64,000 nucleotides of DNA, from positions 1 through 64,000 of the IMG/VR virus record IMGVR_UViG_3300023174_000077; one strand, 5' to 3'. The position numbers were made by a program, and so were the translations under genes. The stretch is from a virus. This document shows, one piece after another, positions 1-64,000 of this stretch (within the stretch, counting starts at the first letter, position 1; each line of letters opens with the position of its first letter). Below the pieces are notes generated by a model, which saw nothing but the letters and a program-made list of their open reading frames with translations, did not search any database and was not told the DNA's origin.

Positions 1-26
1 ATCATTAATTTAGAAATGTTTATCAT
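1..26 (-). CDS. 5' end of a small cassette gene running off the window (MINISKLM...)
   Basis: ATG at 26 lies downstream of a reverse copy of the GGAGCTGAG...TTTAACA...TTTGC...TACTTTTA promoter block also seen at 3601, 3931 and 4581. Confidence 0.5.
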
Positions 27-225
27 AATTTTAATTTTTATAAAAGTAGTTTAATTTTTGGAATTGAGCAAATTTTAGATGTTAAAGTTTTGTGAAACTG
101 ATTGGCTCAGCTCCGCAGATGGTATTACTCACTCTGTGAGTCTATCGGAGATAGTAAATTGTGCACTATATGTAAAAAATAAATAGTGCACAATTTAATA
201 CCATTTCGGACCGTTAGAGTTTGAA

Positions 226-257
226 TAAAAAAAAAGCACCCAATGGGTGCTTTTTTT
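226..257. terminator. Bidirectional intrinsic terminator
   Basis: A-tract-GCACCCA-A-TGGGTGC-T-tract just after the stop of ORF 272-1762. Confidence 0.8.
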
Positions 258-271
258 CAAATATTAAAAAT

Positions 272-1762
272 TTAATGTTTTATTAGAATGTTTAACATAG
301 GTGAACTATCTGTATAACGATAAGCAAATATATTACTCGAATTAATAATAAATTTATCAACAAATTCGTTTTCAAAAGTTATTCGTTCCATATCAACTGA
401 ATAATCTATATTTAATAATTCATATAAAATATTTTTCACATGACTACAAATACTTAAGTTTTCAACACCCATTACAGATATTGTAAATAAAAAATATTTA
501 TCGGACAATAAAGTTTTTTGCTTATTAAATAAAGTTGTAATACGCTCTTTCTCTGAATTCCACCGACACATTAAATCAATATCCATAATAGGTTTTGGCT
601 GTGCCGCAATAATATCTCCAAATGTAATATTAATCTTTTCATCTATTAATTTTTTTGCCGTATTACATAATACATCAATATCAATTTCATGAGAATATAT
701 AAAATTATCACCTATGATATTTAATTTATGTAACATTTCGATATACCTTTCTGGTGTGGGGCCTAATAAAGTTAATATAGGTTTATTAACATTAGCAAGT
801 TTTGTATATAAATCTGTTTGCACATAATGTTTTCTTGGCGTATTAGAATATTCTTTTTTTAATTTAACATCATTCTTAATAGATAAAATTTGTTTATCTA
901 ATTTAGATATATCAAATTTTCTTATGTTTGCATCATAATTTAGCAATAAACGCTTTCTTTTTTCCGTTACTTGTTGAATCGAACGATGCCATTTTTTACA
1001 AAATTCATTATTATTAAAATCCTTAACAAGTATATCTAAATATTCCTCTTTTGACCATTTTTCACCAAACCTACTAGCAGTTAATGACGACTGATAATAT
1101 AATATTTTATGATGTACACCATGCCCAGTCTTATTTAGTATATTAGATATTTCTTTATATGTCATCCCCTCATCAAACAATTTTATAGCATGTTTTATTT
1201 CATTTAATGTCCAATGACAAGACGAAAATAATTCCTTAGCTTTTTTTGAATTACGCTTGGATTTTAAAGAAATATTTTCATTACGTTCCAAACGCTTTAT
1301 AGTGTTAATTTTATTCCTAACAATATTACCATTTATATTAAGCTCCCTTGTTATAGCTGGTATCGAAGCGTTAATTTCTAATAACCCTTTCAATTTGGCT
1401 TCAAGTTCATTAGTCCATTCAAAACGTGCTTTACTAGGTATGTCCAACCCTTTATATCTAACCAAATAAATACGTTTTTTAGTCAAAGCAGTTTTCGGTA
1501 AACTCATTAAATTAGAAATAGAACTAATTGATAAACCTTCTTTAAGATGTCCAATAAATGTGTTAACCAATTCTTCTGTCCATTCAACCGTAATATTGCC
1601 AAATTTTTCAACTCTAATGTTCCCTTGATTGATATGATATTGCTTTAAAATTAAAGTCTTTTCTGGTATTGATAAAATATCCGAAATATCTTTATAAGAC
1701 ATATTATTTTTACGATATTCTAAAAATAAATCTTCTGTTTCTTTTGTGAATACTTTTCCCAT
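272..1762 (-). CDS. Multi-HTH/Myb-like repeat DNA-binding protein with a C-terminal Rossmann/methyltransferase-like domain
   Basis: Repeated W(T/S)xEE...G.S...I...L units (WTEEL, WTNEL, WTLNE, WSKEE); C-terminal LTLLGP...SHEID...FGDI...DIDL pattern. Confidence 0.6.
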   Translation of the reverse strand: MGKVFTKETEDLFLEYRKNNMSYKDISDILSIPEKTLILKQYHINQGNIRVEKFGNITVEWTEELVNTFIGHLKEGLSISSISNLMSLPKTALTKKRIYLVRYKGLDIPSKARFEWTNELEAKLKGLLEINASIPAITRELNINGNIVRNKINTIKRLERNENISLKSKRNSKKAKELFSSCHWTLNEIKHAIKLFDEGMTYKEISNILNKTGHGVHHKILYYQSSLTASRFGEKWSKEEYLDILVKDFNNNEFCKKWHRSIQQVTEKRKRLLLNYDANIRKFDISKLDKQILSIKNDVKLKKEYSNTPRKHYVQTDLYTKLANVNKPILTLLGPTPERYIEMLHKLNIIGDNFIYSHEIDIDVLCNTAKKLIDEKINITFGDIIAAQPKPIMDIDLMCRWNSEKERITTLFNKQKTLLSDKYFLFTISVMGVENLSICSHVKNILYELLNIDYSVDMERITFENEFVDKFIINSSNIFAYRYTDSSPMLNILIKH

Positions 1763-2133
1763 AATATTACAACAAAAATAGCCTTTCTTTTTAGACTAAC
1801 CAAATTACAAATGTTAAAGTTAAGTTAATGATTTGCACTCAGACGCTTCGGAACATATAAAATTGTGCACGATATATTGTTTGGTTAAATACTCACTTCG
1901 TGAGATTCACGGAGTGAAAGCTCGCAAAGCGAGATTCGTTGAAAACGAATAGTGCACAATTTTATATGTCTATCTACCCGATTCGATTCACAAACAAATT
2001 AATTTTTTTAAATATAACTTTTATGAAATATTTATTTTTTTTTTATATAATGTAGAGCAAGATGCAGTGATAAATAATATATGCAAAAATAAAATATTAA
2101 CTAAATCTTTCAAAAAGAATTAATATATAATCA

Positions 2134-2313
2134 ATGAAAGATTATTTAATTGATATATTACCAGAACTTAAAATTGCATTAAATATGCAATTAAATTATA
2201 TTAATGATATTCCACACCTAACATTAATAAAAACTGATGTAGAAACAATTACAATCATAGGTGATACTGAAATAACAACTTACCTAAATAAATTAATTAA
2301 TTTTGAAATTTAA
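2134..2313 (+). CDS. Small hypothetical protein, 59 aa (MKDYLIDILPELK...), not in the ORF track
   Basis: Hand-translated open frame preceded by the TAATATATA late-type motif. Confidence 0.55.
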   Translation: MKDYLIDILPELKIALNMQLNYINDIPHLTLIKTDVETITIIGDTEITTYLNKLINFEI

Positions 2314-2349
2314 ATGTTAAAATTTATTTTAAAATTTTAACATTTTTTA

Positions 2350-2381
2350 TTTGGCTATTTCATTTACAATCAATACATTTG
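2350..2381 (+). promoter_or_regulatory. Bacteroidota sigma70-type promoter (-33 TTTG / -7 TAnnTTTG)
   Basis: TTTG at 2350 and TACATTTG at 2374. Similar -7 boxes near 2720, 5826, 6355, 7186, 8650 and 62495 (+) and near 1773, 35193 and 43121 (-). Confidence 0.7.
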
Positions 2382-2396
2382 ATAAAACATTTCAAA

Positions 2397-2660
2397 ATGG
2401 CCAAACAAAAGAAATTAAAACTTGATTTCAGAATTTTATCTGACGTTAAATGCATTTGTGGCTGCAATAGATACATTAAACAAAATGTGATTGATAGAAA
2501 CCCAACAGCCAGAAATTGCTATTTGAGCCACCTACTCGCTCACGGTAAAACACAGATATTCGCAGGTGCCTCAACTGATATAAGAACAGGTATAAGAACA
2601 CCTCGTTATATAAACATTCGTGAAACATTAAATCATATTAAAAGAAAACAACTTGTATAA
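2397..2660 (+). CDS. Small basic protein with a CxCGC motif
   Basis: ORF track; ATG 2397 follows the promoter; CICGC motif. Confidence 0.6.
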   Translation: MAKQKKLKLDFRILSDVKCICGCNRYIKQNVIDRNPTARNCYLSHLLAHGKTQIFAGASTDIRTGIRTPRYINIRETLNHIKRKQLV

Positions 2661-2744
2661 TAACATTTTGTAAAAAAACATTTTGTTGAAAATTGTTTTG
2701 TAGTTTCAAAACTTTTTTTTATCTTTGCAGTATAATAAGCAACA

Positions 2745-2945
2745 AGGACAAGAGCAGCAAATTAAATATTCAAACAATAAAATCGTAAATTTAAAAGTTA
2801 GCGTCTTGGGATAGCGCCGGTGGTACAATTAATTTAATAAAACCTTTTTCACACGCCACCGAAACACTAAAAATTGTCCTGCATAAAATTACTATACAGC
2901 AATTCTTAACAGGATACATTGGTTCAACTCCAAAAATAGTAATTT
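2745..2945 (+). ncRNA. Putative tRNA-like/Y-RNA-like structured RNA, two tandem units
   Basis: Promoter TATCTTTGCA at 2720 and no ORF. Stems AGGACAA/TTGTCCT and AAATTACTAT/ATAGTAATTT are each followed closely by CAGCAA. T-arm TTGG-TTCAACT-CCAA at 2919-2933; terminator at 3004-3041. Confidence 0.55.
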
Positions 2946-3003
2946 GATACTCATATTAAAACATTAAATTTGTTTAATGATTTTCATGTGTTTTTGGTTA
3001 CAC

Positions 3004-3041
3004 AAAAAAACTCTTATTGAGCAATCATTAAGAGTTTTTTA
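3004..3041 (+). terminator. Intrinsic terminator
   Basis: AAAAAAACTCTTA...TAAGAGTTTTTT inverted repeat. Confidence 0.7.
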
Positions 3042-3301
3042 TTTTTATACAATTCTCCGTTACCAAAAAGTGTAACAAAAATATGTAACACATCTCATAT
3101 TATATTTTTTTCTTATATATCATCATATTTCTTTTTTATTTTATATTTAGTATTTGGTATTAAATATAATTAGGCTATGATAACTATCAATTTCATTAAT
3201 CTGAAATAGATTTACAATTTCAAAAAAATTTATGAAAAAATAAAAAAAACTTATCCACTTAATCCAACAATTTATCCACACTCGAAAATCGAGCTATCAT
3301 A

Positions 3302-3490
3302 CATATTAAATTGTGCACGATTCGTTTTAAACGAAAGTATTTAAAATTATTTTATATAAATTATTTATATATGTTTCTGGTTAAAACCAAGAGATTTCTG
3401 GTTAAAATTCATATTAAATTGTGCACGATTCGTTTTAAACGAAAGTATTTAAAATTATTTTATATAAATTATTTATATATGTTTTTGGTT
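3302..3490 (+). repeat. Tandem duplication (~80 bp, period 108) starting with a palindrome left arm
   Basis: 3302-3382 is nearly identical to 3410-3490. Confidence 0.9.
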
Positions 3491-3600
3491 TTTTACATCC
3501 GCACACATCCATGAAACATATTAAATTGTGCACTATATAACCAATCATTTTCAGAAGGCATACCAAGCAAAGAAGTATTTAGTGAATAGTGCACAATTTT

Positions 3601-3689
3601 ATATGATCGCCGGAGCTGAGACAATTTCTTTAACATAACATTAACAAAATAAATTTTGCCACTAAAAAATAATTAACTACTTTTACACT
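3601..3689 (+). promoter_or_regulatory. Repeated early-promoter block ATGATCGCCGGAGCTGAG...[32 protein letters not shown]...TAyTTTTACA
   Basis: Near-identical copies at 3601-3689, 3929-4030 and 4581-4672, and a diverged reverse copy at ~40-120; each is directly upstream of a small ORF. Confidence 0.8.
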
Positions 3690-3863
3690 ATGATATTTAA
3701 TAATCCAATTCGTTCGGGAAAAGTAAGAAACGGTATCAATTGGTATCAGTATAAAAATGGAACTATTGTAATAGAAAAACAAAAATATATCTTTTATAGT
3801 ATAAAAGAAGCAATAGCTAAATATAGAAAACAATTTCCCAAATATAAAAAACTTTGTGTTTAA
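3690..3863 (+). CDS. Small basic protein, 57 aa (MIFNNPIRSGKVRNGINWYQY...), probably leaderless
   Basis: Hand-translated; ATG 4 nt after the -7 box; followed by a hairpin at 3878-3904. Confidence 0.65.
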   Translation: MIFNNPIRSGKVRNGINWYQYKNGTIVIEKQKYIFYSIKEAIAKYRKQFPKYKKLCV

Positions 3864-4044
3864 TGCCTCGATTTCGGAAGGCTTTCCTTTTCTAAGGAGA
3901 GCCTAAATAATATATAGTGCACAATTTTATATGATCGCAGGAGCTGAGATTCTACGAGCAATAAAATAGCTTTAACATAACCTTAACAAAATAAATTTTG
4001 CCGAACAATAATAATAACCTATTTTTACACAAAATTAAAAACTT

Positions 4045-4410
4045 ATGAAATATTTAGGTGTAGACATTTACAAAACTTCAACATATAATAGTTGTCCTCT
4101 AAATTATTCAGACAAATTTACCAAATTTGTTATTGAGTGTGAAAAAGGCAATTTATCAAAAGAAGATATTGAAGGTTACGCCATTATAAGAATTGTAAAG
4201 GGTAATTTGCCAAATACGCTAAAAGCGGTAATCATAGACCCAACTACAAATCAAAAATTAGTTTTAAATAAAGCCGTAGAAATGTTTGGCGGATATTACG
4301 TTGTAACATCAGATTCAAGGTTTAGCGAATTATGTAAAGCAATTTTAGGATTAGATATTCATTTTAGTTATCCAATCCCTTTACACGACAGATATGAATA
4401 TGTAAATTAA
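4045..4410 (+). CDS. Hypothetical phage protein (MFGGxY...SDSRF...IPLHDRYE)
   Basis: ORF track; flanked by the promoter block and a terminator. Confidence 0.8.
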   Translation: MKYLGVDIYKTSTYNSCPLNYSDKFTKFVIECEKGNLSKEDIEGYAIIRIVKGNLPNTLKAVIIDPTTNQKLVLNKAVEMFGGYYVVTSDSRFSELCKAILGLDIHFSYPIPLHDRYEYVN

Positions 4411-4429
4411 TATATTCTCACATATAGTG

Positions 4430-4461
4430 AAAAAAGTCGCTCATTTGAGCGACTTTTTTTT
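4430..4461 (+). terminator. Intrinsic terminator
   Basis: AAAAAAGTCGCTCA-TT-TGAGCGACTTTTTTT. Confidence 0.85.
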
Positions 4462-4689
4462 GTGCATTTCATGCACACGATTCATGAGGGCATCGATGGG
4501 AAATATTAAATTGTGCACTATTCGTTTTCAACGAATCTCACAAAGTGAGTATATGGTTATATAATATAGTGCACAATTTAATATGATCGCCGGAGCTGAG
4601 ATGATAAAATCGCTTTAACATAACCTTAACAAAATAAATTTTGCCAGCACATTATAATAAACTACTTTTACATCACAAATAAACAAATA

Positions 4690-4869
4690 ATGAATATAGA
4701 AACACACATAAAGAACATTAAACCAGGAGACACTATCCTATTCAATAACGTCCCAACAACCGTCACAGAAAAAAATATTAAATATGACAAATTTATAGGC
4801 AAAACTTTATTTGGTGACTCTTACAATTTAGGAACTAAACTCGTTATTAAAATCACCTCTGATAAATAA
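4690..4869 (+). CDS. Small phage protein, 59 aa (MNIETHIKNIKPGDTIL...LFGDSYNLG)
   Basis: Hand-translated; follows the promoter block. Confidence 0.7.
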   Translation: MNIETHIKNIKPGDTILFNNVPTTVTEKNIKYDKFIGKTLFGDSYNLGTKLVIKITSDK

Positions 4870-4880
4870 CATTTTGTAAT

Positions 4881-5198
4881 ATGTCACTCCACACAGAATA
4901 TATCAAAATAGAAAATATAGAAGTAAAATTCTCCATCCATTTCAATAGAAATAAAATCAATTATTTCACATATGAAAAAATTGATATAGGTTACCGTGTT
5001 TCAGCAACACCAGTCAAACGAACACAAGATAAAAATATTACAATCGAGGAATCCGTAGCTTTCAGTGGATTTGCAGATACCTTATTGATAGCCGAGAGGC
5101 AAAGCAAAAAAAGACTTGAAGAAGCAATCAAAATACTCAATGATAGAAAAGAAAAATATATAAATTGGTTTAAAGAAAAATATAATCTTAAAACTTAA
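4881..5198 (+). CDS. Hypothetical protein
   Basis: ORF track; terminator at 5232-5256. Confidence 0.75.
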   Translation: MSLHTEYIKIENIEVKFSIHFNRNKINYFTYEKIDIGYRVSATPVKRTQDKNITIEESVAFSGFADTLLIAERQSKKRLEEAIKILNDRKEKYINWFKEKYNLKT

Positions 5199-5640
5199 AC
5201 GCTGTTATTTGTTTTTTGTGACCATAAATAAAGACCCCTTTTCTAAGGGGTTTTTCTTTATGTTACACTTTTTTGTAACATTTTTAATATTATAATTTTT
5301 CTTAATACGTTATTATATTTTGGTTTTATCTTATATTTAATGCTTTATATTAAATATAATTAGGCTATAATAACTACTCGCTCAATCATTACACAATGTA
5401 TAAAAAAATTCTAAAAAACAAAATTTATTTTATCCACACGAACTGTAGCATCATATTAAATTGTGCACTATTCGTTTCCAACGAATCTCACTTCGTGAGT
5501 ATATATTTATAGTATATATAGTGCACAATTTAATATAAATTTTTACCAGAAATCTCTTGGTTTAACCAGAAACAAATAGTGCACAATTTAATATAATTTC
5601 GAAGCCTGTTTTTATGAGTTTTTGTTTTTTAAAAATTTTT

Positions 5641-6183
5641 AAAGCACTGTTTCAATACAGTGCTTTTTTTTATGCATTCACTCAAGCATCGAATCGACCT
5701 GAATCGACATCGAAAAGTAATATTAAATTGTGCACTATATAACTATATAATATAGTGCACAATTTAATATAATTTCTAAGCCTCTTTTTATGAGTTTTTG
5801 TTTTTTAGTTTCAAAAAAATATTCTTATCTTTGTTAAACACAAAAAACAAATATTATGAATTGTCAAAGATGTGATAATCAAGAAGCCAAAAGCTTAACT
5901 TGCTCACGCTTCAATACACAAATGATTTGCAACACTTGCGAACAAAAAGAAAAACAACACAAAGACTATCAAAAAGCGTATGATACTGAACTCAACGAAG
6001 TTAAAAAGGGCAACTATAACTTTGAAGGGATCGGTTTACCTGACGATTTAAAATAATTTATAAAAAATTAATATATTAAAAAAAAGCACTGTTTCAACAC
6101 AGTGCTTTTTTTTATGCATTCAACTCAAGCATCGAATCGACATGAATCGACATCGAAAATTAATATTAAATTGTGCACTATAT
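5641..6183 (+). repeat. ~100-bp direct repeats (terminator + TCGA-rich spacer + left arm) flanking gene 5856-6056
   Basis: 5641-5740 matches 6083-6183 (AAAGCACTGTTTCAAyACAGTGC...GCATCGAATCGAC...ATTAAATTGTGCACTATAT). Confidence 0.9.
5856..6056 (+). CDS. Small Zn-finger-like protein (CxxC...CxxC)
   Basis: CQRC and CNTC motifs; promoter TATCTTTG upstream and terminator downstream. Confidence 0.75.
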   Translation: MNCQRCDNQEAKSLTCSRFNTQMICNTCEQKEKQHKDYQKAYDTELNEVKKGNYNFEGIGLPDDLK

Positions 6184-6377
6184 GTTTTTAATTATATAGT
6201 GCACAATTTAATATGATCGCGTAGCTAGGGTCTAACATTAGCCCTCATTTGTATTAAACTCGTTTGTAATTTTTTCATTTGCGAAAAATAAATACAAAAA
6301 TTAATATATCTCAACTAACAAACTGATTTAACTTTTTCTTAACTTTTTCTTACCTATCTTTGTTAAAACAAAAAAAA

Positions 6378-6554
6378 ATGAAAACCATAACAATATTATT
6401 TTTCTTATTTGGACTATTCTCCACATATAAGATTAAAAAAGAATGTGGCGAATGGAAACATTTTAATATAAATGAAGTTTCTCTTATATATAATGTCGGA
6501 TTTATATTAGGTATTATAATATTGTTCGTACTGATAATTAAATACTTACCGTGA
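6378..6554 (+). CDS. Small two-TM membrane protein
   Basis: Two hydrophobic stretches; promoter at 6355; terminator at 6618-6643. Confidence 0.65.
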   Translation: MKTITILFFLFGLFSTYKIKKECGEWKHFNINEVSLIYNVGFILGIIILFVLIIKYLP

Positions 6555-7217
6555 GTCTCGCTTTACGAGTACAATAAAAATTTGTTATTTGTTATTTGTT
6601 TTTTAGTGTGATTATGTAGCGCCTTTTCTAAGGCGCTTTTTTTATATCCGTAACAAAATTCTGTTACACTTCCACTCCTCTCAACCTCTAACCAAATATT
6701 AAATTAATATTATATACTTTTATTCTTTTATAATTATCTTTTTTATAAAATCAAATATACAAAAGTTTCCACAGAAAAACATATTTTAGCCGTTCTAATA
6801 TAGTGCACGAATCCTTGCGTCGATCGATCATATTAAATTGTGCGCTATATAATTAAAAACATATACTCACTTTGTGAGATTCGTTGAAAACGAATAGCGC
6901 ACAATTTAATATGATTATCATGCCTCAGCGTTTCAAAAACATATTACAAAAATTTATATATGTCGTTGAACTAAACATTAACTTTTCTTTAACAATATAT
7001 TCACTAACTTAGTGTTTCACACATGTATATTCAAACAACATATAGCGCACAATTTACTATCACTCCGTGATAGAGTCACTTTGTGAGTAATATGACCGAT
7101 CATTTTTGCTATCTACTTTGAGCAAGTTCAAACAACATTAACTTTTCTTTAACAACTAACTATTGTTAGCCTCAATAAAACAAACTATCTTTGTGTAATC
7201 ACACAAATAAAAAATCT

Positions 7218-7562
7218 ATGACTATTCAATTCTCAATCGTTGATAAATCAACTGATACAAAAAATTTAGACGAAGTTTTACAAAAAATTAAAGCTAACTT
7301 CATATTCAATACTAAAGAATATATTAGCGACAAAGCCTTCGATACAATATGTGAAATAGCAAAATCAATCTTAATAAAAGATAAACAATTAAATCATAAC
7401 ACAAAACTAATTAGACGTATCTTAAAACACAACACTACTAATACAACTCCAGAAGATATAAAAGATACCGAACTTAAACTAAATACATTATTACAAAATA
7501 TACATTTAGAAACAGAAATCAAACAAGCTTTTAATATACAACTTAATCCTCATATGAACTAA
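7218..7562 (+). CDS. Hypothetical protein
   Basis: ORF track (ATG 7218 follows TATCTTTG); palindromic terminator at 7580-7620. Confidence 0.65.
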   Translation: MTIQFSIVDKSTDTKNLDEVLQKIKANFIFNTKEYISDKAFDTICEIAKSILIKDKQLNHNTKLIRRILKHNTTNTTPEDIKDTELKLNTLLQNIHLETEIKQAFNIQLNPHMN

Positions 7563-7862
7563 CATATAAATATTAGACATAGAAAAAAGGCCAAGCTATT
7601 ATAGCTTGGCCTTTTTTCTATATATGATACATAGCAAGAGTTCGAGCTGTAGCGATCATATTAAATTGTGCATTATTTAATTATATAACATTATTAAAGT
7701 TATGTTAAAATTAGGTATGGCGCATTTTGCGATATGTTAATATTATGTTAAATATAGGGTATATGGACTATGCTCGAAAAGTGCCCTTTAGAGGCTCCTG
7801 GTACTTTTTAGGTTTGTTTTTTCTTTTAAATCCCAAACTTATCCAAGAAACTTCTCCTATTG

Positions 7863-8110
7863 AAGGATTTTTTATCGTTCTAAATTTCCAAAAAAATTCC
7901 AAAAAAATTGTATAGTTAAATCTATTAAACTCTTTAAGGTGGATTTTTTATTGTTCCAAATATTTTCCAAATCAATTGAAAAAAATTTCAAAATAATCTA
8001 TATTTTATTCTATAGAAATCTATAAGGTGGATTTTTTATCGTTTTATAATTTTTGAAAAATCCTGTATACTTAAATCTATTGAAGTATATAAGGTGGATT
8101 TTTTATCGTG
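7863..8110 (+). repeat. Four iteron-like direct repeats AAGG(TGG)ATTTTTTATyGT; candidate replication origin
   Basis: Copies at 7863, 7936, 8024 and 8091 in an AT-rich non-coding gap. Confidence 0.7.
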
Positions 8111-8144
8111 TATGTTAAAGTCATGAGTTTTTTATTATGAATTA

Positions 8145-8154
8145 TTAATATATA
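8145..8154 (+). promoter_or_regulatory. Putative phage late promoter motif TAATATATA
   Basis: Recurs shortly upstream of starts at 2134, 8182, 43197, 49556, 53410, 59537 and 62088 (+) and 18249, 21923, 33268 and 49057 (-); analogous to T4 TATAAATA. Confidence 0.65.
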
Positions 8155-8181
8155 AGTTTAAGATTAAAAAAAATTATAATT

Positions 8182-8535
8182 ATGAAATATTTAAAATTAT
8201 TTGAAAACTTCAAAATAAATGAAGATAAGTTTCACGATAACTTAAATGGATACTCACTTTTCATGAATAAGGAAAAGCAAGAAAAGTCTGGATTCGCTAA
8301 AGGTGATAAAGTTGAGTTTGACTTCAAAAAAACTGATGGTTCAATTGAGCAAACAGTAGAAGGTGTTGTTGAGAATGTTTATGGTGAGGCAGAAAATCCA
8401 GAAGATGCTAAGACAAAATTTGATTACCCAATAAAAAACTGGGCAGTAGTTGTTAGAACATCAAAATCTTTATGGCAATTTGGTTCAGATGAAAGTAAAT
8501 TCCAATGGAGCTTAAAAGATTTAAGAAAAATCTAA
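8182..8535 (+). CDS. Hypothetical protein with an MKYLKLFENF N-terminal motif (putative virion internal protein)
   Basis: ORF track; late motif upstream; terminator at 8537-8566. Confidence 0.75.
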   Translation: MKYLKLFENFKINEDKFHDNLNGYSLFMNKEKQEKSGFAKGDKVEFDFKKTDGSIEQTVEGVVENVYGEAENPEDAKTKFDYPIKNWAVVVRTSKSLWQFGSDESKFQWSLKDLRKI

Positions 8536-8660
8536 TAAAAAACCTCTCAATTTGAGAGGTTTTTTATTTTAAATATATCAAATTACTCCTCTAATTATTA
8601 TTTTAATTTATTATTAAAAAATATATTTGTTATATTTTATTTTTTTGTGTATATTTGTAT

Positions 8661-8921
8661 ATGAATATGCCTTATTATTATATCTCGAATGAAATTCCTA
8701 TATTAGTTTGTATAAATGATTCTATATCTGTAATTAGTAATAAATTTACTCACATTAAAATAGGTTCATTATGCAATACTAAGCAATTAGATTTTGGTGC
8801 TAGTTATTTGAATTATATAGGTATATTTATAGAAGGTGTATATTATGGTGCACATTCTACTAAGAATTTTGTAACATTAGGTGAGTTTCGTAATATGAGA
8901 ATTTTAGAAATTTTAAATTAA
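8661..8921 (+). CDS. Hypothetical protein
   Basis: ORF track; TATATTTG box upstream. Confidence 0.6.
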   Translation: MNMPYYYISNEIPILVCINDSISVISNKFTHIKIGSLCNTKQLDFGASYLNYIGIFIEGVYYGAHSTKNFVTLGEFRNMRILEILN

Positions 8922-8924
8922 AAT

Positions 8925-9179
8925 ATGATATTTAAGATAATGCTTGTTAATAAGCTTGATGATTTTAAGTTTGGTGAGTTATATATGTATAATAGTATGA
9001 TAACATATTATTTAGAATCTAAGAAAAAGCATTCTATATTTAATAGTAATTATGATATAATTGGATATTTGGAGTGGAATGATATTTTAGATAATTTTGT
9101 TCGTGTAGAGAATTGGGAGTCTGATTTACAATCGGTGGATAATTTATTTAATTTGTATATGGATCATAATTTAGGTTAA
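8925..9179 (+). CDS. Hypothetical protein
   Basis: ORF track; adjacent to the previous gene. Confidence 0.6.
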   Translation: MIFKIMLVNKLDDFKFGELYMYNSMITYYLESKKKHSIFNSNYDIIGYLEWNDILDNFVRVENWESDLQSVDNLFNLYMDHNLG

Positions 9180-9227
9180 TGTGGATTTTTTGTTAGGTTT
9201 GGAAAATTTCTGCTTCTTTAGGCGGTT

Positions 9228-9626
9228 TTATTTTATTAGGTAATTATGTAATAAGTTAATATCATTTAAGATTATATTTGTATAATTATTTACCATTACC
9301 CAATCTGATTTTACTGTTTTATATTCTTCTGGTAGTTCTATTATGTTTATGTTTGTGTTTGTTAGGTTTTTTTTTATATTGTTTCTATTTCTTAATTCTG
9401 TATCTGTATATATGTATAATACATTATCGAAATAAGTTTCTAGTTTATATTCAAATAGGTAAGTGCATTCTATTAATACATAAGGAGATAATTTATGTTT
9501 TTCGTAGAAATTATCTAATATAGATATATCATTATCTATTTTAATAGAAGGTATTCCAAATTTTTGGAATTCTGATAATATAAAAGATTTTCCAGAGCCT
9601 TTTTTCCCTGTTATGGCTATTTTCAT
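9228..9626 (-). CDS. coaE: Short dephospho-CoA kinase-like P-loop kinase
   Basis: KIAITGKKGSGKS, V.IE..YLFE and DNVLYIY..ELR motifs; the middle domain appears deleted. Confidence 0.55.
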   Translation of the reverse strand: MKIAITGKKGSGKSFILSEFQKFGIPSIKIDNDISILDNFYEKHKLSPYVLIECTYLFEYKLETYFDNVLYIYTDTELRNRNNIKKNLTNTNINIIELPEEYKTVKSDWVMVNNYTNIILNDINLLHNYLIK

Positions 9627-9627
9627 G

Positions 9628-12600
9628 TTATATACTTAATATTTTATATTCACTACAGTATATTTTAGCTGATATACTTCTTGGTACTTTATATACTAAT
9701 CCGTGTATTGTTATGTTTATATTATATGAATCTGATATTGTTTTTAACAATATATCATTATAGTAAATTGATATAAATTCGTTATTTAATATAACAGTTA
9801 ATAGGAAATTATTTGTATCTGGTATATCAACAATAGTTGAATAAATTGGCTCAAAAGTTGAATTTGATGTTACTTTTTCTAAATAAATATATCCTTTTAA
9901 ATCTACACCATATATTAGGTAATATCTCCAGTTACTATTGATACTATAAGCTCTAAATACAACACCGGCTCCTGAAGTAGCTTCACCTATATTATTTACT
10001 TCGAATAATGATTTTATGATGCAATTATTTTCTGTATATGTATCAAAAGTCATATAAGAGATTCTATCATTAGCGGGTCCTATATTATTTGAGCCACTTC
10101 CGATTGTACTAGTACATGTTGCTATTCTTCCACCTAATAGATTTGTGGCTGAATCAATTATCCAACTTGAATAATTATCAGTTGGAAACAGAGATTGTGA
10201 TAAACCTTGGCCCCAAAAATTGCTATTAGTAAATGTGTTTAATACAAATTGTTTATGGTCTTTTAATAATGTGGTATCTTTTGTGAAAACATCGTGGAAT
10301 AATTTTTGTTTATTTATTTCGGTAACTGGTTCCCAACCTTGCCAGTTATATACAAATTCTGTTGTTTGTGATACTGGTAGTTTAAAATTTGATTGTATAT
10401 TTTTAATATAAAGAGTATTTGCTGGGAACATATTATTTTTGAGAATTGTTCCTTGGTTTTGAATTAAAAAATCATCTGTGACAGAAGCAGTTGCGATTAA
10501 TGTTAAGATAGAGCTATCGAATATAATTTTATCATTAATATTGTTGTTATTTATAATATATGGAAAAGGTATGTCTATATTTGCTTTGTTGGCTTTTATT
10601 AGATTATTTTTAATTGTTATTTTATTCCAATATGATATTTTATTACCAGATGTTGGTCTTTTTATTTGTATTCCATATAATAGGTCATCACCTTCTATTA
10701 TATTATTTTGTATAATTATATTTTCTAGTAATTTAAGTGACCCAATTGTGGATGTTATAAAAATTCCTTGTCTTCCTGCCCCAGTTATTTGGTTTCCAGA
10801 TATTGATAAATTTCCATAATTTATGGTGCTTAAAGAGCTAGGTGTTATTGTTATTTGATATTTTATTCCGATTGAATATGGTTTATTTCTTTCTATAATT
10901 TTATTATTTGATATATTTACGTTTGCGCAATTTGAAAAATAAATTTGACCAGATATAATTGTATTACCAATTAGCGAAACGTCTTGTACAGTTTTGCCTG
11001 ATTGTGGTGTGAAATAAATTACAGTGTTTTTTTTATTTCTATTAATAATTATATTATTTTTTATTAATATTTTTTCCATATTTTTAATAGATTGGAAAAC
11101 TTCATTTCCATCAATACCTGAAATAATTATATTATCTATTAGTGTTAAATTTCTAATATTTTGAGAATAAATTCCTATGCTTTTTAATATATTTTTTGAT
11201 AATGTATAACTTTCATTTGAATCTATTGGACCTGGATCGGTTGGATTTAAGTCTGTTGCAAGACTTACTAAACTAACATCTTTACCTGAGAGTGTTATAC
11301 CTAATGAATATCTTAAAGATTTTATAAAAGTATTTTCGGTTACTAAGAATTTAGTTGGTGATTTAATTAAAGTTCCTCCTTTACCACTACCAGTTGGTTC
11401 AAAATCTATATCTTGATCATTTGCGTTAAAAAAATAATTACCTTTAATTATTATATTACCGGTGGTTGATTGTATCGTGCAGCCGCTTCTTGCTGGTGAT
11501 ATAAATTTGCAATTTATAATTTTAACATTAACTACGAATATTAAAAAAATACTATCTGATGTAGAATTTAAAAATTCTACATTTTCTATTACGATATTAT
11601 TAATAACATTTGGTATTTCTGGTGTAACTGAACCTGGTAATCCATTACCACCGTCAATTCTTATTGAGTGGCTTTGCTCACTGGTTGTAATTGCTTTATA
11701 TATATCATTATTATTTCCGTCGATTGTTAAATTATACCATTCAATATTTTTAATTGGACGATAGTTAGCGTCATTAATGTTGGTGCCACGTTTAATACAG
11801 TTGAAAATATGAGTATCCATTACGTTATCATTTGAATTTAAATAAGAATTTTTTTCTAATTTAATAATAGATGTACCCATTCCTTCACCTATAAATTTTA
11901 TATTTTGCTTAGCCTGCATATCAATACAAGCACCGTCACTGGATGGATTATAAAAAGGGTCTGTTGATTTTAGACTGGTTATAATATAGGTTCCTTTTGG
12001 TATGTATACTATACCCCCTCCTACAAAATCACAATCAGAAGAAGCGGCATTTATAGCTACTGTGTTATCTTGGCTGGAATTTTCTTCTCCTGCTCCGAAT
12101 AATTTTATATCCCAACAAGGAGTTGATTGTATATATATGTCACAATTTATTTGTAAATCTAAATTTAATGGTGAATTAAGTGCAACTGATGTTGCACTTA
12201 TAACATTTTCAACCTGTCTTATTTGTGTACTCCAAGTTCCTGGGTTAAAAATTAACCAATCACCTTTTTTAACAGAGGAATTTAAATAAATAAAATTGTC
12301 TACTCTTTGTGATTTATAGTTTGTATAATTTGAATTACTGTATAATAAAACACCATCACCAGCTATATAAGAATATTGACCATTGGAAGAAATTGAGTAT
12401 AAATTATTTTTTACTAATAATGGTGTCGTTGTTGAAATACCTGTTGTTGTATTTCTCGTGTTAAGCCATGTTATACCGCCATCTATCGTTGTTATAACAT
12501 CACCATCGCTTGCAATAATATATCCTTGTGTGGCTGATATGAATAATACATCATTGAAATTACGGTTATTAGTATTAGTACCTGCTGAAGGTGCTGGGGC

Positions 12601-13272
12601 TGATTGTGTTGCCCAAGTAACACCGCTATCAGTAGATTTTAAAATAGTGCTACTATTACCAACTGCCCAATATGATTGGGTTGTTGCTAAATAAACAGAA
12701 TTTAAATTAGATGTTAAAGATATGCTTCTTGTTAGCCAATTTGTGCCGTCGATAGTTGTTAAAATAGTACCACTATTACCTACAGCGCAACCATATAATG
12801 AGTTTTGGGAAAAATGTATATTATTTAATTGGTTAGTGATTCCACTTGATTGAGTTGCCCAAGTCAAACCACGATTGGTAGTTATTAATATTCTACCACT
12901 TGCTCCTACGCAATATCCAGTATTTTGATTTAAAAAATAAACATGAGTTAAATTGCTTGATACTATTTTAGATTGAGTTGCCCAAGTCAAACCACCATTT
13001 GTTGTTGTTAATATAACTCCGGAATCTCCGACTATACAACCTTGTGTAGCGGAAATAAATTTCACAGAATTTAAATTTGTTATTGTATATGATTCTTGTT
13101 TTTCCCATAAATATCCTGTCTTATTTGTTGACAAAATTATACCATTTTTACCGACAGCCCATGATTGTGTAGATGATAACATGTCTATTGAATAAAAAGA
13201 AGTGTTCGAAAAATCACTGTATGATTGTGCTAAATAGCCACTAAATTTAAGATTGTCTAATTTTGACCACAT
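9628..13272 (-). CDS. Tailspike-like protein: BNR/YCF48 propeller + right-handed beta-helix + C-terminal lectin-like domain
   Basis: VG.SG.IL.TT.GG.TW repeats; FGA...DNTVAINAA...GGGIVYIPKGTY; Asn-ladder beta-helix repeats. Confidence 0.75.
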   Translation of the reverse strand: MWSKLDNLKFSGYLAQSYSDFSNTSFYSIDMLSSTQSWAVGKNGIILSTNKTGYLWEKQESYTITNLNSVKFISATQGCIVGDSGVILTTTNGGLTWATQSKIVSSNLTHVYFLNQNTGYCVGASGRILITTNRGLTWATQSSGITNQLNNIHFSQNSLYGCAVGNSGTILTTIDGTNWLTRSISLTSNLNSVYLATTQSYWAVGNSSTILKSTDSGVTWATQSAPAPSAGTNTNNRNFNDVLFISATQGYIIASDGDVITTIDGGITWLNTRNTTTGISTTTPLLVKNNLYSISSNGQYSYIAGDGVLLYSNSNYTNYKSQRVDNFIYLNSSVKKGDWLIFNPGTWSTQIRQVENVISATSVALNSPLNLDLQINCDIYIQSTPCWDIKLFGAGEENSSQDNTVAINAASSDCDFVGGGIVYIPKGTYIITSLKSTDPFYNPSSDGACIDMQAKQNIKFIGEGMGTSIIKLEKNSYLNSNDNVMDTHIFNCIKRGTNINDANYRPIKNIEWYNLTIDGNNNDIYKAITTSEQSHSIRIDGGNGLPGSVTPEIPNVINNIVIENVEFLNSTSDSIFLIFVVNVKIINCKFISPARSGCTIQSTTGNIIIKGNYFFNANDQDIDFEPTGSGKGGTLIKSPTKFLVTENTFIKSLRYSLGITLSGKDVSLVSLATDLNPTDPGPIDSNESYTLSKNILKSIGIYSQNIRNLTLIDNIIISGIDGNEVFQSIKNMEKILIKNNIIINRNKKNTVIYFTPQSGKTVQDVSLIGNTIISGQIYFSNCANVNISNNKIIERNKPYSIGIKYQITITPSSLSTINYGNLSISGNQITGAGRQGIFITSTIGSLKLLENIIIQNNIIEGDDLLYGIQIKRPTSGNKISYWNKITIKNNLIKANKANIDIPFPYIINNNNINDKIIFDSSILTLIATASVTDDFLIQNQGTILKNNMFPANTLYIKNIQSNFKLPVSQTTEFVYNWQGWEPVTEINKQKLFHDVFTKDTTLLKDHKQFVLNTFTNSNFWGQGLSQSLFPTDNYSSWIIDSATNLLGGRIATCTSTIGSGSNNIGPANDRISYMTFDTYTENNCIIKSLFEVNNIGEATSGAGVVFRAYSINSNWRYYLIYGVDLKGYIYLEKVTSNSTFEPIYSTIVDIPDTNNFLLTVILNNEFISIYYNDILLKTISDSYNINITIHGLVYKVPRSISAKIYCSEYKILSI

Positions 13273-13274
13273 AA

Positions 13275-16196
13275 TTATATTAATATTTTAAAATTTTTGC
13301 AGAAATAGTCTGTGCTTGATGTACCAATTGATATTATGCCATGTTTTGATTGTGTACTAAATTGAGAATCTTTTGTAGTTGAAATTAAAAAATCATTATA
13401 AAAGGTTGATATATAATCGCCTTTTAAAATAACTTTTAATCCAAATAAATTTGAGTTATCAAAACTAACAATGCTTTGTGTCATATTATATAAACTACCT
13501 GATATAAATTTATCTAATGATACTGAATATGTTGGATTGTTATTTTGAAATTTAAATATCCAATAATTATTAATATCTAAATATCTGAATACTAATCCAA
13601 CCTGTGTATTTGAATTTTGAATTGATCTAAATAACGATTTTAATGTCGCATCTGCTTTTAAACTTGAAGATGTAAATGATAAAATGGCAATAGCTTTTGA
13701 ATCAGCAATTGGGTAAGATTCACGATTATTATTAATAGACCATGTGCCACTTACAACTGACCAATTATTAGTATTTGAATTGAATATAGTATTAGAAGGT
13801 GTGCGACCGTTTATAGTGTTTATAGATGTTGTATCAAAAGTGTCAGAAATTAACAACTGTTTATCAATTTCTGATTGTAATATCCAGCCAGATTTATATA
13901 AATTTCCTAATTTTATATATGTATTGTCAAATTTTTTTGTTTTATCGATAGCAATTGAAGCATTTGGAGCATCTATTCTAGAATTAGGATCTGAATTTAC
14001 TATCCATGTTTGTAAATAATCTGTTTTTTCTGTTAAGTAATCAACCGAAATTTGTATATTTGAATATGTTGCGTTATTAATTGAATTATTACTAGAAATT
14101 ATTAAATCATTATAAAAATTAGAAGATGTTGCTATCAAAATTCCATATTTCATCGAATCAACTATTCTAGATATTTGATATGTAGAATTTGTTTCAGGAA
14201 TTGTATTCCAAATACCATCTATTGTTAACATATTTGTAGAATTGTTAGATAATATTGAATATGACTCTCCAAGTGAATTGCCAGAAATAATTGTTACTAA
14301 ATAATTACTCCACATATTTGATATCCAATTTCGTGATGATTTAGAATCTGTTAATGTATTTTTATCATTATAAAGATTCATAACTGAATAAGTTATATCT
14401 GTTGTAAAATCTATTGCTGAGCCATTTGCAGAATTTGATAACTGAAATGAATTTGAAGTAGAGTTAATAATATAATATATTGGACTCCATTTTCCGTCAT
14501 TTAATTGCGCACTAGATAATCCACCGCCCCCTGATATATTTGAAAAGTAAACTAAATCATTATTTTTAAAAGAGTGAGTTGCGGAATTTAATATATTTGT
14601 TGATTGTGATCCAGAAACACTTGCTGTATAACGATTGCTAGCATATGATGCAGCTGCTACACTACCGGTGATATACACACCATTTTTTAATCCTTGTATT
14701 ATATTATCAGATATCAATATATTTGTTAATTTATAATTAGTATTATCGCAATTTATAGTTATGCCATTACCTGTTATATCAATAAATTGATTACTAACTA
14801 TATTTAAATAACCCCAATTTAGTAAATTATATTTAGTTGGGTCTTCTGATATCTGATAGTATAATCCATTGGCATTTATTGAGTTTCTTTTTATTTTATT
14901 ATTTGTGAAATTAATATTTGATGCGTTTGATATAAAAGCTCCACCATTTTCTATAATATTTCCTGAAATAAACATATCTTTAGAGGTATAATATTTGCTA
15001 TTTTCTTCAGACTTAAAATCAGATATATTGATAGCATAGTCATTTTTTCCTTTATTTACGATGATATTTCCTTGTATATTTAATGATTCGGTATTTTTAG
15101 AAATTTTTAAAACAGGTATATTTTGTGTATTGCTAACTATTAAATTATTGTTTAATATAATATTTCTGCAATTTTCTAAATATAAATTAGAACCATTAAA
15201 AGCATTATTAGATATGATAAAATTTTCGCTAATTGAATTTAAGTTAGAAGTATCGTCTAAAAAAATAGAATAGGTTCCTTGAAAATATTTTGTAAAAATA
15301 TTTTCAGTAATAGTATTTGTATTCAAACTTGGATAATTATTATTATTTAGATAAATATCATTTTGTTCATTTTCAATAAATGAATTTCCAATTATATTTA
15401 CCTCTGATGTTTGTCCTGTAATTAATATTCCATTTAACTTTGAATATTTGATATTGCATGTTTTTATGTCAAGGTTATAAAATGAACTAATTCTTATACC
15501 ATTTTTAGGAGCGTTTAAAATTTCAATATTTTCGATTAAAAATCTTTGACCCATATTAGAATCTATACAATTTGATAAATTACCTAAATTGGTAGCGTTT
15601 AGATTATTTCCATCGATAGATAGATTGGCAAATCTTATATTAATTGCGTTAGTTGCTAAAAAAATACTCACATTACTTTCAAAATAATTATCATTATCCA
15701 AAATAATATTAGTAACCGACACCCCATCGCCTAATATATTTATATTTGATTTTCCAATTAAATCAATACATCCAGCAATAGATGATTTTTTATTAACATA
15801 ATAGTTACCCTTTGGTAAATAAACAATACCACCACCATTCAGATTGCAATCATTTATAGCATTATTTATAGAATCTCTATTATTAGAACTAACCAATGGT
15901 GAAGAATTGTTTCCTATTAAAGGTGTTGCTCCAAATAAAGTAACATCCCATGTAGGATATGATTGTATATAAATAATACCAGAAGTGTGTATATTTTTAA
16001 GACTTGGTGAAACTATAATTTGATTAGTTGTTGAATTGACGCTAATAATATTTCTTATTTCACAATTTTGGGTAAATGGTTCTATAGTTACCCATTTATT
16101 GGTATCTATATATGAAAAAGAACCAACTTGTAAAGTTGTTGTTGTGCTTGTTTCTGATATGTATGAAAAGGTTGTACTATCTATTTTAGACCACAT
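13275..16196 (-). CDS. Tailspike-like beta-helix protein, paralogue of 9628-13272
   Basis: FGA...INNAI...GGGIVYLPKGNY; shared MWSK.D start and GLVFR...HGI...C..FKIL end. Confidence 0.75.
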   Translation of the reverse strand: MWSKIDSTTFSYISETSTTTTLQVGSFSYIDTNKWVTIEPFTQNCEIRNIISVNSTTNQIIVSPSLKNIHTSGIIYIQSYPTWDVTLFGATPLIGNNSSPLVSSNNRDSINNAINDCNLNGGGIVYLPKGNYYVNKKSSIAGCIDLIGKSNINILGDGVSVTNIILDNDNYFESNVSIFLATNAINIRFANLSIDGNNLNATNLGNLSNCIDSNMGQRFLIENIEILNAPKNGIRISSFYNLDIKTCNIKYSKLNGILITGQTSEVNIIGNSFIENEQNDIYLNNNNYPSLNTNTITENIFTKYFQGTYSIFLDDTSNLNSISENFIISNNAFNGSNLYLENCRNIILNNNLIVSNTQNIPVLKISKNTESLNIQGNIIVNKGKNDYAINISDFKSEENSKYYTSKDMFISGNIIENGGAFISNASNINFTNNKIKRNSINANGLYYQISEDPTKYNLLNWGYLNIVSNQFIDITGNGITINCDNTNYKLTNILISDNIIQGLKNGVYITGSVAAASYASNRYTASVSGSQSTNILNSATHSFKNNDLVYFSNISGGGGLSSAQLNDGKWSPIYYIINSTSNSFQLSNSANGSAIDFTTDITYSVMNLYNDKNTLTDSKSSRNWISNMWSNYLVTIISGNSLGESYSILSNNSTNMLTIDGIWNTIPETNSTYQISRIVDSMKYGILIATSSNFYNDLIISSNNSINNATYSNIQISVDYLTEKTDYLQTWIVNSDPNSRIDAPNASIAIDKTKKFDNTYIKLGNLYKSGWILQSEIDKQLLISDTFDTTSINTINGRTPSNTIFNSNTNNWSVVSGTWSINNNRESYPIADSKAIAILSFTSSSLKADATLKSLFRSIQNSNTQVGLVFRYLDINNYWIFKFQNNNPTYSVSLDKFISGSLYNMTQSIVSFDNSNLFGLKVILKGDYISTFYNDFLISTTKDSQFSTQSKHGIISIGTSSTDYFCKNFKILI

Positions 16197-16212
16197 ATAT
16201 TTAATTTTTTTT

Positions 16213-18249
16213 TTAGTAGTTTATACCATCTATTTGAACTAGTGGATAATAATTATTAAATGGAATACTTGTTTTTTTGAATGTTATAAAATCAGCTTTT
16301 GTATTTATATAAAAATTATTTGTTCTCATTATTAATTGATAATTGGAATTAATGTTTGTGGTATTAACATTTGTTGTAAACCCAAATGTCGCACCTGTTG
16401 ACAAATATAAAGATATAGGAATATTATTAAAGCCAATAATAGAAGATATAATATTATTGCTGTTATTACTATTTACATATATAATGCCCGCCCAATTTGA
16501 ATTTGTATTTCCGCACAATGTTAGCGTAGAGTCGGTTAATAAAATTGTTTTATCAAAAGTAGAATATTCGTTGGTTATTGATTTATTTATAAAACTTGAA
16601 TTTGAGGGGAATATAAATTCATAAGAATTAGAATTATTATATGTATAGTTACAATAATTATGGTAATAAGAAGATGTTAAACTAATGGTTGATTTAAACC
16701 CAAGATCAAAATTAGAACCTATTATATTTCCTTTGTTATAGTCATGATTTATATTTACATTATTTGAGTATTTACCAATTAATTGACCAGAATTATAATT
16801 AGCAGATATAGTTGAATTTTTTACATCAATATCTATTATTCCCGAATTATAATTAATATTTATAGTATTAGAATTACCATTTACATTAAGTGTTATACTT
16901 CCGGTATTATTAAAAAGAGATACATTTGAATTTGTGCCAGAAATATTTCCTGTTATAATTCCTGTATTATTTAATATATTTACAATACTACTAGAAGAAT
17001 TTATTTTAAAATCATGAACATTATTATTACCAAATTGAAATGTATTAAAACTTGAGTTGTTAACTAAATTATTACGTTTATCCATACGATATAATACTTC
17101 ATCATTTTCAAAATCATAAATAATTCTATCCCATTCTAAAATATAAGAACTTGTTCCTAATAATACATAAGCAGATGTATTTATAGTAGGATTTGTTCCA
17201 TTTAATTGATTAATATTAAATAGTTTATATTGGTTTTGTCCATTAAAAAAATATACATCATTATTAGCTGGACCAGATATAAAAGTTAAGAATGCTGTTA
17301 CATTGGAAGAAACTCCTTCTATATATTTTGCATCATTTATATTAGCATTGGTATTTTTTATACTTAATGTATGGTTATTGTATGATGCTAATACTCCAGT
17401 TGCTAAATAATCATTATTTTGTCCATAAACTAAAACACTTTCGTTTAAAAACATAGTTGATATGCTACTATCGTTTGTTACAATACTTTGAATAAGTACT
17501 GGTGAAATTGTTATTTGACTATGAAATATAAATGTATTATTATTATCAAATACGTTTATCCAGTTTTCAGAAGTATTCTCAGCTGGTGTTATATCCAAAT
17601 AACCATCTCCAATACCAGTAATTATACCAGCTATTACGAATACATTTGTAAAACTAAAAATACTTAAATTATCACCTGGATGTAATCCAGTTAAAGTTGT
17701 TTGTGTATAAAATCTAACTATATAATAATTTGTATGACTAAACAAAAAATATTCACTAGAAGCAGTCCAAGTACCTTTATTTACTTGATTTTGATAATTG
17801 GGTACATAATAGCCACCACGAGCATCACTACTTATGCTTTGAGTAGAAGCTGCGTAAACTATTATGCCAGTATCAGCTTTATCTTTTATTATGTAATATG
17901 AATTTTCTTTTAATTGATTATTTGTTTGTAAAGTTTTTAAATTAGTATAATTTGTTTCAGTGGTTATTGAAGCAGAATCAAATTTATTATCCACATATTT
18001 TTTAGAAGGTATTGATAAATCACCCCATTCTTGATTAAGTGTTGGATCAGATGTATAACGAGCTAATGCTGTGCCTTGAAATTCTATATTAGTTGTAAAA
18101 ATATAACTTGTATTATCCGCATTATATGTCAATGGCGAAGATTGTTGTATAGGTATCGGATTTCCATTACCATCATATAATTGTCCATTTATATATTGCG
18201 TTAATCTTGGATATATTTCTGGAACAAGTTGATATATTTTTTGTGGCAT
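16213..18249 (-). CDS. Putative tail fibre/virion protein
   Basis: KKYVD motif, TNYTNLKTL...L....YYII.D motif, N/S/T-rich; late motif upstream. Confidence 0.55.
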   Translation of the reverse strand: MPQKIYQLVPEIYPRLTQYINGQLYDGNGNPIPIQQSSPLTYNADNTSYIFTTNIEFQGTALARYTSDPTLNQEWGDLSIPSKKYVDNKFDSASITTETNYTNLKTLQTNNQLKENSYYIIKDKADTGIIVYAASTQSISSDARGGYYVPNYQNQVNKGTWTASSEYFLFSHTNYYIVRFYTQTTLTGLHPGDNLSIFSFTNVFVIAGIITGIGDGYLDITPAENTSENWINVFDNNNTFIFHSQITISPVLIQSIVTNDSSISTMFLNESVLVYGQNNDYLATGVLASYNNHTLSIKNTNANINDAKYIEGVSSNVTAFLTFISGPANNDVYFFNGQNQYKLFNINQLNGTNPTINTSAYVLLGTSSYILEWDRIIYDFENDEVLYRMDKRNNLVNNSSFNTFQFGNNNVHDFKINSSSSIVNILNNTGIITGNISGTNSNVSLFNNTGSITLNVNGNSNTININYNSGIIDIDVKNSTISANYNSGQLIGKYSNNVNINHDYNKGNIIGSNFDLGFKSTISLTSSYYHNYCNYTYNNSNSYEFIFPSNSSFINKSITNEYSTFDKTILLTDSTLTLCGNTNSNWAGIIYVNSNNSNNIISSIIGFNNIPISLYLSTGATFGFTTNVNTTNINSNYQLIMRTNNFYINTKADFITFKKTSIPFNNYYPLVQIDGINY

Positions 18250-18307
18250 ATATTATATATTAATTAATAAATTTTGAAACAAAAGAAAATTTATTAGTAT
18301 AAACCTC

Positions 18308-20176
18308 ATGGTTATAAATATACTTACTCGTTGTTCTCGAACTAATAATTTAACTACAATTTATGAAACTATTAAAACGGATATAGTTAATGTTAAATGG
18401 TGGGTTTTATTTGATGTAAATTCTATTGAAACAATTCCAGTTTCTATATTACAATTTCTTAATTCTATTCAAGCAGAAATTCGTTATGGTAGTGGTGAGT
18501 CTAATAGTTGTGGTATGAATTTAATAAATGATGTATTAGATGAAATTGATAATGGATGGATTTATATTTTAGATGATGATAATTTAATTCATCCAAATTT
18601 TTATTCTTCTATTAATAAAATAGTTTTGGATAATTATGATAAAACTGCAATTATTTTTAATCAAAAAATAGGTGGAATTGATTTTTCAGGTTTAGATGTT
18701 CGTGAGGCAAAATCAGAAAATGTTAAAGTAGGTTCAATAGATTCTGCACAATATTTTTTACATAGAGATTTAATTTCTAAATCAAAATTTATTTTAGGTG
18801 ATTATAAATCAGATGGTTATTTTATTGTTGATTTATATGAAAAGAATAAAGATAAATTTATTTTTATAGAAGAGGAATTGTGTTATTATAATAAGATACA
18901 AAAATCTGGTATAAATTCATATCCAAGAATTTTAATTTTTGGAACTGAAGAAGAAATTAAATTACAATCTAAGCAAATGGCAGATTTTGAGGCTAAAGAT
19001 ATGAATTGTAAATTTTACAAAACAGATGATAATTTAATAAACATTATAAATAATTTTAATCCTGATGCAATTATAACTGTTGGGGATGATTATGGAAAGT
19101 TTCCTAATTTAGGAATGCAAGCATTAGATATTAGAAAAAGATGGTTACATGTAAATGAATTAAATGAATCTGTTGGTGAGATAGCGTATAATTGTGCTAA
19201 TTCTTATATTTTAGATCGATCTGATAAAAATACGCCATTAATTAGTTTTTTTACTCCTATTTATAATACAGGTGAAAAATTGTGGCGAACATATGAATCG
19301 GTTAGAAATCAAACTTATAATAATTGGGAGTGGATTTTAGTTAATGATTCAACTGATGAAGGTAAGACATTAAAAATTGCTGAACAAATTGCTGAGATTG
19401 ATTGTAGGGTTAAAGTATACGATTTCAAGAAAAAATCAGGTGGTATTGTTGGTGAATCAAAATATCGTGCTGCTTGTTTAAGTAGCGGTGATTATTTAAT
19501 GGAACTTGATCATGATGATTATTTAACAAATGAGGCTGCTTATTGGATGATGGAAGCTTTTAAGAAGTATCCTGATGCGAAATTTGTTTATTCTGATTGT
19601 GCTGAAATTTTTGAAAATCATGAATCTTTAACATATGGAGATGGGTTTGCTTTTGGTTATGGTACATATCGTGATGAAATTTGGAATGGTAGACTTTATA
19701 AAGCTATGAATACGGTTAATATAAATCCAAAAACAATTCGTCATATTGTTGGTGTTCCGAATCATTTTCGTGCTTGGGAGCGGAGGTTTTATCATTCAAT
19801 AGGTGGGCATAATAGAAGATTAACTATAGCGGATGATTATGAATTAATTGTTCGTACTTTTTTAAAGACGAGGATGGTTAGAATTCCAAAATTATTATAT
19901 TTACAATTTTATCATAATAATAACACACAAAATGCTACAAGAGCGGATATTCAAAGGCGTGTTAAATCAATTAAAGATTTTTATAATCAAAAAATATATG
20001 AAAGGTTTATAGAGTTAGGTGTAAAAGATTGGGCTTATGAAGAAAATCCGTGGGAGCCGTTATTATCAGAGAGTAAATTTGGTATAGATGAAAATTATGT
20101 TAATTATATTTTTGATAATAAGGTAGATGTGGATATAAATCATAATTATGCAAGTAATTTTGCTTATAGGATATAA
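18308..20176 (+). CDS. Two-domain family 2 glycosyltransferase
   Basis: WIYILDDDN domain plus ISFFTPIYNT...NDSTD...ELDHDD...ADDYEL domain. Confidence 0.85.
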   Translation: MVINILTRCSRTNNLTTIYETIKTDIVNVKWWVLFDVNSIETIPVSILQFLNSIQAEIRYGSGESNSCGMNLINDVLDEIDNGWIYILDDDNLIHPNFYSSINKIVLDNYDKTAIIFNQKIGGIDFSGLDVREAKSENVKVGSIDSAQYFLHRDLISKSKFILGDYKSDGYFIVDLYEKNKDKFIFIEEELCYYNKIQKSGINSYPRILIFGTEEEIKLQSKQMADFEAKDMNCKFYKTDDNLINIINNFNPDAIITVGDDYGKFPNLGMQALDIRKRWLHVNELNESVGEIAYNCANSYILDRSDKNTPLISFFTPIYNTGEKLWRTYESVRNQTYNNWEWILVNDSTDEGKTLKIAEQIAEIDCRVKVYDFKKKSGGIVGESKYRAACLSSGDYLMELDHDDYLTNEAAYWMMEAFKKYPDAKFVYSDCAEIFENHESLTYGDGFAFGYGTYRDEIWNGRLYKAMNTVNINPKTIRHIVGVPNHFRAWERRFYHSIGGHNRRLTIADDYELIVRTFLKTRMVRIPKLLYLQFYHNNNTQNATRADIQRRVKSIKDFYNQKIYERFIELGVKDWAYEENPWEPLLSESKFGIDENYVNYIFDNKVDVDINHNYASNFAYRI

Positions 20177-20206
20177 AATAAAAAAATCAGTTTTAAACTG
20201 ATTTTT

Positions 20207-21679
20207 TTATTTTATATATTGTGATATTTCGGAAGCTGTTTGATAATCACCTCTGTCTATTGCGGCATTTAATAAATCGTTAAGTTCTTTTTGTCGCATG
20301 TTAGCATAATCTGGTTTTTGTTCTATTTTAGGTTCTGATTTTGAAATAGGAGTTTCTTGTTTTGTTGCTTTTTGTTTTTCTTCCCATCTTTTCAAATCTT
20401 CTTCATATTTTTTTAAATCTTCTTCATATTTTCTTTTTTTAGCTTCATATTCAGCTTTTCTTCTTTTATTTTCATAATGGCTATGTAGTTTAGAAATTAT
20501 TAGTTTCAATATAGAATCTCTTTTTATTTTTGCTTCTTCTGATTTGTTTAGTATCATACGGAATAATTCTAAAAATTCATCTGCTGGTAATTTTAGCATA
20601 TAAATCCAAAATTGTTCTCTTATATTTGTATATTTGTCTAATATATCATCTGTTAATTTAGGACTTTCATTGACGAAATCTCTTAAATCAGCTGCAATCA
20701 TTGGACCCCATTTAAATTCTTCTGGTTCTTCTCTAATAGCATATCCTTTATTAAGGACTAATTTAGCCATTTGTTTTTCTTTTGGAAGTCCAATTATAGA
20801 AAGAACTAAATAAAGTCCTTTTATTGATTCGTGTATCAACATTGTAAAGTCAATACCTCTGGAAGTAATAACAGGGGTGAAATTATCACGAATATAACTT
20901 TCAGGTAATTTATTATCTTTTTGTATTTCTTCAGCTTCATCAAAATCACCATTTTTTAATGCTTTCATTAAAAGATAATTTACATCATTATCATTTTTAT
21001 CGTCATCATTCTCATCATTTTCTTCATCATCCATAAAAAGTGTATAGTCATCGAAGTCTTCATTTAAATCTTCATTTTTTTTCCAACTAATTTTACATGC
21101 TCCACCAACAGAACTTTTAACAAAAGAAGAATTCCATGGGCTATTTATTGATCTATTTATATCAATATAGTCAACTGATTTGACGATTTCTGTCCATAAA
21201 TTAATTAATTTTTTTCCTTTATCTTCTCCAAAAATATTATATATACCTTCTTTAAATTCTTCATTATGAAAAACATACATCATATTTTTTGCTTCACCTT
21301 GTCCAACTAAATTAATTAATTTTCTTTTATATTTTTCAGATTCAAGTGACTCTTTTATGTTCAAAAGGTTACCAATATTTCTTTGTTCAGCAAATTTTAT
21401 ATCAAATTTTATATTATATCTTTCGACTAAACCTTTATAGATATTAGTAAAAACTTTTTCTAAAAGTGTTTCTAATTCAATCTCATGCCCACGAACTGCT
21501 TGCGCAGAACCTTTTAAATCAAAAATACCTGGTCCTTGTTGTCTAATTTGTTCTTTTCTTTTAGCCCAAACTTTAGATAGATAATCTTCTTCATCTTCTT
21601 TGCGAGAAGGTTGCCCAGGAATACCTGGATTGCCATATATCCACTCTTCAGCTTCGTTAAATTTTTTAATCTTACGCAT
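20207..21679 (-). CDS. Hypothetical protein with N-terminal KKFNE motif, coiled coil and C-terminal UVR-like motif
   Basis: MRKIKKFNEA start; LNAAIDRGDYQTASEI end; HESIKG motif. Confidence 0.65.
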   Translation of the reverse strand: MRKIKKFNEAEEWIYGNPGIPGQPSRKEDEEDYLSKVWAKRKEQIRQQGPGIFDLKGSAQAVRGHEIELETLLEKVFTNIYKGLVERYNIKFDIKFAEQRNIGNLLNIKESLESEKYKRKLINLVGQGEAKNMMYVFHNEEFKEGIYNIFGEDKGKKLINLWTEIVKSVDYIDINRSINSPWNSSFVKSSVGGACKISWKKNEDLNEDFDDYTLFMDDEENDENDDDKNDNDVNYLLMKALKNGDFDEAEEIQKDNKLPESYIRDNFTPVITSRGIDFTMLIHESIKGLYLVLSIIGLPKEKQMAKLVLNKGYAIREEPEEFKWGPMIAADLRDFVNESPKLTDDILDKYTNIREQFWIYMLKLPADEFLELFRMILNKSEEAKIKRDSILKLIISKLHSHYENKRRKAEYEAKKRKYEEDLKKYEEDLKRWEEKQKATKQETPISKSEPKIEQKPDYANMRQKELNDLLNAAIDRGDYQTASEISQYIK

Positions 21680-21923
21680 CTTTTAAATCTTTATATTTTT
21701 TAATAACTTTATTAATTAATTTAGATTCTCTTTTTTTACGAGCTTGAGGATCAGGATCTTCTTCTGGTCTTACTATTTGATACTCATCGGGTTCTTCTGG
21801 TAAATATTCGGGTTCTTCTGGAGCAACTGGACGCTCTGGTTTAGTATCAGGTTTTATTTCTGGCTCAGAAGGTAAAACTTTTGGATTTGCGACAAATTCT
21901 TCGTATAATTTAAGGCGTTTCAT
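21672..21923 (-). CDS. Small Pro/Glu-rich protein with an MKRLKLYEEF motif
   Basis: ORF track; late motif upstream. Confidence 0.7.
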   Translation of the reverse strand: MKRLKLYEEFVANPKVLPSEPEIKPDTKPERPVAPEEPEYLPEEPDEYQIVRPEEDPDPQARKKRESKLINKVIKKYKDLKDA

Positions 21924-21951
21924 AAATATATAATTTTTAATATATTATATA

Positions 21952-23445
21952 TTATTTATCGTCTTTGAAAAAAGTCCAATCAGTTACGAGTCCTAAATAA
22001 TGTTTTGCTCTTGTATAAGCCACATATTCTAAATTTTTTTCTTGTTCTTTTTGCCAAGGAAGTTTAGAAAATTTAGAAGGAAGTGTTTTCTCTTTATCGA
22101 TAATAAAAACTCTATTTGATTCTAAACCTTTTGCTTTGTGAATAGTTGATAAACAAATGCCGGTTGAGTTATCCAAAAATACTTGTCTAATTTTTATAAT
22201 TAAATCTTCGCATAAAGTAATATTTTCATTAGTGATTATTGTAGTTATTAATAACCATTTTTCATAAAATATAACAAATGAATTATGTGCTTTTATTTCT
22301 GTATCATCTAAATAAGGATATTGTTTTTTTAGTTTATAAATTAATTTTTTTATTTCATAATCTAACCATTTTTTTAATTCAGTTGTTGTTTTAGTTGAAG
22401 ATTTTACAACTAAACGAATTAAATCTTCGCCAATATCAGTTCCTTTTACATATGCTTTTTTTGAATTATGTAAAAATTCTAAACATAATTTAACCAAAGG
22501 CGCTGTATTTCTACACAATACCATATCACTATCTTTTATATCATTAATAGAGGCGTTTGTATCGATAACGCCTTCGGGTGCATTATCATGCGCAAGTATT
22601 TGATTTACAAAGTTTTTGGCTAAATTGATAATTTTAGAGCCACAGCGATAATTAACAGATAATGGTAATAATTGAGTATTTGGCATTTTAGTTAAATTAT
22701 CAAAACTTTGTACATCAGCGCCAGCAAATCCATAAATTGCTTGATTTTTATCACCAACAGCAATTATTCGGCTATTTTGATGGCAAAGTTTTTCAATTAA
22801 TTTATGTTGTGTTTTATTTAAGTCTTGGCATTCATCAACGAATATAAAATCATATTTTTCAAGTTGAAAATGGTTATATTTGGCTGGCCAATAAATCATA
22901 TCTGTAAAATCAAATTTAGATATATCATTAGAAGCATCGGTTATTATTTTTAAAGCTCTTTCAACTTCTTGGTTTAATGTATCAATTCCATGTTTATAAC
23001 ATAAATCTTTTAATAGATCTGGTTCGAGACACATTGATAATCTGGCTAAATCAATAATTTTTTTAATTCTAACTCTATAATCGCCATCTATTTTTGTTTT
23101 ATCCATTAATGACCATCTTGGCGAAAGGTTATTAATATATTCAAACATTTTGTTATCATCCAATACTGCTTTTGTTTTGTATGCTTTATAGATTGCGGAT
23201 GCTCCTAAGGAATGGAAAGTTTTAACAACAACATTTGGTGGAACTTTTTGCTGTATTTCGGTAACTATTGATTTGTTGAATGCTAAAAATATAACTGATT
23301 TATCTTCTGGTATGAATTTGAGTGAACCAATTATTGTGGTAGTTTTACCAGATCCAGCAACGGCATTAATAACGGCATTGCCAGAACCATTTTTAATAAA
23401 ATCGAAGATATCAATTTGAAAAGGAGAAGGTACAAGTTTACTCAT
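21952..23445 (-). CDS. UvrD/Rep-family SF1 helicase
   Basis: AVAGSGKTT, VDECQD, VGDKNQAIYGFAGA, TIHKAKGLE and YVAYTRAK motifs. Confidence 0.9.
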   Translation of the reverse strand: MSKLVPSPFQIDIFDFIKNGSGNAVINAVAGSGKTTTIIGSLKFIPEDKSVIFLAFNKSIVTEIQQKVPPNVVVKTFHSLGASAIYKAYKTKAVLDDNKMFEYINNLSPRWSLMDKTKIDGDYRVRIKKIIDLARLSMCLEPDLLKDLCYKHGIDTLNQEVERALKIITDASNDISKFDFTDMIYWPAKYNHFQLEKYDFIFVDECQDLNKTQHKLIEKLCHQNSRIIAVGDKNQAIYGFAGADVQSFDNLTKMPNTQLLPLSVNYRCGSKIINLAKNFVNQILAHDNAPEGVIDTNASINDIKDSDMVLCRNTAPLVKLCLEFLHNSKKAYVKGTDIGEDLIRLVVKSSTKTTTELKKWLDYEIKKLIYKLKKQYPYLDDTEIKAHNSFVIFYEKWLLITTIITNENITLCEDLIIKIRQVFLDNSTGICLSTIHKAKGLESNRVFIIDKEKTLPSKFSKLPWQKEQEKNLEYVAYTRAKHYLGLVTDWTFFKDDK

Positions 23446-23491
23446 AATCTTTATATTATAAAAAGATTAAGTGTTTAATGCGATTTTTAAG

Positions 23492-23968
23492 TTATTTTTT
23501 AATTTTATTTTGATAAAATATAATTTTATTAATACAATTTGAAAAAAGCCATGATTCTTGTGTTGGTAATTTAGTTAAAAAATCATATTCATACATATAG
23601 CATTCTAATTCTTCTTGATTTTCGGTTAATATAGAATTTTTTTCAAAAAAATATAAATGATGTGATTCATGTACTAAAACAGCCGCTAAATTATTAATTG
23701 AATTTAATTTCATATCTCTGTTAGTGATAACTATTGTTTTTGGCGGAACTGTTGTTGAAAAGTTGGCATAAGAGAAATCGATAGTATCACAATTATCAAT
23801 CAATTGATTATATTTATCCATATCAGTTTGTTTGATTAGATTAATTGCTGAATCTATCTTTTCTTTCCATTCTTCACCAACATTGGCCACATAAATTACT
23901 TTATTTTTTGTTGCAGAATTGAATAAAATAAGAATTGATAATAAAATTATTGTAATTTTGTTATACAT
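23492..23968 (-). CDS. Secreted/membrane-anchored HExxH zinc metallopeptidase-like protein
   Basis: N-terminal hydrophobic segment; VLVHESHH...EE..CY. Confidence 0.6.
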   Translation of the reverse strand: MYNKITIILLSILILFNSATKNKVIYVANVGEEWKEKIDSAINLIKQTDMDKYNQLIDNCDTIDFSYANFSTTVPPKTIVITNRDMKLNSINNLAAVLVHESHHLYFFEKNSILTENQEELECYMYEYDFLTKLPTQESWLFSNCINKIIFYQNKIKK

Positions 23969-24402
23969 TCTTCAATAGCTTTTTTTATTGCTGATGAAAC
24001 CGTTGTTTTTGAAAATGGAATGCCAGCATCAGTTAATTCAATCATAGTTGCCCTTACTTCTGTTTCGGATTCACCTATTCCTTGATAAATTTTATCTTCA
24101 TAATATAGTTTAACACCAACTTGTGTAATTTGATCTGTTTTTTCAACACCAATAATTCTTAAAGATTTTTTTGGAATTCCAAAATAAAATACTTCAATTT
24201 TGATTGATTTGCCGTCATCTGAAAGACAAAATTTATTAGATAACATATCTTCCGCCATTTGTTTAATACCAAAGCGAACATCACGGCTACCAAGTTCTCT
24301 GACTTTAGCTGTGTTCCAAACTGAATCTACTTTAACACAAGTTTCTTGTGCGAAAAGTGTGGTTGTTGTTAAGATTAAAAAGGTTGTTAATAGTTTTTTC
24401 AT
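23947..24402 (-). CDS. Exported protein, short CsgG-like paralogue
   Basis: Signal peptide; GIGES...FSKTTVSSAIKKAIE resembles GLGEA...FNQSTIGITTKKALE of 27549-28271. Confidence 0.55.
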   Translation of the reverse strand: MKKLLTTFLILTTTTLFAQETCVKVDSVWNTAKVRELGSRDVRFGIKQMAEDMLSNKFCLSDDGKSIKIEVFYFGIPKKSLRIIGVEKTDQITQVGVKLYYEDKIYQGIGESETEVRATMIELTDAGIPFSKTTVSSAIKKAIEECITKLQ

Positions 24403-24404
24403 AG

Positions 24405-26158
24405 TTAATAAGATACTTTTTGTGAATAGCCTGGTGCTATAATATAATAATCTGCTGTACCACCTGTGGTAATACTAGGCAGAGTTATTGATGTGACACC
24501 TGGATAAGTTGTTTTTAAATTAGAAGTTGAGGTTGATATTGATGAAAATTGTGTTGGAGTAAATAATCTAGCAATAAAAGAATTGATCCAGTTAGAGAAT
24601 AAACCAGATTTTTTTGCTGCTATATTAAATAAATCAGAAATAGTAATTTTTGAATCATTATTCAAATCATACATATAATAATGTTTTCCGTTAAATATGG
24701 TTTTTCGTAAAATAACATCAGAAGCTTTTGTTAAATCAGTAGTGGTTAAAGTTGAGACTGGATTAACAACATCTAATTGTAATTGCCAATCAATTGAAGG
24801 ATTTGTTTGTACACTTATTGTATATAAACCATTTGTGTCTGTATAATAGGTGTTATATAATGACCAATTAGTATATGTTATAACAGAATCAAATTCTAAT
24901 ACATAATTTAAGTTAACTGTATTTGGTAAATCATTCCATAAACCACTGCTGACAAATTGAATAAAATCTTCGCCACCAGAATTATTAGGTTCTCCTCCAT
25001 GCCAATTTGAGTATGGATAAATACCATAACGAAAAGCTGAACCCATATAATTTCTATTCATTTGATCTGTTGTTAAAACATTATTATGAATTGATAAATC
25101 ACCAAGACGAAATGAGCCATAAGCACCAGAACCCATATTTGTTGCATCAGCAAGCCCAAGAGCAAAACATTCACCTCCGCCTCCTGCAACATATGGCAGT
25201 GCTCTATTAAAATTAATAGAGTTAAAATTAACACCATCTAGATAACCACGAAGAGTAGTTCCATCATATGTAAGTCCAACACAATGCCAAGCATTTAGTG
25301 TAATGGATGAAGTTACTTTTGTAATACCACCGCCATTCCAAAATCCAATATTTAATGTATTTGAGCCTGTAATTTCAATGACTGATTCATGCCATCCAGA
25401 AGATGTTGATGCTACTGATAATTCGTCTAAAATAACACCATTGCCTGTCGGATAGACCCACATTTGTATGCTTATATTTGGTGAAGTTCCAAATTTTGAG
25501 GCTAAATTAGATATAAGTGCATAATTATTTATTCCATTAAATGTTAAATATTTTCCTCCAGTTGAACTATAAGCTGGCGAATTATATAGGGTGGCGTTTG
25601 CATTTCCTTTAATATCGGTAATAGTAGTTCCTGTTCCTGGATAAGATACAGAATTCCATATTCTCATATTAGTTCCTTGCATTCCAACCCCAGGTGTAGC
25701 AGAAGTATCGTTTGTTACATGTGATATATTATACCAAAGTACTTGTCCTGTATTATAATAATTTTCTGTCCATCTCCATCCGCCATTTGCTTCAGAGTAA
25801 AAAGCACCATTTTTATCTTGGTAATAGCCTATCCAACCAGATGGCCATGTTGAATATACAAAATTATTTTCAGCGGCATTTGAAATTGTAACAAGGTGTC
25901 CACCCATTGCGGCGCAATTGTTTTGTGCTGTTGCCCAATAAGCAGTAGTTGTTGAGCGGTAATAAGAATGGTTATTATAATTTGTTTGTGATGTAAATCC
26001 TGTAAGATTTGGTGTCGTTCTTTGATATAATTTTATAGGAAAATGATTAGCACCACTGCCATCAGCGTTATAAATATGTCCAGAATATGTAAATGTTGTA
26101 GTTTGTGCGAACATACATATATGGATTAATAAAGTTATGATAGACAATATAATTTTTC

Positions 26159-26162
<4 letters not shown>
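24405..26162 (-). CDS. Exported C-type lectin + LamG + dockerin-like protein
   Basis: Signal peptide; CAAMGGHLVTI..AAEN, WIG, EPNN and WND lectin motifs; WHCVGLTYDG LamG motif; DLNNDSKITISD dockerin loop. Confidence 0.8.
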
Positions 26163-27547
<1,385 letters not shown>

Positions 27548-27548
27548 T

Positions 27549-28271
27549 TTAAGATTTAAAAATTCCTTTTTTAATCATTCTTGAAACGATTCTTGATGCA
27601 GCTGTTTCAAGAGCTTTTTTAGTTGTTATACCAATTGTAGATTGGTTAAATTTAATTTCTGAATCATCAACACCATCAAGAATTGAAACTTTTTTGATTG
27701 TAGATGCTTCACCAAGTCCAGAACCAACTAGCATTTCATTTGTTTCAGCGTCTACAAATTTAACTTGCAAACCTAATCTTGTTGTTTGTGTTGTTTTAGA
27801 TTCTCCATTTATTTTAACAACTTCATCATCTGATACTGAAAAATCATAAACTTCTATATATACAAAGTATTTAGCAAGTTTAATTTTTCCTCTACCATCT
27901 ATTTTATTTTCTGTAAATCCTTTATCTGAAGCTTTAAATTGTTGAACCATTCTTTCTTTGATTTCTAATTTATCTTCTGTAAAAACAAAGCGGTTTGTCA
28001 TTTCTAAGAATTCAATAACAATGTTGGTAACACCAAGTCCAACTCTTTTGTCTTTTAATTCAGGATACATTTCATAAAGTTCAGCATTAATACCAACTTT
28101 TAATAATTGTACTGGAATTTTAATAGTATCATTATAGTCTGAAACAACATCTATGGATTGTTCTGTTTCAAACTTAGCTTTGTATTGCTCAGTTTTGACG
28201 GAACCGACATTCTGAGCAATACAAAGAGTTGATAATAAAATTGAGGTTATTAAAGTAAAAAACTTTTTCAT
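27549..28271 (-). CDS. CsgG/HfaB-like (curli secretion channel family) protein
   Basis: Signal peptide; GVTNIVIEFLEMTNRF, YDFS and LQVKFVDAETNE motifs. Confidence 0.7.
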   Translation of the reverse strand: MKKFFTLITSILLSTLCIAQNVGSVKTEQYKAKFETEQSIDVVSDYNDTIKIPVQLLKVGINAELYEMYPELKDKRVGLGVTNIVIEFLEMTNRFVFTEDKLEIKERMVQQFKASDKGFTENKIDGRGKIKLAKYFVYIEVYDFSVSDDEVVKINGESKTTQTTRLGLQVKFVDAETNEMLVGSGLGEASTIKKVSILDGVDDSEIKFNQSTIGITTKKALETAASRIVSRMIKKGIFKS

Positions 28272-28416
28272 ATTGATTAATTTTCTTCTTCGGAATTATC
28301 ATTTGAATCATTATTTGAATCTTCTGGTAATTCTTCAATTTGTGTTTCTTTTTTTGACTTTGAATAAGTTTTTTTAATTTTTTCAATTACTTGATTTGAT
28401 TCAAGAATTGGATCAA

Positions 28417-28809
28417 TTAATTTTTTTTTTCTTCTTCATCATCTGATGCATTAGGATCGCCTAAAATATTGTATTTTGCAGTTCCTTTTGCGTCATCTTC
28501 TTCGTCCATTTTTTGAACCATTAATTTATCTCTGTCTTCATTAGAGAACCAGAAATCAATAACTTTATTTAAGTTACCAACAAAGGCACCTAATAAAATT
28601 AATAACATTTCTTTCCAAGATTCTTGAATAGTTGCTTTGAACATTATTGACATTACAATACCAAAAATTATGAAAAAGAATGTTAATAATACTATCAAAG
28701 TTATTTTCCATCTATTGGCATGCATTGTTTGTAACATGTAAAAAAACCTTTGTGAGTTTTCTACATTTTCTACTTCTGCTTTTCCGCTAAAAAATTGTTT
28801 TAATCCCAT
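28417..28809 (-). CDS. Two-TM membrane protein; may extend to 28277 via a -1 shift at an A10 run
   Basis: Hydrophobic segments; LLGAFVGNLNKVIDFWF motif. Confidence 0.75.
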   Translation of the reverse strand: MGLKQFFSGKAEVENVENSQRFFYMLQTMHANRWKITLIVLLTFFFIIFGIVMSIMFKATIQESWKEMLLILLGAFVGNLNKVIDFWFSNEDRDKLMVQKMDEEDDAKGTAKYNILGDPNASDDEEEKKN

Positions 28810-28831
28810 TTTTAATAATTATTTTTATTGT

Positions 28832-29161
28832 TTACCATGGAGCATCTTTTGCTTCATCTTTTTTCTTTTCAGCTGGTTTTTCAGCTGGTTTAGAACTTGC
28901 ATTTGAATTAGACGTAGCATTAGATTGTTGCTTTTGTTGGTTAGTGTTGTTATTAGATAAATTAATAACTACTGGAGCTGCTGCTGGAGCGGCTACTTGT
29001 GTTTTTGGTTCTTCTTTTGATTCTTCATGGTGCCCTCCTAAAAGAGTTGATAACCAAACACCACCGGCAGTAACTGCTGTGCCTATTGTACCTACAATAG
29101 TTTTTTTCAAACCTGACCAAGTACCGTCATTTGTTTCTGGAGCTTTTGTTTCTTCTGACAT
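28832..29161 (-). CDS. Single-TM low-complexity protein
   Basis: ORF track; TM segment, then A/P/N/Q-rich tail ending in PW. Confidence 0.7.
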   Translation of the reverse strand: MSEETKAPETNDGTWSGLKKTIVGTIGTAVTAGGVWLSTLLGGHHEESKEEPKTQVAAPAAAPVVINLSNNNTNQQKQQSNATSNSNASSKPAEKPAEKKKDEAKDAPW

Positions 29162-29172
29162 AAACTTTATTT

Positions 29173-31086
29173 TTAATTTTTTACAATTTTAGCGGTTGCT
29201 AAATTGTTATTTGCATTATATGATGTAATATAAACACCATTACTTAAATTTTGTATATTATCGGTTAAAGTGTATTTACCTGTTTCCATATTTTTATCTA
29301 CAATCATTTTAACTATATTACCTGATAAATCAGTTACATATAATTTTACTAAACCAGATTCTCTTACTTCAAATTTAATGTTTATTTCACCTGTTGTTGG
29401 GTTTGGATAAACTACTAAATATTGCGGAGATTGATTAGTACCTTTTTGTTGATAAACAATTAGAATACCATTTGTTGCACCTATATTTAAATCACTATAA
29501 GTAGAATTGCCACAAAATTTTCTTGTTGTATAAAGTGGAGATGAAGCCCATTCTGATTGTGGTTTTAATGCTTTGAAAGCAAGTGTAAATGGTTTGTAAT
29601 CATTTGAAAATAAATAATCTTTATTAGCTGATGGATCATATCCACCCCATTCTATTACACCATCCATTGGATTAACAAATGATAACCAAGACATAGCTTT
29701 ATCAGAATTATTTATACCTTTAAATTGTAGAAGATTTGGATCATACATTAAAGATAATTGTAAAGCAGATATATTTTCAGTTGTGTTTTTAATTGTAATT
29801 GGTATATTTAATTCTTGATTTTCATCAACAATTAAAGAAGGCATATTAATTTCAACACTGTTTGCTGGAAAATCATATTGAACTTGCATATCAATTACAT
29901 TTTCTGTAGCAGCTGGTGTTCCTGCAGGTGGGTTAGTAACAATAGAAATTGGAGTCACACGAGCCATGTGGTAACCTGTTCCGTTAGCATCACCCGGAGT
30001 ACAAACATAATAAGTTACAGAGTCAGGTTGTCCTGGAAGTATATTAAATGTAAAATTTGTATTACCTGGAATAGTTGTTGTAAAGTTTGTATTAGGTGTT
30101 GAATTAATTGTATTGTATTCAGCTTCGGTAAAGAATAAAACATCTTTTACATTATTAGGCCAAGATGTAAATCTACCTGCAATTCTTCCGAATACGCCAT
30201 AAGCATCCGTAATTGTTACATTATGTGAATTATTAATATCCGCTGTATAGAAATCAAATTTTTGTGGATTTGCTGTACCTAATACCCATTGGTTAATTAA
30301 CGCAGCATCTGCTGTTGTAATTAAATTACCAACATTCATAGTATCACCTTTGATATTTAAACGAACATCATAATAGGTGGTGTCAATAATTTCATTAAAA
30401 GAAAATTTGCCATTTATGTCAGTTACATAAGTGTTATGTGTAGTCCAGTTACCTGAATTTTTAATTTTCTTTTCAAGAGAAAGAGTTAAGTATTTAGCGG
30501 GTGTTCCGGTAACATTTACAAATCTACCATGATAGTTAAGACGTGGACGATAAAAAGCACCACCATAACTATAAACACTCAATACGGTATCTAAACCAGT
30601 TTGAGAAGCCGCATATTTAGGGAATGGAGACGCTCCTGTCCATTTTAATGAATCTATACCTGTAAGAGCATAGAAAGCATTAGAAGAAACGTGTGTAAAA
30701 GTAATTTCAAAAGTTTGTCCATCTGGAAGTGTATAAGTAGAAGAGTTACCTGTATACACTAATGATATAGTTACAAAACCATTTGAGTTACTATCTACTG
30801 ATTGTAATAAAAGATTTGTTGGAGTTCCAACTAAAGCAACTGTAGCTGCTGAGAACGCTGCTTTATCGTAATAAACTCTAAACTGAACACCCGTATATTT
30901 AGTTGTTGTTGTGTTTTTAAGAGTTAAACGTGCTTTGGTGATACCAAGTGTAGCACTACCTACTACATATTGTGTATCGATTAATGCCCAGATACCTGAT
31001 GCTGGCGCTGGCGGACCTGATTGTCCAAATGTTATTACTGGTAAACAGAAAAGTAATAACATTAAAAGTCTTTTTAATGTTTTCAT
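29173..31086 (-). CDS. Cohesin-dockerin-cohesin protein with a type IX secretion (type A) C-terminal domain
   Basis: Signal peptide; GVQFRVYYD and ALQLSLMYDP cohesin motifs; ADINNSHNVTITDA; VYPNP...DLSG...LSNGVY...KIVK. Confidence 0.8.
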   Translation of the reverse strand: MKTLKRLLMLLLFCLPVITFGQSGPPAPASGIWALIDTQYVVGSATLGITKARLTLKNTTTTKYTGVQFRVYYDKAAFSAATVALVGTPTNLLLQSVDSNSNGFVTISLVYTGNSSTYTLPDGQTFEITFTHVSSNAFYALTGIDSLKWTGASPFPKYAASQTGLDTVLSVYSYGGAFYRPRLNYHGRFVNVTGTPAKYLTLSLEKKIKNSGNWTTHNTYVTDINGKFSFNEIIDTTYYDVRLNIKGDTMNVGNLITTADAALINQWVLGTANPQKFDFYTADINNSHNVTITDAYGVFGRIAGRFTSWPNNVKDVLFFTEAEYNTINSTPNTNFTTTIPGNTNFTFNILPGQPDSVTYYVCTPGDANGTGYHMARVTPISIVTNPPAGTPAATENVIDMQVQYDFPANSVEINMPSLIVDENQELNIPITIKNTTENISALQLSLMYDPNLLQFKGINNSDKAMSWLSFVNPMDGVIEWGGYDPSANKDYLFSNDYKPFTLAFKALKPQSEWASSPLYTTRKFCGNSTYSDLNIGATNGILIVYQQKGTNQSPQYLVVYPNPTTGEINIKFEVRESGLVKLYVTDLSGNIVKMIVDKNMETGKYTLTDNIQNLSNGVYITSYNANNNLATAKIVKN

Positions 31087-31171
31087 GTGTTTTTGGTTTT
31101 TTTATTTTTGGTTACATTTTATATATCAAAACTAAAAAACCAAATTTTTTATTAAAACCACAAAACACTTA

Positions 31172-31864
31172 CTAATTATTAAATTTTAGATTAGTTAATT
31201 TTTCCACCGCTTCTTTAGTAGTTTTCCATTTATCTAATCCAATTGGTTTATCTGTTGAATTATTAAAAATATAACATTCAAATGTTTTTGTTTTTACAAT
31301 ATAAATAACTTTCCAACATTTTTCAGGAATAGTTAATCCAGATACTACCATTAAACTTCCTATTGAACCACACCAAACATGAACTGAATCATTTTGTATA
31401 GCAAGTTCTCTGGTTCTTTCTTCTAATTTTTTCCAATCACCAGCATTTAAACTATGATATTGTGGTGTCATATTAGAAAAGTAAAAACATTCTGTAAGCA
31501 TTTTTTCTGCTGGAATTTTTATTCCATTTTTAGTAAAAGGACATTCATTATCTGCCGCTGGTGACATGTGTCCTCTATCAAATCCTTTTCTATTTGCATC
31601 TTTTTCAGTTTTGTTAGCAGCATCATAATTTTTTTGTATATTAGTTTGTTTTACTAAATCTGGATCTGGAGCAAATTGATCTTTCCTAGGAATTTGATTA
31701 CAACCACATCTTTCTTTTGTGTCCCACCATTCTACTAATATAGGATATTTTAGAATAGTATCAAATACTGAAATATAACCATTGTGTTCTAATTTAACAC
31801 AATTAGTTTGTGCCTTAATAAAAAATGGCATAAATAAAATTAATAATAAAAGTATGTTTTTCAT
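31172..31864 (-). CDS. Exported DNA/RNA non-specific endonuclease (NucA/EndG family)
   Basis: Signal peptide; FDRGHM, SNMTPQ..LN...W..LE motifs. Confidence 0.9.
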   Translation of the reverse strand: MKNILLLLILFMPFFIKAQTNCVKLEHNGYISVFDTILKYPILVEWWDTKERCGCNQIPRKDQFAPDPDLVKQTNIQKNYDAANKTEKDANRKGFDRGHMSPAADNECPFTKNGIKIPAEKMLTECFYFSNMTPQYHSLNAGDWKKLEERTRELAIQNDSVHVWCGSIGSLMVVSGLTIPEKCWKVIYIVKTKTFECYIFNNSTDKPIGLDKWKTTKEAVEKLTNLKFNN

Positions 31865-31957
31865 ACTTTATATATCATGTTTCAAAATCGATTTTAAATA
31901 TCATTTTAGACAAATTTAGACACAAAAAAGCAGTTAGATACTTCTAACTGCTTTTTT

Positions 31958-32200
31958 TTAATTTTGTATTTGGTGCTGTTTTAATTCGTTTAAAAGAGCA
32001 TCTTTTAGAAATAATCTATGTACTCGCAATTGCTTAAGTTCATCATCGGTATAAACTTCATTTGTTTCTATTCTAGAAATTGATTTATTAACTGAATGAT
32101 ATTCGTCAAATAATTTTTTGAAATGGTTATTGCTCATTTTAAGTTCATGAATCAATTCGTCATATTCAGGAAATTCGTGGTGTAAATCGTGTTTTTCCAT
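31958..32200 (-). CDS. DUF465/YdcH-family protein
   Basis: HDLHHEFPEY..LIHELK..N.HF.KLFDEYH...RL.LKD. Confidence 0.8.
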   Translation of the reverse strand: MEKHDLHHEFPEYDELIHELKMSNNHFKKLFDEYHSVNKSISRIETNEVYTDDELKQLRVHRLFLKDALLNELKQHQIQN

Positions 32201-32240
32201 ATTTTAGTTTTTATTTTATATTAATAAATAATTAATTGGT

Positions 32241-32447
32241 TTATTCGTTTATAAAGTTGTTATTTTTGTCAAAAAATTTTTCAAATTCTAGTTCAATTAA
32301 TTCTAATGCTTTTGATGTTGTATCTACATACCAAAGTAATTTTGTTTTAAAATTAACTGCGAATGTTAAATTGCTTCCGTCATAAATGTTTTTAATCGTT
32401 AGATAATTTAATTCTTGTTTTCGTTCCGTTTCCGAATCTGATTTCAT
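32241..32447 (-). CDS. Hypothetical protein
   Basis: ORF track; overlaps the stop of the upstream gene. Confidence 0.55.
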   Translation of the reverse strand: MKSDSETERKQELNYLTIKNIYDGSNLTFAVNFKTKLLWYVDTTSKALELIELEFEKFFDKNNNFINE

Positions 32448-33268
32448 ATATTTTTTATATTTTTTGTCGGTAAATTATCCCAATTTATTTTGGTACAAGC
32501 ATTACATAATTTTTCCAAAAATGTAATGTTTTGATATTCATGAGTCGTATGCTCATTAAAATAACCTACCGATATATTAGTACATTCTTTAATTACACCC
32601 ATAAAATTGGCTGAATCAGTAAATATACCAGTATCATCTTTTTTATATTTTAATCCTTGTTGTTTAAATGCTAAACATAAAGAATCTGCAAATTTATCGC
32701 TACAGCAAGATTCAAACATTTGATGTGTTATAATTGAATTATAACCTCTTCTGTCAAATGATATACATCTTTGTATTTCATTTATATTTTGATGTCCATT
32801 TATTGCTAAATCTGACGAACCAATTCCACCAATTTCTTCTCCTACAAAGAAATAATAAAGTCCAGGTACATTATGCTCAATCATATAAAGCATGATAGTC
32901 ACACCTGCTTTATCATCAGCACCAAGTATAGAAGTTCCATCTGTTGAAACAAATAAATTATTATTTTCAATATATTTTACTAAATTGGTTTTTTGATGAT
33001 TTTTGGTAAAAGAGTCGAAATGTGAAGTGAACATGGTATTTGATTCTCCTATTTTTAAGAAATAATTACCATATTCATCTTCTTTTAAATCGTGATTAAT
33101 CCATTTTAATACTTCTGCTTCAGTTCCGTGTGGATATGTCTCTTGTGTAAGAGAGCAAAATGTATAAAATACATCTTTTGGATTATAACTAAAATTTTCG
33201 TAAATTTTTGTATTTACAGATTCTTTAATTAAAGGTTTATATTTACAAAAATTATTTAAATATTTCAT
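32444..33268 (-). CDS. M28/M20-like zinc peptidase
   Basis: SHFD, GADDKAG, GEE.G, FDRRG and NISVGY.NEHT motifs. Confidence 0.8.
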   Translation of the reverse strand: MKYLNNFCKYKPLIKESVNTKIYENFSYNPKDVFYTFCSLTQETYPHGTEAEVLKWINHDLKEDEYGNYFLKIGESNTMFTSHFDSFTKNHQKTNLVKYIENNNLFVSTDGTSILGADDKAGVTIMLYMIEHNVPGLYYFFVGEEIGGIGSSDLAINGHQNINEIQRCISFDRRGYNSIITHQMFESCCSDKFADSLCLAFKQQGLKYKKDDTGIFTDSANFMGVIKECTNISVGYFNEHTTHEYQNITFLEKLCNACTKINWDNLPTKNIKNI

Positions 33269-33293
33269 ATTATTTATATATTAATTCCATATA

Positions 33294-33557
33294 TTATAAC
33301 ATATCAGCATAAGATGCTTTAATTTCCAAGTATTCAACAAATAAATCAAACATATCTAAATAAATATCATAAATTTCATCTGCTAAATCTTCGCAAGATT
33401 GACCTGTTTTTTCTGATAATCTATCCAAATCATCTGATAATTCTTGTAATTCTTCATAGCATTCATATATTTTTTCTGGTAAATTTCGATTATATATAAC
33501 CATTTGTGATAATTCACCTAAAATATTTTGAACCGTATAATGTAAATTTCTAGACAT
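33294..33557 (-). CDS. Hypothetical acidic protein
   Basis: ORF track, in an operon. Confidence 0.6.
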   Translation of the reverse strand: MSRNLHYTVQNILGELSQMVIYNRNLPEKIYECYEELQELSDDLDRLSEKTGQSCEDLADEIYDIYLDMFDLFVEYLEIKASYADML

Positions 33558-33903
33558 TTAATAATTTATATTGATATTGTTGGTATTTATTATTTAATCT
33601 ATCATAAACAGAACTATCCCAGCATTCTAATTTAGACCATTCTTCTTTAGTAATTGATTTAATTGGATAGGGTTCTTTTGTTACTTCTACTAAAACTTTT
33701 TTTGAACCATTAAAAAATAAAATTACATCACCTACTTTAATATCTATTTTGTTATATTGTTTAGACATATCTCTACTTGTGCCAGTTCTATATCCTTCAA
33801 TAACTAGATCTATGCATGTTTTTCCTTTAAATTCTGGCAGCATTTGTCTACCACCATCTCCGTCTTGAAACCACATAGGTATTCGATGATTAATTATTTG
33901 CAT
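33550..33903 (-). CDS. ASCH/PUA-like domain protein
   Basis: IDLVIEGYRTGTSR...KVGDVILF...W...E.W. Confidence 0.6.
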   Translation of the reverse strand: MQIINHRIPMWFQDGDGGRQMLPEFKGKTCIDLVIEGYRTGTSRDMSKQYNKIDIKVGDVILFFNGSKKVLVEVTKEPYPIKSITKEEWSKLECWDSSVYDRLNNKYQQYQYKLLNV

Positions 33904-34580
33904 AATTCAGAAAAATTAGTTAATTTTTCAAATTGATCCCAAGTTATTAATTCGTCTGAATATTCGTTTTGTAAGAGTGTGTTTTTAATTTTTTGTGTTT
34001 TATGTTTATCATCAACAAAAAATCTTGGTTCTTCAATCCATTCTTTTGTTGTTTTCATTTCACCTAAATATTCACCACAATTATCACATACATGACCTTG
34101 TTCAATATGACCTGGTGCCCACATATAATTTTTTATAGCATGATTTTTATGCGGACATTTTTTACGAATTTCTGCTAATTCATTTTTAGCATCTTCAATT
34201 TGTTTATACAATTCTTGAACTCTTTGATTAGGATTAGGTTGTTCCATTTCAATTTCAAGCAGTTCTTTAATTTTCGTTTTTAATTTACAATCTATATCAC
34301 CACCTTCTAAAAATTCTGGTAAGTTGATTTGTATAGAACCATCTTTTCTTATGATTATTGAAGATTCTTCTCTTTCTGTCATAAATGTTCCCCAATTATT
34401 ATACCATACTTTAAATGTTATTTTTATACCATCTTCGTATGTATCATATGGTTCTGTATAATTTTGTGACATATTTGTTTTTATGGAAACATCTTCAATG
34501 TAATCACCATTTCCATATTCATCACCTAATTCTTCGAATGTTTTAATTAACCATTCTGCTGTTATATTTTGCAAATTCAT
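33894..34580 (-). CDS. Hypothetical protein with a C-terminal Zn-ribbon-like motif
   Basis: CPH...CDNCG; probable ATG at 34580. Confidence 0.6.
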   Translation of the reverse strand: MNLQNITAEWLIKTFEELGDEYGNGDYIEDVSIKTNMSQNYTEPYDTYEDGIKITFKVWYNNWGTFMTEREESSIIIRKDGSIQINLPEFLEGGDIDCKLKTKIKELLEIEMEQPNPNQRVQELYKQIEDAKNELAEIRKKCPHKNHAIKNYMWAPGHIEQGHVCDNCGEYLGEMKTTKEWIEEPRFFVDDKHKTQKIKNTLLQNEYSDELITWDQFEKLTNFSELCK

Positions 34581-34590
34581 TATATTGTTT

Positions 34591-35175
34591 TTAGTTTGAA
34601 ATTTTACTTTCTTTAACAATTACTTTATTATCCTCAACTATAATTACCCCGACATCATCACTCTCTTCTCCTTCCCATTCAATTTTTCCATTTAATAGAA
34701 TACCCCATGGTTGGAAAAAATGTTTAATCATATATTGCAACCATTCAGTATAGTAGTAAAATTTTTCACCACCATCCCATTCTAAAAAATTGCCATCTTC
34801 TGTAAGAACCCATTGACACCAAAGACCAGGTTGACAAAGACCTTCTCTGATTTGTTGTGTAAGCTTTTTCCAATCATCGAAATTTTGACCTGGTGCAGAA
34901 TTGTAATCAATAATAGATGTATCATTGGTTTGACCACTTTTTCCATCATCCATAGCAAAATACTCTCCTTCATTTCCGTATATTTGTTCTGGTGTAAGAC
35001 TATCTATTGAATCATTATGTGGATATCCATGTTTACCATTATATAGTTCCATTAATTTAGATACATCTCTTCGCATTTTTCTCGTTCCGGAAAATGTATT
35101 GATATATTGTTTTTCTATTTCGGTAGCTGTTCTACTTAATTCTAATTTACCGTGAAAATCTGTTGTATAGCCCAT
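34591..35175 (-). CDS. Conserved phage hypothetical protein (MGYTTDF...PGLWCQW...WDGGEKFY.Y.EWL)
   Basis: Recognisable phage family motif; host-type promoter upstream. Confidence 0.75.
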   Translation of the reverse strand: MGYTTDFHGKLELSRTATEIEKQYINTFSGTRKMRRDVSKLMELYNGKHGYPHNDSIDSLTPEQIYGNEGEYFAMDDGKSGQTNDTSIIDYNSAPGQNFDDWKKLTQQIREGLCQPGLWCQWVLTEDGNFLEWDGGEKFYYYTEWLQYMIKHFFQPWGILLNGKIEWEGEESDDVGVIIVEDNKVIVKESKISN

Positions 35176-35312
35176 AATTTTTTTTATTTATACAAATATA
35201 CGAAAAAAAGTTGACATTAACAAAAAGAAATAAATTATTTTTTTGTTAATGTCAATTTAGATAATAATCTTATCGAAGATCGGCAACATCATGATATATA
35301 TAATACTTATTA

Positions 35313-35714
35313 TTAATATACTAAATCTCGCCAGTATGAATCTGATATATCTATTACTTTTACATTTGGATTATATTTTTGTATACTTTCTGCTTCTTGT
35401 GGTGTATTTTCAAAATGAACTTGAATTCCTAATTCCGCTATTTTAGCATGTTTAAATAACCTATCTGTAAAATATATTTTATCAACACCAAGATAGTTAG
35501 CTAATTTGAAAACAGGTATTTCTTCACCCATACCTGAATTTGGTGCATATCTTTTCGTAATAATACAAACATCTTTTCCTTGTTGAATTAAATACTTACA
35601 AATTGCTTGTATTTCTTCTTTATCTGGATTTGGTGTATTATCATATTCATCGGTTAAAGTTCCGTCAAAATCAAATGATATTTTATTTTGATTAATCTGT
35701 GGTTTATATTTCAT
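35313..35714 (-). CDS. HAD-superfamily protein
   Basis: ISFDFDGTL and IITKR motifs. Confidence 0.75.
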   Translation of the reverse strand: MKYKPQINQNKISFDFDGTLTDEYDNTPNPDKEEIQAICKYLIQQGKDVCIITKRYAPNSGMGEEIPVFKLANYLGVDKIYFTDRLFKHAKIAELGIQVHFENTPQEAESIQKYNPNVKVIDISDSYWRDLVY

Positions 35715-35724
35715 GAAATATATA

Positions 35725-36933
35725 TTAAACATATTGTAGTTTTAGGGAGGATTCTTTAAATTCGCCTTCTTTAATTCCTAATTTAAAATTAGTAATACTT
35801 GTTAATTTACTTAAATTAGATTTTAATTCAGTTATATCAGATTCATATAATTTTTGATCAATTGTATATTTTATATTACCTTCTATTTGATCTAAACAAG
35901 TTATTACTATTGTATGTTTTTTATAAACATCATTTCCGTCTGGTATTCTATAAAAATTTCTATCACATTCAATTGCATAATTTATTAAATCTAAATCTAA
36001 AATAGATTTTCTAAAAATGCCCTGAAAGGAAGTATCAATATTTATTTCATGTTCATTATTTATTAATTTTGGCTCTGGTAAATCTCTATTAGACATAAAA
36101 CCTAAACCATGTCTTGTCTGATAAGCTCTTGTAATATAATAAACATTTGCTTCTGCCATATCTAAACCTAATTTATTAATTAAATTAAAAACATTTTTAG
36201 AAGTTGTATTTGATCTTGTAACATTTGGAAAGAAACCAAAATCCATATCTAAAAGAATACCTTGTGCTCCTTCGAATATAAAATGATCGTATTTATCATA
36301 ATCACAACTTGTTAAAAAATCATAATAATTAAATGTTAATTTATCTTTAGATAAAATACCATCTACAATTAATGTATCGATTGCATTGAACCAATCATCT
36401 AATATACCATTAGGTAATTCTATATTTCTATAATAATTTTTTATATTAGATAATTTTGCCTTCAAAATAGTTTTGTTAAAAATATCTTGAATGTATAATT
36501 TGTAATATGCTTCTTGTCTTTTTAAGGTTGTTCCAAATCCTACTCCAACTGAACCATGTTTATTTGCATTTTCTAAATCTATGTTAGCAAATACATCATA
36601 AGGAGTTGTTATTGGACAAAGTGGATCAAAATAAATATCAGGTTTTATGTTTAATTCTTTTAATTTATTCCATTCGTTTAACATAGCGATTGGATAAACT
36701 GTGCAGTATTCAGACCACAATGTAGTTACTCCTTGTAATGTTCCTGAGCCAAAAGAAGAAAATACATGGCGATTACCATTATGTAATACGGTATGTCCAG
36801 CCTGATGGCCGCCATTAAAACGGATTACTAATGGGGTTTCTTTATTATTTATTGATTGTGAGCAAAGCCAGTTCGTAAAAGAACCTTTACCTTCATCGCC
36901 AAATTGAAGACCCAATACGATTGAATATTTCAT
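35725..36933 (-). CDS. purA: Divergent adenylosuccinate synthetase-like ligase
   Basis: GDEGKG, RFNGG.QAGHT, EGAQG.LLD and TRAYQTRHG motifs; the canonical TTGR.RR loop is absent. Confidence 0.75.
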   Translation of the reverse strand: MKYSIVLGLQFGDEGKGSFTNWLCSQSINNKETPLVIRFNGGHQAGHTVLHNGNRHVFSSFGSGTLQGVTTLWSEYCTVYPIAMLNEWNKLKELNIKPDIYFDPLCPITTPYDVFANIDLENANKHGSVGVGFGTTLKRQEAYYKLYIQDIFNKTILKAKLSNIKNYYRNIELPNGILDDWFNAIDTLIVDGILSKDKLTFNYYDFLTSCDYDKYDHFIFEGAQGILLDMDFGFFPNVTRSNTTSKNVFNLINKLGLDMAEANVYYITRAYQTRHGLGFMSNRDLPEPKLINNEHEINIDTSFQGIFRKSILDLDLINYAIECDRNFYRIPDGNDVYKKHTIVITCLDQIEGNIKYTIDQKLYESDITELKSNLSKLTSITNFKLGIKEGEFKESSLKLQYV

Positions 36934-36937
36934 ATTT

Positions 36938-37123
36938 TTATAGTTTAATTATTTCGCAATCTATATTCCAATAAACATCTCTTATACCTTTATCAGAATA
37001 TGTTATTAATCCAAATCCATTTTCTCCATTTTCTGGTATTAAGTTTATCCCATATAAAATAGCAATGCCATCTGGTGTTTTTATCTCTTTTAATAAACTA
37101 TTTTTAGCTTCTTCTAATGTCAT
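36938..37123 (-). CDS. Hypothetical protein
   Basis: ORF track, in an operon. Confidence 0.55.
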   Translation of the reverse strand: MTLEEAKNSLLKEIKTPDGIAILYGINLIPENGENGFGLITYSDKGIRDVYWNIDCEIIKL

Positions 37124-37755
37124 TATTTCAATGTTTCTAAATATTCGTATATATTATCTCTTACCACCGAATCTGATAATCCCCAATGGAAAGCATCTTC
37201 TTTTAAATCTGACGGTAGAGATCTAAACAAAGTTTCTAATTCTTTAATAGTCATTTGTTTATCCAAAACTTCATAAACTGCATCGTGTAAGGAGTCCCAT
37301 TCACCATCTTCGTGAAACTTTTTGATTAATAGATCTTCGGCTGTTAATTCAACTTTGTTTTCAAATAACATTTCTCTTATACGATTCCAATCTACATAAG
37401 GTCTATCATCTTCGCCTTTTTCATTTTTTGTATTTGGATAAATAAGAGGGCAGCCAAGCGCAGCATCATCGATATAAAGATTTGCATAACATTTGTTGGA
37501 TTTAGTCCAAAACTTTTGTGATGGGTTTATTCCAACAGAATATAATGTGATGTCATTATCTTTGAACCAATTAATTGCATCTTGTAATTGTTCTCCATCT
37601 CTCATAGTAAATAAAATTAATTTATGTCCTAAATTAACTAATTCTTTTAGAACTGGAACTGCTCCAATATCTTTACCGACATTTGGATATTCATGTGTAA
37701 CACAAGTGCCATCAAAATCGACAGCAATTGTTAAATAATTATTTTTTTTCTTCAT
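37123..37755 (-). CDS. HAD-family phosphatase (BT0820-like) with an extra C-terminal domain
   Basis: IAVDFDGTCV, LILFTMR and YIDD motifs. Confidence 0.8.
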   Translation of the reverse strand: MKKKNNYLTIAVDFDGTCVTHEYPNVGKDIGAVPVLKELVNLGHKLILFTMRDGEQLQDAINWFKDNDITLYSVGINPSQKFWTKSNKCYANLYIDDAALGCPLIYPNTKNEKGEDDRPYVDWNRIREMLFENKVELTAEDLLIKKFHEDGEWDSLHDAVYEVLDKQMTIKELETLFRSLPSDLKEDAFHWGLSDSVVRDNIYEYLETLK

Positions 37756-37907
37756 AATATTTCCATTTATAGTTTCTTTAGATTTTACCAAATGTGAATG
37801 TCTATTATTTAGCTCAGTTAATCTAACATTATAACCATATTAAAAATTATACAATAATCTTCTTTTAAACCCGAAGATTTACCTTTTTTTTTTTACATTT
37901 AAATATA

Positions 37908-39236
37908 TTAATATCTATACATTTCAGGCTTATATGGTCCGTATTTCGGAACGCCTAAATATGTTGATTGCTCATCTGTAAGTTCGTCAAGAGTTACACC
38001 GATTTTAGCCAAGTGAAGACGAGCTACTTTTTCATCCAAATGTTTTGGTAAAACATATACTTTATTCTCGTAATTGCTGTGGTTGTTCCACAATTCAATT
38101 TGAGCCAAAGTTTGGTTGGTGAAAGAATTACTCATTACAAATGAAGGGTGACCAGTTGCACAACCAAGGTTAACTAAGCGACCTTCAGCTAAAAGAATAA
38201 TATCATTTCCATCAATGTTGTAGATATCAACTTGTGGTTTGATAGTGTCTTTAGTGTGACCATAATTTTCATTCAACCAAGCAACGTCGATTTCAATATC
38301 AAAGTGTCCGATGTTACAAACAATAGCCTTGTCTTTCATCAAACGGAAATGCTTTTCAGTTATCAAATCGCGACAACCTGAAGCAGTCACAATGATATCA
38401 GCTTCTTTAACAGCATCCACCATTTTCTTCACTTCGAAGCCATCCATAGCAGCTTGTAATGCACAGATTGGATCAATTTCAGTAACAATAACACGAGCAC
38501 CAGCACCACGTAATGACTCTGCAGAACCTTTTCCAACATCGCCATAACCACCAACAACAGCTACTTTACCAGCCATCATCACATCTGTTGCACGACGGAT
38601 TGAATCTACCAATGATTCTTTACAACCATATTTGTTGTCAAATTTAGATTTAGTAACAGAATCGTTTACGTTGATTGCAGGCATTGGTAAAGTGCCTTTT
38701 TGCATTCTTTCGTACAAACGGTGAACACCAGTTGTAGTTTCTTCGCTTAGACCTTTGATATGATGGATCAATTCAGTGTAATTGTCAAGAACCATGTTGG
38801 TCAAATCGCCACCATCATCCAAAATCATGTTCAACGGACGATCTTCAGAACCGAAGAAAAGTGTTTGTTCGATGCACCAATCTGCTTCAGCTTGAGTTTG
38901 TCCTTTCCAAGCGAAAACACCAATACCAGCAGCAGCAGTTGCAGCAGCAGCGTGGTCTTGAGTAGAAAAAATGTTGCAAGAACTCCAACGAACTTCAGCG
39001 CCAAGAGCCACTAAAGTTTCAATTAACACAGCAGTTTGGATTGTCATGTGCAAACAACCTGCAATTCGTGCACCTTTCAAAGGTTGTTGAGTGCCATATT
39101 CTTCACGAATAGCCATAAGACCTGGCATTTCTGCTTCGGCCAATTTGATTTCTTTGCGTCCCCATTCAGCAAGGCTCATATCTTTTACCTTATAAGGCAA
39201 TTGGATGTCAATTTGATTGCGAGTGATTGTATTCAT
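37908..39236 (-). CDS. ahcY: S-adenosylhomocysteine hydrolase
   Basis: [49 protein letters not shown] and GHPSFVMS motifs. Confidence 0.97.
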
Positions 39237-39379
39237 TTTGATTTATTTATGTTTTATTTAAAAGTTTGGTAAATAGAAATTGCTTGTCCTATGTATATTA
39301 ATATATATTCCAGTATACATATAATATATATCAAAAATGTACATGTTATACATCAAAATCGACAGCAATTGTTAAATAA

Positions 39380-39625
39380 TTATTTTTCTTCTTCGTATAA
39401 TTTAAAATGTTTTAAAAATGTTCCGCCTTTATCTGTATCTAATCCAAATCCAACAATTCTATATTCGTCAAACTTGACAGAATAACTATCACCAAATACA
39501 TTTCTAAAAAAAGTGCAGTCATATTTTTCCCCTTCCACGAACTCAAATGGACCACCATTTAAATTTTGTTCGACAGAATCGTCGATATGATACCATTTGG
39601 ATGATTTTATGCAAATAAATTTCAT
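39380..39625 (-). CDS. Hypothetical protein
   Basis: ORF track. Confidence 0.6.
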   Translation of the reverse strand: MKFICIKSSKWYHIDDSVEQNLNGGPFEFVEGEKYDCTFFRNVFGDSYSVKFDEYRIVGFGLDTDKGGTFLKHFKLYEEEK

Positions 39626-39679
39626 ATAAAATAAATAGTTCCAAGAATACCCCTTTCGAAGTATTCTTGGATGAGTTAA

Positions 39680-40618
39680 TTAAAGTGCAACTACACCTGT
39701 GTTTTGAGAAAAAGTAGTTACTGAAGTATCAACTTTTGCAAGTGCTGTTTTCACTCTACCCGCTGTAATAGGATCAAAAGAAGAAGTAACTGTATCGATA
39801 TTCACGCCATTCATTACTGCAACTGTTGAAGCAATAATTTCAGCAACGTCATTATAATCATCCATAATGATTAATCTTTCGCCTAAAAGATTTTTCCAAT
39901 AGTTCATTACTCCTGGATCATCTTTATATGATGTTTGATTTGCGTGTATATGAAATACATGATACATTTTTTGTGCCATTTCAAGCATTTCTTTATCGCT
40001 CATATCTTGACCCGCTTCATAACCAAATATTTTAATTTGTTCATCAGCAGTGAATAAGCGATGATTTTTTTCATCACCGATTGTAAATAAGAAGCCTTTT
40101 TTACCTCTTTTTTCATAACAATCAATTGAGGTATGTTTTCCGGCAAAATAGTGTGCAAGACAATAAGATTCGCAACTATTTCCTCCTCCACCACCTTCTA
40201 AATAAACAGAAGAAAGGCATTTAATCAATTCATCAGTGCCACTTTCAAATTGTCCAACTTGAAGAGGGTATTTATCTGAATATCTACCAGTGTTGTGATC
40301 GCCAATTGCTCCAAAGAAAACAGCAGCATCTTTAACACCATGATTGATTAAGGTGCTCATGATTTTGTCTAATTTTTCTTTAACAATTATTTCAGGTATT
40401 TTACCCATAGAGCCTGTAACATCTAACCATATCATTATTGCTAATGATTCTGGATGGTTTGCTGAATCTCTCGCTTCACGGTAAGCAATACCTGTTGGGT
40501 TCATTGTGTCAGCAATGGTTCTAGTTTTATTTTGTGTAAAAATGTCGTCAGCCGCTTTGGTTTTAGCGGAACTGGAAAAGTACGAATAAGCATCGTGGCT
40601 ATAAGATGAACTTCCCAT
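39680..40618 (-). CDS. vWA-domain protein
   Basis: LDVTGSM MIDAS motif; GGGGN..ESY; FTIGDE. Confidence 0.85.
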   Translation of the reverse strand: MGSSSYSHDAYSYFSSSAKTKAADDIFTQNKTRTIADTMNPTGIAYREARDSANHPESLAIMIWLDVTGSMGKIPEIIVKEKLDKIMSTLINHGVKDAAVFFGAIGDHNTGRYSDKYPLQVGQFESGTDELIKCLSSVYLEGGGGGNSCESYCLAHYFAGKHTSIDCYEKRGKKGFLFTIGDEKNHRLFTADEQIKIFGYEAGQDMSDKEMLEMAQKMYHVFHIHANQTSYKDDPGVMNYWKNLLGERLIIMDDYNDVAEIIASTVAVMNGVNIDTVTSSFDPITAGRVKTALAKVDTSVTTFSQNTGVVAL

Positions 40619-40635
40619 AATTTTTTTTTTTAATA

Positions 40636-40860
40636 TTAGTTAATTGAAATTTCTTTAATAATTTCTTTTAATGAATCGATTTTATCTTTTGCATCTGTGT
40701 ATTGTGCAACTAATTTATCCATTTCTTCGGTGTGTTGAGGATGTTCTCCGATGGCAACCGGATTTTTAACATAAACTTCGAATCTGGCTATTGCATCATC
40801 CATTTCGGCGTTATATTTTGATAATAATGATTTTACTAATCTGTTTTTAATTTTTTCCAT
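40636..40860 (-). CDS. Small conserved phage protein (VAIGEHP motif)
   Basis: NPVAIGEHPQ..EE.DKL motif. Confidence 0.65.
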   Translation of the reverse strand: MEKIKNRLVKSLLSKYNAEMDDAIARFEVYVKNPVAIGEHPQHTEEMDKLVAQYTDAKDKIDSLKEIIKEISIN

Positions 40861-40883
40861 AATTATTATTTTTTTTGTTTTAA

Positions 40884-41774
40884 TTAAATGTGTAAAGGAA
40901 TAAACTTTTTTTCAAAATTCTTTTCTAACATAGTCCTATAATCAAAAAATGCTTTTACAGGATCAGTATGTTTTTGTTGGCAAAAATCCAAAAATGGGAT
41001 AGAATGTGTTTTTCTTAATGAATTTCCAATTCCAGATTTATCACCTAATAACCATAATGCTGTCCTTTTACATAAATCTATATCTATATCAGGTTTAGCA
41101 ATTTTATCTTTTTTAATATGCTCTGGATACATATAAAGCCATTTACCTGAAGCAGTTGATAATTTTTTATTAAGTTCTGTCATATGATAAAACGACATAA
41201 CATTTATACCATGATTTATTGGTTCGATAAAAACCGAATCAGGATTTATACCAGCATGTACATATCCTTTTTTATGAATATATGCTATAAATTCTAACAT
41301 TCTTGAAAGAATCCAATTTACATGTGCTTGTGGTAAAGTATCTATTGAGGACAATGGTAGTGTTCTAAGATTCGTTGTAAATTCTAAATTAGAATTTAAG
41401 ATTGCTGATTTTGGAATATATCTTTGAAAATCTATGTCCATTTTTTCTTTGAAGGACATTAATTTTGTATAATTATTCAAAGAAGTTTCCAAAATAGGTT
41501 TCATACCTTCGATTGAAATTGAATTAATTTTATAGGTAATTTGACCAGCATCGTCTTTATATGTTTTACCTTTTTCTAATTCGTCTTTATATTGGTTTAA
41601 TATAGTTAGTGCTTCTTTGGCTCCTAATTCTTTACAGATGTCTGGATGAATTAATTTTGCCATTTTTTTATATTCAACAAGCCAATTATTTAAATCAGAA
41701 AAAGCATCAATATATGATTTGCCTGATTTAATTTTTTGTATCGTATCTTTGGCTGATAATTCAGAAGTTGTCAT
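40884..41774 (-). CDS. J-domain + Ser/Thr kinase-like (pseudokinase) protein
   Basis: YKKMAKLIHPD; YIHKKGYVHAGINPDSVFI with the catalytic Asp replaced. Confidence 0.7.
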   Translation of the reverse strand: MTTSELSAKDTIQKIKSGKSYIDAFSDLNNWLVEYKKMAKLIHPDICKELGAKEALTILNQYKDELEKGKTYKDDAGQITYKINSISIEGMKPILETSLNNYTKLMSFKEKMDIDFQRYIPKSAILNSNLEFTTNLRTLPLSSIDTLPQAHVNWILSRMLEFIAYIHKKGYVHAGINPDSVFIEPINHGINVMSFYHMTELNKKLSTASGKWLYMYPEHIKKDKIAKPDIDIDLCKRTALWLLGDKSGIGNSLRKTHSIPFLDFCQQKHTDPVKAFFDYRTMLEKNFEKKFIPLHI

Positions 41775-41778
41775 ATTT

Positions 41779-42003
41779 TTATATTTGAGTGCAAGATACT
41801 AATAATTTTTGATTTTTGAAAAAATTAACCCATTTTTTCTCACATAAATAATTTGTTAATTCAATATCAAGAAAGTCATAATAAATAATAGAACATATGT
41901 TGCAATAGAATATAAATTCTTCTAATGAATTATATTTAGAAGGTTTAATTCCTTTTGAATTAATATGTCTAATATACTTTTCTTTAGTGTTGATCTCTTT
42001 CAT
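41779..42003 (-). CDS. Hypothetical protein
   Basis: ORF track. Confidence 0.4.
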   Translation of the reverse strand: MKEINTKEKYIRHINSKGIKPSKYNSLEEFIFYCNICSIIYYDFLDIELTNYLCEKKWVNFFKNQKLLVSCTQI

Positions 42004-43099
42004 TTATTTGATTATTATAGCCTTCTATTATATAACCTTGTGTATTTCTTAATTGGTATTTAAATTTAAATTCATTTGGTGGGTTTACATATAAAGTTTT
42101 TCTTTTAAAAGAAATTGTATAAAAACTATCCACATAAGGATAATCTTTAAATGAAATGTTATTTAAAGTTACACTAATTTTATCTTTGGTATTGTAAGCA
42201 TCTTTATATTCAAGTTGTTTACAAACATTTTGATAAGCACCTTCATACCAATCTTTTGTATAATAAATTCTATCATTGTATATTAAACCATCATTACATT
42301 TCCAAATTAAAGTTCTTCCGGCAATTTTTGTAGGATCTTCTTGATCGTAAAATACGAGCAAAGAAACTTGTTCTGGATTTTCTGTATAAAGTTTCAAATA
42401 GCTTTTATATTTTTCTCCTAATTTTTCATTGGTCATACATGAATTGTGTAATGTGCCATATCCTTCGGCATAATTTGAATAAGTATATCCTTTTAATATA
42501 TCTTTGCCAGTTAATAATTCATATTTAATTTCCGAGGGGTGTGTTGACATCCATTGGTTATGTAGTTTTTCAATATCTTTATCAAGGAATTGAAATGGTT
42601 TATTTTTAGGATTAGATATAATTTTTTCATTAAATGCTTCCACTATCTTTCTTGTGAGACGTCCAAGTTTAATAGATAATTTTTTATTTCTTTTAGATGA
42701 GTGTAATTCAACAAAACCTTGTTTATCTGAGTTTTTAAGTGTATCATAATTATCAATTACACCAAGTTTCAAATTAAAAAGTTGATATAAATTAGAAAAT
42801 TGTGCATAAAGAAAATTACGAACTGATTTATTTATATGGTCAGAAGGATATTTAAATAATCTTTCTATTTCAATATGGTGATAAATCATATGTTCAATTT
42901 CTTTACTTAATTTAAAATACCATGCATATTTATATTCAGTTTCAATAGGTACATCATCATAGTAATATGTACGATCGTTATGTAATAAATAGTATTCCTT
43001 TTCGCCTGATATATAAATTTCACCATGAAGAATATATTCATCATGAAATAATGTAATTTTGTCTCCGTCTTCAAATTTGTTATTATTAATTTCTATCAT
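41984..43099 (-). CDS. Conserved phage hypothetical protein (SCM...Y..NP...GR.LIW...DRIY...PYVD)
   Basis: Motif set; host-type promoter upstream. Confidence 0.7.
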   Translation of the reverse strand: MIEINNNKFEDGDKITLFHDEYILHGEIYISGEKEYYLLHNDRTYYYDDVPIETEYKYAWYFKLSKEIEHMIYHHIEIERLFKYPSDHINKSVRNFLYAQFSNLYQLFNLKLGVIDNYDTLKNSDKQGFVELHSSKRNKKLSIKLGRLTRKIVEAFNEKIISNPKNKPFQFLDKDIEKLHNQWMSTHPSEIKYELLTGKDILKGYTYSNYAEGYGTLHNSCMTNEKLGEKYKSYLKLYTENPEQVSLLVFYDQEDPTKIAGRTLIWKCNDGLIYNDRIYYTKDWYEGAYQNVCKQLEYKDAYNTKDKISVTLNNISFKDYPYVDSFYTISFKRKTLYVNPPNEFKFKYQLRNTQGYIIEGYNNQINERDQH

Positions 43100-43196
43100 C
43101 TGTTAAATAATTTGTTATTGCAAATATAATAAAAAAATTTTAGAAACAAAAAAATTAACACATTTTTATAAGACATATATTTAATATATAAAATAT

Positions 43197-43934
43197 ATGC
43201 GCAAATATACAGAGGAATTTTCAGAAAAAATATTTATTTACACATTATCTAATCCAGATACATTTGAAGTTAGATATGTTGGTATTTCTAAAAATATTAA
43301 AAGAAGATATAAGGAACATATAAAAGAATCAAAAAAAGGAAATAATTACAAATCGTGTTGGATAAGAAGCTTAAATAAAATGCCTATTATTGATATCATC
43401 GATGAGTGTAGCATTTTTGATTACACATTTTGGGAAAAATATTATATAACATTATTTAAATCTTGGGGGTTTAAATTAACTAATCTTACAGATGGTGGCG
43501 AAGGAGCTAATGGTTATCGTTTCAATCAAGAAAGCAAAAATAAAATGTCCGAAAACAGAAAGGGCGATAAAAATGGATTTTATGGCAAAAAACATTCCGA
43601 AGAAAATAAAATATTAATGAGTTATTTAAAAGCTGAAAAATATGATGGTGATAAAAATCCAATGTATGGTAAGAAACATAAAGATTTATCTAAAATTATA
43701 ATGAGTCAAAAAAAGAAAAATCTATATAATGGCGAAAATAACCCAAGAGCTAAAAAACTATATCAATATACTTTGGAAGATAAATTAATTAAAATATGGA
43801 ATACTGCAAAAGAATGTGCTGATTTTTATTTTATATCAAGAGGTAATATATCTGCTTTTGCTAAACATAACACAAATAAGAATAACAATATATCCTATAA
43901 AATATTAAACGGATATATATTCAAATTTACTTAA
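43197..43934 (+). mobile_element. Free-standing GIY-YIG homing endonuclease with NUMOD3/NUMOD1 DNA-binding repeats
   Basis: FIYTL...RYVGIS...RR..EH; N.TDGGEG; repeated G.KN.FYGKKHS.E. Confidence 0.88.
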
Positions 43935-43935
43935 T

Positions 43936-45300
43936 ATGAGAAAATATACAGAACATTTCGTCAATGATATAAATATATTAAAGACAGCGATAGTCGGCCT
44001 AGAATTTGAGTTTTATCTAAAAGATTTATCTTTTTATAAAACACTTGAGTTGTTAAATAAACTTTTAAGTCCTGTTGGGGTTCAAGGTTTTAGGCATTAT
44101 CACCCTGATGTTAAACCAACAGATAAATTATTTATATTAACACCAGATTTATCGGGTGGTTCAAATATGATTGAAGTTATTACTGGTCCACTTCCTTATT
44201 TTGAAGCGAAATATTATATGGTTAAAATTTTGAAATTTATTCAAGATTATGGTTATACAAATGAAAAAGCTTCAATACATTTTAATATATCTTTTAATGA
44301 TAAAGATTTAAAAGATTTGAATATATTAAAAATGATTTTAGGCATGGATGAAGAAGAAATTTATACATCTTTTCCAACCAGAAAAAATAATGTGTATGCA
44401 AAATCTATTAAGAGAATAATTCCATTTAGAGATTATGATTTCAAAGATATACCAATTGGAGTTATTAAAAATAATATAAGAATACCAGAAGATAAGTATT
44501 ATGGAGTTAATCTACTGCATATGAATAAAGATAAAGGCGAACAAAGATTAGAGTTTAGATATATTGGTGGTGCTAATTATGAAAAAAATATCGGTGAATT
44601 AATTTATTTTTTAGATAAATTTATTTTAGAAGTATATGGATGTATTGGTGTTGGATTTTCTCAAAAAGATCAAAAAGATTTAGAAAACTATTTAGATAAA
44701 AATATATCTAATTTTAAATCATTTTCGACTTATGATAATTTTTTGGTTTCATTTCCAAAAATTAGTTTACAAGTTGATCAAATATCTAATTATGAAAATG
44801 TAAATGCTTTTTATTATAGAATTTTTAGTAAGTTATATTCATTGATAGAAGCAACAGATGATTTAAAAGATTGTATTTTAAATTGGTTAACAGCGGAACA
44901 AAGATTAGAAGTAGTTGATGCAGATGTAAAATGTTTAATGAATGTTTCAAATATTGATTTTATTAATTGTAGATTAGAAGGTATATTTGATAATTGTAAA
45001 ATAATCAATTCGAAAGTAGATGATTCACAATTATTAAAATGTCAAATACATGGAACAGAAATAAATGGTTCAAAAATACTTAATTCAACTGTAGAAAAAT
45101 CGGAGGTTAAAGATTCATTTGTAATGAATGGTTATTTTGATTCTAATATGGAAGGTGGTGTATTTAGAAGTGGAAAACTTGGTCCTTATGCTAATATAAG
45201 TTCAACAACTAAAATAGTTACTGATGCCGACAATTTCTTTGATACAAAATTTGGAGATATAGATAAGAAATCTGATAAAGGAGTTAAAGCGTTTAAATGA
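43936..45300 (+). CDS. Putative amidoligase (COOH-NH2 ligase) with a C-terminal beta-repeat region
   Basis: VGLEFEF, IEVITGP, SIHFNIS, KYYGVN and LEFR motifs. Confidence 0.7.
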   Translation: MRKYTEHFVNDINILKTAIVGLEFEFYLKDLSFYKTLELLNKLLSPVGVQGFRHYHPDVKPTDKLFILTPDLSGGSNMIEVITGPLPYFEAKYYMVKILKFIQDYGYTNEKASIHFNISFNDKDLKDLNILKMILGMDEEEIYTSFPTRKNNVYAKSIKRIIPFRDYDFKDIPIGVIKNNIRIPEDKYYGVNLLHMNKDKGEQRLEFRYIGGANYEKNIGELIYFLDKFILEVYGCIGVGFSQKDQKDLENYLDKNISNFKSFSTYDNFLVSFPKISLQVDQISNYENVNAFYYRIFSKLYSLIEATDDLKDCILNWLTAEQRLEVVDADVKCLMNVSNIDFINCRLEGIFDNCKIINSKVDDSQLLKCQIHGTEINGSKILNSTVEKSEVKDSFVMNGYFDSNMEGGVFRSGKLGPYANISSTTKIVTDADNFFDTKFGDIDKKSDKGVKAFK

Positions 45301-45352
45301 GATATTTAATTAAAGATTTTTAAACTTCTGAAAAAATTTTAATTTAATATCA

Positions 45353-45658
45353 ATGGGACTTTTATTTAAATACTTCATGGTTTTTATTTTACAATTCTTA
45401 TACAACCTTTTAAGAATACATGAAATCAAACTTACATATGAAAACAAGTTAAGACAGGTATTAATGAATACCATATTTATGAACCTTGTAATTCTTGCCT
45501 CAACTTATTTTTCTCTTTCTATGTTATTAGCCGGTGATTTATTTATAGGCGTAGTTTATGTATTGGGTGCCGTTTTTGGTAAATGGTGGGGTTTAGTTCG
45601 TTCTACTAATTACCGTAATAAACTTCTTGAAGAATTAGACGAAATTAAACAAAAATAA
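45353..45658 (+). CDS. Small three-TM membrane protein (DUF5698-like)
   Basis: Hydrophobic profile; Y.LG...G...G motif. Confidence 0.6.
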   Translation: MGLLFKYFMVFILQFLYNLLRIHEIKLTYENKLRQVLMNTIFMNLVILASTYFSLSMLLAGDLFIGVVYVLGAVFGKWWGLVRSTNYRNKLLEELDEIKQK

Positions 45659-45728
45659 ATTTTTTTTTCAAATTATTTTGAAAATACAAATAGAATCTGT
45701 ATTTTTGCTCAAATAATTTTTAAAAATA

Positions 45729-47330
45729 ATGTCAGGAATAAAAAATATCCGAAAGATTAGAAAATCTTATAGTCAAGCCGAGTTATATTTTCATCAAGAT
45801 TTAGATGGTGTTACTTCTTATTTAGCCATGAAATCTTTTTTAGAATCCAATAAAATCAAAGTTGTTGATTCTCATGTAATTCAATATGGTAGTTTAGAGT
45901 TTTGTGTTAAAAATACAAAAGAAGGCAGACTTCCTGTTTTAGTAGATTTTGCTCATGTTAAAGATATGTTTGTAATTGCTACGGACCATCACGAAAACCA
46001 ATCTGGTGCTAATTCTACTATGTCAACTAATTTTAAAAAATCAAGTTCAAATGTAGAAACAATTTCAGGTGAGATTTCGTCTAGTCCAGTATTTACTAGT
46101 CTTGATATAGAATTAATTAAAACAATTGATTCTGCAAATTTTATTAAATGGAATTTAAAACCCGAAGATATACAAAATTCTAATTTTAAATTGAATAAAG
46201 AACAATCTTCTGAAAGAAATCGTTTTAATTTAGGACTTGTTGTTAATAGATTATTACTTGCATTAAAAAATAAAAGAATTAAAGTAACTAGTTTAGACGG
46301 CAAAACTGCACACCATAATAGAAATCTTTTAGAGTGTTTAGTTATTGATTCAAATCCAAGTATATATTCTTTATATCTTAATTTGAAACATTATATAAAT
46401 AATGCTATTTGTTTTGAGTATAACCATGATATGCGAACATATCATTTGCCAACAAAATTGGCATCTTGTCAAGAATTGCAAGAAAATCTTTCAAATTATA
46501 TTGAGTTAAGAAAAGATTATATTTTTAATGGAGAAACATTTGTTAAAAATAATCAAATTGAATATGATAAGGAATATAAAATTGTAAAACAATTTGACAT
46601 TGGAGAAATATTTAAAACTGGATCATATGATAGATATGTAGTTTTTAAAAATTTCCCGGAATCTGAATTTGTTTGTAGTATTTATAAAATGGGGTTAATT
46701 CAAATTTCTTGTAATCCATTTAATTCGAATAAACAAAACATACATCTTGGTGAAATAACAAAAGAATTATTATCAAAATGGAAATCTGTTTTGATGAATT
46801 TTAGAATTCCAATTTCAGCAATTAAAAGAATTGCCGAAGAAGAATCTTTTAAATTAAAACAAAAATATGCTAACTATGTTCCAATTGGATTTTCTTGGAA
46901 TGATTTATTAACTTTTTATGGTGATTCAATTTATTATCAACCTAATCGCAAAGTAGGTGATTTTAAAACCATAGATAAATTAGATTTAAATGATTTATCA
47001 AACACAGATTCACAATATATTAAAACAACTATGAATAAATTATATAATGATTGGTGTTTTAATGAGAAGGAAGAAATGTCTAATTTTAAAATACCTGCAT
47101 ATAATTTATTGCAAATAATGTCTGGTGGGCATACTGCTATAACTAATTTACAAGGAATAAATTATTTAGAAGAAAGACCTGATGCTATAAAAAAGTTTTT
47201 TGGTGGTATAACAATTCCAAGATATACACAAAATGGAGAATTATATCATAAATATATTTCCAATTATGAAGATTTGATGATATTTTTTTCTTCAGAGTAT
47301 TTAGAGATATTGAAAAGCAAATTAGATTAG
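45729..47330 (+). CDS. DHH-family phosphoesterase-like protein
   Basis: HQDLDG, LVDF, TDHH and GGH motifs. Confidence 0.75.
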   Translation: MSGIKNIRKIRKSYSQAELYFHQDLDGVTSYLAMKSFLESNKIKVVDSHVIQYGSLEFCVKNTKEGRLPVLVDFAHVKDMFVIATDHHENQSGANSTMSTNFKKSSSNVETISGEISSSPVFTSLDIELIKTIDSANFIKWNLKPEDIQNSNFKLNKEQSSERNRFNLGLVVNRLLLALKNKRIKVTSLDGKTAHHNRNLLECLVIDSNPSIYSLYLNLKHYINNAICFEYNHDMRTYHLPTKLASCQELQENLSNYIELRKDYIFNGETFVKNNQIEYDKEYKIVKQFDIGEIFKTGSYDRYVVFKNFPESEFVCSIYKMGLIQISCNPFNSNKQNIHLGEITKELLSKWKSVLMNFRIPISAIKRIAEEESFKLKQKYANYVPIGFSWNDLLTFYGDSIYYQPNRKVGDFKTIDKLDLNDLSNTDSQYIKTTMNKLYNDWCFNEKEEMSNFKIPAYNLLQIMSGGHTAITNLQGINYLEERPDAIKKFFGGITIPRYTQNGELYHKYISNYEDLMIFFSSEYLEILKSKLD

Positions 47331-49057
47331 AATGTACCGTTAGCACCACCGCCACCAAATTTCCCTCCATTAAACATTGTCTGATCAGAAACAGGTGCTT
47401 TACCTTGTGCTGTTTCTTTTTCGTAATTTTCATAAGCTCCATCAATTTGGTAATCAACATATACTGGATTTCCCTCACTATCTGTAACTGGTTTGCCATT
47501 ATTATCTGTAGCTTGTCTTATAGTATTTGAATTAGCTTGGTAAAAATCAGGAATTCTCTCATAAGAGCGAGTGCTAGTATTATTAAATCTTGCATATAAT
47601 TCATCAGCACCTAATGGTCTGGCGTTTTTGAGTGTAAATTCTGCTTTTATAGTTGAGGGTAAGTCATTCCAAGATAAAACTGGACCAAAGGAAATATCTA
47701 CTGAATCTACAATCATATCACCTGAGCTAAAAGTTGGTCTTTTTGGATTACCAACGGTTACATGAAAATAACCTGATGGTGAACCAGTTAGAGCATTTAT
47801 TACACCAAATATAGCAATTTTATATTTGCCTAAAATTGCTCCTAAACTGTTTCGTAAAGCAGATTCTAAATAATTTTTTAATTTATTTGCTGAGTCTACT
47901 TTTTCTGAATCTTCTCTATTTTTTTTATCCTCAGAAGATTCCTTTGATTGTTTTTCTGTGCCATTTATTATACTATCAAGTGCGCCACTTATACTTTTAG
48001 TTAACTCTGTTATAGTGCCTATCACAGCTTGTATTATTGCTTTAATTGCATCATATAATCCATTTAAATCACCATTTATTAAATTTTGAATTAAACTTTT
48101 TGATTTTTGTGAAAAATTTTGGTTCCACATAAATCTTGCATTTGAAGTACCAAAACTTAATATATTACTAATAATATCCATATAAACTATTGTTGGATCA
48201 ATGCCATCAATATATTTTTGCTCATATTCAACAATCATTTTAATTTCAACTTTAGCATCTAAGCCTGAACCAGGACTACCTTTTTCTAAGGTTACTCTTC
48301 TTTTTGCCTCTTTTATTAAATTTGGATCACCAATCGGAAGAAGTGGTCCACTAGATTTGTTAGCTAATCCAAGATTTATGGCAATTTGTTGTTGCAGACC
48401 TTCTGTTAAACCTGGTAATGGAACTACATTAAATGCTCCCGCTGCTTTTGCTCCTAATCCTGCCATGCCAGATTTATTATCACTACTTAAAGTTAAATCT
48501 TCTCCAATTTTATTTAAAATGTCAGTAAAAGAACCTGCAGCATCTGTCCATTTTTCGCCAAATGATAATTTTAAAAAATCTTCTCCTGGTGGGACCCATG
48601 AAATTAAAGTAGATAATGGTCGAGCTTTTTCTTTACTTAAAGCATTTAAATCATTTCCAACAGGAGTCGCATATCTTCTTGCTATAATAAGACGGTTATT
48701 AGGATAAACACCTAAATTTTTCAAATAAGCAAAATCAGCAAAAGTGAGTTTATATGCTGTACCACTACCATTTACTCCACCATTAGACCATGTTACTAAA
48801 TCTGTTACAGATATATCTTGAAAATTATTATCAGTAAACCTATTACCTGTTGTATTTGATTTATAGAGAAGATTGCCGGTTGCCATCCCATTTTCATTTG
48901 GTTTATTTGGGAATGGTGTGAATTTAGTTTTCCCAAATAAAGATTGTAAAGCTGTTGAATTTTCGGTTACAGTGCCATAACCACCTACCGTTATTGTAGA
49001 ATCATTTCTATCAGTATTTGAAGTGAAATTTAAAGGTGAACTAGTAATTTGCCCCAT
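47327..49057 (-). CDS. Putative baseplate/tail-tube initiation structural protein
   Basis: Late motif upstream; position beside baseplate genes; C-terminal DLPSTIKAEFTLK is typical of tail-tube-like folds (inference). Confidence 0.45.
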   Translation of the reverse strand: MGQITSSPLNFTSNTDRNDSTITVGGYGTVTENSTALQSLFGKTKFTPFPNKPNENGMATGNLLYKSNTTGNRFTDNNFQDISVTDLVTWSNGGVNGSGTAYKLTFADFAYLKNLGVYPNNRLIIARRYATPVGNDLNALSKEKARPLSTLISWVPPGEDFLKLSFGEKWTDAAGSFTDILNKIGEDLTLSSDNKSGMAGLGAKAAGAFNVVPLPGLTEGLQQQIAINLGLANKSSGPLLPIGDPNLIKEAKRRVTLEKGSPGSGLDAKVEIKMIVEYEQKYIDGIDPTIVYMDIISNILSFGTSNARFMWNQNFSQKSKSLIQNLINGDLNGLYDAIKAIIQAVIGTITELTKSISGALDSIINGTEKQSKESSEDKKNREDSEKVDSANKLKNYLESALRNSLGAILGKYKIAIFGVINALTGSPSGYFHVTVGNPKRPTFSSGDMIVDSVDISFGPVLSWNDLPSTIKAEFTLKNARPLGADELYARFNNTSTRSYERIPDFYQANSNTIRQATDNNGKPVTDSEGNPVYVDYQIDGAYENYEKETAQGKAPVSDQTMFNGGKFGGGGANGTF

Positions 49058-49144
49058 TCGAAACTTTATTTTTATATATTAATTTAATGACAATTCATGA
49101 GGAGCAAATATTAATCTAATATATAATGAAAAAATTGGATATTA

Positions 49145-49537
49145 ATGAAATTTTTCTGTGTATATGTGAAATCAAGAAAAAAACTTGATAAAATGATAAA
49201 AGTTAATCATATTAAAAATAAATATATAATCGATCTTAAAAAAATACAAGAAGAAGAAGAAATTACCATCGATAAAGAAAAAACCTATCTTAAAATTATT
49301 ATTTTCCAAAAAATACAACAAGCACTTGAAAAAAATAAAGATATTTATTATATCCCCGATTTTGATACCGATTTTTCAATTGATAGACTACTTAACATCA
49401 AAAAAATACTTGGTGACGATAATGAATTTAATGTGTTAATTTTTTATAATGAATTTAGAAAAGATCAAGATATTTTAGACGATGTTTTAGGAAATTTAAG
49501 TAAATTTAGTAATTCTCAGATCATCCGTGATTATTAA
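49145..49537 (+). CDS. Hypothetical protein
   Basis: ORF track. Confidence 0.65.
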   Translation: MKFFCVYVKSRKKLDKMIKVNHIKNKYIIDLKKIQEEEEITIDKEKTYLKIIIFQKIQQALEKNKDIYYIPDFDTDFSIDRLLNIKKILGDDNEFNVLIFYNEFRKDQDILDDVLGNLSKFSNSQIIRDY

Positions 49538-49555
49538 TAATTAATATATAATTAT

Positions 49556-50026
49556 ATGAATAGTTTTTATGATCTCAATATTTTAAAAAAAGATACCAAT
49601 CAAAATGGACTTTATAACTTTTTTGATTCTACTTTTAAATACTTTTATGGTGTTATTTTAAATCAATATCAAGTTAATCCTTGGGAAGAAATGAGAATTG
49701 ATAGAATTAGTTATAATTTATATAGTAATACCGATTATTGTGATTTTTTATTAGATTTAAATGGAATTGATAATCCATTAAATATAATGTCTGGTGATGT
49801 TTTATTATATGTGAGCCAAGATCAAATTGATTATTTCCATGTTGATGAAACTACTGCAAAAAGTTTAAGAAATACATATTTAAATGCAAATAAAATATCT
49901 CAAATTGATAATAATAGACAAAATTATACAGGCAATAATTTAAGTTTACCACCAACATTTTTACAGATTCCTGCAAATGCAGTAAAAATAGTTGGAAATA
50001 AAATAGTTTTAGGAGGTAATAGTTAA
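49556..50026 (+). CDS. Baseplate wedge protein (T4 gp53/LysM-like)
   Basis: RIDRISYNLY......LL.LNGIDNPL....GDVL. Confidence 0.7.
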   Translation: MNSFYDLNILKKDTNQNGLYNFFDSTFKYFYGVILNQYQVNPWEEMRIDRISYNLYSNTDYCDFLLDLNGIDNPLNIMSGDVLLYVSQDQIDYFHVDETTAKSLRNTYLNANKISQIDNNRQNYTGNNLSLPPTFLQIPANAVKIVGNKIVLGGNS

Positions 50027-51243
50027 TGAGTTCAAATGCTAATTATGGCAATTTTAATGCTACAATGTTTTCAAATGCTAATGATATTGATGCTTTATTT
50101 AAAAGCTTTGGTTTTGATGGGTTTGTTTCATGGTTTAATTCGAATATACAAAATACTTCTCCATGGAAACGAGATTATTTGAAACATACAACTATCTATA
50201 AAATCAATAAAGAAAATTGGAAAATTTTTTGGAGTAATATACCATTATTATTTCAAAAAAATTCAATAAATTTAATTGAATTTTTGTGTTTAAACTCAAT
50301 TGTTATCAATGAAACTGGGGGTTCTTTTTTATCAAAAGTTGAATCTGTTAATAGTGCTACAAATAAAACTGCTCCAGGTATAGCCTATGAATTTAATGGC
50401 GGAGGTGGTAAAGCTTCTTATAATACAATTGCTGGTAATTTAACAGCATATCAATGTTTTCGTGATCCAAATTATATACAAGCACATGGTACTAAAGGTT
50501 TAGCAAATATTTTAAAAAATACTACTAACACAGCTTGGAGTGGAACATCATTTCCAATTGGATTTTCAAAACTAAATATAGCTGATGAAGTTTCCGGAAA
50601 TGGAAAAGCAAATGGATTTTTGATTGAAGCAGATTTTTTTAAATTTAGAGGACGTGGGTATATACAATTAACTTCTCGTCCAAACTATAAAGAAATGGTT
50701 AAATTTATTTTATCTTATTCTGGAAATGATTCTTCTGTGATGAATGTTAAAAATAGTTGGAAAAAATATGGTTCTAATTTAGATACCATTTTAACATGTT
50801 CTCAAAATTCTGATTGGGATAGTTTATTTTTAAATAAAAATTATAGTTTAGCTCTTTGGTCAGTTGGTAATTATTTATCAAAACATTATAGGAAACCATT
50901 TCCAATAAATGCTGATGCAACACCAGCAAGTTTAAAATCAAGTATTGTTAATTTTGGTGCGAGTATTAGTGGCGGTGGAGTTAATGGTGCTTATCCACAA
51001 TTGTTTTACGAAAGAGTTATTATTCAATTAAATTTAATTAATAATTATAGTTCAGCACCTACTGCAATGCCATCATTTGCTGCAACCCCTACTCAACCTC
51101 AACAACAAGAAGAAAGTAGGTTAGAAAGAACAGGACAAGATCCGATGACACAAACTGCCGTAAGTGGACAATTAGCAAGTTTATCAAATCTTTTTCAACC
51201 AACAGGCAAACCAACTCCTATATCATTTGATGTGAATGCATAA
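50026..51243 (+). CDS. GH19-like lysozyme/chitinase-fold virion protein
   Basis: NETGG and FRGRGYIQLT.R.NY motifs. Confidence 0.7.
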   Translation: MSSNANYGNFNATMFSNANDIDALFKSFGFDGFVSWFNSNIQNTSPWKRDYLKHTTIYKINKENWKIFWSNIPLLFQKNSINLIEFLCLNSIVINETGGSFLSKVESVNSATNKTAPGIAYEFNGGGGKASYNTIAGNLTAYQCFRDPNYIQAHGTKGLANILKNTTNTAWSGTSFPIGFSKLNIADEVSGNGKANGFLIEADFFKFRGRGYIQLTSRPNYKEMVKFILSYSGNDSSVMNVKNSWKKYGSNLDTILTCSQNSDWDSLFLNKNYSLALWSVGNYLSKHYRKPFPINADATPASLKSSIVNFGASISGGGVNGAYPQLFYERVIIQLNLINNYSSAPTAMPSFAATPTQPQQQEESRLERTGQDPMTQTAVSGQLASLSNLFQPTGKPTPISFDVNA

Positions 51244-51260
51244 AAATGAATATATAAGAT

Positions 51261-53378
51261 ATGGATACAAATACACCTATTATAAATAGTCAACCAAGTG
51301 CCTATCAAAAGGAAGTAGCTTCAAATCTCGGTAATATACCATTTGTGTATTATAATGGCATACAAATAGATGTAAATAATATACAGAATTTTAGATTATA
51401 TTATAAATCTGGATTACCTTATCTTTCGATTATATTTTATGATACACTTAATTTGATGAAAGATAAAGCTATGCCGCTTGATGATTCTAAAATTAAAGTA
51501 TTTATTAATCCAAAATCTACTCAATTAAAAGAAATTTTAATACAATTTAAAATAACCAGTTTTGATGTTAATGGTAGTGTTTATTTAATAACTGGTGTAT
51601 TAGATGTTGATTTATTACAAGTTAGTGTATATAAATCCTATTCTAATATGACATCGCACAAAGCACTTCAAACTATAGCACAAGAATGTGGTTTAGGTTT
51701 TAATACAAATATAGACGACACTGACGATAAAATGACTTGGATTAATCCTGGAAATCATGTATTCAATTTTATTGACGAAATAGTTGAAACGGCATATAGA
51801 TCTGACACAGCTTTTCTTTCATATTACATTGATTATTACTATAACTTAAACTTTGTGGATGTAGCAAAGGAGTTGGATAGAAATGTTGATAATCAAGTTG
51901 GTGTATCAGATAAATCTTTAGACGAAGCATTTAACACTGGTGGTGAAGAACGGTTAACAACATTATTATTTAGTAATGATTATTCAATGTCTGAAACAAA
52001 TAATTATTTCAATTCATATAGGATAATTAATAATTCAACTTTAGTTTCTTTGAATTCAGGTTATAAAAATATTATAAAGTATTATGATGAATTAGAAAAA
52101 GATTTTTTAATTTTTAATGTAGATTCGATAACATCGCAAACCCCTGGTAAAATAATTTTAAAAGGGCAACCACAAGATGATAATTTTTTTCAATTAAATA
52201 CAAACACTTATTATTTAGGTAAATTTGATTCGGACAATGTGCATAAAAACTACAATTACGCTATACTTCAAAATGATAAAAATCTTTTTGATTTACAAAA
52301 AATAGTTTTAGAAATCAATCTTAGCAATCCAAATTATGCAGTTTATAAATACCAAAAAGTAAAATTATTTATATCAAACCAAGTTAGCACACCATCTGCT
52401 GATTTGACTAATAACCGTTTAAGTGGAGATTGGTTAATAATAGATATTGAATATAATTATGAAAATAAAAGTTATAGTCAAAAAATTAAATTGATAAAAC
52501 GTGAACTTGAGTTATCACCAGAAGAATTAAATGCGGAACCACAAATTAATTTACAAACTCATACTGGTGAAAATACTACAAATCCAGAAGTTCCTGTAAA
52601 TAATAATCAATTATTGCCGCCTGGTCCAAATGAAACCGCTTCTAATGGCACAGCTTCTAATATTGATTCGATTTTAACAAAAAATATATGGAGATTAATT
52701 TATCAGGGAAGAGTTAAGCCAGCAATAATAGAAACTATGTATGGTCCAATTGTTAGCGCAATGGAACAATATGATATAAATACACCTAATAGAATAATTT
52801 CTTTTTTGTCACAAATTAATATAGAAACTGGATGGTTAAAATATGTGACAGAATTAGGAGATGGTTCGCAATATAACAATAATCAAAATTTAGGAAACGG
52901 CCCAAATGATGGTATAACATATAAAGGTAGAGGTTTGATACAATTAACTGGTAAAAAAAATTATAAAAAAGCGGGTGAATACTTAAATAAAAATTTGGTT
53001 AAGTATCCTACTACTGTTGCGGCGGATAAAGATACACATATAAAAGCAGCAGATACACAAGAACAATTAAGTAATTCAGCTTTAGTTAGTATTATTTACT
53101 GGTTAAAAATGTCTTCTTGGGGTGATTTAAATAAATATGCTGATTCTTTGAATGTTAAAAAAACATTAAGTTCAAATGGAACAAATCCACCTAATTCTCA
53201 AAAAGAAGCTTCTTCTTTAGGATATAAGCGAGAAAAAAGTAATAATTTTGCTACAAAAGTAAATGGTGATAGTAATTTATTAAACTTTACTTTAATTTGT
53301 TTCGGAGTAAATGGTGGTTATAATGGATACTCTGAAAGAATATCCGAATATAATAGAATAAGAAACTTTTTTGTTTAA
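51261..53378 (+). CDS. Baseplate hub-like protein fused to a GH19 peptidoglycan hydrolase
   Basis: Hub-like LSGDWLI.DI.Y end of the N domain; FLSQ..IETG, YKGRGLIQLTGKKNY and VNGG.NG..ER motifs. Confidence 0.75.
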   Translation: MDTNTPIINSQPSAYQKEVASNLGNIPFVYYNGIQIDVNNIQNFRLYYKSGLPYLSIIFYDTLNLMKDKAMPLDDSKIKVFINPKSTQLKEILIQFKITSFDVNGSVYLITGVLDVDLLQVSVYKSYSNMTSHKALQTIAQECGLGFNTNIDDTDDKMTWINPGNHVFNFIDEIVETAYRSDTAFLSYYIDYYYNLNFVDVAKELDRNVDNQVGVSDKSLDEAFNTGGEERLTTLLFSNDYSMSETNNYFNSYRIINNSTLVSLNSGYKNIIKYYDELEKDFLIFNVDSITSQTPGKIILKGQPQDDNFFQLNTNTYYLGKFDSDNVHKNYNYAILQNDKNLFDLQKIVLEINLSNPNYAVYKYQKVKLFISNQVSTPSADLTNNRLSGDWLIIDIEYNYENKSYSQKIKLIKRELELSPEELNAEPQINLQTHTGENTTNPEVPVNNNQLLPPGPNETASNGTASNIDSILTKNIWRLIYQGRVKPAIIETMYGPIVSAMEQYDINTPNRIISFLSQINIETGWLKYVTELGDGSQYNNNQNLGNGPNDGITYKGRGLIQLTGKKNYKKAGEYLNKNLVKYPTTVAADKDTHIKAADTQEQLSNSALVSIIYWLKMSSWGDLNKYADSLNVKKTLSSNGTNPPNSQKEASSLGYKREKSNNFATKVNGDSNLLNFTLICFGVNGGYNGYSERISEYNRIRNFFV

Positions 53379-53409
53379 TTAGAACTTATTACTTATTAAT
53401 ATATAATTT

Positions 53410-55089
53410 ATGGCACAAGCATTCGAAAATCATAATAAACCACTTGATTTAATTTTAGGTGGAGATGATGGTCTTTTTAGTAATTTAGATGGTTATATAT
53501 CTGAAAATATGAAAAATGGAGCATTAAGTATATCAAATGCTATTAAAGATGACTATTCGTTGAGAGATAACCTTGAAGAATGGTTATTTAGACATTATTT
53601 AGAAGATTTAGGGATAACATATCCTTATGGTTATTTATCGAGTGATATTAATAAAACACCAGTTGAAAATGAAGATCCAATATCATTTGGTTATGATATT
53701 ATTATTGATTATACAAATTCGCCATTATTTAATGGATCAATTGAAAATTTTTGTCAAAATTTTACAGCTATAACAGAATTAAATTCGAGAATTGGTGTAA
53801 TTAAAGAATTTAAAAAACAATTTTTTAAATTCTTTAAAATTGATTCACCATCAAGTTTAGGAGATTCTCCTGATAAATATAGTAATATTGCTAGAAGTCA
53901 ACAAAGGGTTAGAAGTTATTATTTGAAAAAATTATCTGGACTTGATTCTTTAACTGAAAAAATTAATTCAGATACTGCAAAACAATTTGTAGATTATGGT
54001 AAAGATTATCTAACTTTAACTCTAAATGAAGATATTTCTGTTAGTATGGGTTATTTAGCATCTTTATATAAAATGTTAAGTTGGTCAAGATTAAATGGTA
54101 AAAATATGTTTCCGGAAAATCTTTTAAGATTTGATATGACTATTGTAGTAACAGAGGCGAGAAAATATAATAGAGTTTCATATACAACTGGAAAAAGTGT
54201 TGAATATACCGATATTATTTCAAGATATGTTTATCGTGTTTATGAATGTCAAATGTTTTTTGAAACTTTATCACACGGTGATACAATTGATATGACGAAA
54301 TTGGATATTTCAGAAGGGTTTGATATGAAAATAAATTATAAATATGCTACAATGGAATTTGATTGGTTGCGTAATTTTGATTTAGTAAATCAAAAAGTAT
54401 CAACTTTATATAATTCTAAATTAGCCATATTAAATAATGCATTAGCAGATTTTACAAAAATTCCTTCAAGTTTAACTGGAATCTCTGTGATAACAGATAA
54501 CAAAATTGAAACTTTTACCGATACACAAGACTTAAATAAAGTTCCAAATAGTGTAAATGTTGGTGATTCTACTATATTTGGTTATTATCATTCTGATTCT
54601 GGTTGGAGAGATACCGCAAGAAGTTCAACTGAAACATGGCAAGATGATAAAAACACATTAAAGTATCAATTATTAAATAAAACTTTAGAAAATATTAAAA
54701 ATAATTTTAATTTAAATGCTGGGACAATCGTATCTGGGTTTATGGATAATGGTGAGTGGATTTATAATATAGATGCTTATTCACAAAATGATTCTGAAAA
54801 TTTTGGTGATTCTATTTTATCTAATTTAATTAATTCTTTTATTGGTTCTATAAATTCTGGATTTACTGAAGATGGATGGTCATATAATCGAACTGCTTAT
54901 TATGTTAATAGAACTTTTAATTCTTTAAACAATAGTATATCAAGAGCATTAGGTATGAATTTTCAATTAAATACAACAAGAAGTGGTAGTTATCAAATGG
55001 GTTTAACAAATGACGGAATACAAATAGATTCGGTTGATTGGCTTAATTCACGATTAGCACATAATGTGACATCACATCCAAGAAGATAA
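53410..55089 (+). CDS. Putative virion structural protein
   Basis: Late motif upstream; located within the baseplate cluster. Confidence 0.55.
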   Translation: MAQAFENHNKPLDLILGGDDGLFSNLDGYISENMKNGALSISNAIKDDYSLRDNLEEWLFRHYLEDLGITYPYGYLSSDINKTPVENEDPISFGYDIIIDYTNSPLFNGSIENFCQNFTAITELNSRIGVIKEFKKQFFKFFKIDSPSSLGDSPDKYSNIARSQQRVRSYYLKKLSGLDSLTEKINSDTAKQFVDYGKDYLTLTLNEDISVSMGYLASLYKMLSWSRLNGKNMFPENLLRFDMTIVVTEARKYNRVSYTTGKSVEYTDIISRYVYRVYECQMFFETLSHGDTIDMTKLDISEGFDMKINYKYATMEFDWLRNFDLVNQKVSTLYNSKLAILNNALADFTKIPSSLTGISVITDNKIETFTDTQDLNKVPNSVNVGDSTIFGYYHSDSGWRDTARSSTETWQDDKNTLKYQLLNKTLENIKNNFNLNAGTIVSGFMDNGEWIYNIDAYSQNDSENFGDSILSNLINSFIGSINSGFTEDGWSYNRTAYYVNRTFNSLNNSISRALGMNFQLNTTRSGSYQMGLTNDGIQIDSVDWLNSRLAHNVTSHPRR

Positions 55090-55097
55090 ATTAATTT

Positions 55098-56567
55098 ATG
55101 ATAGAAAGAATTGGTGATAAATTATATGTAGGTGTAGTAGAAGATAATAGTGATCCAAAACATCTTGGTAGAGTCAAAGTAAGGGTTCAAGCAATTTTTG
55201 ATAATATACCTACTGCTGACATACCTTGGGCTATGCCTTATAAAGATGTTAACGGTAATTCATTTAATACACCAGAAAAAGGTAAAGTAGTTGGTGTAGT
55301 GTTTAACAGTGGAACAATTTACAAACCTGAATATATTTATGCGGAACATTACAATATAAATCTTGAAAAAAAATTAAGTTCTTTATCAGATGATGATTAT
55401 TTAAGTTTCAAAGCAGTTTTATTTGATGGACCAACTCAAATATGGAGAACAAAAACAGATGGATTAAAAATTGATCATGAATTTTCGAATATAAATATCG
55501 ATGCTAATGCTAATATAAATTTAAATGCAAGAGATAATAATTCAAAAATTAATTTAGGTTCCAATGATGCAGCAGAGGCTGCAGTATTGGGTTCAAGTTT
55601 TTTTGGTTGGCTTGATAGAGTTATTGAGCTTATGAGTAGCAACACCGCTTTTATTGCAAATGGTTCTCCTGTTGCAAGTTCTCCTGCTTTAATTGATTTG
55701 TTAGTTGAATACAAATCATCAAAAGAACAAAAGTTTTTAAGTGATAATGTTTGGCTTAATAAAAATGGTGAAGTAATTGCACAACAAAGAGATTATATAA
55801 ATCAAATAGGAGATAGTTGGAAATCTACTGTTGAAACTAACAATTTATCTAGCATAGGTGATGCACCATATACACCACAAGAAAGGGATGAAACTGGACG
55901 ACCAATTAATAAAGATAGTTCATTACCGAATGATACTTTTGAACAAACCATAACTTCAGAAGCTTCTGGCGCATCTACAATTACTGGTATGGAAGGATTT
56001 ACTAATGGACAAATTCCTATTAATAATATGAAATTAAATAAAAATCTTTCTAAAAATTTAGATGGAGATGCTGCTTATTTAATGGCTGCTGCTTCTGATT
56101 CATTAGATGCTATGATAGCAGCATTTAATGCTTCTTCATTTAATGGAAAACAAAAATTGATTTTTACCGATGGTTATAGAAGCTTGAAAAGACAACAAGC
56201 ACTTTTTAATAAATATGGTTCTGGTAGAGCAGCTAAACCAGGAACTTCTAATCATGGTTGGGGCATTGCGATTGATATGTTTTGGGGTGTTAAAACAGGT
56301 ATGTATAAAGATACCAGTAAAAGACCTTCTGGGTATAAACATCCTAATTATGTTTGGTTTTTAAATAATGGATGGAAGTATGGTTGGATAAATCCTGCTA
56401 AATTAAGAGATAATTCTGGAACTGATGAATGGTGGCATTGGGAATATCATCCAGAGTATAAGGGAAAGAATCCTTTAGTAGATTCTCCAATAAACACGGC
56501 TTATCAGGGTAATTTTACTGCTGCTGATATAGCAAATATAAAAAATGCAGGAGGAACATTTACATAA
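55098..56567 (+). CDS. gp5/VgrG-like baseplate spike (OB fold) fused to an M15B D,D-peptidase
   Basis: GVVEDN.DP..LGRVKVRV...PWA; GYRS...Q, PGTSNHGWG.AID and EWWHW motifs. Confidence 0.85.
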   Translation: MIERIGDKLYVGVVEDNSDPKHLGRVKVRVQAIFDNIPTADIPWAMPYKDVNGNSFNTPEKGKVVGVVFNSGTIYKPEYIYAEHYNINLEKKLSSLSDDDYLSFKAVLFDGPTQIWRTKTDGLKIDHEFSNINIDANANINLNARDNNSKINLGSNDAAEAAVLGSSFFGWLDRVIELMSSNTAFIANGSPVASSPALIDLLVEYKSSKEQKFLSDNVWLNKNGEVIAQQRDYINQIGDSWKSTVETNNLSSIGDAPYTPQERDETGRPINKDSSLPNDTFEQTITSEASGASTITGMEGFTNGQIPINNMKLNKNLSKNLDGDAAYLMAAASDSLDAMIAAFNASSFNGKQKLIFTDGYRSLKRQQALFNKYGSGRAAKPGTSNHGWGIAIDMFWGVKTGMYKDTSKRPSGYKHPNYVWFLNNGWKYGWINPAKLRDNSGTDEWWHWEYHPEYKGKNPLVDSPINTAYQGNFTAADIANIKNAGGTFT

Positions 56568-56592
56568 GATATATAAATAAACTTTAATAATT

Positions 56593-57924
56593 ATGGGTGA
56601 ATTACAAGATAAAGTTAAATTGTCTGACGAAAAAATTAATCAAATTTTAGAAATTTTAGCACAAGATCAAATTATTAATATGTTTGATGAAGAAGCTATT
56701 GGTTTATTGAAATTTATTGAATTAAATATGCTTACTCATCGTCAAATAGTTAAAAAGATTTTTTCATATAACCCACAATTAACAGATAGAGTTTTAAATT
56801 TAATGTTATGGGGACAAGATTTGGAAGAAATTCAAGGTTCAAATTACAAAGCATATTGGAGCGAAACAGAAGATTTTGTTAATTTTAACACTGATTTCCC
56901 ACCAATGGATATAAGAGGAATTGTAAAAGAGAAAGTTCATGATTTAATAATTGAAATTAGAAAAGAAATTAGAACAATAGAAAGTGGCATTATTCAATTA
57001 ATTGATAAATTACCAAAAGCAGTCACCGAAGCTATTACTGGCATTTCTGCAGTTGTTATTCCACAAGGACAAATGCCTCCAGCACCAATGGTAGGAACAA
57101 ATCCTTTGGCCGCTTCTCAAATCTCATTAAAATTACATAATACATCACATGTATTAAATAATGTTATTAAAAGTATTTTAGATGCAACTAGAGTTTTGAC
57201 ATCTGCTAATAAATTAACAATTGGTGTATCTGGAAATGCAGTAGCTCCAATTGCTTTTCCAAAAATAGTTCAACCAGCTATAAATGGAGCACCCGCTATA
57301 AGTATACCGGAATTTATAACTATACCACCTATACCAAAATTACATTTATTGTTACCTGATGAAGTATTGATCACATTATATGATAAATTGATTAATCCTA
57401 TATTAGATTTAACTGTTAAATTAGCTGAAATTGTTGTTGGTTTGGATACCGCTGCTTTAGCATTAGATGCGATTGCATTAGGTCCAGCAAATGCTATTTT
57501 ATTAGGATTACAAAATACATTAAAAAAACAATTATTTGTTTTAGCATCTACTGCTTTAAATGCAGTTAAAACAGCAGTTCCTGCTGGTGGCTCATTTGGT
57601 GCTTCGATTAATGATGCAAATGCTTCAGCAACTGCAATGAAACAAGCACAAGATCAATATAATAAAAATTTAGAAGAATATAAAAAGCAAAATACACAGG
57701 ATTCCGAAAACCAATATGTTCAAGATTATCAATCAAAAAATGGAAATTCAATATTTGACATAACGAATGCTAAAAAAGCATGGAATAGTTATATAATTGG
57801 ATTGTATGATAAACTGAAACTTGATATTGATAATATAAATAACGCAAGCAAAAAATTGCCTGGTGGTGAAAATTCTAAAATGGATTATTCTTTGATTCCT
57901 CAACCATATTTGGTATCTCTATAA
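56593..57924 (+). CDS. Hypothetical (probable virion) protein
   Basis: ORF track; follows the spike gene. Confidence 0.65.
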   Translation: MGELQDKVKLSDEKINQILEILAQDQIINMFDEEAIGLLKFIELNMLTHRQIVKKIFSYNPQLTDRVLNLMLWGQDLEEIQGSNYKAYWSETEDFVNFNTDFPPMDIRGIVKEKVHDLIIEIRKEIRTIESGIIQLIDKLPKAVTEAITGISAVVIPQGQMPPAPMVGTNPLAASQISLKLHNTSHVLNNVIKSILDATRVLTSANKLTIGVSGNAVAPIAFPKIVQPAINGAPAISIPEFITIPPIPKLHLLLPDEVLITLYDKLINPILDLTVKLAEIVVGLDTAALALDAIALGPANAILLGLQNTLKKQLFVLASTALNAVKTAVPAGGSFGASINDANASATAMKQAQDQYNKNLEEYKKQNTQDSENQYVQDYQSKNGNSIFDITNAKKAWNSYIIGLYDKLKLDIDNINNASKKLPGGENSKMDYSLIPQPYLVSL

Positions 57925-59493
57925 ATTAATTTTTATTATTTTATATGGATATTTTCTTTTAACATAAAATGTTTCTCTTTCTAAAAATTGTTTAAAGAAT
58001 ATATTTTTTGGATCTTTTTCAAAAACATCAACTAAATCAAAAACATTAGCAGTATTTTTACCACTAAATAATCTTAATATACGACCGATAGATTGTATAA
58101 TAATTTGTTCAGACTTAAATGAATCTGCAAAAACCACATTAAAAAGATTTTTAATTGATACACCTGTTGATAAAGTTCCATAAGATGCTATAAGTATTCT
58201 TACTTTACCATCATTTAATTCCATTTGTTTTTTGATTTCTTCTCTTTGTTTTGTTCCAATTTCACCATCAATATAATAAAATTCTTTATCGCTAATATCT
58301 TTTTGTAATTTTTCTAAAATTTTTTGACCATATTCAATAGTATGAAATAATACCAAAGTATTATTGGTGCATTTTTCAACTATTTTTTTAATAAAATCTA
58401 ATCTTTTATCAGAAACATGTATATATTCTTTTTCAATCAAGTATGCTGCTTGCCCAGCTCCTTGTTTTTTGACATAATTTATTTTATCATTAAATTCTTT
58501 ATCATTATGATTCAAAATTAATACTTTTATATCCATAGGAGTAATAATTCCCTTTTCAATTAAAGTTTTTGCTTCTACATTTGAAATTATAGGTCCCAAA
58601 ACAGATTGTATATAAAGTATTTCCATTGTTTCTTCAGTTGGAAATGTTCCAGATACACCATAACGATTATATGCAAAGCCAAATGTTTTTGATAAAATTG
58701 TTTTTAATGATTTTGCCTTACAAGTATGTGCCTCATCACATGCTACTGTATGAAATTGCTCAAAAAATTCCTTTGGATAATTTACTAATGATTGATATGT
58801 GCCGATACAAATATTAGGATTTTCAGAATTAGAATGTTTTCGTGGTCTATCAGACATAATTTCTTCAATATTTAATTGCAGAGGATTAAGATTTCCACCA
58901 TCTAATTCTTTATTTCCACCAATGTTGTAATCAATAATGTCATCAAAAAATTGTGTTACGAGTGATATAGATGGAACAATTAAAAGCATTTTTGCATCTG
59001 GATTGATATGTAAAAGTGTATAAAAAAATACAATTGATATAATTAATGATTTGCCACCAGAGGTTGCTACTTCGGCTAAACAATAACGATTTTTTAAAAT
59101 TTTAAAAGCAGTTTCTATTTGATGATCATAAGGCATAAAAGGAACCCATTGTCCATCTTTTTTAACTTTATGATTTTTAAAAAAATCTTTACAAAATGCT
59201 TGCACTTGCTCTAATGTAACATTTCTATTAATTGGGAAATCTTCTTTATTGGTGATTGTAAATTTAGTATCAATAATTTGGCATGCTTTTAAGCATTCTC
59301 TCCAAAGTCCTAAATTAATTTTCCCATTATGGAAAACAGTATCTTTTCCGTTCCAATATCCCGCTTTAAAAGCAGGAGTGAAGCGGTAGCCTTTAGGGTT
59401 ACGAGTTAACCATATTTCTAATTGGTGATATTCTGTTCGTGTTGCTTGTGAAACAATAAACTTTTCGGTTTGAGGATCGTATGTAAGTTCCAT
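57919..59493 (-). CDS. uvsW: UvsW-like SF2 helicase
   Basis: ATSGGKS, DEAH, SGT, STGVSIKNL and QSIGR.LR motifs; T4-like N-terminus. Confidence 0.9.
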   Translation of the reverse strand: MELTYDPQTEKFIVSQATRTEYHQLEIWLTRNPKGYRFTPAFKAGYWNGKDTVFHNGKINLGLWRECLKACQIIDTKFTITNKEDFPINRNVTLEQVQAFCKDFFKNHKVKKDGQWVPFMPYDHQIETAFKILKNRYCLAEVATSGGKSLIISIVFFYTLLHINPDAKMLLIVPSISLVTQFFDDIIDYNIGGNKELDGGNLNPLQLNIEEIMSDRPRKHSNSENPNICIGTYQSLVNYPKEFFEQFHTVACDEAHTCKAKSLKTILSKTFGFAYNRYGVSGTFPTEETMEILYIQSVLGPIISNVEAKTLIEKGIITPMDIKVLILNHNDKEFNDKINYVKKQGAGQAAYLIEKEYIHVSDKRLDFIKKIVEKCTNNTLVLFHTIEYGQKILEKLQKDISDKEFYYIDGEIGTKQREEIKKQMELNDGKVRILIASYGTLSTGVSIKNLFNVVFADSFKSEQIIIQSIGRILRLFSGKNTANVFDLVDVFEKDPKNIFFKQFLERETFYVKRKYPYKIIKINL

Positions 59494-59536
59494 AAAAGTT
59501 ATATTAAAATAAATAAGAAGGTTTAATATATAGTGT

Positions 59537-60457
59537 ATGAAATATTTAAAGTATTTTGAATCAAAGGTAATACCTTTTAAAAAAATATATTCTGATTATA
59601 GAACTATAGATATAGAAAATTTGAAACCATTGAAGGATTCTGATACAATTATAGTATATCATGGATTTTATAGTTTATCTGATGCTAAAATTGCATTAAC
59701 ACAAGGTTTATCAGGACAAGATATTGCTAAAAGAGTTTATAGTTATGAATCTGGTAATAATAAAAAAGGGCTATTTGTCTCAATTGATTTCAATGTGGTT
59801 AAAAGACGATTTTCATCTTCTGGTATAATAATTGAATTTGCAGCAAAAGTTGCTGATTTAGAAGCACCAATATGGGTGGAGGGTAGATATTATACACAAG
59901 GAGAATATACCAAATCATTTACTGATTGGAATCATGAAACTGGAACTTCAAAACAGAGAGAAGAACAAAGATTAAAACAAAGAAAGCAATTAGCAAATAG
60001 CGAGTATGATTTTATAAGATTAAGCGATAGACCTGAATTGGCCGAATCTTTATATTTAAATTCTGAAAATCAAGCACTTTTTGTTGGGAATTTAAATCCA
60101 AATATGATTAAAGCGGTATGGTATAATTCAAAAGAAAAATATAATGACCCTTGGAAAAGATTTACAACCAAGGAATTTACAAAAAAATTTAGTTTGAAAA
60201 AGGATAAATACAAATATCCACACCGTCAATATTTACCAAATGATGAATTCACAATTGAAGATTTTAAAAGAAGAGTTTTTAAATTCTCAAAAACACCACA
60301 AGAAGCTGAAGAAATGTTCCAAAACTATTTGGAACATTATTTAAACGATAAGTACGCTAATAGATATGAATTGAGACAAATGGGATTTTTTCCAAAACAA
60401 ATTGCTGAAATTTTGCGTTTAAGAGATACTAATGATTTTGACAAATGGATTAAATAA
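59537..60457 (+). CDS. Protein with MKYLKYFES motif, possible ADP-ribosyltransferase-like fold
   Basis: VYHG...GL...GLFVS...IIEF pattern; late motif upstream. Confidence 0.5.
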   Translation: MKYLKYFESKVIPFKKIYSDYRTIDIENLKPLKDSDTIIVYHGFYSLSDAKIALTQGLSGQDIAKRVYSYESGNNKKGLFVSIDFNVVKRRFSSSGIIIEFAAKVADLEAPIWVEGRYYTQGEYTKSFTDWNHETGTSKQREEQRLKQRKQLANSEYDFIRLSDRPELAESLYLNSENQALFVGNLNPNMIKAVWYNSKEKYNDPWKRFTTKEFTKKFSLKKDKYKYPHRQYLPNDEFTIEDFKRRVFKFSKTPQEAEEMFQNYLEHYLNDKYANRYELRQMGFFPKQIAEILRLRDTNDFDKWIK

Positions 60458-60467
60458 ACTCATCTAA

Positions 60468-61346
60468 TTAGATGAGTTTATTTTTATTTAAGAAACCATA
60501 TTTTTTAAATAATTTATATGTTAATATTTTATACCACGGCAAATCACTAACAAAATTAATATTAAGCTTATCATAAGCATATTTAGCATTTTCCGAACAA
60601 TTGTCTATTTTACCAGACCATTTTATAACTTCCTGATTGATGTTGATATTTGATTCGACTAAGAATACCCCATTTCCATTTAATTCTGCTGAACGTCCTA
60701 CTAATATAGTATTATCAGATTGATTGGTATTGACGAAAACTTTAAAATTATTTAATGTGCCTACCTGAAATATTTTTTGTTCAAGTTGGAAGGTGTCACT
60801 GACTCTGCTTAGTGTTGTGTAACAAAAATTTGCCGAATCTTGAATTATTGGTAAAAATTTTGGACTTATTACTATAAATGTTGCAGCTCCAAGACGAGAA
60901 TTTACAGCTATAAGATTTGAAAGAATTGTAATTCTTGTTATTAAGCTTCTAAATTCTGTTGCATCATCTTTATTTGTATCATTTATTAAAATATCGGCAT
61001 CTCCTTTAATCCATTTTGTAAATTTAGTCCAAATGTTAGTTTGTTCTGTTCGTGTATTTTTATATGATTTATCATTTTTATCTGCTAATTCTACATATTT
61101 ATCATATAATTGTTGTGATAAATTATTAATTAAAATTGATTTACTAGATTTAACAAAAGTATATTGCTCACATTTAAAAGTTTTTTTATTAATACCTAAA
61201 CTAATAGTTGAATAAGAAGTAGTTTCATCTTTTGTGATTGATTGATCAATATAACTGATTTGAAATTCCGGTTTATCTGTTTTATAAATAGCTGCTGTAT
61301 TTAAAAATGACGAATTTAGATAATTTGTTTCATTATTTTTATTCAT
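60468..61346 (-). CDS. Divergent major-capsid (gp23/gp24)-like fragment
   Basis: SRLGAATFIVISP...VGTLN.FKVFVN...ILVGR resembles the gp23 C-terminal half. Confidence 0.5.
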   Translation of the reverse strand: MNKNNETNYLNSSFLNTAAIYKTDKPEFQISYIDQSITKDETTSYSTISLGINKKTFKCEQYTFVKSSKSILINNLSQQLYDKYVELADKNDKSYKNTRTEQTNIWTKFTKWIKGDADILINDTNKDDATEFRSLITRITILSNLIAVNSRLGAATFIVISPKFLPIIQDSANFCYTTLSRVSDTFQLEQKIFQVGTLNNFKVFVNTNQSDNTILVGRSAELNGNGVFLVESNININQEVIKWSGKIDNCSENAKYAYDKLNINFVSDLPWYKILTYKLFKKYGFLNKNKLI

Positions 61347-61353
61347 TTTATAT

Positions 61354-62013
61354 TTATTTTTTTCGTGGTTTAATTATTTCATCGATAATACCATATAATT
61401 TAGCTTCGGAAGAAGTCATCCAATAATCTCTATCAGAATCTTTTTCAACTTTTTCAAATTTTTGTCCAGTATTTTCAGAAATAATTTCATATAATTCTTT
61501 TTTAAGAGAATTTATTTCTTTTGCATCAATTTCTATATCTGATGCCTGAGCGTATCCAGTATATCCAATCGGTTGATGTATCATTGTTCTCGCTCTTTTT
61601 AATGATTTTCTTTTTCCTTTTGTTCCCGCACATAATATAACAGCTGCCATTGACGCTGCTAATCCAGTATTTATTGTTATTACGTCTGGACGTATAAATT
61701 CCATTGTATCTAATATACCAAGTCCATCATATACAGAACCACCTGGTGAATTAATATACATTTTTATATCTTTTTTATGATCCAATTGTTCTAAATAAAG
61801 TAATTGGTTTTTAATTAATTCGGATGTATAATTATCAATTTCGTCATTGAGAAATACAATTCTATCATTAAGTAATTTGGTATAAATATCTAACATAAAT
61901 CCTTTTTCATTATCAATAATAAAATGGGAATTATTGTGAATTGTTTGTCTAATGACACTTTCAGGAACTTTTGAATAAAGAAATTTTTGATAATCTGATG
62001 CTAATTTTTTCAT
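61354..62013 (-). CDS. clpP: ATP-dependent Clp protease proteolytic subunit
   Basis: YINSPGGSV, GLAASMAAVIL, MIHQP and DRDYWM...EA..YG..D motifs. Confidence 0.95.
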   Translation of the reverse strand: MKKLASDYQKFLYSKVPESVIRQTIHNNSHFIIDNEKGFMLDIYTKLLNDRIVFLNDEIDNYTSELIKNQLLYLEQLDHKKDIKMYINSPGGSVYDGLGILDTMEFIRPDVITINTGLAASMAAVILCAGTKGKRKSLKRARTMIHQPIGYTGYAQASDIEIDAKEINSLKKELYEIISENTGQKFEKVEKDSDRDYWMTSSEAKLYGIIDEIIKPRKK

Positions 62014-62087
62014 AAGAGTTATATATAAGAATTGCGAAAAGATTAAAATCCAAAATTATTTTTTAATATATAAAAGAAAAAATTAAT

Positions 62088-62387
62088 ATGAAATTAACAT
62101 TTGATATGCATGGTTATACAATCGTTATTGAAGAAACGGAAGAAAATTTAATTAGAGTTTCTGCAACAAAAGACGATGAAGTAGTTGAAGAATTTGAACT
62201 TGAAGGTGGTGAAGATCATCCCGATATGGAAGACGAATCTTTACCAGAAGTAGGTGAAGAAGAAGGCGAAGAAATTGAGGGTGAAACACCAGAAGGAGAT
62301 TTCGAAGAAACAGAAGAAGTAAATCCAGAAGAAAAACTTGGCGAGTCTAAATTATACAATTTTGCTGCTTTTTTAAATAGAAAATAA
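62088..62387 (+). CDS. Highly acidic protein (possible head scaffold/internal protein)
   Basis: Glu-rich; ends ESKLYNFAAFL; late motif upstream. Confidence 0.7.
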   Translation: MKLTFDMHGYTIVIEETEENLIRVSATKDDEVVEEFELEGGEDHPDMEDESLPEVGEEEGEEIEGETPEGDFEETEEVNPEEKLGESKLYNFAAFLNRK

Positions 62388-62516
62388 TTTTATTATCTTT
62401 AACTTAAAATACCTGCATGATTTCCGTGTAGGTATTCTTGTTTAATAATAAATTAATATATACATTAAAATTTGTTTATTCAATAAATTTTAATTATCTT
62501 TGCACAAAGAAATATA

Positions 62517-63638
62517 ATGAGAAAATTAAGTAATTACAATTCTTTTTTAGAAACTAACAGGTTAAGCTATTATAGTTTTGACTGGGATGACAATATATTA
62601 CATATGTCAACTCCTATTCACATGGATAAATTAGTTGAAGGTATTTGGCAACCTTTATCTGTATCACCTGCAGAATTTGCCATAGTTCGTAATGATGTAA
62701 ATTATCGGAATAGAGATAATAACCCCTATAAAGCTTATGAAGAATTTAGAGATATGGGTCCAAGAGGCAATCAATCTTTTTTATTAGATGTGAAAACCGC
62801 TATTCAAGATTCTAAATTCGGCCCTTCATGGGATAAATTTATTCAATGTTTAGTTGAAGGTTCTATATTTGCTTTAGTAACGGCAAGAGGACATGAATAT
62901 CAAACACTTAAAAATGGTGTTAAATATATTATTGATAATTGTTTAACAAAAGAACAAGGTGACTTAATGTATAAAAATTGCCATAAGTTTTTAACTTATT
63001 TTGAGAATAAAACTATGGTAAGAGAAAATAATACCAATTTATCAAATACTAATTTAATAAACTATTATTTAGACAAATGTAAGTTTTATGGAGTTGGGTT
63101 TCCATTTTCTGCATCATTTAATAATGAATTTAAATTAGATCCTTCAATTAAAATCGAAGAAGCAAAGAAAATAGCATTAGAAAAGTTTTTGAATATTTGT
63201 AATAATTATGGATTAAAATCTAAAAAATATGTTTCGGTCGGATTTTCTGATGATGATAAGAAAAATGTAGAACATGTTAAAAAGTTTTTTGAATTTAAAT
63301 CTACTATTTATGAACATATGAAATTAAATGTGTATGATACATCTAATAAAGTATCACATAAAACAAGATTTGAAAATGGTATAACAGAAGATATGGGTCC
63401 TTCAATATCAGGAAAAGAAAATTCTCTTTTAAGATTTATGGGTCCGAATTCGATGCCAAATACTTTGCAAAATGCAACTAATGATTGGAGTCAACCAAAT
63501 TACACTTTATTACAAAAATCGAAAGTAGCAAACCTTTTAACAAAAGATTCTATAAAAAAGAAAGTAAAAAAGTTAAAAAAGAAAAATGCAAAACCTAAAG
63601 ATAACCTTAATACAACCAAACATAATTTGGGAAAATAA
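62517..63638 (+). CDS. HAD-like protein
   Basis: SFDWDDNI, VTARGH and GFSDDD..N motifs. Confidence 0.7.
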   Translation: MRKLSNYNSFLETNRLSYYSFDWDDNILHMSTPIHMDKLVEGIWQPLSVSPAEFAIVRNDVNYRNRDNNPYKAYEEFRDMGPRGNQSFLLDVKTAIQDSKFGPSWDKFIQCLVEGSIFALVTARGHEYQTLKNGVKYIIDNCLTKEQGDLMYKNCHKFLTYFENKTMVRENNTNLSNTNLINYYLDKCKFYGVGFPFSASFNNEFKLDPSIKIEEAKKIALEKFLNICNNYGLKSKKYVSVGFSDDDKKNVEHVKKFFEFKSTIYEHMKLNVYDTSNKVSHKTRFENGITEDMGPSISGKENSLLRFMGPNSMPNTLQNATNDWSQPNYTLLQKSKVANLLTKDSIKKKVKKLKKKNAKPKDNLNTTKHNLGK

Positions 63639-64000
63639 AAAAGTTAATTTAACTAATTATGAAACTTATATAAATAATATAACATCCAAACCGGATGTTA
63701 TTATTTTGCCTGAAATGTTTTCAACAGGTTTTATAATGAAGCCAGAATTGGTAGAAAATATGAATGGTGATACTATTAATTGGATGAAAAATATAACCAA
63801 TAATAGTAATTCATATTTGATGGGTAGTTTAATTATTAAAGAATTAGATAATATATTTAATCGCTTTTTATGTATTAAAGGAGAATTAATTGAATTTTAT
63901 GATAAAAAACATTTATTTGCTTATGCTGGTGAAGATAAATGTTATACTGCTGGTAATCAGAGAAAAATAATTAATATAAATGGTTGGCGTATCTTATTAC
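63586..64000 (+). CDS. Nitrilase-family amidohydrolase (YafV/omega-amidase-like), truncated by the window end
   Basis: Hand-translated: MQNLKITLIQPNIIWE...DVIILPEMFSTGF...YDKKHLF...GE. Confidence 0.85.
   Translation, partial: MQNLKITLIQPNIIWENKKVNLTNYETYINNITSKPDVIILPEMFSTGFIMKPELVENMNGDTINWMKNITNNSNSYLMGSLIIKELDNIFNRFLCIKGELIEFYDKKHLFAYAGEDKCYTAGNQRKIININGWRILL

Follow-up and report, generated by a model that had tools for sequence, protein, structure and literature searches.

Distribution and sequence of the 19-nt arms

The first 7.7 kb of this virus record raise the question of why one short repeat recurs so often between small genes, and whether it serves to capture and shuffle them, as in an integron, or to control them. 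The window, i.e. the whole stretch of 64,000 nucleotides that was analysed, is part of a 122,094-bp contig. The repeat, an arm with the sequence ATAGTGCACAATTTAATAT, was found in 22 copies, 11 per orientation, all within 151–7683 of the contig. The forward (F) arms on the plus strand start at 151, 1855, 3303, 3411, 3518, 4503, 5453, 5720, 6163, 6830 and 7658, and the reverse-complement (R) arms start at 183, 1949, 3586, 3914, 4566, 5518, 5576, 5752, 6196, 6894 and 7042. Searching the window for TTAAATTGTGCACTAT with up to 3 mismatches gave 30 matches, compared with 3.41 ± 1.79 (maximum 9) in 100 shuffles. Twenty-seven of these were located at 154–7680, and 22 distinct arms remained after five shadow hits of the palindromic GTGCAC core were removed; the three matches beyond the array have 3 mismatches each. 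With up to 2 mismatches, all 22 matches in the whole record were at 154–7676, while a reversed control pattern gave no forward and one reverse match. Of the 21 GTGCAC sites in the record, 19 are at 1–7700. The arms are not scattered over the record, since 22 of 22 are in its first 7.7 kb.

Across the 22 copies, the arm is a sharply bounded block with 1.1–2.9 bits of information over 19–20 positions and about 0 within a few nucleotides on either side. Its sequence is asymmetric and conserved far past what pairing requires. All copies are intergenic, within a promoter-dense region, and the 11:11 orientation shows no bias toward gene direction. The preliminary description saw about 22 arms forming interrupted palindromes; the number stands, but not all arms are paired, the arrangement being eight interrupted palindromes and six solo arms. 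Since conservation extends to the sequence and 6 of the 22 arms are solo, the unit is the arm and not the hairpin. The last solo F arm (7658–7676, +), in which GCAT replaces GCAC, forms the right end of the array, near 7.7 kb as first described. The left limit proposed earlier did not hold, since the array touches the contig start, and it probably continues leftward beyond it.

A search of 185,579 bacterial and archaeal species, each represented by one genome, gave 13 single matches to the motif and no multi-copy occurrence, and the motif was not multi-copy in IMG/VR either. Three of the single matches were examined (L012, L025 and L017) and were unrelated, one being a tandem repeat and two having no other array features nearby. 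This distribution bears on the idea that the palindromes are MITE-like non-autonomous transposons which spread within the region. MITEs have reportedly been seen in phage genomes, and the palindromes are similar to them in length (51–113 bp), in their terminal inverted repeats of 19–21 nt, in their variable interiors and in their intergenic position. However, the remaining 114 kb contain none of the 22 copies, neither the bacterial genomes nor IMG/VR yielded the motif in multiple copies, no target-site duplication was seen by eye in the flanks of the eight palindromes, and a search for Y1 found no transposase family. We consider such an origin extremely unlikely.

Structure of the palindromes

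The start-to-start distances between the arms of the eight F..R palindromes are 32, 94, 68, 63, 65, 32, 33 and 64 nt. P1 (151–201; F arm 151–169, R arm 183–201) has a 13-nt AT spacer, with a CTCAC-N3-GTGAG mini-palindrome (128–140) close by on its outer side. P2 (1855–1967; arms 1855–1873 and 1949–1967) is located where transcription diverges, and its interior contains four mini-palindromes (1892–1904, 1907–1917, 1921–1933 and 1935–1949). Two solo F arms (3303–3321 and 3411–3429, +) belong to a 108-bp tandem duplication with 98% identity, and each abuts a TTCGTT-N3-AACGAA mini-palindrome. P3 (3518–3604) has arms at 3518–3536 and 3586–3604. Two mini-palindromes each are present in P4 (4503–4584; arms 4503–4521 and 4566–4584; mini-palindromes 4521–4535 and 4537–4549) and P5 (5453–5594; arms 5453–5471 and 5518–5536; mini-palindromes 5471–5485 and 5487–5499), and an extra R arm in direct orientation (5576–5594) stands beside P5. 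P6 (5720–5770) has arms at 5720–5738 and 5752–5770, P7 (6163–6214) has arms at 6163–6181 and 6196–6214, and both arms of P8 (6830–6912; arms 6830–6848 and 6894–6912) are of a GCGC variant. The TTCGTT-N3-AACGAA and CTCAC-N3-GTGAG mini-palindromes were found only in the array, where 6 of 6 and 5 of 5, respectively, abut an arm. Their half-sites are constant and their centres variable, like operators of dimeric proteins. Seven of the eight arm pairs are spaced by 3.0–3.1, 6.0–6.2 or 8.95 helical turns, which is weak support for phasing as the pairs are partly paralogous, and the argument is weakened further by the inter-arm spacer, which differs by 3–5 nt in relatives.

As single strands, the eight palindromes fold with z-scores of -3.8 to -10.3 (-6.7, -9.3, -3.8, -9.4, -9.9, -8.8, -8.2 and -10.3 for P1 to P8), and the arms pair without bulges or extrahelical bases. 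These strong folds and the triloop mini-hairpins within the loops would suit palindromes that act in the folded state, either by RNase III-type processing or as stabilising hairpins in read-through RNA, or as cruciform or single-stranded DNA hairpins in replication or recombination. Two pairs have arm variants common to both partners (GCGC in P8 and AAAATT in P2), which could mean selection for pairing. However, the same variants are also present in neighbouring solo arms (7042) and in 3586/3914, which points to local duplication. The six solo arms and a sequence conservation far exceeding the need for pairing also argue against folding as the function, as does the position of the palindromes past strong terminators and ahead of promoters. 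No Rfam family reached its gathering score. A role as folded structures appears very unlikely.

Expression cassettes between the arms

The order of terminator, spacer, palindrome, promoter, one or two small ORFs and terminator was seen in several units, for which the counts and positions of terminators and promoters bear out the cassette order first described. Twelve terminator-like sites were found versus 1.5 expected, with hairpin folding energies of -10 to -30 kcal/mol. Promoters of the pattern TTTG-N19/20-TAnnTTT[G/A] end 4–24 nt ahead of the ORF starts at 2397, 3690, 4045, 4690, 7218 and 1762 (-), and the pattern has 9 hits in the first 8 kb versus about 2.3 per 8 kb elsewhere. The TCGA-rich spacer is present, but it stands out mainly in two duplicated units. 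The point of divergent transcription is at about 1.9 kb, in agreement with the divergent array described earlier: the gene at 272–1762 and an incomplete gene at the start of the contig run leftward, and all ORFs at 2134–7562 run rightward.

On the left, a D7-family promoter (72–41) and the first codons of the gene running off the contig start occupy 1–125 (-), and 41–125 matches 3601–3685 in inverted orientation with 71% identity. The Bacteroidota-type promoter of the 272–1762 gene (1773–1804, -; TTTG-N20-TATTTTTG) is 50 nt from the F arm at 1855. On the right, two small ORFs (2134–2660, +) of 59 aa (2134–2313) and 87 aa (2397–2660) have an AT hairpin (2312–2345) and a promoter (2350–2381) between them. 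The cassette at 3605–3863 (+) consists of a GATCGCCGGAGCTGAG box, a D7-family promoter (3655–3685) and a 57-aa ORF (3690–3863). The next one (3914–4460, +) has a solo R arm (3914–3932) at its head, followed by a D7-family promoter (3997–4027), a 121-aa ORF (4045–4410) and a terminator (about 4429–4460). A D7-family promoter (4640–4670) also precedes the ORFs of 59 aa (4690–4869, phrog_3623) and 105 aa (4881–5198) in the cassette at 4585–5258 (+), whose terminator is at 5230–5255. An "empty" unit (5576–5740, +) consists of an R arm, a 37-nt leader, 9 nt, a terminator (5641–5666), a spacer with two copies of GAATCGAC and the F arm of P6. The filled cassette at 5771–6114 (+) has a leader, a TATCTTTG promoter box, a 66-aa Cys-rich ORF (5856–6056, phrog_27033) and a terminator (about 6083–6112), and the cassette at 6215–6645 (+) contains a 58-aa hydrophobic ORF (6378–6554) and a terminator (6618–6637). 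The last cassette (7042–7623, +) is headed by a solo R arm (7042–7060) and includes two TCAC-N3-GTGA mini-palindromes (7060–7070 and 7076–7086), a promoter (7163–7193), a 114-aa ORF (7218–7562) and a terminator (7577–7623).

The arms are outside the predicted transcripts, after terminators, and the -33 boxes follow 50–102 nt downstream. This spacing between arm and promoter is not constant (50, 50, 55, 64, 78 and 102 nt), unlike that of classical operators. Some F arms adjoin bare terminators and have no obvious promoter to control, which counts against regulation.

Each arm might itself be a promoter, since TAAATTGT in the F orientation matches the TAnnTTGY -7 box of an alternative Flavobacterium promoter class. 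In F. psychrophilum, the species in which this box (motif SM5) was described, mutagenesis supports that it is functional (PMC9723704). The matching letters are invariant in 20 of the 22 arms, the predicted start falls at the inner edge of the arm, right ahead of the mini-hairpins, and the tandem F arms at 3303, 3411 and 3518 all face rightward genes. Paired arms would then fire into the palindrome and give leaders starting with mini-hairpins. However, the estimated chance of such a match in a 19-mer of the same composition is about 0.03, with several motifs tried, and no conserved -33 element was found upstream of the arms. Paired arms would be convergent promoters 32–94 bp apart, and from the solo R arms at 3914 and 7042 transcription would run into empty DNA or, in antisense, into the upstream gene. 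The equal use of both orientations does not follow gene direction, and no arm is upstream of any gene in the remaining 114 kb. It is clearly unlikely that the arms are promoters.

Mosaic joins and the question of gene capture

The empty unit is a paralogue of the filled unit at 5752–6183, with flanks 96% and 92% identical and 9 nt versus 275 nt between them. Neither junction coincides with an arm, one being 37 nt beyond it and the other at the foot of the terminator. Over 66 nt, P4 and P5 share 88% identity, with unrelated flanks on both sides, and compared with these two, P2 and P8 have their interiors in inverted orientation (for P8, 6866–6878 and 6880–6894, with repeats 95% and 89% identical). 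Short, low-depth contigs from metagenomes at 85% likeness gave further joins. In one (run X9; depth 16, side 33), 155 is joined to 1962 on opposite strands inside an arm, equivalent to P2 with a flipped interior; others (run X12) have F-arm to F-arm and arm-adjacent joins. Rearrangement junctions at the arms, as expected for gene shuffling, were thus seen for some mosaic joins, but the clearest indel, that of the empty and filled units, joins elsewhere. The small ORFs come from mixed sources, a 59-aa one being 60–66% identical to genes of Felixounavirus-type phages (413 records matched).

The closest known arrangement is the promoter-early stem-loop (PeSL) of T4-type phages (Arbiol et al. 2010, PMC2839356; Comeau et al. 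2014, PMC4122927), and the likeness noted in the preliminary description was confirmed. As those papers describe for PeSLs, terminator/promoter junctions with host-type promoters are repeated in a hyperplastic region, directly upstream of small, unrelated ORFan-type early genes with their own expression signals, and indels and rearrangements fall at the repeats. The phage studied here also carries a Gp23-family sequence. In contrast to PeSLs, the array has an extra 19-nt asymmetric motif between terminator and promoter that is neither of the two and is mostly in inverted pairs, with extra mini-palindromes, and its promoters are of the Bacteroidota -33/-7 type instead of sigma70.

The arms could therefore be mainly PeSL-type recombination seams, kept for early-gene shuffling with mini-circles and with no regulatory role of their own. 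The PeSL precedent, the P4/P5 match, the inverted interiors, the joins at arms and the mixed origin of the small ORFs all agree with this. However, recombination alone leaves 22 near-identical 19-nt blocks beside freely varying flanks unexplained, the PeSL repeats are themselves the promoter and terminator, and the clearest indel joins are outside the arms. In addition, the X2 and X6 pieces are identical to the window (0 differences in 16 listed pieces), and the joins in contigs are those of the short, low-depth metagenome pieces described above. We regard seams of this kind as a rather unlikely function of the arms. The joins at arms fit homologous or template-switch recombination at repeats as a by-product, as at T4-type PeSLs.

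The integron-like, site-specific or hairpin-based capture system first proposed was not supported. The absence of an integrase, noted at first for the window, extends to the whole 122-kb contig, in which no match to tyrosine recombinase, serine recombinase or HUH genes (PF00589, PF00239 and PF01797) was found; this is weak evidence, since the record is a fragment with a CheckV completeness estimate of 22%. None of the 22 arms has an attC R-box (RYYYAAC or GTTRRRY) within 8 nt. A dif site has an 11-6-11 two-arm layout, whereas the arm is a single conserved block of 19–20 nt. Integron attC sites, according to PMC5027507, are likewise imperfect palindromes between short single-gene units of an array. 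They differ from the arms in having an intI/attI platform, which was not seen in the 122 kb, R'/R'' boxes and extrahelical bases, in conserving structure only, in standing once per cassette instead of in inverted pairs, and in flanking promoterless cassettes, while the cassettes here bring their own promoters and terminators. Site-specific recombination of an integron-like or Xer/pdif-module-like kind could still use a recombinase encoded by the host or by the unsequenced part of the genome, as every cassette is flanked by inversely oriented copies of one site, and some mosaic joints coincide with arms. A protein identical to the 272–1762 product is encoded on a 239,272-bp contig, so a recombinase gene could lie outside this incomplete record. 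Given the six solo arms, the folds free of bulges and the empty/filled junctions away from the arms, we hold it to be quite improbable.

A candidate reader of the arms

An arm that is sharply bounded, conserved in sequence, asymmetric and also present singly is most likely a protein-binding control site, judging from its sequence features. The array has a single large gene, at 272–1762 (-) between P1 and P2. In its 496-aa product, five three-helix HTH units follow one another in tandem, and the C-terminal domain has a class I SAM-methyltransferase fold. The product matches phrog_323 "transcriptional regulator" (8e-11), while its matches to HTH-family Pfam entries are weak and under the cut-offs. 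We propose this protein as a candidate reader of the arms. A 41%-identical homologue (on L014) is not surrounded by a comparable repeat array, so the link between protein and motif is only positional.

A precedent is found in the stoperators of cluster A mycobacteriophages (L5 gp71 type), whose repressor is described as a monomer that uses tandem DNA-binding domains to read a long, asymmetric site in many intergenic positions (PMC9283540). The likeness includes the copy number of the site (more than 20), its asymmetry, its placement in short gaps between genes and a reader with more than one DNA-binding domain, comparable to a 19-nt site beside a five-HTH protein. In the same source, stoperators are 13-mers found genome-wide, with orientations that follow transcription, whereas the arms are within 7.7 kb, 11:11 in orientation, mostly paired and outside the predicted transcripts, and the 496-aa protein has no homology to the repressor.

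Proposed role of the array

We propose that these 7.7 kb form the early, hyperplastic region in the genome of a large T4-type phage whose host is a freshwater member of the Bacteroidota, with short expression cassettes as its building blocks. Each cassette would combine a promoter of host type with one or two small genes and end in an intrinsic terminator. The arm would be a sequence-specific protein-binding site in the untranscribed gap from the terminator of one cassette to the promoter of the next, mostly in inverted pairs, and the adjoining 6-3-6 or 5-3-5 palindromes could bind further dimeric factors. This reading as a whole, with the arms as regulator-binding sites and plasticity as a by-product, has in our judgement about an even chance of being correct. 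With so many copies of the 19-nt block, the promoters and the terminators packed into a few kb, homologous or template-switch recombination may flip palindrome interiors and swap, duplicate or delete cassettes. Such plasticity would be incidental, as at PeSLs, and would not reflect a dedicated capture reaction of the integron kind. A phage-made regulator on the arms, for which the five-HTH and methyltransferase-fold protein encoded within the array is the best candidate, would switch all early cassettes together, either off or to boosted expression.

An array of arm repeats at one end of the record

The preliminary description had reported palindromes delimiting small gene cassettes, and this observation was confirmed: 22 copies of a 19-nt repeat (the arm) were found at 151-7683, forming eight interrupted palindromes (P1 to P8) among cassettes that carry terminators and promoters and diverge at P2. 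A search with TTAAATTGTGCACTAT, allowing up to three mismatches, gave 30 matches in the window compared with 3.4 ± 1.8 in shuffled sequences. The 22 arms are those left after removing five shadow matches of the palindromic GTGCAC core and three three-mismatch matches elsewhere. The arms are not scattered over the record, since with up to two mismatches all 22 matches in the whole record fell at 154-7676, at cassette boundaries. Likewise, 19 of the 21 GTGCAC sites in the record are within 1-7700, and in a 12-mer census of the record no other word family came close to the arm in number of repeats.

The arms divide equally by orientation: eleven have ATATTAAATTGTGCACTAT on the plus strand (F), and the other eleven have the reverse complement there (R). 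Each palindrome is one F arm followed by one R arm, at 151-201 (P1), 1855-1967 (P2), 3518-3604 (P3), 4503-4584 (P4), 5453-5536 (P5), 5720-5770 (P6), 6163-6214 (P7) and 6830-6912 (P8), and their single-strand folds had z-scores from -3.8 to -10.3. The other six arms are unpaired (F3303, F3411, R3914, R5576, R7042 and F7658, numbered by their starts). When the 22 copies were placed in the same orientation, information content was high across 19-20 positions (ATAGTGCACAATTTAATAT, commonly followed by G) and fell to about zero within a few bases beyond either edge. A dif site consists of a 6-bp centre with an 11-bp recombinase arm on each side; dif-like (Xer/pdif) sites were rejected, as conservation here is confined to one 19-20-nt block and no second conserved arm adjoins it.

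Seven of the eight arm pairs are spaced by 3.0-3.1, 6.0-6.2 or 8.95 helical turns. As an indication that a regulator may read the arms this spacing carries little weight, because the pairs are partly paralogous and the spacers differ by 3-5 nt in relatives. The arm variants that match within P8 (GCGC) and within P2 also occur in neighbours (solo arm 7042; R3586 and R3914), and local duplication therefore explains the matching variants as well as pairing does. A 108-bp tandem duplication at 3299-3490, 98% identical, whose two copies each include a solo F arm and a TTCGTT-N3-AACGAA palindrome, looks like a recent and local event inside the array.

Two kinds of mini-palindrome, with constant half-sites and variable 3-nt centres, are restricted to the array. 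TTCGTT-N3-AACGAA occurs six times, every copy adjoining the inner end of an arm, and CTCAC-N3-GTGAG five times; variants of the form TCAC-N3-GTGA and one CTCGC-N3-GCGAG are also present. In addition, a GATCGC(C/A)GGAGCTGAG box follows three R arms, with its complement left of P1, and GAATCGAC occurs twice, 10 nt apart, in two duplicated spacers.

Cassette promoters, terminators and small genes

Terminator-like hairpins were enriched (12 against 1.5 expected), with folds of -10 to -30 kcal/mol. One terminator hairpin, formed by AAAAAACCTCTCA with its complement, is present at three sites far apart in the record, 8537-8568, 96802-96830 and 117754-117785. The word TTTG-N19/20-TAnnTTT[G/A] ends 4-24 nt upstream of the ORFs starting at 2397, 3690, 4045, 4690, 7218 and 1762 (minus strand), and also precedes the truncated gene at the contig start. 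Its density is nine in the first 8 kb versus about 2.3 per 8 kb elsewhere, and TAnnTTTG is described as the flavobacterial sigma-A -7 box (PMC9723704). By eye, TATCTTTG boxes were seen upstream of ORFs 5856 and 6378, and a sigma70-type promoter scan was uninformative (68 found, 70.5 expected). One promoter family (repeat D7) comprises one inverted copy and three direct ones, the latter 75-84% identical. Genes left of P2 run leftward and those right of P2 rightward. At the contig's left edge is a leftward promoter whose family also includes three rightward promoters, and the array therefore probably extends past the contig start.

The cassette ORFs encode 57-121 aa and are mutually unrelated; three match PHROG families of unknown function. 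The 59-aa ORF at 4690-4869 matches phrog_3623 (3.9e-20), and 413 GenBank phage records gave tblastn matches to it. Its identity is 60-66% to hypothetical genes in 30 records, of Felixounavirus-type Salmonella and Escherichia phages, and below 60% in 383 more, mostly enterobacterial phages. It is, judging from these matches, a widely travelled small gene of unknown function.

Several units without evident genes were also observed. At 2697-3045, about 270 nt with no ORF of at least 50 aa lie between a strong Bacteroidota-type promoter (2697-2727) and a terminator (about 3005-3040). This unit is possibly a non-coding RNA; no Rfam family reached its gathering score, here or elsewhere. A 116-nt repeat is found at 3071-3186, 5261-5376 and about 6650-6780 (first two copies 76% identical), with a bidirectional terminator on one side of every copy and an F arm on the other. 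The repeat holds GTAACA/TGTTAC inverted words, and its first copy has a leftward promoter-like match at 3190-3161, so that the copies are possibly leftward non-coding units. The 500-nt non-coding gap next to the last arm, on its right, contains a sequence of about 81 nt in three copies (7891-8126; 68-73% identical); each ends in AAGGTGGATTTTTTAT, and by their sequence they look like iterons.

The arms are unlike integron attachment sites

The preliminary description had further proposed that the array captures and shuffles genes in an integron-like manner, and this mechanism was not borne out. An integron platform is described as IntI with attI, its cassettes promoterless and expressed from one Pc promoter, and attC hairpins as having RYYYAAC/GTTRRRY core sites, extrahelical bases, an unpaired central spacer and a variable terminal structure, with structure and not sequence conserved (PMC5027507). 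It had been suggested that the rest of the genome be searched for tyrosine recombinase or HUH genes. In the 122,094-bp record, which is a fragment, PF00589 (tyrosine recombinase) had no match, with a control positive in 14 of 14 genomes, and neither PF00239 nor PF01797 matched. None of the 22 arms had either heptamer of the attC R-boxes within 8 nt, and the only RYYYAAC..GTTRRRY pair in 1-8000 is inside the gene for a 496-aa protein. No extrahelical bases appeared in the folds, in which the arms pair continuously except for single mismatches in P1 and P3. Whereas attC conserves structure, the arm is near-identical in sequence in its 22 copies; the cassettes here have their own promoters and terminators, unlike promoterless integron cassettes; and the arms are mostly inverted pairs with six unpaired, rather than one attC per cassette.

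A comparison of two neighbouring units also argued against capture at the arms. Units 5576-5770 and 5752-6214 share a left part of 56 nt (96% identical) and a right part of 132 nt (92% identical), separated by 9 nt in the first and by 275 nt, with a promoter and a 66-aa ORF, in the second. Neither junction of this empty/filled pair falls in an arm: one is 37 nt beyond the R arm and the other at the terminator foot. A MITE was rejected as well: terminal inverted repeats are present, but no target-site duplication was seen by eye flanking the eight palindromes, and all 22 copies lie in one 7.7-kb region and are not dispersed.

Probable exchange between repeats

P4 and P5 are 88% identical with unrelated flanks; compared with these two, P2 and P8 have their interiors inverted. 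Contigs from four metagenome runs of four studies were compared at 85% likeness and yielded short pieces of low depth, drawn from mixed communities. As weak evidence, joints were used that had sides of at least 30 nt or involved an arm, and 20-24-nt sides in AT-rich DNA were discounted as probable noise. In one contig of run X9 (depth 16, side 33, 14 shared letters), position 155 is joined to 1962 on opposite strands, which makes a P2 with a flipped interior whose left arm carries the P1 flank. Short contigs of run X12 show an F arm, 27 nt and then another F arm, as well as other arm-adjacent joins. Loose contig ends at 5780, 2031, 2668 and 7734 are intergenic and not arm-precise.

These joins would fit homologous or template-switch exchange between repeats, and a dedicated enzyme is not implied. 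Such exchange has been proposed for the PeSLs of T4-type phages (PMC2839356; PMC4122927). The likeness to PeSL cassettes drawn in the preliminary description is apt for layout and probably for plasticity; as in PeSLs, the junctions between small ORFs, concentrated in one region, are a repeated host-type early promoter and a stem-loop terminator.

Relatives of the array and of the phage

The IMG/VR virus record, whose first 64 kb are the window, is of the linear class and 122,094 bp long, with a completeness estimated by CheckV at 22%. An identical copy of the 496-aa protein was found in a protein collection on a 239,272-bp contig, and the true genome is therefore much larger than the record. 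The Gp23 capsid family (PF07068) had two matches in the record, at 60696-60977 (1.3e-11, above the cut-off) and 72103-72261, and no tRNA was found. Among the 16 pieces listed, array pieces with 0 differences were present in contigs of freshwater metagenome runs X2 and X6, from two other studies.

Window 1-8000 had no DNA match among GenBank phages. In IMG/VR, the exact arm matched twice, each time singly; the promoter word had one match, a chance one in coding sequence; and a neighbouring 973-aa protein matched nothing. The 10+10 palindrome pattern gave three IMG/VR loci, attributable to chance or, in a giant-virus MAG, to an unrelated tandem repeat of 31 nt. In the latter (contig L012, 575-1000), the perfect palindrome AAATTGTGCACAATTT occurs in about half of the 31-nt units. 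This repeat was rejected as an arm relative, as only the AAATTGTGCACAATTT core is common to both. Genome contigs, covering one genome each of 185,579 bacterial and archaeal species, had 13 arm matches, all single, with no locus holding more than one copy; at two of them (L025 and L017), no other array feature was nearby.

A protein with five HTH units is encoded within the array

The sole large gene in the array, 272-1762 on the minus strand between P1 and P2, encodes the 496-aa protein. Its structure model has five consecutive three-helix HTH units (about residues 7-45, 63-103, 118-160, 186-227 and 238-274), with pLDDT mostly 75-90. The protein matches phrog_323, 'transcriptional regulator', and its Pfam matches, to Sigma70_r4, GcrA, HTH_23 and related families, are all sub-threshold. 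The C-terminal 200-aa domain that follows the HTH units (window 272-880) was modeled with a pLDDT of 91.6. In a fold search of the PDB its best matches (E about 1e-8, TM 0.4-0.53) were without exception class I SAM-dependent methyltransferases; Pfam and PDB sequence searches with this domain gave nothing significant, and its placement among class I methyltransferases follows from the fold search only. The domain also forms a free-standing protein family of about 200 aa without a Pfam model. The profile of the whole 496-aa family, HTH repeats included, collected 276 proteins at E ≤ 1e-10. The protein had no tblastn match in GenBank phages, and neither it nor its family alignment found anything in IMG/VR. 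Metagenome contigs yielded two distant loci, L014 and L015, with 38-41% identity to the protein and both without arms.

The arm as a putative regulator-binding site

We consider the arm most likely to be a protein recognition site, because it is a sharply bounded, asymmetric 19-nt word that is near-identical in 22 copies, is presumably functional singly and adjoined by small operator-like palindromes, is placed in gaps predicted to be untranscribed, upstream of early promoters, and is absent from the other 114 kb and not multi-copy in bacterial genomes or IMG/VR. There is about an even chance, in our judgment, that the array is a bank of early cassettes tagged by a putative regulator-binding word, for which the embedded protein, with its five HTH units and methyltransferase fold, is the candidate reader. 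This protein would bind the 19-nt arm as a monomer; judging from the model, five tandem HTH units spanning about 19-20 bp could suit an asymmetric site. A precedent by analogy is found in mycobacteriophages, whose stoperator repressors are described as monomers with several DNA-binding domains that bind an asymmetric site at many intergenic places (PMC9283540). The likeness is partial: stoperator orientation follows transcription, whereas 11 F and 11 R arms lie here among rightward genes, and stoperators are within transcription units, whereas the arms are between terminator and promoter. Some observations point against this reading: the distance from arm to -33 box is variable (50, 50, 55, 64, 78 and 102 nt), some F arms face a terminator only, and the L014 homologue, 41% identical, has no such repeats around its gene.

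A rival worth testing is that the arm is itself a promoter, with transcription starting at the inner arm edge. In F orientation the arm contains TAAATTGT, which agrees with TAnnTTGY, the -7 box of a second promoter class described as mapped in F. psychrophilum (PMC9723704), although by our own estimate a 19-mer of such composition would match by chance in about 3% of cases. Paired arms would then be convergent promoters, solo R arms would fire antisense, and there is no conserved -33 element. A role as general middle or late promoters was rejected, because none of the genes in the other 114 kb is preceded by a copy. The copies are too widely dispersed, with genes between them, for replication iterons or a pac site, which were rejected too; a restriction-site decoy was without support.

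Beyond recognition by a regulator, the protein might not only read the arm as a monomer but also methylate DNA at or beside it, making the array an epigenetically switched, site-targeted bank of early cassettes; candidate targets would be GTGCAC, or the GATC/TCGA sites enriched beside the arms. Alternatively, the arms might be recognized by an undiscovered recombinase whose gene is in a part of the genome that the record does not include, which would make the array a true cassette-exchange system of the phage. Together we hold these two possibilities to be improbable.

Should a master regulator dock at the arms, a whole bank of host-takeover genes would be under the control of one protein and one 19-nt word, in a lineage of giant freshwater Bacteroidota phages without a cultured member. 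The pair of motif and five-HTH/methyltransferase-fold protein is directly testable in vitro. If true, the array would give the PeSL and stoperator paradigms a counterpart in Bacteroidota, and would help explain how hyperplastic early regions are at once co-regulated and recombinogenic.

Follow-up and report, generated by a model that had tools for sequence, protein, structure and literature searches.

Here we describe a set of repeated palindromic elements in the first 64 kb (the window) of a 122,094-nt record from an uncultivated, T4-like freshwater phage. With a genome estimated by CheckV at ~0.5 Mb, of which these 122 kb make up ~22%, it belongs to the huge phages (27% GC), and its probable host is a member of the Bacteroidota. 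A T4-type terminase, a gp23-like capsid protein, a gp44-like clamp loader and a UvsW-like helicase are encoded; a 1927-aa orphan ORF had no PDB relative by sequence, and ARAGORN found no tRNA or tmRNA gene. The elements precede ~10 small genes; each follows the intrinsic terminator of one such gene and comes before the promoter-like box of the next. Among the 13 small ORFs in 2134-9179, ten had no PHROG match and none had a Pfam match above cut-off.

The components are a 20-nt arm (ATATTAAATTGTGCACTAT) and short dyads, defined as boxes A (ATTCGTT n3 AACGAAT), B (CTCAC n3 GTGAG) and C (CTATC n3 GATAG). The features of the locus are as follows, with z values referring to folding as single-stranded DNA.

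127-141: B dyad ACTCAC-TCT-GTGAGT, followed at 142-154 by the C dyad CTATC-GGA-GATAG; both outside the arm pair, abutting the L arm
151-200: palindrome with perfect arms at 155-169 and 183-197, a 13-nt spacer and no dyad between; z -7.2
272-1762, minus strand: gene of P0001, 496 aa
1854-1968, minus strand: the element first reported, between divergent genes; L arm (CATATAAAATTGTGCAC) at 1854-1870, R arm at 1952-1968; z -8.75 and -8.21
1892-1904 and 1906-1918, within that element: dyads B1 CTCAC-TTC-GTGAG and B2 TTCAC-GGA-GTGAA
1921-1933 and 1934-1950, within that element: dyads B3 CTCGC-AAA-GCGAG and A ATTCGTT-GAA-AACGAAT
3303-3335, plus strand: solo L arm with adjoining A dyad TTCGTT-TTA-AACGAA
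3411-3443, plus strand: second solo L arm with A dyad, a direct repeat of 3303-3335 (108 nt apart, 98%)
3518-3603, plus strand: paired arms, spacer of 50 nt, no dyad; z -3.6; 3' of it a conserved block (GATCGCCGGAGCTGAG ... TTTTGCC N19 TACTTTTAC), then ORF 3690-3863
3912-3931, plus strand: solo R arm, then the conserved block as after 3518-3603, then ORF 4045-4410
4503-4583, plus strand: palindrome with A dyad 4520-4536, B dyad 4537-4549 and an AT hairpin; z -9.9; then the conserved block and ORFs 4690-4869 and 4881-5198
5453-5536, plus strand: palindrome with A dyad 5470-5486 and B dyad 5487-5499; z -10.6
5575-5594, plus strand: extra R arm, then only 47 nt before the terminator at 5641-5672
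5720-5770: palindrome with 21-bp arms and no dyad; z -9.3; 5' of a TATCTTTG box (5826) and ORF 5856-6056
6163-6214: palindrome with 21-bp arms and no dyad; z -9.2; 5' of a TATCTTTG box (6355) and ORF 6378-6554
6830-6912, minus strand: palindrome with B dyad 6866-6878 and A dyad 6879-6895, GTGCGC variant in both arms; z -8.3
7041-7088, plus strand: solo R arm (GCGCAC variant), C dyad CTATCAC-TCC-GTGATAG 7057-7073 and B dyad AGTCAC-TTT-GTGAGT 7074-7088 with one G.G mismatch; 5' of a TATCTTTG box (7186) and ORF 7218-7562
7658-7676, plus strand: last solo arm, GTGCAT variant

The initial annotation of this DNA had reported four tandem triloop hairpins between the arms at 1854-1968, their recurrence at 4520-4549, 5470-5499, 6866-6895, 128-140 and 7057-7087, and the lack of any dyad between the arms of the palindromes at 151-200, 5720-5770 and 6163-6214; all of this is present as described, down to the stems and loops. 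From the position of its A dyad, the 1854-1968 element points towards P0001, on the minus strand.

Copy number and placement of arms and dyads

The arm occurs in 22 copies, all within 154-7676, arranged as eight inverted pairs and six solo copies; AAATTGTGCAC is exact in 19 of the 22. The pairs, with perfect arms of 15-22 nt, are inverted doublets able to make a long hairpin, and the six partnerless arms keep the 20-nt sequence nonetheless. Read off the sequence, the arm core TnGTGCACnA is a quasi-palindrome, as in dimer sites. Allowing at most one mismatch, AATTGTGCAC matched 35 times in the 64 kb as against 5.17 +/- 2.49 in shuffled sequence (none of 100 shuffles reached 35), and across the full 122,094-nt record every one of the 21 TTAAATTGTGCAC matches fell within 154-7673. 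GTGCAC has two sites outside the region where 5.0 were expected, too few to inform on a reading as a methylase or restriction target.

All 16 mini-dyads have 3-nt centres and stems of 5-7 bp. Six are of the A type (ATTCGTT/AACGAAT), and ten are CTCAC/GTGAG and its variants (B/C). TCACNNNGTGA gave nine matches (0.40 expected), eight of them within 129-7086, and TTCGTTNNNAACGAA gave six (0.00 expected), all within 1935-6894. The dyads are confined as the arms are, 15 of 16 matches to these kinds of dyad lying within 127-7676 of the 122-kb record, and chance is excluded as the source of the abundance of arms and dyads. The annotated picture of palindrome loops that carry hairpins applies to several elements, where dyads do lie between the arms, but not to the six of 16 dyads that stand outside arm pairs or beside solo arms (at 128, 142, 3321, 3429, 7059 and 7075).

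Folding, covariation and loop sequence

Every element folds strongly as single-stranded DNA (z -3.6 to -10.6), and nine of the ten full elements have z values from -7.2 to -10.6. Of the 50 cells in the 5-bp stems, 49 are paired and one is not, and five have changed on both sides; the covariation score was 0.319 as against 0.126 +/- 0.053, a value reached by none of 500 shuffles. Both the covariation and the comparison of stems with loops refer to paralogous copies within this phage. The imperfect cells are G.G, A.A, T.T and G.A, none being of the G-U type. The folds agree with those predicted in the annotation, and the covariation speaks for its reading. The excess of double changes over the single unpaired cell argues against independent half-sites of a dimer operator, which should not change in step; such double changes could also arise by templated (quasipalindrome) mutation without selection. 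Half-site centres in the dyads are 8 bp apart, which is short for helix-turn-helix dimers.

Across the paralogous copies the stems are kept and the 3-nt centres vary, as the annotation held, but its variable loops are not free in sequence, since 14 of the 16 are all-purine or all-pyrimidine. On one strand, half of the B/C dyads (5/10) present a C-GNA-G triloop, the loops of the other five being AAA/TTT or TCT, and the loop-closing pair is T:A in all six A dyads. Hairpins fit these biased centres and triloops better than duplex operators do. From copy to copy, arms and stems hardly vary in sequence, which is predicted by sequence-specific reading or by recent copying and not by structure alone. 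The proposed selection on structure is favoured by the covariation and the single-stranded folds but not by the solo arms, which are unchanged, or by the conservation of sequence as such, and branched structure is only partly right as the organising principle. As a separate observation, the annotation had overlooked the solo arms, the dyads not between arms, the loop bias and an alternative fold in which B1 and B2 (1892-1918) form one 11-bp hairpin.

These data bear most directly on the possibility that the boxes function when folded, their structure being recognised as cruciform arms or triloop dyads under supercoiling or in single-stranded DNA. The reader could be a polymerase like the N4 virion RNA polymerase acting at a hairpin promoter, or an HUH-type or junction-resolving enzyme for which the box is a nicking or recombination site. 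The double changes that preserve pairing, the strong folds, the dimensions of stems and loops, the GNA triloops and the purine/pyrimidine bias all speak for such recognition, as does the occurrence of the same stems with flipped centres in another sequencing run, X2, as compared with the window. In N4, a G:C pair closing the loop, together with a 5'G and a 3'A within it, permits extrusion (PMC4496689). The N4 hairpin early promoters described there share with all 16 dyads the 5-7-bp stem and 3-nt loop, with half of the B/C dyads the G:C closing pair and GNA loop, and with the elements a position upstream, here in a putative early region. Unlike the dyads, they are three single promoters with conservation from -17 to +1, an A-tract ruler and a +1C (PMC4496689), whereas the dyads form arrays in both orientations, half of the B/C loops are not GNA, and the B dyads are followed 3' by TATAT or TAATA, with no shared A4-C start, conserved ruler or +1 seen downstream.

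Further evidence stands against recognition by structure. Scans of the 122 kb (~22% of the genome) with Pfam, in 45 + 56 ORFs, and with PHROGs, in 17 ORFs, revealed no domain of a T7-like or N4-like polymerase, HUH/Rep, RAYT or IS200/IS605 TnpA; the same 101 and 17 ORFs yielded no RNA polymerase domain, and no homologue of the N4 virion RNA polymerase was found in that part of the genome. Solo arms and dyads outside pairs keep their sequence, and 5-bp hairpins in isolation are of marginal stability (pairs of them reach -5.6 and -6.2 kcal/mol). On balance, we consider it rather unlikely, though a serious alternative, that the boxes act as folded DNA. Its fuller form, in which a huge T4-like phage of Bacteroidota uses extruded DNA as regulatory or recombination signals, with 20-bp cruciform arms, interchangeable triloop mini-hairpins and a structure-specific reader, also appears unlikely. 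If true, with a hairpin-dependent polymerase, a single-strand nickase or a recombinase as the reader, it would represent an N4-like or HUH-like principle in array form in a different phage lineage, and hairpin-dependent recognition would extend beyond the N4-like phages.

Copying, strain variation and relatives

Arms of the same variant lie close together (GCGC at 6835, 6897 and 7045), an arrangement expected from local copying. In inverted orientation, the element at 6830-6912 matches 4503-4561 over 59 nt at 95%; it also differs from an inverted palindrome of the 6163 type by a clean 31-nt A+B insertion with AT on either side. B2, which pairs with B1 in the joint 11-bp hairpin, resembles B1 copied in inverted form. 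In near-identical phages from other freshwater metagenomes, the arms are points at which contigs end or are joined anew (155<->1962 and 4517<->6897). Of six joints in contigs from other runs, two lead from arm to arm; these are de Bruijn contigs, in which the joints may be path switches at repeats. Run X2 carries two more B-type dyads at the 5453-5536 site, after a loose end at 5502, and the 5453 element of X2 differs from the 1854 element of the window in how many B dyads it has and in what order. No RNA run is listed as carrying this phage; four DNA runs gave one substitution and 11 indel rows, all outside arms and dyads, in contigs that mostly end at repeats and have no power inside them; no presence/absence polymorphism exactly bounding an element was seen among these runs, at low power.

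In the collections searched the family is lineage-specific. No relative carrying the repeats was found in IMG/VR, among GenBank phages, in one genome per GTDB species or in a 642-kb relative, and when GenBank phages were searched with the region, megablast and blastn returned no match or three trivial matches of 60-70 nt. A 15-nt arm matched 70 IMG/VR loci once each, which is the chance level, and an 18-nt arm gave nine single matches in GTDB genomes of unrelated taxa. The three loci returned by a scan for arm pairs were unrelated, among them a tandem repeat of a giant virus and an operator-like site upstream of a helix-turn-helix gene, and the four matches of an A+B scan all lay inside coding sequence. 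The closest GenBank relatives are uncultured phages of 634-735 kb, in which no P0001 homologue was found; the 642-kb relative lacks a family of repeated palindromes, and the repeat that it has most often is the 5' end shared by the genes of a paralogous family. In IMG/VR, protein-anchored searches were negative; in metagenomes they located two loci with P0001 homologues (L071 and L072), upstream of which there were no such repeats or dyads. Searches of the literature on inverted repeats and early promoters in huge or jumbo phages, and on intergenic palindromic repeats and cruciforms in phages, turned up no account of elements of this kind.

Several of these observations would be expected if the boxes were selfish or mechanically generated palindromic repeats (REPIN-, MITE- or PATE-like), tolerated between genes with little function, which would spread by insertion, fold-back copying and template switching of the A+B module and of arm pairs. 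The clean 31-nt insertion, the differing B-dyad arrays, the inverted B2, the lineage-specific distribution and the adjacent variant arms are all of this sort. REP/REPIN-RAYT and IS200/IS605-derived palindromic elements (compare PMC3184786, PMC6006769) are mobilised by HUH enzymes. Such palindromes resemble the elements here in being inverted doublets of a 20-25-nt repeat with variable spacer and short hairpins, to which the insertion-like difference between two copies may be compared. Unlike the REP/REPIN sequences, which are dispersed and G/C-rich, the present copies are AT-rich and occupy one 7.7-kb phage stretch, at the same place in each transcription unit. Also, neither a RAYT or TnpA gene nor any other transposase candidate was found among the ORFs of the 122 kb (~22% of the genome), each match in the collections was single and at chance level, and the four runs, though of low power, gave no polymorphism that bounds an element. 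We regard an origin as tolerated repeats as quite unlikely.

Transcription units and the candidate binder

There are 13 terminator-like sites (1.8 +/- 1.5 expected), which are separate G/C-stem hairpins distinct from the palindromes; the arms and the repeated palindrome are AT-rich and have no T-run. The promoter-like boxes comprise TATCTTTG at 5826, 6355 and 7186, TTTTGCC N19 TAnTTTTAC at three sites, and TTTG N17-21 TATTTTTG before P0001, and are putative host-type (Bacteroidota -33/-7) promoters. A scan for sigma-70 promoters showed no enrichment (70 as against 76.6), which is as expected because Bacteroidota promoters use boxes of another type. The distance from arm to -7 box ranges from ~56 to 141 nt, so that there is no fixed phasing with the promoter.

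This setting weighs against a role at the RNA level, in which transcripts would fold into 19-22-bp hairpins for RNase III-type processing, stability or small RNAs. The transcripts would come from read-through or would be initiated at the arms, small RNAs running from arms into bidirectional terminators. Indeed, the arms give perfect 15-22-bp stems, the arm nearest the gene adjoins an AT-rich box of TATATA type, similar to an ATATATA box that elsewhere in the genome precedes 51 of 109 ORFs (5.0 expected), only 47 nt separate the R arm at 5575-5594 from a terminator, and the nearby terminators have A- and T-runs on both sides and could thus stop transcripts from either direction. However, the elements lie 3' of terminators and 5' of promoter-like boxes and are therefore nominally untranscribed, solo arms cannot pair, and no mismatch is of the G-U type. 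Furthermore, Rfam gave no family at gathering score in 1-9500, where the sub-threshold matches were terminator look-alikes, and we judge an RNA function very unlikely.

Baculovirus hr palindromes, ~30 bp long and dispersed, bind IE-1 and serve as both enhancers and origins. The palindromes here could similarly belong to a replication-origin or DNA-entry control region with DnaA boxes, as in the injection-stop region of T5, described as one long untranslated region full of repeats and inverted repeats, with palindromes next to DnaA boxes, of which there are eight in order (bioRxiv 10.1101/866236). In common with those regions, this is a cluster of imperfect palindromes in a large DNA virus with a possible tie to early expression, replication or DNA entry; it lies at the very start of the contig, two perfect DnaA boxes (TTATCCACA, at 3272 and 5430) stand 23-31 nt before L arms, and P0001 matches a PHROG named after T5 D5. 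We consider such a role very unlikely. Only these two DnaA boxes are nearby, TTATCCACA occurs four more times elsewhere in the 122 kb and is thus weakly enriched, the region is not untranslated and has a gene after each element, contigs of other runs extend beyond the stretch, and the contig start may not be a genome end.

The account that we tentatively prefer, and that may well hold, is that the boxes are modular cis-regulatory cassettes resembling the promoter-early stem-loop (PeSL) cassettes of T4-type phages, read by sequence, with an ability to form hairpins that probably shapes their evolution. Each cassette would consist of a 20-24-nt arm box, which may stand alone or directly repeated but is mostly paired in inverted orientation, together with short dyad boxes A, B and C, and would belong to a putative early, hyperplastic gene region. 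We infer that one or more phage-encoded DNA-binding proteins read the boxes as sequence-specific duplex sites, which would switch ~10 transcription units together. The obvious candidate for such binding is the neighbouring P0001, whose model shows ~five helix-turn-helix modules in tandem and, at the C terminus, an alpha/beta domain of methyltransferase-like fold; its match is to phrog_323, 'transcriptional regulator, D5-like' (E 8e-11). The richest element (1854-1968) adjoins its gene, within the upstream region, and the predicted host-type promoter ends 10 nt before its ATG. Self-complementarity lets the boxes fold when single-stranded; templated mutation would keep the dyads perfect, dyads would be gained, lost and reordered, and recombination at the arms may shuffle gene cassettes. 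Against this account stand the two loci with P0001 homologues, where the boxes are lacking, and the variable distance from arm to promoter.

The PeSL cassettes, proposed recombination sites that shuffle gene modules, are a documented precedent for such shuffling (PMC2839356, PMC4122927). They are repeated intergenic cassettes of T4-like phages, clustered among small orphan genes, that combine a host-type promoter (here predicted) with a stem-loop (PMC2839356); the contigs of related strains that rejoin at the arms are a further likeness, if these joints are not de Bruijn artefacts. As described there, the PeSL stem-loop is itself a G/C-rich terminator, whereas here the terminators are separate and the palindrome is an additional AT-rich arm pair with nested dyads. 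The promoter-like boxes here lie 56-141 nt beyond the palindrome, with no single promoter-plus-terminator motif, and there is no sequence similarity to the PeSLs, whose described features include mini-circles and promoter activity.

In huge uncultivated phages hardly any regulatory DNA has been mapped, and the region described here offers a compact set of ~10 transcription units, each with a terminator, a palindromic cassette and a putative host-type promoter, alongside a candidate multi-helix-turn-helix regulator. The nested dyads, which stay paired through double changes and vary in number and order among near-identical strains, provide a natural system in which to ask whether phage intergenic palindromes are read as duplex or as folded DNA, and how such cassettes drive gene shuffling.

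Arms and mini-dyads in the first 7.7 kb

The element at 1854-1968 proved to be exactly as the initial annotation described it: four mini-dyads with 3-nt centres (CTCAC-TTC-GTGAG, TTCAC-GGA-GTGAA, CTCGC-AAA-GCGAG and ATTCGTT-GAA-AACGAAT) lie between arms of 17 nt, CATATAAAATTGTGCAC on one side and its complement on the other. The dyad recurrences and dyad-free palindromes that it listed elsewhere are likewise all present in the sequence. Taken in a common orientation, the arms number 22, with 16 in inverted pairs and six solo, and AAATTGTGCAC is exact in 19 of them. When the entire 122-kb record was searched with the 13-nt arm core, all 21 matches fell within 154-7673. With up to one mismatch, AATTGTGCAC was found 35 times versus 5.2 +/- 2.5 expected, a count reached in 0 of 100 shuffles; TCACNNNGTGA was found nine times (0.40 expected from shuffles) and TTCGTTNNNAACGAA six times (0.00 expected).

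Inverted arm pairs, solo arms and dyads not between arms
151, 1854, 3518, 4503, 5453, 5720, 6163, 6830: inverted arm pairs (palindromes)
3308, 3416, 3917, 5579, 7045, 7663: solo arms, two of them in a direct repeat
128, 142: dyads outside an arm pair
3321, 3429: dyads beside solo arms
7059, 7075: dyads after a solo arm

There are 16 mini-dyads, six of type A (ATTCGTT n3 AACGAAT) and ten of types B and C (CTCAC n3 GTGAG with its variants, and CTATC n3 GATAG). The initial annotation regarded such hairpins as the contents of palindrome loops, which is accurate for the ten dyads lying between arms; the other six lie elsewhere, however, and only four of the eight palindromes contain dyads, the other four being dyad-free. 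The dyads are thus modules that travel with the arms rather than specifically loop contents. All the evidence here comes from paralogous copies within one genome.

Two further repeats were noted. The dyad-free palindromes at 5720 and 6163 are each preceded by a copy of a 61-nt block that contains tandem GAATCGAC motifs (5680-5719 and 6123-6162, two copies, 97% identical), and an 81-nt direct repeat with TAAGGTGGATTTTTTATCGTT occurs in three copies (68-73% identity) at 7891-8126, after the last arm.

Position of the elements in small transcription units

The dyad-bearing palindromes have a polarity: inward of one arm come A and then B, and inward of the other a TATAT-type sequence. Outside the second arm lies a conserved block, GATCGCCGGAGCTGAG ... 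CTTTAACAT ... TTTTGCC N19 TAnTTTTAC, followed by a small ORF (three copies); in an alternative layout, at 5826, 6355 and 7186, an TATCTTTG box stands 15-24 nt ahead of the ORF. These promoter-like boxes match the Bacteroidota consensus (-33 TTTG / -7 TAnnTTTG), on which the promoter assignments rest. An intrinsic terminator precedes every element (13 terminator-like sites versus 1.8 +/- 1.5 expected). Read on the minus strand, 1854-1968 has the same polarity and is directed at the gene for a 496-aa protein (272-1762, minus strand), whose own box, TTTG N17-21 TATTTTTG, ends 10 nt before the ATG. The succession of terminator, element, promoter-like box and small ORF therefore delineates about ten small transcription units, with an arm element before each; the arms end after 7.7 kb. 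From gene size and layout only, we infer early timing for the genes of this region.

The elements keep the same place in all the transcription units, their box sequences hardly vary, some arms are solo and some dyads lie outside arm pairs; these four facts point to cis-regulatory cassettes with boxes that would be recognised by their sequence, probably in the duplex. We favor this reading tentatively, at a little under an even chance. The closest known kind of element is the PeSL cassette of T4-type phages, in which a host-type promoter is combined with a stem-loop; such cassettes cluster among orphan genes and mediate the shuffling of modules (PMC2839356, PMC4122927). Unlike in PeSLs, the palindrome here is separate from the terminator and has nested dyads.

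Other signals were observed in the same analysis. Of the 109 ORFs outside the repeat region (window 9500-64000 plus 64001-122094 of the record), 51 have ATATATA, set in TAATATATA-like boxes, within 80 nt upstream, versus 5.0 expected; this probably represents a middle or late promoter box of the phage itself. Many elements also have TATATA-type sequence next to the arm nearer the gene. Between a perfect TATCTTTG box at 2720 and a strong terminator (~3008-3045) lie ~310 nt in which no ORF exceeds 42 aa. This stretch, 2720-3046, is a possible non-coding RNA (RNA fold z -2.4), with no Rfam or tRNA match. A second dyad type, with GTTAC/GTAAC arms 5-9 nt apart, lies directly downstream of three terminators (3058-3095, 5261-5290, 6649-6680) and falls in a 116-nt repeat (3071-3186 / 5261-5376, 76%). 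Perfect DnaA boxes (TTATCCACA) at 3272-3280 and 5430-5438 stand 23-31 nt upstream of L arms, a weak enrichment because four more are found elsewhere in the 122 kb.

Folding, covariation and turnover

A branched single-stranded structure under selection had been proposed for these elements. Folded as ssDNA, every element forms a stem from its arms, from which the dyads branch off, and two B-type dyads of 1854-1968, B1 and B2, can alternatively form a single 11-bp hairpin.

Folding of elements as ssDNA (MFE in kcal/mol; z versus shuffles)
Dyad-bearing elements: MFE -21.7 to -31.2; z -8.2 to -10.6
Dyad-free palindromes: MFE -13.6 to -18.0; z -7.2 to -9.3
Wide-spaced pair at 3518: z -3.6

In an alignment of the ten B/C dyads over five stem pairs, 49 of 50 cells are paired and one is unpaired, with both-sided changes at three pairs (5 cells) and no one-sided changes. 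The covariation score (six pairs tested) was 0.319 versus 0.126 +/- 0.053 shuffled, reached in 0 of 500 shuffles, a figure that rests on paralogous copies and is not a probability; slid controls scored 0-0.044. The two halves of the B/C dyads clearly change in step. The A stems are uninformative because they never vary, and covariation of the arms is weak. The GTGCGC variant is present in both arms at 6830 and in solo arm 7045, and the TATAAAATT variant in both arms at 1854 and at 3589 and 3917, leaving the pair 3523/3589 mismatched there; local copying explains this pattern as well as pairing selection does.

The 3-nt loops had been called variable, and several centres do occur (TTC, GAA, TCC, GGA, AAA, TTT, TCT, TTA), but they are not free, being all-purine or all-pyrimidine in 14 of 16 dyads, with two TTA copies as the exceptions. 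For B, the strand bearing the purine loop varies with respect to gene direction; for A and C it does not, perhaps simply through common descent. A C-GNA-G triloop is found on one strand in five of the ten B/C dyads; in N4, according to PMC4496689, this type of loop with its G:C closing pair is what permits promoter hairpins to extrude.

Order and orientation also differ between copies. The segment 6830-6912 is an inverted copy of 4503-4561 (59 nt, 95%), flank included, so entire elements can be found either way round. The other half of 6830-6912 corresponds to the inverted 6163 palindrome (41 nt, 98%), apart from a clean, AT-flanked 31-nt A+B block. In another metagenome run, X2, a contig over 5242-5502 continues TCAC-TCC-GTGAA, CTCGC-TTT-GCG, giving three B-type dyads at the 5453 site versus one in the window, in an order and with centres unlike the three at 1892-1933. 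Among six contig joints from other runs, two link one arm to another on the opposite strand (155<->1962 in X8/X9, 4517<->6897 in X6); as the contigs come from a de Bruijn graph, these may be path switches at the repeat.

Four features are more in keeping with hairpins than with ordinary operators: dyad halves change in step, most centres are purine-only or pyrimidine-only, GNA loops occur, and dyads are flipped and reordered. Recognition of folded DNA by a structure-specific protein could account for them; we consider it rather unlikely, though a serious rival. Templated mutation in transient replication hairpins, classically documented in T4, could be an alternative source of such features alongside sequence-read cassettes. 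That the palindromes are selfish or mechanical is a weaker proposition still, and a role at the RNA level, or in an origin or DNA-entry region, appears improbable in either case.

Candidate proteins, source phage and relatives

No HUH/Rep, RAYT, TnpA or single-subunit RNA polymerase domain was detected in 101 ORFs scanned (122 kb, ~22% of the genome), and a 1927-aa orphan ORF had no PHROG or PDB sequence match. The 496-aa protein, whose gene adjoins 1854-1968, matches PHROG 323 ('transcriptional regulator, D5-like', E 8e-11); its Pfam HTH matches are weak and under cut-off. Its AlphaFold model (mean pLDDT 76.6, 8-sequence alignment) has about five three-helix modules and then an alpha/beta domain that matches class I SAM methyltransferases in Foldseek (E ~1e-5), with a low overall TM because the model aligns in part only. 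The product of 272-1762 (minus strand) would thus join about five HTH modules to a methyltransferase-like fold at its C-terminus, where the usual glycine-rich motif takes an unusual form (LLGPTPE); the C-terminal half is strongly kept in seven metagenome homologues. Homologues share 37-44% identity, and two metagenome loci encoding them have no such repeats.

Arms or the A+B module gave single chance matches at most in IMG/VR, GenBank phages and one genome per GTDB species. A 642-kb relative (LR756502.1) shows no repeated family of palindromes; its long inverted repeats, 14 in number, are almost all terminators of the A-run/T-run kind. As far as visible, the arm and dyad family is therefore lineage-specific. 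A motif present ~60 times in LR756502.1 (ATGAAACACTTAAAG...) corresponds to the start, at the 5' end, of genes in a paralogous family, and its copies often have TAATATATA ahead of them.

CheckV estimates the 122,094-nt IMG/VR record, of which the window is bases 1-64000, to be 22% complete, so the genome would be about half a megabase; the window has 27% G+C. Its genes include those for a T4-type large terminase, gp23-like capsid protein, gp44-like clamp loader, UvsW-like helicase, ClpP, tail sheath and numerous homing-endonuclease domains, and a Bacteroidota host is suggested by a protein with a sorting domain for type IX secretion. In tblastn against GenBank, the closest relatives are uncultured phages 634-735 kb long, which share 30-47% identity across part of one protein. 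Near-identical DNA is present in 12 metagenome runs (freshwater or lake, 6 studies), none of them an RNA run. The gp23-like capsid ORF (60468-61346, minus strand) has only 292 aa, with a Pfam match covering profile positions 212-306 of 376, and may be split or recoded.
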